NCBI GenBank assembly: GCA_000934665.2
Contig: KZ538445.1
Coordinates: 1-64,000, forward strand
Origin: Catajapyx aquilonaris
Lineage: Eukaryota
Length of the DNA stretch: 64,000 nucleotides
Reading direction: 5' to 3'
The notes under the pieces: generated by a model
Told to the model about the DNA's origin: nothing
Database searches by the model: none
Seen by the model: only the letters and a program-made list of their open reading frames with translations
Shown: positions 1 to 64,000 of the stretch, one piece after another
Layout of the letters: the number at the start of each line of letters is the position of its first letter
Numbering within the stretch: the first letter of the stretch is position 1
Program-made: the position numbers and the translations under genes

Positions 1-42
1 GGGGGGGAGAGAGCTAGGAGCGGCTATTTGCCTATTTCTCTG

Positions 43-66
43 GTTGCTATGGTGACCGTGACGTCA
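43..66. promoter_or_regulatory. RFX X-box-like palindrome (GTTGCTATGGTGAC) next to a full CRE (TGACGTCA)
   Basis: Motifs read directly at 43-56 and 59-66; probably the promoter of a gene running off the left edge. Confidence 0.45.
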
Positions 67-270
67 GGCTTCTGCTCCGTACTCCGCTCCGGTTTCTCTC
101 AATTTTGGGAGGGGGGATCCATGGGGGGGCCAAGGGGGTGATGGTATGGATTAATATTTTTGTGACTATTTGGAAGCTCCGGATGAATTTTTAAGGCTAT
201 TTGGATATGATATTAATTAGAAATGAGATATTCCGATGGTTTTACAATTTTAAAATGTCACGAATTTTAA

Positions 271-340
271 CTAGTTCCTTCTCCCACCCACCAGAGGAGC
301 TGCTTCCTCCCATTGCGCAGGCGCAGAACGGGAGCCAATC
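271..340. repeat. Dispersed ~65-bp repeat (probable transposon end); inverted copy at 28503-28563
   Basis: CTAGTTCCTTCTCCCACCCACCAGAGG...CATTGCGCAGGCGCAGAACGGGAGCCAATC matches the reverse complement of 28503-28563. Confidence 0.7.
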
Positions 341-414
341 GGAAGCTTCGGGTAGCAAAGAAATATTCGCCAATATTCAACGATAACAATGATTATTATA
401 ATTTCAAAAAATAT

Positions 415-680
415 AACCGAAGCCGGTTGGTGTATGATAGTGGTTATAAGGAGTCCTACTGCTAATCCTGGGTTCGATATCCAGGGCCGGCGATTCTGAC
501 CGTGGTTTTCCATGGTCCTCCCAGGATAATTCAGGGATCGCTTCCTTCCTTATCCTTGGCCCCACCCACGTGTGAAGAAAATATCAGCAAAAAATTGACC
601 AGTAAAATGGTGGTATTCCACCTTCCTAATGGAGCGCCGATTCTCCCAATGGAGTATTTTTTTAAATCAAATAATTTAAA
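415..680 (+). mobile_element. Degenerate tRNA-derived SINE
   Basis: Starts ACCGAAGC like the SINE at 43653-44023, has a B-box-like GGTTCGATATCC and shares the body CTGACCGTGGTTTTC. Its 3' part (550-680) recurs at 17113-17200. Confidence 0.6.
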
Positions 681-795
681 CAATTAAGTTGAATGGCCGA
701 CTTGAGCTACTACCCCTTTGGAGGACGTTGACCTGATTTTGGGGAAAAAGTGAGACTGTTTTGAAGGGAATGACCTGGGTCATAGCGTAACTCAC

Positions 796-831
796 GCTAT
801 GCATAACTCTTTTGGTGTTATAACCTAGCAT
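796..831 (-). CDS. Possible first coding exon (MLGYNTKRVMHS) of a divergently transcribed gene
   Basis: Minus-strand ATG followed by 12 codons and a consensus GTGAGT donor, head-to-head with REXO4. No homology recognised; it could be non-coding. Confidence 0.25.
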
Positions 832-1739
832 GCGACCGTCTCCGAACCTGCTTAATTCTGAGCCCAATAAGCAATTTTCGACGAAACCAATTAAGATTCT
901 GAGAAAACGGCGCCGACTTTCGTGATGAGGCTGGGAGTATTGGGGTCAACAAGCCAGTGAGTTTTACAACCTGTGGATCGTTTCGACGTTTGGGATGGAT
1001 GGCGTACGTGGAGCTTGACGTAGTAAGGTCTACGTCAACTGCGCAAACACGCGTCACAGGCTATAGGGGAAGAGGAGTGGGGGGGTAGATTCCGACAGAA
1101 ATCACCCTGACCTCAAATGGGGCGAAATGGAGCACGGGAGGTCAGCATCCAAACTGGGCGAGGTCGCGGTTTGCTAAATGTCAGGGCGTGTGTTAGTATA
1201 GGGAAAGATCCTATATTTTTTTGTGTGCGATGAACTATACATTTCGACCCTGAGGGTACCTTATAAAAATTCGATGCGGCGCATAGATTGTATCAACAGT
1301 ACATTAACATTTATTGCGGTACCTGGACCTACCGTTGTGTATTTTTTAAAACACTATCAGGTCGGGGGGGTCTAGTAGGGTGTAACTATTTATGGGTTGA
1401 TCGACTTACAGTGTTGCATGCAGTATTGCAGTTTGCAACGGTATGGATAAAGTGACGTAAGTGCAGTTAGCTCGTAATCAGTATTAAAAAGTAGGTGCGC
1501 CGGATTTTAAATAGTGCCGCCCGATTATTCCCTGGTGGAGAGTTTTGTAACTGCGACTCATGCTGCTCGATGCCTGGACTCGTCGTGGCATCTAGCGGAA
1601 GGTGGCGAAATGTTACGATACACGGATAGTGCAGGAGCGGTGGTATCGTCGTTGACCAGCAAGGCAGCGTGGTGTGTGTTGAAGGTCGGTGGCCCACTTC
1701 CTATATTCTCAGGTATATTCATTGCAGGTGCTTTGGTCC

Positions 1740-4700
1740 ATGGTGCAGCTGGCCACGATGAAGAAGAAGGGAGGCGGCAAATCTCCAGCAGGGAAGAAGA
1801 AGGAGGGAGGGGTGGCCAATGGAGGTGCAGTCAACAAGGTGGGCAAGAAGGTCAGGGAGAAGCAGAAGAGGGCTGCTCTCATCAGGAAGAATCTGAAAGG
1901 AGGACTGGGTGCAGCCAACAAGAAGGACAAGGCAGCAGCAGGCAGCACCTCCGCTAGGATACCCGTAAAAGCAGAGGAAGCTTCTGGGAACTGGAAAGCG
2001 CTCCTTCAGGTACTATGACCATGCTGCTGGATGAGGTTCGGTATTTAGGCTACCCCCTGTACAGAATGTGCAGGGGTATCTTTTGGAGTTTTGGTAAAAT
2101 TTTCTAAACAATGACAATACATCATTTCCCATTAGTATGGAAAAACATTGACTACTGTGGGAAGGGTTGAACCCGTTGACCTGCCGTAGATTTGAAATCT
2201 TAGAATCAGATTATACAGAGTGTTACCAGGTAGTCCCCCCAACGAATCAGCTAAATTTAGATTTCTACTCTCCTTAGAAACATGACATTCGATTTACAAC
2301 TTACCTTAGTTCATGGGAATTTCGAACCATTCACAATAAATGCTGGAATTGGCCATCAACGACATCCATACACACTGAAATTCAGCGCAGTACGACGCTC
2401 GATATTATCGAAGGTTCTCAGTAGCATATTGACATCAATAGGCCAGATTGCTGCACTGACTTGTGAGTGTTTTGGAGCCATACAATGGTAGATGACCTCC
2501 TTTACAGGAAGTAAAATCAAATAAATGAAGCACAGGCTGGAAAAAGTCACTATAGCAGCGGTTGTCAAACTGTGGGGTGCGCCCCCCTGGGGAGGCGAAT
2601 CCAAAAATTATGTGATTCAAAAGAGGAACAAAAGTCGCACTGATTAGGTAAGAACTGGTAAGAACTACTTCTCAAGGCTTACTGTACAGTGCTGGACAAA
2701 TTAGCCGTCGCTGAATGTTTTTTTCCGGTGGCAGCGGCGTTACCTGGCAACCCTGTCTGGCAGGTCAATTCAAACATCAGCCCATGGAGAGCGCTTCCAC
2801 TGTTGCCACTGTTTACAAAACGAGTGAGTGAGTGCGCAGGCAGAAGAGACCCGTCGCTGGGTCGTTCGCGTCACTCACTCGATTTGTAAACAGTGGCAAC
2901 AATGGAAGTGCTCACAAAATTCATACTGCGGCGGGCTTATTGGACTTGCTGGGGGTAGGAGGGGTTGTAGATATCTGAAATTAATTTCCAGGGGGGCCCG
3001 ATGTGGCAAAGTTTGAGAACCGCTGCACTATAGGCAGGCCGCATTCTTGCCATTGAAGTGATAGTTTAACTAGTTGCGAATGGGAAATCTGCTGAATGCA
3101 CCGCTGGAAGCTAAGTTTCCATGGAGATGCCCTCACAACAATATGAGTAAACAGTGTCAGCAAAATGAACTCTCTTTACTCCTTGCTTTACTCCCATTGT
3201 TGCATGGGGGCATGTCCATGGAAACTTGAAAAGTGTGAGGTTCCATGGGTGCGTTTGGCAGATTTTCCATGACTAGGAGTTGGTAAACAAAATTAATGAT
3301 GACGTCAATGGCAAGTTAGCGTGGCCTGCCTATACAAATAAGTTTGCCACAATAAACTGGGTAATCTGTTTCCACCTGCCAAAGAGCTGCGAATGAGGCT
3401 ATTTGAAGACCAATGCTTACGACAATCAGCCACCATGTTAGAAGACTTTGGAAGGCAACATCAGTGCAGCAATCTCAACCAATGATAAGGATATGCTGCT
3501 GCGGAACTTCAACAATACGAAGTGTCGCGTCTCTTCGTGTTTGAGTGTGTCTGTATGTCAGGAGGACAATACCTGTGTAGCGCCAAAACTAGTTGTTACC
3601 TCAACGATGCTACAAGGACCCAGTTCGGGCTTTCACCGACTGTCCCGTCGGGATGGTGGAAGTACTTGCGTACCCCTCACACTACACACACACAATGCAC
3701 ACATCCAATACACATTGGCGGCGCTCACAAGCGGGAGCTGGCCAGGGCCTAATAGTTCGACTGCGCTCACTCACTGGAGCTGGCCAGGTATAAACCTCAC
3801 ACTCTTGTTCGATTAAAGGCCCATACACACAGGCCTTCGACGGTTTTGGTCTTTGGTCGCGTTGACACCGAAGACCAATCAACAAGTGCAGCACAAGTGT
3901 TGCGGTTGTTTACACGAGTCATGATTGGTCTGCGGCGTCAACGCGACCAAAGACCAAAACCGTCGACCACCTGTGTGTATGGGCCTTAAGACTGTCCCTG
4001 CACAACAAATAAAACACACTGTTCAGTTTAACACTGCACCTGGGACAAAGTCAGGGGTTAAAAGAATATTGGAGCAAAGGTTCAAGAGGACCTTACTCCT
4101 TGAGTTCTCAGACCAGGGGCGTAACTACCATAGGGGCAGGTGGGGCGACTGCCCCAGGGCCCCCGAATTTTCCGACGAGTTTGAGAAACTTTTGAGGAAA
4201 CCCACAAATCCATAATAGGCCTAACGTCTATAACCTATAGTCTATATTCTATAAGACGTAAGAAAGCGGGTTCGAACCAATCAATTCGGGGTCTTACTAT
4301 CTCACTGTCAGACTCTCGCAGTCGCAGTGTCTGTAATCAGTATGGCACAAAAACACTGAAAATGAGAAATCATTACATTAATAGTTATACGTAGTCATTA
4401 CGTATTACTATGGAGGGGGCCCCACGTACCTTTTTTCACAAGGGCCCCTAAGAGTCTTGTTACACCCCTGGCTCAGACCCAACTGACTCGACTTGCCTCT
4501 GGCTCAGCCAGTTTATAGAGAAATCTTGTTTACATGAACAATAACTCCATTGGAAGGTGGGTGAAGTAAACAATGAAAAGTGAAATTGCTTAGTTACAGG
4601 ATGACATGATTGAAACAAGTGATGTAACAAAATAATTATGAAAAAATGCTTACATGAAATTAATTGAACATGTCCTCGTCTTCGAGTCTTACACCTGGTT

Positions 4701-6369
4701 TTATTGTGAATGGTGCTACATACCTACAAACTAAGGTAAGTGTTAAACCAAATGCCATGTTTTTAGGTCAAGTGGGAAGTAAATTAGACCTAATTATTTG
4801 GGGGGGGGACTACCTAGTGCAGTGGTTCCCAACCTGTGGGATGCGACCCCGAAGGGGGTCGCTGCGTCTTTTAAATATAATTATATATATATTTTTAAAT
4901 AAAAGTAATAATATCTTGCTATGAAAATATTTGATATGTATTCTTTGCCCTATAATAATGCCTCTTTACCCAAATGTGGGTATGGAGAGAGGGGTCGCAG
5001 GTTACTTGGCTATTATAAAAAGGGGGTCGCGACTCGAAAATGGTTGGGAACCACTGACCTAGTGAAACACCTTGTATGACTACTGCTACAGCCAAGGTAT
5101 TGCACTGATGCCACAATTGACAGCAATTGTTTGCAACAATGTTAGCAGTGTAACTAACAATTAAAGGCGACACCAGTAGCATTCTCAGGTAGAATTGATA
5201 ATAATCTGAGCTTCACTTTACTCCATGTTGATAGGTAACAGAAATTTAATAGATATATCACATGATACACTGTGAAAAAAATGTGAAAATGGAGAAAGTA
5301 AATAAAATAGAATGAGTTACATTGTGAAATAAAGCTAATTAATGTCTGTGCGGTTTTACCTCTTTATTATAGTTACATACCCACAGTCTCATGTTTCTGA
5401 ACACTTCACCAATTCCACTGCTAATTTTCCAGACCTTGCGAGACAGCAAGGAGAATTCTACAGCAAAGACAGATGATCTACAGTGGAGCCAGAAGAAGCA
5501 GAAGCTACGAAAGAAGGACCGGCAACGCGCCAAGAAGAAATTACTTGCAGCTAAATTAGCCGAAGACCAAACCCCTAAAGCCACTCCTACAGAGAAACCT
5601 GATATCTGGTTTGATGATGTTGACCCTGACCTCCTTGATGACACTCAAGAATATCAACCACCAAGGGAGGGCGCAGGCAGCATCTCCCCACTTCCTAACA
5701 CCGAATCAGGCCTGACCAAATATGTGGCCATGGACTGTGAGATGGTTGGCGTGGCCAGCTCCAGGGAGTCAATTGTGGCTCGGGTGTCCATAGTGAACCA
5801 GTATGGGCACTGCGTGTATGATAAGTTTGTTAAGCCGACTGAGAAGGTTACAGATTACAGGACACCGGTGAGTGGGATCAGGCCGGAGCACCTGGCCAAG
5901 GGGGAACCACTGGAGACGGTTCAGCAGGAGGTGGCCGACATCCTTAAGGGGAGGATATTGGTAGGTCATGCCATTAGACATGACCTTGATTGCCTCTTCC
6001 TTAGTCATACTAAGAGGAAGATCAGGGATACTTCCATGTAAGTTACATTCTGGGCAATTTGACATGGGAAGCACAATATAGTACAATACATGGAAATTGA
6101 CCTTCATTTGCAGGTACAAACCTTTCCGAAAGATGTTTGGAGGACAGACACCTGGACTGAGGAAACTGACTGCCAAGCTGCTGTCAGTCACCATTCAAGA
6201 GGGGGAGCACAACTCTGTCCAAGATGCACAGGCAACGATGCGAATATTCACCATGTACAAGCAGCAGTGGGAGAGCGAGCTGTCGGCTGCCAAAGCGGTG
6301 GAATCCAAAAAGAAGACCAAATCAAAGCGAAAGACTAAGAAAAATACCAGTGATGTGAAGTTGTCGTAA
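1740..6369 (+). CDS. REXO4: RNA exonuclease 4 (DEDDh 3'-5' exonuclease)
   Basis: Exons 1740 (or 1758)-2009, 5433-6037 and 6114-6369 with consistent phases (0, 2). Motifs [41 protein letters not shown] and EHNSVQDA are typical of REXO4/Rex4. Start codon uncertain. Confidence 0.92.
2356..2500 (-). mobile_element. Decayed Tc1/mariner transposase C-terminal fragment
   Basis: Translation [23 protein letters not shown] resembles Tc1/mariner C-termini; similar to the inverted relic at 3395-3560. Confidence 0.45.
2556..3025. mobile_element. Non-autonomous hAT element
   Basis: TIRs CAGCGGTTGTCAAACT / AGTTTGAGAACCGCTG; perfect 8-bp TSD CACTATAG (2548-2555, 3026-3033). Confidence 0.88.
3029..3334. mobile_element. 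Fold-back MITE (near whole-length inverted repeat)
   Basis: Ends TATAGGCAGGCC / GGCCTGCCTATA; internal arms such as TTTCCATGGA...TCCATGGAAA also pair. Confidence 0.75.
3395..3560 (+). mobile_element. Decayed Tc1/mariner transposase C-terminal fragment
   Basis: [12 protein letters not shown]...[23 protein letters not shown] matches the WGYLK..VY...P-type Tc1/mariner tail, with frameshifts. Confidence 0.5.
3817..3986. mobile_element. PIF/Harbinger-like (Tourist-type) MITE, copy 1
   Basis: Long TIR AGGCCCATACACACAGG...CCTGTGTGTATGGGCCT flanked by TAA on both sides; second copy at 14379-14541. Confidence 0.85.
4114..4470. mobile_element. Non-autonomous hAT element
   Basis: TIRs CAGGGGCGTAAC / GTTACACCCCTG; TSD TCTCAGAC / GCTCAGAC (7 of 8 match). 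Confidence 0.8.
4820..5056. mobile_element. Non-autonomous hAT (Charlie/Buster-like) element
   Basis: TIRs CAGTGGTTCCCAACC / GGTTGGGAACCACTG; perfect TSD ACCTAGTG (4812-4819, 5057-5064). Confidence 0.92.
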
Positions 6370-7149
6370 AAATACTCCCCATAGTAAGGAATCTGGACTG
6401 ACTGCCCATGCGTTGAAAGTTGCTACTCGGATGTAATTTGATCAATTAATTATTTGTACTTTTATTGTGAGCTGGTTGCATCAGGTTGGATGTCCTGTCC
6501 GAACAGTGCACATCATGGCACCTGATGGTTATATATCGGTACAGACTGGCATGTGTCCGACCTAACCAGCTCTGATAGGGAAGGTGGGACAAAAAGAATA
6601 ATTTGCACAGGGTAAGAAATTACTGCGTCATCTTGAGTGCACCAGTGGCATCTCGCTAGGTTTTAATGAGGAAGTGGCTCTATTGTATGCCCCCTCAATT
6701 GTTGCAATAAACGTAATGAAATCATCTGTATTGAAGTGTAGGTATTTATTGGTGGTTCCTTTTGCAGCCTTAAGGTATGGTTGTTTACCATCTACGTACC
6801 GCTTCGTACTATTGATGAGATGAATGTGGGTCAAGGCCTGAACAAGTGAGACCTCACTATTTATTGACCAATATCAACTCCAGGCTTGAGCAGCCTGTTC
6901 TGCATATTCTCACAATTATGTAGGTACTCAGCCGTAAAACTGGTTTTACAAGCCGCATTTGGTTCATATTTATCCCCAGTGGCCATTGCAGCTACGTGGT
7001 GTGTCCGCCAGGTGGCCACCAGTCCCCGTCAATAATTCGGCGCATTATTCAATTACGTAGCGGACATCAGCATACGCTTCGTGATTATGATTAAACGTGA
7101 GTGCGGCAATTTCGAGTCGTACCAGAGGTACTTGAAAAGTGTCATGTTG

Positions 7150-7543
7150 TCTCCCCGTCCGCAGCACCCTCGACCGGCCTCATTCCGAAGCCTCCCACCC
7201 CACACCCCCCCTCGCCCCGTGACGTCACATTCCGCCTTTTCCCGATCCAAAATGGCAGCCACATGGCGTGCTTGCCCAGTGTTGGAAAACTCGTTGTCAC
7301 CCCTCGTGGCAATAAACACTTACCACAACTCGATATGAACCATGCATAATTAAGGCCCTGATTTTAAACCTATTTTAATGATACAGCGGGATTAAAAGAA
7401 ATTTCGGGGCGGTTGTGCTAGTCGCCTGAGCGTGGCTTTCACAGCATCGTCAGCTGGCAACCCTGTCAATATCCGGCTGAAACTGGAACCCGTGCGTGGT
7501 GGTGCAATTTCCACGTTCCATTCGGATCTCTCCAGTCGGACTT
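7150..7543 (+). promoter_or_regulatory. CNBP: CNBP promoter and non-coding first exon (donor GTAAGT at 7544)
   Basis: GC/CpG-rich island with a CRE (TGACGTCA, ~7220) and a YY1-like AAAATGGC. Consensus donor at 7544 and acceptor TTTCAG at 9559. Confidence 0.55.
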
Positions 7544-9609
7544 GTAAGTACGGCCCTCGCCCTGTTCCCCAACCCGTACCGACCCGTGACTAGCCCCGGG
7601 GCCGCCCCCATACTCCCTAGCGTTCAATTCGAGTCGAAAACCCACGCTGGCCCCGGTTTCTCAGGCATGATCGGTCCCCCCCCAGAACGCGGGTGGTCAG
7701 GGCGTCCCTACCCAGCCATTGTGCCCCGTTTGCAAATTCAAGTGACCGGCTCGAGGCCCACTCTGTGCGCGACAGGGAAGGGCTGATCGGAGGGGCAGGT
7801 AGGGTATGGCGCGGGGCAGCCCCGGGGCGGCCCGTAGGCTGGCATGACCATGTGGCTGGAAGTAAATATGGCGGAAATTCGACGGCCATTTTTGTATTCT
7901 TTTTTTGTTGTCTGGATCTGATGCGTAGCTTGGGGTGAGGGAAAGGGGCAAGGGGCGGGAGCGCGTATCGGTGTGTGCGGGCATCGGATGTGGGTTTCGG
8001 CGGCGGTTGCGGGAAGAGACGTGTGGGTAGCATGGCGGGAAATAAAAGGAGGGCGACCAGGGTGAAAGGGGGGCGAGGGGGTGGATTAGGCGACGTCCAT
8101 TTTGGAACGGAGGGAAGGGGGAGATTTTTTTTGTTGTTGTTGTTTCTGCGTGCACTGTGAAGGGGGGGACATGTGGAATGCATTGCGGGCGTGACAGTTG
8201 GTGCAGTGTAGGAGGGTGATCGCCTAATTGTTCAGTGCTAGGGGGTGAGTGCATCGGGCCCAACACCCAAACGGGGCTGTGTTTCAGGCATAGCATGGGA
8301 GGCTTCACAGGTGGTAGGGCCTATTGCGGTCAGGTGTAGCCTACTAGGCGTTTCATGTAAAATGCCTTGTTGCCTGTGTAGTCTTTGGTGTAGTGACGCT
8401 AATGGTGTAGGTACAAATCAGGCTTCTGTGGCTCCACGTCTGGTTGTAGAATGGCTCATGTCGACTGCAGCACTCGAGTACATTGTTCTTGTGCTCAGGG
8501 TAGAGTTTGCATTATGGTTGCGCCACCAGTAAACAGCACGTGGCCCACCCAATAACGGAAGAATTATGGCAAAGTGCAAGTGGTTTGTAATTGTTTTGCA
8601 TCTGTTTAGCTGCTTTGCATTGCAGTTTTACTGTCAACAGCTGGGTTTATGAGCATGCTGCCAGTTAATTTACTCCAACTGGATTTTAAGTGTTGCAGAA
8701 CTGCTCCACTTGCAATCCTTGAACAAACATGGTACATGTTAACAGCCTAAGAGCTCATTTGCCAAAATGGGTGATGCCCTTGCGGCATGGTCAGTTGTTA
8801 CTGGGGAATAGGTTAATGGCCCTGCACTGTAAGGAGAGTAAATGCAACATAATGGTTTTATTTCATAAGCCAAGTTGCTTGAATGTTAGCAACTGCCCAA
8901 GCTGAAGATAAGCTTTGTGCATAAGTGATCAACAACTGAATCACGTAAATAGATCTTGCGTAAGGTTGCAAAGAAGGTTAAATCTTGTATCAAAGGACTG
9001 GTCATGTATTACATTGTCCAGGCGTTACAAATATGTCAGGTTAGTGGGCTGGAATACGGAGGTTGCATGCAAGCATTTTTGTTGACCACAAGTGACAAAG
9101 GCAGTCGGGAGCCTGGCAGATTGGTTTAAAATAGCCAACATTTACTAGCCTTGCATTGAATTTTTTACCGCAGACCCATTTCTTGAGTAAGCGCACCTCA
9201 ACAATGTACCCAGCCGAGCTCGAAATATCTAAAATTACCATCCTGGTGACCCCATTCTGTATGTAAGTGCATTCCACTAGATTGGTGGACCAGACGTCTA
9301 GCAGAGGGAGAGAAAAAATCAGGGGGGGAGGGATGGGGGTGAGCGGAACACTATGCAAACAAGGCAGGGCAAGAAACTCCCAAGGTCCCCTCTGGCACCA
9401 TGACTTTGAACCTACAGAAGTAAAGCACTGTGTGATTGTGCGAAGGCCACCTGATATTTTTTCTAATCTCAGAAATGCTCAAGAATCTTTTTACTGTGTC
9501 TTGGATTAATGACTGACATGACGCTTGATTGATGTGATGTTCTTATGCCCCCGTTTCAGGTCAATAGATAGTTTCCAAAAGTTTTGTTGACTAGTGCACA
9601 TCAGAGAGG

Positions 9610-9675
9610 ATGAGCTCCAGCGTGTGCTTCAAGTGCCAACGCACTGGCCATTTTGCCCGCGAGTGCCCCCAGGGT

Positions 9676-9708
<33 letters not shown>

Positions 9709-11938
9709 ATGGGTGGCCGTGGGCGTGCCAAGTCTGTTGTAAGAGGTAGGTGTCGTTTTTTGACAGATATTTTTTTGTGCGACAAATAAGTTATTAATGC
9801 ATAGAGCTGTCTTTAGTTACGGATGGATGCCTCCTTTCTGCAGGCAATCCTTTCCATAAATTAGTTTTTAAAATGATGAAATAGTCTTTTGACTTGCTGA
9901 AATATGCAACTGTTGAGTGATAACTTCAGTAGTTGACTTTCAAAAATGAAATGCTTATTCATCATTTGCTACTTTCAAGAAATTGCACCATGCATAAGTG
10001 CAAGTGAACTGTTGGTAATGTGATTTATTTCCAGTGACATTTCCTTGAGCCAATCTCAATTTGGAGGAAAAAAATTTTGCATTTTGTGCATGAGTTTGGT
10101 GCATCAGTAACATTTAAGAATATTTATTGTTGTGTTTTTGTTGAGTTTGAAGAAGGCTTAAGATTTACAGATGTCCAAACCTAATGGGGGATTTTGGCCT
10201 GCAGCCAATGCTTGTGGTTACAGTCCTGCAAGCATGAGCAAATCTTAACCCTTTTTTCATACTTGGCCAGTGTTTTTGTGCACGGATTGTACCTTCAAAC
10301 CCCCTGAGAGTTGAGCTATTTAACAGCCGTCTTGTGCAGGTGTCATCTAGACATAGATTCAGAGCTAGCAGGTGGGAATCTTCTAACGATTTTTACTGTC
10401 ATGGTGGAGTTGACTTACTCACCACATTAACAGCATGGCTCATAACTCAGTTTAGCAGATGTTTCCCGAGCAGGTGTTCATCTCGATGGTCATGGTTTGC
10501 AGGTACACATCCCCCGTGCGACATGAATATAAGTATACAGTGACTTGTGTGTGTACATTTTTGCCCCTCTTTATTTGGAAATTACTCATCCTTATCCACA
10601 CCTTATTGCAACATAGGTGATCCCTTTACAGCGGATAAGTGCTACAAGTGCAACAGATTTGGGCACTTTGCCCGTGAGTGCAAGGAGGAGCAGGACCGCT
10701 GCTACCGTTGCAACGGCGTTGGCCACATCGCCAAGGACTGTACTCAGAGTCCCGATGAGCGTGAGTGTCACATTTTCGGTGCACTCACCTAGTTGCTTCG
10801 TGAGTTTGCACTTGCAGAGAACGGATTGTTGAAGCTGCATTTTGCTGGGCTTGTTGAATGCATGGCGATTACTGTATATAGTTCATATTCAATGCAATCA
10901 ATGCCAGTGCCTATTCCAATAAGTTTTGCAGTTCCAGTTTAATGCAATAGCTATAAGTGCACAAATTAAGTCTGTGTACACTGGGCTGTCAGTTTTCATG
11001 TTGTTGATCATTAATTGTCTGAAGTAATGGTAGCAGATAGATACTCTGCTTTTGTCTAGAGCAGGACATCATGATAGGACACAATTTTGTGGTGAATCAT
11101 ACTAGCATTCAGCAGCGTTAAACCTGCAAGAATTGTTAAATTTACACTGTGTACATTCTTGAGCTATTTCTGCAAGTGCAAACGCATGAGATGCCTTTGT
11201 TGAAGTGAGCTGCATATTTGACCATTGTTCGGTTTTTGCAGCCTCTTGCTATAATTGCAACAAGCTGGGGCACATTGCCCGGGACTGCCCGGAGTCCACC
11301 AAGACTTGCTATGTGTGCGGCGAGACCGGACACATAAGTCGTGAGTGCACCAAGGATGACCGCAAGGTGAGTCCTGGTTACAGTTTGGAGGAGAGATGAG
11401 GAGGACATTTTCCTGTCTTCTGTTCCCCGTCCAGTTTTTGAAACAGCAGCGCCCCATTTCCCACTGCCCACCCCTCTCAAGCAGGGTGACCCCATAACTG
11501 CATACCCAGCTTCGCTTTTCTCTCCCTCCCCATCACCACCAGAAATTTGTATGACCACCTCTCCTTTTTTTTTACTTGATTGGATCTTATTCCAAGGCTG
11601 TCCACGTCCTATTTGATTTAGAGAGGTAGCTGGGCGATGTGCATGTCAGCGTCCATCTTGTTCCCCTCCCTCCTTCCACATAACAAATGAGGCAATAGTT
11701 TGCATATAACAGTTGCTGGCAGCGGTTAACATTAACATGTATATGAGTCGGGTCATCACAATTGAGTCGGGAAGAAAAAAAACTGCTGTACTTTTTCCTC
11801 TATCTGCCTGCCGTCTCTTCCTTCGCCCCTGTTTTCCAACTTCTAATATGGAGAAGTAGAGAAGGAGGGGGGGTAAACTGGGAAGTGCAGACAATGGCCA
11901 ATGAAATAATCCTGATTGTTTTCCTTGCGTTGTAGTGA
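9610..11938 (+). CDS. CNBP: CCHC zinc-knuckle nucleic-acid-binding protein, short isoform (130 aa, 5 knuckles)
   Basis: Exons 9610-9745, 10632-10760 and 11242-11366 (phases 1, 1, 0), then acceptor TTGTAG|TGA supplies the stop at 11936-11938; AATAAA at 12235. CX2CX4HX4C occurs five times, with a Gly/RG linker after knuckle 1. Confidence 0.9.
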
Positions 11939-14378
11939 TGCCCCAAAATCCATGTGCTCAAGACTTAAGCGAAGGAAGAGGGATGCGGATGTTGGCTACT
12001 GTTCCATAACACACACTCAAGAAAACGAGCTGCCCCAGACAAAAAGAAAAATAGAAAGATAAATTTCCAGGTTTTTTTGTGATCGTAGATGTACATGTAT
12101 TCAGGTGGGGGAAAAGAAAAGCCCTGAATATATGAAGGAAAAAAAAGAAAGAGAAAAAAAAGACATTCTTTTTATGGTTTCCCCAACCTTCACTCCCGCT
12201 CCTTCAAAATTTGCTAAAAGTGTTGGCACATCATAATAAAGGGTATCAGTCCATTTAACATATAAGGTCTCCTTTTTTTTCTATTGTTGGTGAGGATAAG
12301 TATGCATTTGTGGGGTCATCCTGATAAAAAATCATGTTATAATGGCGTGCCTTTTTGTTATTTTTTTTTCTGCGGTGGTAAAAAATGGACCTTATGACGT
12401 TACATCTGTAGTCACAGAAAGGTGTTGCACTCTATTCTTGTGTTGCTATTTTTTTGCCTTATTTTTCCTTCATGTCATAGAGAGGTAGTCATGTATGGGG
12501 ATGGAAGTGGGTGTTTGTTTCCTCTGTGTTTTCTTTTTTCGATGTCAATCACAGCTTGGGTTACTGAGCTTTGATATATAAGCGCTTTGTGCGAATTTTT
12601 TTCTCATTTTGTGACAGGTGAGGAAGGTTGTGTTGAAGTGGGATGCAAACTTTTTTTTTCTTTTTTCTTTTTTTTAAATAGCTTGCAACCTTCCTAACCT
12701 GAAGGCTTCAGCCCAATCTGTTAAGTGCAATGGCATGAAGTATTACTGGCAATAGCACCTTGGCCTGTTCACATTTTGAATTGTGTGCATTTTTAAAAAT
12801 GTACCAGTTTCTGCATTCCCCTCCCTCCCATTTTGTTCTTTTTTAATTGTACTTGCCTGCTTTTTTTTTTCTTTAGAAGGGATAGTGTTGAGATCCAATG
12901 TAACTAAACTATTGGCCTGCAGAATTATGGAGAAGCCAGATTTTTTTTTTTAACTAGTTGAGAACTGGTCATTGTTGAACGAAAACCCTGCAACGGTTTT
13001 GCACAACTGTGATCCTTGTAAAGGTGTTGATGTAATGTACAATGGCAAGCCATTAGGTGAGACAATACACAGCTGAGGTCGAGTGAGGGTTTGGTCATTT
13101 GTTTCCTGTCAATGTTCTCCAATAGATATGCATCTAAGCTCCGGTGATGTATGTTATAGCCCGTGGATCACAAAGGCAAGAGGAATTTTGAGGGTGGGAC
13201 TTGCTACGTTAGTAGTATTCCGAGATTGCTCACTTGAGAGTTGCAAGGATTATAGGTAGTCAACGAAGTGCTGAGGTACCAATTATTTTACTGTAGGTGA
13301 AGTATTCTCCAGAAGTTATAACCGTCAATGGAAGTAGTTTTATTAAACCGCATGCTGCAAGTGATGTGAAAAGGTCCTGAAAGTAGAGCTCGGTGGTTTT
13401 AAGTCCTGGAAAATAAACATACATCTGGTGTATGCTGATACAATGCAATCATCTAGTCACGAACTGTGCAAGTGTGTAGCAGCATAGCAGTGTTGGTTGT
13501 TGCCAATTACAGGTGGCCTGTATTTCCAGATTCAGTTGTCACGTTCGGCAGATTTCCATTTCGGTTAGTAGGTTTAGTGGGCTGCAGTGTCTTGCACCTT
13601 GCTGGGGCAGCCCATGGATGAAATTGCTGAAAAGTTACCTAATATTGCATCAATATGACAAGTAAATGTATTGAAATTTTTAAAGTAGAGGTATTGTACT
13701 AGGATAGTTGAATATGCCTACCTGTATTTAGGTTTTAGGTTATCATGCAACTTTGTTATTTTTAACACCGCTGCTGCCATTTTTCATAACTTGCAAGTGT
13801 GGTTTCACTTCGTTTCTAATTTTGTAAGGCTCAATATAATTACTCGACTCCCCGCAGTGGTACATCCATCTTATAATTGCGCTCGTTTTCTGACAAATCT
13901 GGGAGGCAGGTCATAGGGAGTGCAGTGTATTTGCAGGGTCACTCAAGCCAGATAGGTTTTTTGGGGGTAGGGTACGGTCTTTCCAGTCTTCCTGGACTAC
14001 TCTCATATCTAATGGCTATAGTAGTTGTTTTCAATGGCTCCTTCCCACTCGTACAAGTCAAGACCAGTGTTTGATCATTAACACTGGGAAGTGGGTAGTA
14101 CTGGAGGTCCTGTTGATGTCTCGTATATCTGTCTGTTACAACCTATCAGAAAATACCCAGTCACAATCATTATCACTGAGTAAAAGCCACCTTTCTGTTA
14201 TACCATTTTTAGAATGTTATGCAGGACTAGAATAGCTGCTAGGATTTGTAAGCTTGCCTTGACCATCATGGAATGTGAAACGGTATGTGTTTATATCTTG
14301 TCTCTCGCTGGCCCTTTAGAGTACATGCATATGTTGACTGCAAGGGGGCTGAAAGTGACACCTCAAAATAGGCCATAA

Positions 14379-14541
14379 AGGCCCATACGCACAGGCCTTC
14401 GACAGTTTTCGTCTTTGGTCACGTTGACGCCACGGACCAATCATGACTCATGTAAACAAGCACAACACAAGTGTTGCGCTTGTTTACATGAGTCAACGTG
14501 ACCAAAGACGGAAACCGTCGACGGCCTGTGTGTATGGGCCT
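14379..14541. mobile_element. PIF/Harbinger-like MITE, copy 2
   Basis: Same TIRs and TAA TSD as 3817-3986. Confidence 0.85.
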
Positions 14542-14941
14542 TAAGGCTGACCAGTATTTGCAGTTTTTATGCACTACGGCAAAGGAAGAAACTCTTGGGA
14601 TTAGAATACGATAAAAGTGATTTCTGAGCAGCAACGGGTTAGTTTTTCCCCACCCAATGCAATGTGAGGGTTGAAACCGCCTGCCACAATTTTTTGGTGC
14701 ATCCTGAGCTCTAGCATTTCACCAATAAGGAATTACGCGCACTTGAAATGCCCTTTGCACAAGGCCACGGCTAGCAAAACATAAATGTGCCTGTCAATCA
14801 GTGTTGAGCTTGGCACACAAGCTGTGACATGACACTACATACCACTTAATAATGCATAACATTTTTAGGCAAACTTGCATTAATAACTGAGCTAATAGTT
14901 GCCATTTTTTTCCTCTTTGCACTTGTTTGCAACCTGGATAG

Positions 14942-15103
14942 TGCTACGTCTGTGGACGAGTGGGTCACATCTCTGTGGATTGCCCCACGGGTGACCAAGA
15001 TGAGAAGAAGTGTTACATCTGTGGATCCGCCAGCCACATCTCCCGTAGCTGCCCTGAGGGAGGTAACCCATCCAATGAAGACACTCCCGTCTTATATAGG
15101 TAG
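14942..15103 (+). CDS. CNBP: CNBP alternative terminal coding exon adding zinc knuckles 6 and 7
   Basis: Polypyrimidine tract plus TAG acceptor in phase 0; encodes CYVCGRVGHISVDC...CYICGSASHISRSC...LYR*; AATAAA at 15271. Confidence 0.82.
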   Translation, partial: CYVCGRVGHISVDCPTGDQDEKKCYICGSASHISRSCPEGGNPSNEDTPVLYR

Positions 15104-16221
15104 GGGACAACTGGCTGGATGAGAAGAGGACAGAGGAGGACGAAATTTGAGGCGATGAGGACATGCGAATGACAAAGGAGCTAAAAAAAATGATAGAAAT
15201 GAAAAAAAAAAAAGTTGACGCCATCCTTAATAGGAGGCAACATTTAAAAGAATGGGTTGATAAACCCATTAATAAACTGTGTTTTTGGGGGGAGTGCTCT
15301 GGGCATGATATGATCTGCGAGGTGGGGTGATTAATTTTTTTTTTTTATTATGACACACAGTTGGGGTAGTGTAGCTGCTTGATTTTGTGGCGGGCGGGGG
15401 TTTTCCGGCACAAAGTTCGGGGTTTCAGTGTGGACTGTGTTTACTGGGGAGATGCAACCTGCAGATGTTACTTAATTTATTTTTTTGTGTCCTTTACACC
15501 TTTTTTTTTTTGCATCACCACAGAGTAATCATCCCATGCCCTGAGTAGTAATTATGGGACAATACCTAACATAAGTACAGGGGGGAGGCTTAGGAGGGGG
15601 ATGTAGCGACTTTTTTTTTGGGTGGAGATCTGTGACTTGGAGAGGTTTGAGTCATGGAGCTGATAATACATTTATTTTTGTTCAGTTTAAGAAAAATAAT
15701 GTTTTTTGATCAATTCTTTCCCAAAACTCCTTTGCATCCGAACCTTTCGAAGAGAGGTCCCCTTACGAAACTCCTGACGGCACCTCGGGATTGCGAGACT
15801 GCCAAAGGTTTTCACGAATCACTGAAAGTGACCTAAGAAATTTTCCAGGACATGGTTGATTTGCAGTTGTGTGGTGGAGACATTTTGACTTTTCTGAAAG
15901 CATTGTAACCATATGTGTATTTCTTGAAGAAAAACGTTGAGGTAGGAGGTAACAATTATTTTTTGGGTGAAGCTTGTTGTTTTGTGGGGTGACGTCGAGG
16001 TGCATAGTTGGGGGCATTCATTAAGACTGGGAGATTGAAGGTGTCTCTACAGCCCCTCCTGTTACATCTGATTCTATAATAAAATCAGCATTCAGGAAAA
16101 GGACAAAAAAAACAACAGCAGTTAGGTTTCATTTACTGGTAGACACTAGTTCCATCTTGAAAATTTACAGGTTAGGTATGTTGCATCTGAAGAGCATCTG
16201 CCATACTCAAGAAGATAGTAG

Positions 16222-16327
16222 GTACTATATCGCCCAAAAAGATAGAGACGATTTTGCATTTGACTCAAGTGCAACTTGCACTTGAATCAAATGCCAATCG
16301 TCTCTATCTTTTTGAGCGATATAGTAC
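16222..16327. repeat. ~106-bp near-perfect palindrome (MITE-like hairpin)
   Basis: GTACTATATCGCCCAAAAAGATAGAGACGATT...AATCGTCTCTATCTTTTTGAGCGATATAGTAC. Confidence 0.85.
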
Positions 16328-17112
16328 TTCAATTCCTGTCTTGTACCTCACATAAGACCGACTATGTACAGTTTGGGAGTAGATTTGATATCCGCTGGCA
16401 ACCCCATATCTTTTTGGGAAACGCCGTGATGATGGTGATGTAGCCAGATCTTCACCTTACACATGGAGAAAGGAGTCGCAAACTGGGAACATGTTCATAA
16501 TACAGAAATCTTGCCCCTGTCAATTTTTATGGGGCTGCATCAAGATCAGGAGACTATTAAAGGTGCCTTTACATGTGAGCGATTTGATGAGGGAAGTCGT
16601 CGCCGAGCGAAGTAACCAATATTGTTTGAGGTGAAAGTAACAATCGATTTTCGCCTCAAACAATATTGGTTACTTGGGTTACTCGGCGATGGCATCACAC
16701 ACATGTAAATGCACCTTAATGTTACATTGTATGTTGCGAAAGCATATGTATATTTTGTTCTTACAAAGCTCAAAAAACTGGTATGCATTTTACTAACAGA
16801 TAAAAATATAAAAAATACTATGGTTACAGTAATATTTAACAAGTGAAAAAATTCCCCCCAAAAAGTATTTTAAATGCAAAAATAAGACGGTGGTCAGTTG
16901 CCCCCCACCGCACTAACTAATAGTGATGTTATAGTGTGGGTAATCATTACCCAGCCTGCTCAAAGTATTTCCACACAGCATGACCTGTGTCATCTACCAT
17001 GCAAGTAGCTCTTGGACGCCCTTCAAGCTGCAGTACATGGGTTTCCTCTCTCTTACAACCGTCCTGACAATCATGGTAGCTACCGTTGTGCTCACAATTC
17101 AAGTAAGTTTCC

Positions 17113-17200
17113 ATATCCTTGGCCCCATCCAATGGTGGTACTCCACCCCCCTAATGGAGCGCCGATTCTCCCAATGGGGTATTAATGAATTAATTAAATA
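17113..17200 (+). mobile_element. 3' fragment of the SINE family seen at 415-680
   Basis: Shares TATCCTTGGCCC and CCTAATGGAGCGCCGATTCTCCCAATGG plus an A/T-rich tail. Confidence 0.55.
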
Positions 17201-17567
17201 AATAAATTCAAGTGACCTTTTGAGTGTGGCGGGTACAGATGACGTCACTCCAAGCCGCGTGGTTTGAGGGGGATGGGTGGGTGGGTGGGTGCGAGGTCGA
17301 CCTTCACTTGTTTCCCCCCCCCCGCTACCCTTGCCCCTCCCCCCTTCATGTCCGCATCCCGTGTGTGCTGCCATCTGCCAGCATTCCTCCCACATCCAAT
17401 TTTTCTCCATGTCCTCGCCACCCCTGCCAACCCTTCCCTCGGTACATGTCACAGTCGGTGGAGGCGGCCATCATGCCTTTCTGAACCAGAGGAACTGCAG
17501 CGCTGCACCGCAGGGATAAGGGGCACAGGGCCCTTGGACACTGCAGGCCAAGCCACCCCAAGGAAGG

Positions 17568-55960
<38,393 letters not shown>

Positions 55961-58303
55961 ACAACTGCCGACCCTATCTCTCTATATCTTGGCTACCCAA
56001 ACCACACCACTGTACCCCTCCCCTTTTATTGAAATCCTATAGTACTCAACAGTGATGCAAAAAAAAAAAATTTAATTAAAAATTGATAGGATCTGATAGG
56101 TTTTTCCTGTATCTCCTTTCCCTCCTCCCCCTTCCTTCAATCGGCTGCCTGTCATTATTTATGAGTAGGGGATCATGACTCGAGTGTGCAGGACCCTTCT
56201 AATGGAAGTCTTTTCTTTTTATAAGAACAAAAAAAAAATGGTGGATGAGGAACTAGTGTAGTGTGCATGATTAATAGGACCATAGACCATAGGGCTGTAC
56301 ATGAAAGTACATGTTTCGTTCTACAAGTAAGTGGAAATAAAATGAATATGCAGAAGAGAGACGTGACAACATGCGGAAATGGAGTGGCAAAGTGACAGTG
56401 TGAAACCAGGAGCCGACTTTTTTGTGTTTTGTCTTAATTTTGGTTCACCAGGCTCTACTACTTTTGCGTTGTACTTGTAACGGGTGGAAAAGGTTGTCTG
56501 GTTGCTTTTTGCCGGTGTGAACTGTTGAGAAGGGTATTTTTGTAACGGAGCTGGGCAACTCCCGTGCAAATATTGTGATTTTTTTCTATTCTTCTGTCCT
56601 GAAGTCTCTTTTATACGAGGGCGGGGTAATAGCAGGAAGTAGTGGTCTCTGGCTTTTTATTTATCCTGCTGTTTGTGACACATTTTCGAACTTGGCCTGC
56701 CTGGCATTTTCAAAACTCAATATAGCTTACCACTAGCAGCAGCAATTCAGGCAACATTTTCAGCAAATCCGTAGGGTTATGAAGTTGAGTAGAGCTGTGA
56801 ACTACCCCTCCCCCTCCTATTCCCCACATTCCCTCTTTATTTTTAAATTTGTTTGTTGAAGAGTGCATAAACAATGTGAAGAGAATAGTAATGAAGCATA
56901 ATATCACCCCCCATGTTCCTCCCACCACCATTTGAGTTAAAAACGGACAGTCGTAAATAAAGGATCGCTGATTCCATGATGTACAGATTTGTTACACAGC
57001 ACAATAGGCAAGCAGTGAGACGGGGAAGTTTTCAAGACGCCCTCAGTTCTGCCCTCCTCCTTTTGCGCTGAGCCACTACGCTCTGCCTCCACCTGAAGCT
57101 CATTAGTGACGGTATCATATTTATAAAAATTCACTATAATTTAAGCATTTTCTCGACTAGAAAAAAAAATAAAGAAGGTAGAGTTGTACATTGTTTCCTT
57201 TTTTTTTTAGTTAGCAGTACCTGTAGCTTGGAAAAATTGTCGGCCAATTCCTTGCTCTAGATAAGTTAGTGCGCGACATGCTGACGTGTACTGTACCGAC
57301 CAGGCCTGAATCTTGGACGTCTCGCACAAACTTGCAGAAGGGGCCATAATCTTCTGGAGAAACTTTCCAATGGCGTTAATCCTTGACTGGGAAGGAACCC
57401 CAGAAGCAGTTAATTTTGTTACTCTCAAATGTGATGATTTTTATTCTCGCTAGCCTCACCCTGTAAATTCCCCTCTGCGAGCACCTCCCGCAAGTTTGCG
57501 CAAGACATTGAAGATTCGGGCTGTAACCTCCGACGTGCCAAGTTCTGCTCTCTGCATTTGAAAGAAAAATTGCATTACAGGTACAGGGTGCCCCTACATG
57601 TTGCAATTATGATGCATGAGAAGGATTTTGCAGAACATTGCAATACGAAGGCCTGAATGTGACAAATTCATTCAGTAACACCCTGTCCAGCAAATAAGTT
57701 TTTGTCTGGGCATACACATCTCAAATGTTAAAGAGTAGTAATCAAGAGGTACAGTACCGGTTGGGGCTTGATTCTCTATTGATAGGTCATGGCGGATCAT
57801 GCACTTTGAGAAAGCAAGCTACACGTTTCTCTCACACAAGCATTAATCACCGACTGGTGATGTGCCTGATACATCTGTGGGGTTCTGAGCGTCAGTCACT
57901 GATGACGGGGCCCATCCCACGAGTATTGCAACTTAATGATTCACCAGTGTCCAGAGGGCAAGACATCAGAGGCCATTGGCCCTCTTTCAAGTTTGAATAT
58001 GGCGCTTGTGACTTGAACAAATATGGCCTCCACGTGTATGGCAGCGACTAATTTATATCAGGTTACATCATATTTATCATTAACGGTACATACTTTTTAC
58101 ACACTGGTAAGGAGCCCCATGAATTTAGGCGTGATTTGTGACACCGATGGTGACAAGGGTGATGTCACCACGTGATTAGATCATCACTGCACCCTCATCA
58201 TTTGGTGGTCCTCCTGCTGCACCGTTGCGATTCGGACCTCCTGGCAGTGGACAGTGTCCGCCGCATTGTCTTAATCCCTGCCCGTGGGGGCGAGAGTGTG
58301 GTG

Positions 58304-58700
58304 ATGCTCCTGTTCTGCCCTACCTGCGCCAACATCCTCGGGGTGGAGGAAGGGGCCCACCGAGGGCAGAGCTGCCTCCGATTCGCCTGCAACACGTGTC
58401 CGTACGTCCACAACGTCACACACAAGATCAGCAGCAGGGTCTATCCCAAGCTCAAGGTATGCAACTGGGCACACATTCGCCCTCTTGCCTTTCGAGTAAC
58501 ACATGCTTTTGCAGGAGGTGGACGACGTGCTGGGTGGCTCGGCCGCCTGGGAGAACGTGGACTCCACCACGGAGACCTGCCCCAAGTGCAGCCACCACCG
58601 TGCCTACTTCATGCAGATACAGACCCGATCCGCTGACGAGCCCATGACCACCTTCTACAAGTGCTGCAGTCCTCAGTGCGGACACCGCTGGAGGGACTAA
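58304..58700 (+). CDS. POLR3K: RNA polymerase III subunit RPC11 (112 aa)
   Basis: Exons 58304-58456 and 58515-58700. MLLFCPTC...RFACNTCPY, KLKEVDDVLGG and the TFIIS-like zinc ribbon CPKC..AYFMQIQTRSADEPMTTFYKCC. Confidence 0.96.
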
Positions 58701-58763
58701 TAGACAGCACCTGTGTGTGTGTGTGTGTGTGGACGGGTGGTCTTTTGAACAGACTGTTTTTCG

Positions 58764-59453
58764 ATGAATAAACTGGCAGCACTGATGACTGATGTGCTGC
58801 GGCTTGTCCCACCAAATGGTGTGACTGCTGGTAACTTGGAGGCTCTGGCCAGGCGCGCTGCAGAGGCCCTGCTGAAAGGACACGTCATAGCTATTCCCAC
58901 TGATACTGTGTATGGTATTGCGGCCTTGGCACAAGACACTGGTGCAGTGCAAAGCCTGTACGACATAAAAGGCCGCAACGGAAAGAAGCCAGTTGCGATC
59001 TGCGTTGGTAGCATCCCAGAAGTAGGCCGTTGGGGCACTGTTAACGTCCCAAATCAGGTCTTGCATGAGCTTTTGCCAGGACCTGTGACCCTTGTATTCA
59101 AACGCACTCCAGAACTCAATCCCGGCTTGAATCCAGACACTGATCTGGTTGGTATTCGCATTCCGGACCACGAGTTTGTGCATCGTGTTGCAGTCCTCTG
59201 TGGCAGCCCTCTTGCCCTCACCAGTGCCAATCCAAGTGCATCGCAAAGTACTCTGAGTGCAGACGAGTTTAAGGAACTGTGGCCCAAGTTGAGGTGTGTA
59301 TTTGATGGGGGAAGACTAGGGGATGCACGGGAGGGGTCTACAGTGGTAGACCTGTCCACCCCAGGAACTTACAGAGTCATACGAGACGGGAGTGCACTTG
59401 GACCTACCAAGTGTGTGCTGGACATATACCTACGCTGTGAGAATAACATGTAA
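58764..59453 (+). CDS. YRDC: Threonylcarbamoyl-AMP synthase (YrdC/Sua5; t6A tRNA modification), intronless
   Basis: Motifs PTDTVYG, KGR..KP, LPGPVT, GIRIP, PLALTSANPS and GSTVVD. Confidence 0.95.
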   Translation: MNKLAALMTDVLRLVPPNGVTAGNLEALARRAAEALLKGHVIAIPTDTVYGIAALAQDTGAVQSLYDIKGRNGKKPVAICVGSIPEVGRWGTVNVPNQVLHELLPGPVTLVFKRTPELNPGLNPDTDLVGIRIPDHEFVHRVAVLCGSPLALTSANPSASQSTLSADEFKELWPKLRCVFDGGRLGDAREGSTVVDLSTPGTYRVIRDGSALGPTKCVLDIYLRCENNM

Positions 59454-59530
59454 CAGGAGGTGAGTGTCACAATCCATGCCCCACGGCAGGTGATCTAAAG
59501 ATATAAATTTCCAAGCCCCATACAGGGATC

Positions 59531-62281
59531 ATGGCGCTTCGTAGTCGAGCATCAAGCCGTGAGGCTGCTGTCAAGGCCTCGCTGACTGCCAACCTGATCG
59601 AGTACATCAAGGAGGTTCAGCTGAAGCATGCCAACCTCGGAGGAAAACTCACAACGGAGGAGGAGACGAACGAGCTGTGCACAGTGCTGGAGGCCATCTT
59701 CGTCCATGGCCTCAAGGACACACTCATGAAACGTGTTTCTTCAGCCCTGGGTGGGGACCATCCTGACAGGCGCATGCCAGAACCCGACTTCTGGAGCCCT
59801 CTCATGGTGTTCTCACACAAGGATGTCATGGAGCAAATTGCATGTTACACTAGAATTGTTACTGACATTGGACGTTGCAGGGCATGGCTTCGTTTAGCAT
59901 TAAACGAAGGGTTGATGAGTAGTTACTTGGCAGCAATGCATAAAGATAAGTCGACCCTGAAGGATTATTACTCGAAGCATGCGTACTTGCGAGACTCTGA
60001 ACATTTTGATATCATGCGGACGTATTTAGTGGGAGTTGAGGAGTACGAGTTTCAACTCGCCTGCAATTCAAGTGTGTTGAATTCTTGGACAAGCTCGCCA
60101 CTTGCTCTGGCAGGACTGTGGATTCCGCCAATGGCAAGGCCTGCTGCTGTGGTGCAGGGTGTGGATGCAATTGAGGTCCTAGGTGAGGAGGTGCCTGCCT
60201 TTCCAAGTTTCGTGAGGCCAGAGCCCATGCCGTATGTCGCTAGAACACCAGTTCTCAATGAAGACGAGGCCTTGAGGGTGATTCTGGCCCCACGGCAGGA
60301 AGAGGAGGAGGATCCAGAGCCAGCAGCCATGAAAGGAGCTAGGAGGAAGGTGCGGCGCCGGAAAATAGTGCTAAAGGAACCACCTGATGATGTCAATGTT
60401 CCTAAGCCAGAAACTGTAGCCAAAACTGTAGAAGAATTGCCTAAGCTTGTAGTGGATGACGTTGCGCTTAAAAGCAATACAGAATCAGAACTGGAAGGTG
60501 ACCCAGAGCCAAAGCTCGAAGAAACTAAACCGACTGACATAACCTCATCAAATGGGGTTGTGTCAGATGGCACAGATGTATCTCCAAATGAGCCCAAGGA
60601 TGAGTCGGAAGAATCAGGTGTGGGAAATTCTCTTGGAGGTCGCCTGGGATGGTCGTCGTCTTTTGAAGAAGACCAAGAGGAATGTTCGGAGCTCTCAACG
60701 TCTACTATTTCGAGGCAGTCTTCCGAACCTGAGAGCTTCCAGAGCCTGCTACAAAACTATAGCCCACTAACAAAGCCCATTCCCAGGTCAGCCAATCCAG
60801 ATTTTGAGGTCGTGTGTCCGGCAGCCAACGACACTCCTGCGGCCCACTCGAAGGAGGAGGAGGAGGAAATTATCAGGGTGTGTATTTGGGCCAAGTTGAA
60901 GGTGACAATCTAATTTTCAGTCACAGTTGCCATTCCATGCAACTTGATGGGTTGTCAACTTTCCAGATATCAGTAGTTAAAAGCTCATGCTGAGACACCT
61001 TTCCTAACGAATTTTCTCTCCCGGGTTTCTCTCCTGTTTTTTTCTCTCTGCCTTGCGAAGAGTCCGACAAGCCCCGGATCAGACTTTGAGATCATCCGTC
61101 ATGCACACCTGGTCAGTATAGTCTGAGCGTCACTGGGCACCTCTCGGATTGCATGCGTATATCTTGTGGGTTTGTTAGTTGTAGTTTCTCGGGTGCTTTC
61201 GACACACTTTTTTGTTTCATTTCTGCACAGAAAAGTCCTGTGTTGAGTGACTGCGGATTTACTTACAAATACTTACTGCTTTTTTGTCTCGCTTCATGCT
61301 AGTTGTCATCACCACAGCACATTTCAACTTATTTTCTACTTCACTGGGGTACTAATGCACTAGTGGTTGTGACAACATTGTGATTGAATGCGTACTCGAA
61401 TTCTGAACTTTCCTGCAGGAGTACAACATGTCACAGCTTCGTCGAATCGCCACCGAGCAAGGACTTGACTCGCAGAACTATGAGTGCAAGAGCTGTGGAC
61501 GACCCATAGGCATGATATATGGGAAGCCCCGCGTCTGCTCCTTCAGTGGGCACTATTTCTGTTACGAGTGCCATGAGAATGAGGAGTCGGAGATTCCGGC
61601 TCGGATTGTGCACAACTGGGACTTCCAGAGGCATCCTGTCTCCCGAGGAGCCTTACGCTTCCTCTCCCAGGTGGAACACGAGCCTCTGCTCAACATCATG
61701 GAGATCAACCCAATCCTGTACCATGTCATCGAAGAGATGAACGAACTGCAGTCGCTGAGGACGCAGCTCAACTTTCTGCGAGCATACCTGTACACCTGTA
61801 GGGAACCAGTCATCGAGGAGCTCAGGCACAGGGTGTGGCCCAGGGAATACCTTTGCGAGCATGTGCACCTGTACTCGCTGTCGGTGAGTCCCATTACTTT
61901 TGGGGGATCAGTATCGACATTAATTTCGTCCCTTTTCCACAGGATTTACTGACCGCACCGACACGTGAACTGGCCCACAAGCTTCAGAAGGTCGTTGCAT
62001 TTGCACGGTCACATGTGGCCAGCTGCTGCACATGCAATCCCAAGGGCTTCATCTGCGAAGTCTGCGACAACCCACAAATTATCTACCCTTTTGATTTGAG
62101 CACCACATATCGGGTATGTGCAGCAACCTCGATTGTGATGCTGATTAGTGACCTAACCGCTTCCATTTTCCAGTGCCCCACCTGCTGTGCCGTGTTCCAC
62201 AGGAATTGCCTGGATTCGGCCAAGCCTTGCCCCAAGTGCGAGAGGCGGAAGAAGCGCCAGGACCCACTGGAGCTGCCGTAA
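59531..62281 (+). CDS. PLEKHM1: PLEKHM1-like RUN + Rubicon-homology (zf-RING_9/DUF4206) protein
   Basis: Exons 59531-60877, 61061-61111, 61419-61883, 61943-62113 and 62174-62281, all phase 0. RUN motifs LEAIFVHGLK and GRCRAWLRLALNE; RH motifs GLDSQNYEC, IPARIVHNWDF, KGFICEVC and CPKCER. No PH domains seen. Confidence 0.88.
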
Positions 62282-62711
62282 TCCTCGCTTCCAAAACTGT
62301 CTGCGATACAGAAAGCATAATAAGTCAAGACCACTGTGATGCCTATATTTCCCTATAAATGTTGTACACCACCCGCGTTGAAGATGTGCCTATGCTGCGT
62401 TGGCTTCCTTGCGAGCATTGATATAATTATGTTTCAGGGGGATTTGAAATCATGTTGGGGGTTTTGCTATTTTATTCAGTCAATTTAAATACATGCAAAT
62501 TTTTGTAAAACTGATTCAAAATGCAAATTTCAGGACCAAATCATGCGATGTAACACGATTGTGCATAATAAATTTTTTTGAAGTGTTGCACATTTTTTGG
62601 CCTTTTTTTTTTAGGGGGGCGGGGTTGATTTGGGCGCCATCTGTCGGATGGTTGTGATTGGCTGTGCATCTGGCCACACTGCTTCTGGTGGCGCCAAAGG
62701 TGCCTCTAGTG

Positions 62712-63164
62712 CAGTGTTACCAGATGTACCATAATTATGGTATTCATACCATAATTTCGGGTTCCGTACCATGTACCATAATGGTACGCAAAAAGTACCA
62801 TTATTTTGTCAAGTCCAATGTTACTCTGCAATTCCACTTCCATGAAAAGCGTGATACCAATTTAACCACATATACACCTATTCAAATCTCCCAGTAGGTT
62901 ACATTCACCAAAACTTGTGTGACCTTGAACCAAAAGAAAATTTTCGCCTGCGGCGCGCTTTTCCCTCCCCGCCAGTACTTTACTACTTTCCCCGGTTTCG
63001 ACTACTTTATCATGGTTAACTTTTTAATTACGGCTATTTAAATTTAAATTGTCTTTAATTAACATTAATTACGCCATTTTTGAAATGTACCATCTTTTCC
63101 GGAAAAGTACCATTTATTTCGAGGGTTGGTACCATTTACTCGATCTCACGATCTGGCAACTCTG
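62712..63164. mobile_element. Non-autonomous hAT element just upstream of pch2
   Basis: TIRs CAGTGTTACCAGAT / ATCTGGCAACTCTG; perfect TSD CTCTAGTG (62704-62711, 63165-63172); repeated subterminal GTACCAT motifs. Confidence 0.88.
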
Positions 63165-63223
63165 CTCTAGTGCCAGTTGGTAGGACAAAAGGACCGGGTC
63201 AGGTCAGTCGGGTCAAGGGTCGC

Positions 63224-63926
63224 ATGCAGACATTGCGGAGAGAGATGGAGACGGATAAGGGTGAGGGGAGCGTGGTGGTGCATGTGGAGGTGAGGCTCAA
63301 AACGGCAGGGTTCAAGGCACAGCTGCAGCCCCACCTGGAGGAGATGGTGTCCCGCCTGGATGGGGTCACTTCAGGTCAGGTGGTGACCCAGTTCGAGGAA
63401 GGTCAGCTGAGGGACAACCTGGAGGAGGTCAGCTTCCACTTTGATGGGGAGGAGGAGGAGGTGCGACCTGCACATTGCCTGGTGGCGTACCACGTGTACA
63501 GGCTGGACGACAGCGGGCCTGAGCTGGAGGAGATGGACGAGGAGGGCGGCTTGGCCGCAGCCACCCACTGGGTCCTGCCCTCCAAGGAGCTCAAGGACCT
63601 CTGGAGCACGCTCATCTACGATACAGATGTCAAGGGAAAGGTAACGATCATGGAGCACCAGTTGGGCTCGGTAACCACAACTTTTGCGTAATCTGCAGCT
63701 GATTAGGTATATGGAAACCTGCCTGCTGTTTGCAGAGAAGAAGGTGAACCAGGATATTGTGAGCAACAATCAGCTGGTGCTGTTGTATGGACCGCCAGGG
63801 ACGGGGAAGACCTCGCTTTGCAAAGCGCTGGCTCAGAAGCTGACCATTCGTCTGGGCCACAAGTATGCATATGGACAGCTGATTGAGATCAACAGCCACA
63901 GCCTGTTTTCAAAGTGGTTCTCAGAG
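63224..63926 (+). CDS. pch2: Pachytene checkpoint 2 / TRIP13 AAA+ ATPase (5' part; continues past the window)
   Basis: Exons 63224 (or 63245)-63640 and 63699-63926. AATHWVLPS, Walker [18 protein letters not shown] and [14 protein letters not shown]. Confidence 0.93.
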
Positions 63927-64000
63927 GTAGGATATTGATCGGAATTTAGCATTGTGTTAGCATCCTGTTATGATTGCAATTTTTTAAACCACCAGAGCGG

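Follow-up and report, generated by a model that had tools for sequence, protein, structure and literature searches.

An ancient, operon-like cluster of POLR3K/RPC11, YRDC and a PLEKHM1-like gene in Catajapyx aquilonaris

In the window, by which we mean the whole 64,000-nucleotide stretch analysed here (positions 1 to 64,000 of contig KZ538445.1, Catajapyx aquilonaris), three mutually unrelated genes follow each other head-to-tail on the + strand in the order POLR3K/RPC11, YRDC and PLEKHM1-like, which raises the question of whether they are three close neighbours or the cistrons of one transcription unit. An earlier note on this DNA had described three complete same-strand coding sequences (CDSs) at 58304-62281 with spacers of 63 nt and 77 nt that lack AATAAA, and the sequence, the list of open reading frames (ORFs) and a motif census of 58001-62800 bear out this layout, with the spacers at 58701-58763 and 59454-59530. 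We favour, with a probability of roughly 60%, a single Pol II unit of about 4.4 kb that carries POLR3K/RPC11, YRDC and the PLEKHM1-like gene in this order.

The identities proposed for the three genes hold in Pfam and solved-structure matches, with the qualification that no PH domain is detected in PLEKHM1. Exon 1 of POLR3K/RPC11 (58304..58456, 51 codons from the ATG at 58304) encodes an N-terminal zinc ribbon (Pfam Zn_ribbon_RPB9, 6e-06) and matches residues 1-47 of human RPC10, as the subunit is named in the PDB (E 2.8e-17). Exon 2 (58515..58700, 61 codons plus TAA at 58698-58700) encodes a TFIIS-type C-terminal zinc ribbon (Zn_ribbon_TFIIS, 7e-21) that matches residues 48-108 of RPC10 and is closer to this Pol III protein (E 1.4e-36) than to RPB9 (2e-11) or RPA12 (1.6e-06). 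The gene product has thereby the two ribbons, RPB9-type N-terminal and TFIIS-type C-terminal, of RPC11/POLR3K. A 58-nt GT..AG intron is predicted from the sequence between the exons (58457..58514); record 1 of the RNA contigs described below ends at 58457, and the joint of this intron is absent among the RNA-contig joints listed. The YRDC CDS is a single exon of 229 codons (58764..59453) with a full-length Sua5_yciO_yrdC domain (2.7e-41, profile positions 1-178 of 178). It is a predicted threonylcarbamoyl-AMP (TC-AMP) synthase that matches TC-AMP synthases in the PDB and is 55-62% identical to metazoan YRDC, its top named matches being scattered across Metazoa, several malacostracans among them.

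The third gene runs in five exons from the ATG at 59531 to the stop TAA at 62279-62281. Its first exon (59531..60877, 449 codons) encodes a RUN domain (Pfam, 2.2e-25, residues 48-178) followed C-terminally by a low-complexity region, and a cassette exon of 17 codons encoding a DFEII motif (61061..61111) is both included (joints 60876->61060 and 61110->61418) and skipped (60876->61418) in the RNA contigs. The Rubicon-homology (RH) domain, of the Rab7-binding, zinc-finger class, is spread over exon 3 (61419..61883, Pfam RH_dom 2.8e-37, read by record 5), exon 4 (61943..62113, 3.1e-15, joint 61882->61942) and exon 5 (62174..62281, 0.002, joint 62112->62173), the last of which carries the end of the domain and the stop. 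No PH domain was matched in any exon at E <= 0.01 in Pfam, where two would be expected between RUN and RH in PLEKHM1. Arthropod models named PLEKHM1 likewise list RUN and RH only, and PH matches occur in the longer relatives P0303, P0359 and P0362. A protein with RUN and RH and no PH could also be Rubicon, and exon 3 matches the Rubicon RH domain (6wcw, E 4.6e-24). This identity was rejected because the RUN domain fits that of human PLEKHM1 far best among solved RUN domains (8jc5_C, E 6.2e-38, versus 1e-12 for PLEKHM2) and the Rubicon RUN is not among the matches. Judged by these domain matches, the predicted product is best named an arthropod PLEKHM1-type RUN+RH protein. In a quick single-gene tree, which does not resolve its finer position, it falls outside the winged-insect clade (support 97).

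The spacing of the genes provides the first argument for a shared unit. Spacer 1 (58701..58763, 63 nt) opens with TAG, a second in-frame stop directly after the POLR3K TAA, carries a (TG)10 run at 58712-58731 and contains no ATG, AATAAA or ATTAAA. Spacer 2 (59454..59530), which also lacks AATAAA and ATTAAA, measures 77 nt in the DNA and 21 nt in spliced RNA. Tandem Repeats Finder returned no rows and Rfam no matches in the window. On this strand between 58001 and 62800 there are two copies of AATAAA, at 58767 and 62567, and a single ATTAAA, at 59899. The AATAAA at 58767..58772 lies in YRDC codons 2-3, 4 nt past spacer 1, and might act as the poly(A) signal of a POLR3K-only mRNA; neither hexamer occurs from 58773 through 59898. 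The one at 62567-62572, the sole canonical signal 3' of 58767 on this strand and in this interval, stands in the 3' UTR of gene 3 (62282..62590, reached by record 5 as far as 62547) and would precede the 3' end. At the other end, record 1 (58158-58457) reads a 5' leader of at least 146 nt (58158..58303), which holds one upstream ORF of 5 codons (ATG at 58162) and an E-box, CACGTGA, at 58169-58175. The spacers are too small to house a separate 3' end and promoter, with the caveat of the AATAAA at 58767. Nor is the tight spacing a chance product of a dense genome, because the nearest identified upstream coding exon, of a kinase domain, ends at 54664, more than 3 kb from the unit, and the downstream neighbour, a TRIP13 N-terminal exon, begins 943 nt past the stop of gene 3.

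The same features could be accommodated by three tightly packed, independent transcription units, each with its promoter inside the upstream gene, an account that we regard as unlikely but a serious contender. POLR3K mRNA would then end past the AATAAA at 58767, YRDC mRNA at a non-canonical site or at the ATTAAA at 59899, and PLEKHM1 transcripts would start in the YRDC CDS, the 56-nt intron described below lying in their 5' UTR. The two hexamers required are indeed present, and the second could alternatively end a joint POLR3K-YRDC mRNA. However, gaps of 63 nt and 21/77 nt leave no space for a 3' UTR and a promoter outside coding sequence, and from the start region of YRDC to 59899 there is no canonical signal.

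More direct evidence comes from the sole public run with the locus (X1), whose kind was inferred from its spliced contigs: these contain six GT..AG joints at predicted introns and are therefore RNA-derived. Nine of 12 contig records are at least 99% alike to the locus. Record 2, 655 nt long, aligns to 58979-59457 and 59514-59689 with a 56-nt joint in between, and thus reads the final 475 nt of YRDC coding sequence, its stop, spacer 2 and the first 159 nt of PLEKHM1. The joint (59457->59514, cut +2), with 176 letters on its shorter side, corresponds to a 56-nt GT..AG intron that lies wholly inside spacer 2 (59460..59515) and whose removal in record 2 leaves 21 nt between the two ORFs. Since one RNA contig joins YRDC to PLEKHM1, the operon-like unit claimed in the earlier note gains support for this part, and these two genes, at least, probably share a transcript, bearing in mind that contigs are assemblies and not proof of a single molecule. 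Independent units draw some support from the same record, which starts only at 58979, 215 nt inside YRDC, so that a PLEKHM1 transcript begun within YRDC would look alike. Against them, the spacer intron has its donor 6 nt past the YRDC stop, and the RNA in which this donor is spliced extends over 479 nt of YRDC. The POLR3K-YRDC junction falls in a stretch without X1 cover (58632-58835), a gap due in part to the skipping of the TG repeat (58704-58741). In the single-unit reading, POLR3K would lie on the same RNA as YRDC and PLEKHM1 because of the 63-nt spacer, a Drosophila dicistron and a 5-nt spacer in a termite, the last two of which are described below.

Synteny and spacer lengths across arthropods, a comparison that the earlier note had proposed, show the YRDC-PLEKHM1 adjacency in four fused gene models and in 4 of 14 informative metagenome loci. 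Gene models uniting PF01300, PF02759 and PF13901 were found for Darwinula stevensoni, Carabus blaptoides and Lamprigera yunnana among 31 long YRDC relatives, and a fourth, for Ranatra chinensis, among 14 models scanned from 150 listed (the N-terminally extended ones and the top match). The hosts are thus one ostracod, two beetles and one water bug. In the first three models YRDC ends at residue 206-222 and PLEKHM1 begins at 217-233. In the metagenome survey, 35 loci had a PLEKHM1 relative, and the 14 taken as informative include its N-terminus and at least 700 nt upstream. A same-strand YRDC lies directly upstream of PLEKHM1 in four of these (L001, L008, L009 and L031), with RPC11 upstream as well in L001 (springtail-like) and L009 (termite). 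RPC11-YRDC spacers are 137 nt in L001 and 5 nt in L009, and YRDC-PLEKHM1 spacers are 20 nt in L001, 99 nt in L008 and 148 nt in both L009 and L031. In the other 10 informative loci, among them four hymenopteran contigs with 2.2-8.8 kb of upstream sequence, no YRDC was found upstream of PLEKHM1, and the kinase and TRIP13 neighbours of our window recurred in 0 of the 35 PLEKHM1 loci. Of 1402 YRDC relatives of comparable length, the best 120, all with PF01300 only, include no fused RPC11+YRDC model, and our literature search found no paper linking the YRDC and PLEKHM1 loci.

Because distantly related arthropods share the adjacency, with all three genes present in two of the loci, the three-gene order is old. 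As far as gene order in these pancrustacean sequences can be read, the arrangement is not a local oddity, which contradicts the earlier view that a conserved dicistron had acquired its third cistron locally. Neighbouring positions in other species do not by themselves imply a single mRNA, since ATTAAA is present in the homologous spacers of L008, L009 and L031, an observation in line with independent units. The same holds for four intronless arthropod-like contigs (L013, L015, L016 and L018) in which PLEKHM1 has a leader of 130-205 nt and no YRDC, although these are maybe cut contigs. Spacers as short as 5 nt (L009) and 20 nt (L001) are, however, difficult to reconcile with independence.

The fused models raise the further question of whether YRDC and PLEKHM1 are made as one protein, by readthrough of the stop or by an alternative donor before it. 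Four annotation pipelines gave such models in other species, and in the spliced RNA of C. aquilonaris the two ORFs are in frame, with one TAA and seven sense codons between them and no further stop in the 21-nt spacer. Nevertheless, in-frame, stop-free spacing is expected by chance in about one case in four, the spacing varies (20 nt in L001; 99 nt with visible in-frame stops in L008), the sole observed joint falls past the YRDC stop, and the fused models omit the YRDC stop and the PLEKHM1 start, a typical predictor artefact at very close genes. We regard a fusion protein as the least credible of the readings considered here.

Same-strand genes tens of nt apart under one promoter are also the hallmark of the nematode and tunicate operons, which are resolved by spliced-leader (SL) trans-splicing. 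Copepods and amphipods are reported to use SL trans-splicing, and the host is an arthropod outside the winged insects, so a precursor cut into capped monocistronic mRNAs at acceptors near each ATG has to be considered. Pyrimidine-preceded AG acceptors do occur, one 13 nt before the YRDC ATG (a possible ...gaacag acceptor in spacer 1) and two in front of the PLEKHM1 ATG, at 15 and 5 nt. In contrast to the nematode and tunicate operons, however, the spacers here have no poly(A) signal, and record 2 shows cis-splicing of the acceptor at 59515 to the donor at 59460. No contig ends bearing a leader were seen: loose ends with foreign 5' letters are absent at all of these acceptors, 58751 and 59516 among them, and where record 1 begins. 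Such ends in the X1 contigs are confined to 62733-62954, which is weak evidence against SL because the cover is thin. Moreover, the cluster occurs in winged insects, as seen in termite L009, in the beetle and water bug models and in the fly dicistron, and these insects are not known to use SL trans-splicing. This reading is, overall, very improbable.

A closer relative of the single unit is found in Drosophila melanogaster. The RPC11/YRDC dicistron CG33785/CG33786 that the earlier note had mentioned is real: FlyBase supplement rows and Hayden & Bosco record CG33785 (Polr3K/RPC11) and CG33786 (YrdC/Tcs2) at 57A8-A9, the FlyBase list giving them one shared transcript extent, ORFs that overlap by 1 nt and the class 'all di/polycistronic', and the accessible part of Hayden & Bosco traces the pair to a Bombyx EST. 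The first two cistrons are orthologous to ours, in the same order and on the same strand, and their exclusively polycistronic status in the fly speaks against independent units. They differ in their gap, with 63 nt here, 5 nt in the termite locus L009 and an overlap of a single nucleotide in Drosophila, and in the third cistron: the searched FlyBase polycistronic files (file 1 not among them) contain the RPC11/YRDC dicistron alone and lack CG6613 (fly Plekhm1), whereas three genes are clustered here. According to the accessible text of Crosby et al. (2015), FlyBase holds 159 dicistronic, 7 tricistronic and 2 tetracistronic loci, and stop-to-start distances at the exclusively polycistronic ones range from -34 to 319 nt. 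Monocistronic alternative isoforms are described there as frequent at polycistronic loci, which would suit independent units. In that class, processed mRNAs are described as spanning unrelated CDSs, whereas here an assembled contig bridges the junction of cistrons 2 and 3 only. The locus is an ancient, operon-like one and probably a new member of this known arthropod class of polycistronic genes.

If the single unit is correct, it would start at or upstream of 58158 and end past the AATAAA at 62567, and its primary transcript would be cis-spliced at one intron in POLR3K, one of 56 nt in spacer 2 and three or four in PLEKHM1. The downstream ORFs would probably be translated by reinitiation after termination, or from shorter isoforms, which may be generated by starts within the unit or by use of the AATAAA at 58767 or the ATTAAA at 59899. 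Evidence for leaky scanning was considered and rejected. Leaky scanning is the mechanism on which conserved multi-ORF nuclear transcripts of unrelated proteins in green algae are reported to rely in the available portions of Gallaher et al. (2021) and its 2025 follow-up; by contrast, 8 ATGs lie here between the YRDC and PLEKHM1 starts. POLR3K has no out-of-frame ATG, and resampling of pooled codons makes this appear significant (P 0.001), but the significance is gone once codon usage is kept by permutation within the gene (1.0 expected, P 0.285), the lack being due to a GC3 of 0.86. The YRDC start context is weak (T at -3) and that of PLEKHM1 strong (A at -3, G at +4). A Bombyx paralytic-peptide mRNA is also reported to be tricistronic and to give three proteins (J Biol Chem 2010, PMC2978622); in what is accessible of that article, context-dependent scanning picks the ORF among close starts, whereas the genes here are three, long, non-overlapping and anciently conserved.

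The gene order would have persisted because genes locked in one unit are hard to separate, rather than through cooperation of the proteins, and a coupling of tRNA supply with lysosomal trafficking, or any functional coupling of the proteins, is speculation. A bolder version, in which a truly tricistronic RPC11-YRDC-PLEKHM1 mRNA predates the divergence of ostracods, springtails and winged insects, has been retained ever since and yields all three proteins from one capped molecule via efficient reinitiation, is doubtful. If true, it would entail reinitiation after long ORFs, which standard eukaryotic translation handles poorly, and would tie the expression of a Pol III subunit, the first t6A enzyme and a Rab7/lysosome-autophagy adaptor stoichiometrically.

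In all, the locus exposes an annotation pitfall, since pipelines have merged YRDC and PLEKHM1 into a false protein in at least four deposited genomes. It also matters for translation, as conserved polycistronic loci are rare in animals without spliced leaders and represent natural tests of how ribosomes gain access to a second or third long ORF. The arthropod clusters offer a natural series of RPC11-YRDC spacings, from the 1-nt overlap of the fly pair through 5 nt in termite L009 and 63 nt in C. aquilonaris to 137 nt in L001, and another 5' of PLEKHM1 (20-148 nt), together with the useful feature of an intron exactly between two cistrons and with lineages in which the linkage is broken, namely Hymenoptera and, apparently for the third gene, Drosophila. 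With these, comparative Ribo-seq and long reads could test whether shared transcription constrains gene order.

The three coding sequences lie on the forward strand between 58304 and 62281, where an earlier note had placed them, and sequence, ORF list and exon frames agree on their positions. POLR3K (RPC11) consists of exon 1 (from the ATG at 58304 to 58456) and exon 2 (58515-58700, ending in TAA with a TAG immediately after), separated by a 58-nt GT..AG intron. It is followed by YRDC, a single exon (58764-59453), and by a PLEKHM1-type gene that starts at 59531, ends at 62281 and has five exons (59531-60877, 61061-61111, 61419-61883, 61943-62113 and 62174-62281). The lengths that the note had given for the spacers are exact in the DNA, 63 nt between POLR3K and YRDC and 77 nt between YRDC and PLEKHM1, and neither contains a canonical poly(A) signal, as it had also claimed. 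In the scanned interval (58001-62800), AATAAA occurs at 58767 and 62567 only and ATTAAA at 59899 only; the AATAAA at 58767, which had been overlooked, lies 4 nt beyond the first spacer, within YRDC codons 2-3. The closest upstream coding exon identified, of a kinase domain, ends by 54664, and downstream the TRIP13 gene starts at 63224. Because the window is gene-poor, the tight packing of the trio is not a regional property. GC3 is strongly uneven inside the putative unit (POLR3K 0.86, YRDC 0.49, PLEKHM1 0.58).

The first protein carries RPB9-type and TFIIS-type zinc ribbons (Pfam) and matches the human Pol III subunit RPC10/POLR3K with E-values of 1.4e-36 and 2.8e-17, versus 2e-11 for the paralogue RPB9 and 1.6e-06 for RPA12. 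The second contains a full Sua5_yciO_yrdC domain (Pfam, 2.7e-41) and shows 55-62% identity to metazoan YRDC. In the third, Pfam finds RUN and Rubicon-homology (RH) domains only, the RUN domain scoring 6.2e-38 against the human PLEKHM1 RUN structure versus 1e-12 for PLEKHM2. As no PH domain was detected with Pfam, the safe name is PLEKHM1-type RUN+RH protein; relatives in arthropod annotations, named PLEKHM1, are likewise RUN+RH. The fly orthologue of this protein, CG6613, is described as a Rab7 effector (PMC6176938). In a quick tree the winged-insect clade, with support 97, leaves out the window's protein, and the organism is an arthropod from outside that clade.

Evidence on transcription comes from X1, the sole public run with the locus, whose kind is not on record and which contains 68% of the sampled words. 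Six GT..AG joints in its contigs coincide with predicted introns, which marks the contigs as RNA-derived; nine of the 12 records are at least 99% alike. Record 2 (655 nt), with its 5' end at 58979 within YRDC and not upstream of the YRDC start, runs past the stop codon to 59457, omits a 56-nt intron (59460-59515) whose donor lies 6 nt 3' of that stop, and resumes at 59516 to reach 59689, within the PLEKHM1 start exon. The gap between the two ORFs is thus no more than 21 nt in the spliced RNA as assembled in this contig; assembled contigs are no proof of single molecules. Record 1 spans 58158-58457, so the POLR3K leader is 146 nt or longer, and none of the X1 records overlaps 58632-58835, where POLR3K meets YRDC. 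At the acceptors, the X1 contigs gave no loose ends resembling a leader. On balance, the locus is best explained as a single Pol II unit that would extend from roughly 58158 as far as the AATAAA at 62567 and in which YRDC and PLEKHM1, at least, would share a processed RNA.

Several other features were observed at the locus. The 5' leader has an E-box (CACGTGA; other strand TCACGTG) at 58169-58175, 11 nt from where the RNA contig begins; an MITF/TFE-type site would be of interest for a lysosomal gene, but a single 7-mer easily arises by chance. The 51-nt exon 61061-61111 (17 codons) is retained in some X1 contigs and skipped in others. It encodes ...GSDFEII..., and the similar ...NPDFEVV... is encoded at 60795-60815, in the end of exon 1 of the same gene; both presumably resemble LC3-interacting (LIR-type) motifs, and splicing of the cassette may switch a second candidate motif of this kind in or out. 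The stretch 62733-62954, between the PLEKHM1 3' end and TRIP13, has a concentration of four contig loose ends together with a 2-nt deletion (62935), pointing to a repeat or to other transcripts.

The chief addition to the note's finding is that the gene order recurs, in whole or in part, in other arthropods. Among 31 YRDC-related proteins longer than 401 residues, three are YRDC+RUN+RH fusions, from the ostracod Darwinula stevensoni and the beetles Carabus blaptoides and Lamprigera yunnana, and a fourth fused model, from the water bug Ranatra chinensis, occurs among the PLEKHM1 representatives. These deposited models (P0072, P0079, P0096 and P0228) have 860-921 residues. In the first three, the YRDC part ends about 10 residues or less from the start of the PLEKHM1 N-terminus, the pattern expected if a gene predictor bridges two adjoining genes, and the fusions are probably annotation artefacts of tight spacing. 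Another model, P0300 (2418 residues), has a RUN+RH protein attached to a Pao-type retrotransposon polyprotein (peptidase A17, RT, integrase) and is likely a mis-annotation in some arthropod genome.

A metagenome scan with the PLEKHM1 N-terminal alignment returned 35 loci, 14 of them informative in that they contain the PLEKHM1 N-terminus and 700 nt or more of sequence before it, and in four of these YRDC lies directly 5' of PLEKHM1 on the same strand. In L001 (nearest the springtail Allacma, 55%) and L009 (nearest the termite Cryptotermes, 79%) RPC11 precedes YRDC by 137 and 5 nt, and YRDC precedes PLEKHM1 by 20 and 148 nt, respectively. L008 (nearest Darwinula, 41%) has no RPC11 within 10 kb upstream and a YRDC-PLEKHM1 spacer of 99 nt, and L031 (nearest the bug Ranatra, 46%) begins within YRDC and has a YRDC-PLEKHM1 spacer of 148 nt; this spacer and the C-terminus of its YRDC are almost the same as in L009. 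The remaining 10 loci lack an upstream YRDC: four near-identical hymenopteran contigs (2.2-8.8 kb of upstream sequence), one fish contig, two distant relatives (25-28% identity), L019 and L033 (about 1.4 kb upstream each), and L002, with a DP transcription-factor ORF 177 nt 5' of PLEKHM1. L002 is an intronless 4.2-kb contig in which the DP ORF (21-1289; Pfam DP 6.6e-53) and a complete 793-codon PLEKHM1-like ORF (1467-3848) share a strand, and it may be a further polycistronic PLEKHM1 context in an arthropod-like organism.

The main rival to a single unit is a set of overlapping independent units with internal promoters, using AATAAA at 58767 and ATTAAA at 59899. It gains some weight from ATTAAA in the homologous spacers of L008 (9866-9964), L009 (3875-4022) and L031 (553-700), in whose species an upstream mRNA may end between YRDC and PLEKHM1. 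For a single unit, several routes to translation of the downstream ORFs were considered. With eight ATGs separating the YRDC start from that of PLEKHM1, leaky scanning to PLEKHM1 is unlikely. The YRDC start context is weak (T at -3) and that of PLEKHM1 strong (A at -3, G at +4). POLR3K has no out-of-frame ATGs (expected 5.1 under pooled codon usage, P 0.001), an absence discounted as evidence for leaky scanning since significance is lost (P 0.285, expected 1.0) once the GC3-rich usage of the gene (0.86) is preserved. Reinitiation would fit the very short spacers: the fly ORFs overlap by 1 nt, L009 has 5 nt at the corresponding junction, and PLEKHM1 is preceded by 20 nt in L001 and, after splicing, by 21 nt in the window. 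A YRDC-PLEKHM1 readthrough fusion protein is possible, as in the spliced RNA the frame of YRDC continues, past one TAA and seven sense codons, into PLEKHM1; however, the in-frame spacing is not kept in L001 (20 nt) or L008 (99 nt).

The locus, whose first two cistrons are an already known conserved dicistron, groups with the polycistronic nuclear genes of Drosophila, for which Crosby et al. (2015) give 159 dicistronic, 7 tricistronic and 2 tetracistronic loci. The fly pair CG33785/CG33786, which the earlier note had given as RPC11/YRDC, is indeed listed as 'all di/polycistronic', with one transcript extent and a 1-nt overlap (PMC4528330); CG33786 is fly Tcs2/YRDC (PMC5372737), and the pair is traced to a Bombyx EST by Hayden & Bosco (PMC2276209). 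CG6613 does not appear in the polycistronic supplement files searched, those other than file 1 (PMC4528330). The fused models, the metagenome loci and the Drosophila pair together indicate that the RPC11-YRDC-PLEKHM1 order is old within Pancrustacea; the third cistron is thus not the local extension that had been proposed, and in some lineages the linkage has become looser or disappeared. What is new is the third cistron, the intron spliced out between it and YRDC, and how widely the arrangement is conserved; a literature search turned up no paper that connects the two loci, YRDC and PLEKHM1. The suggested coupling of tRNA supply to lysosomal traffic has no support beyond co-location, and persistence of the trio through shared transcription is a simpler explanation than functional coupling.
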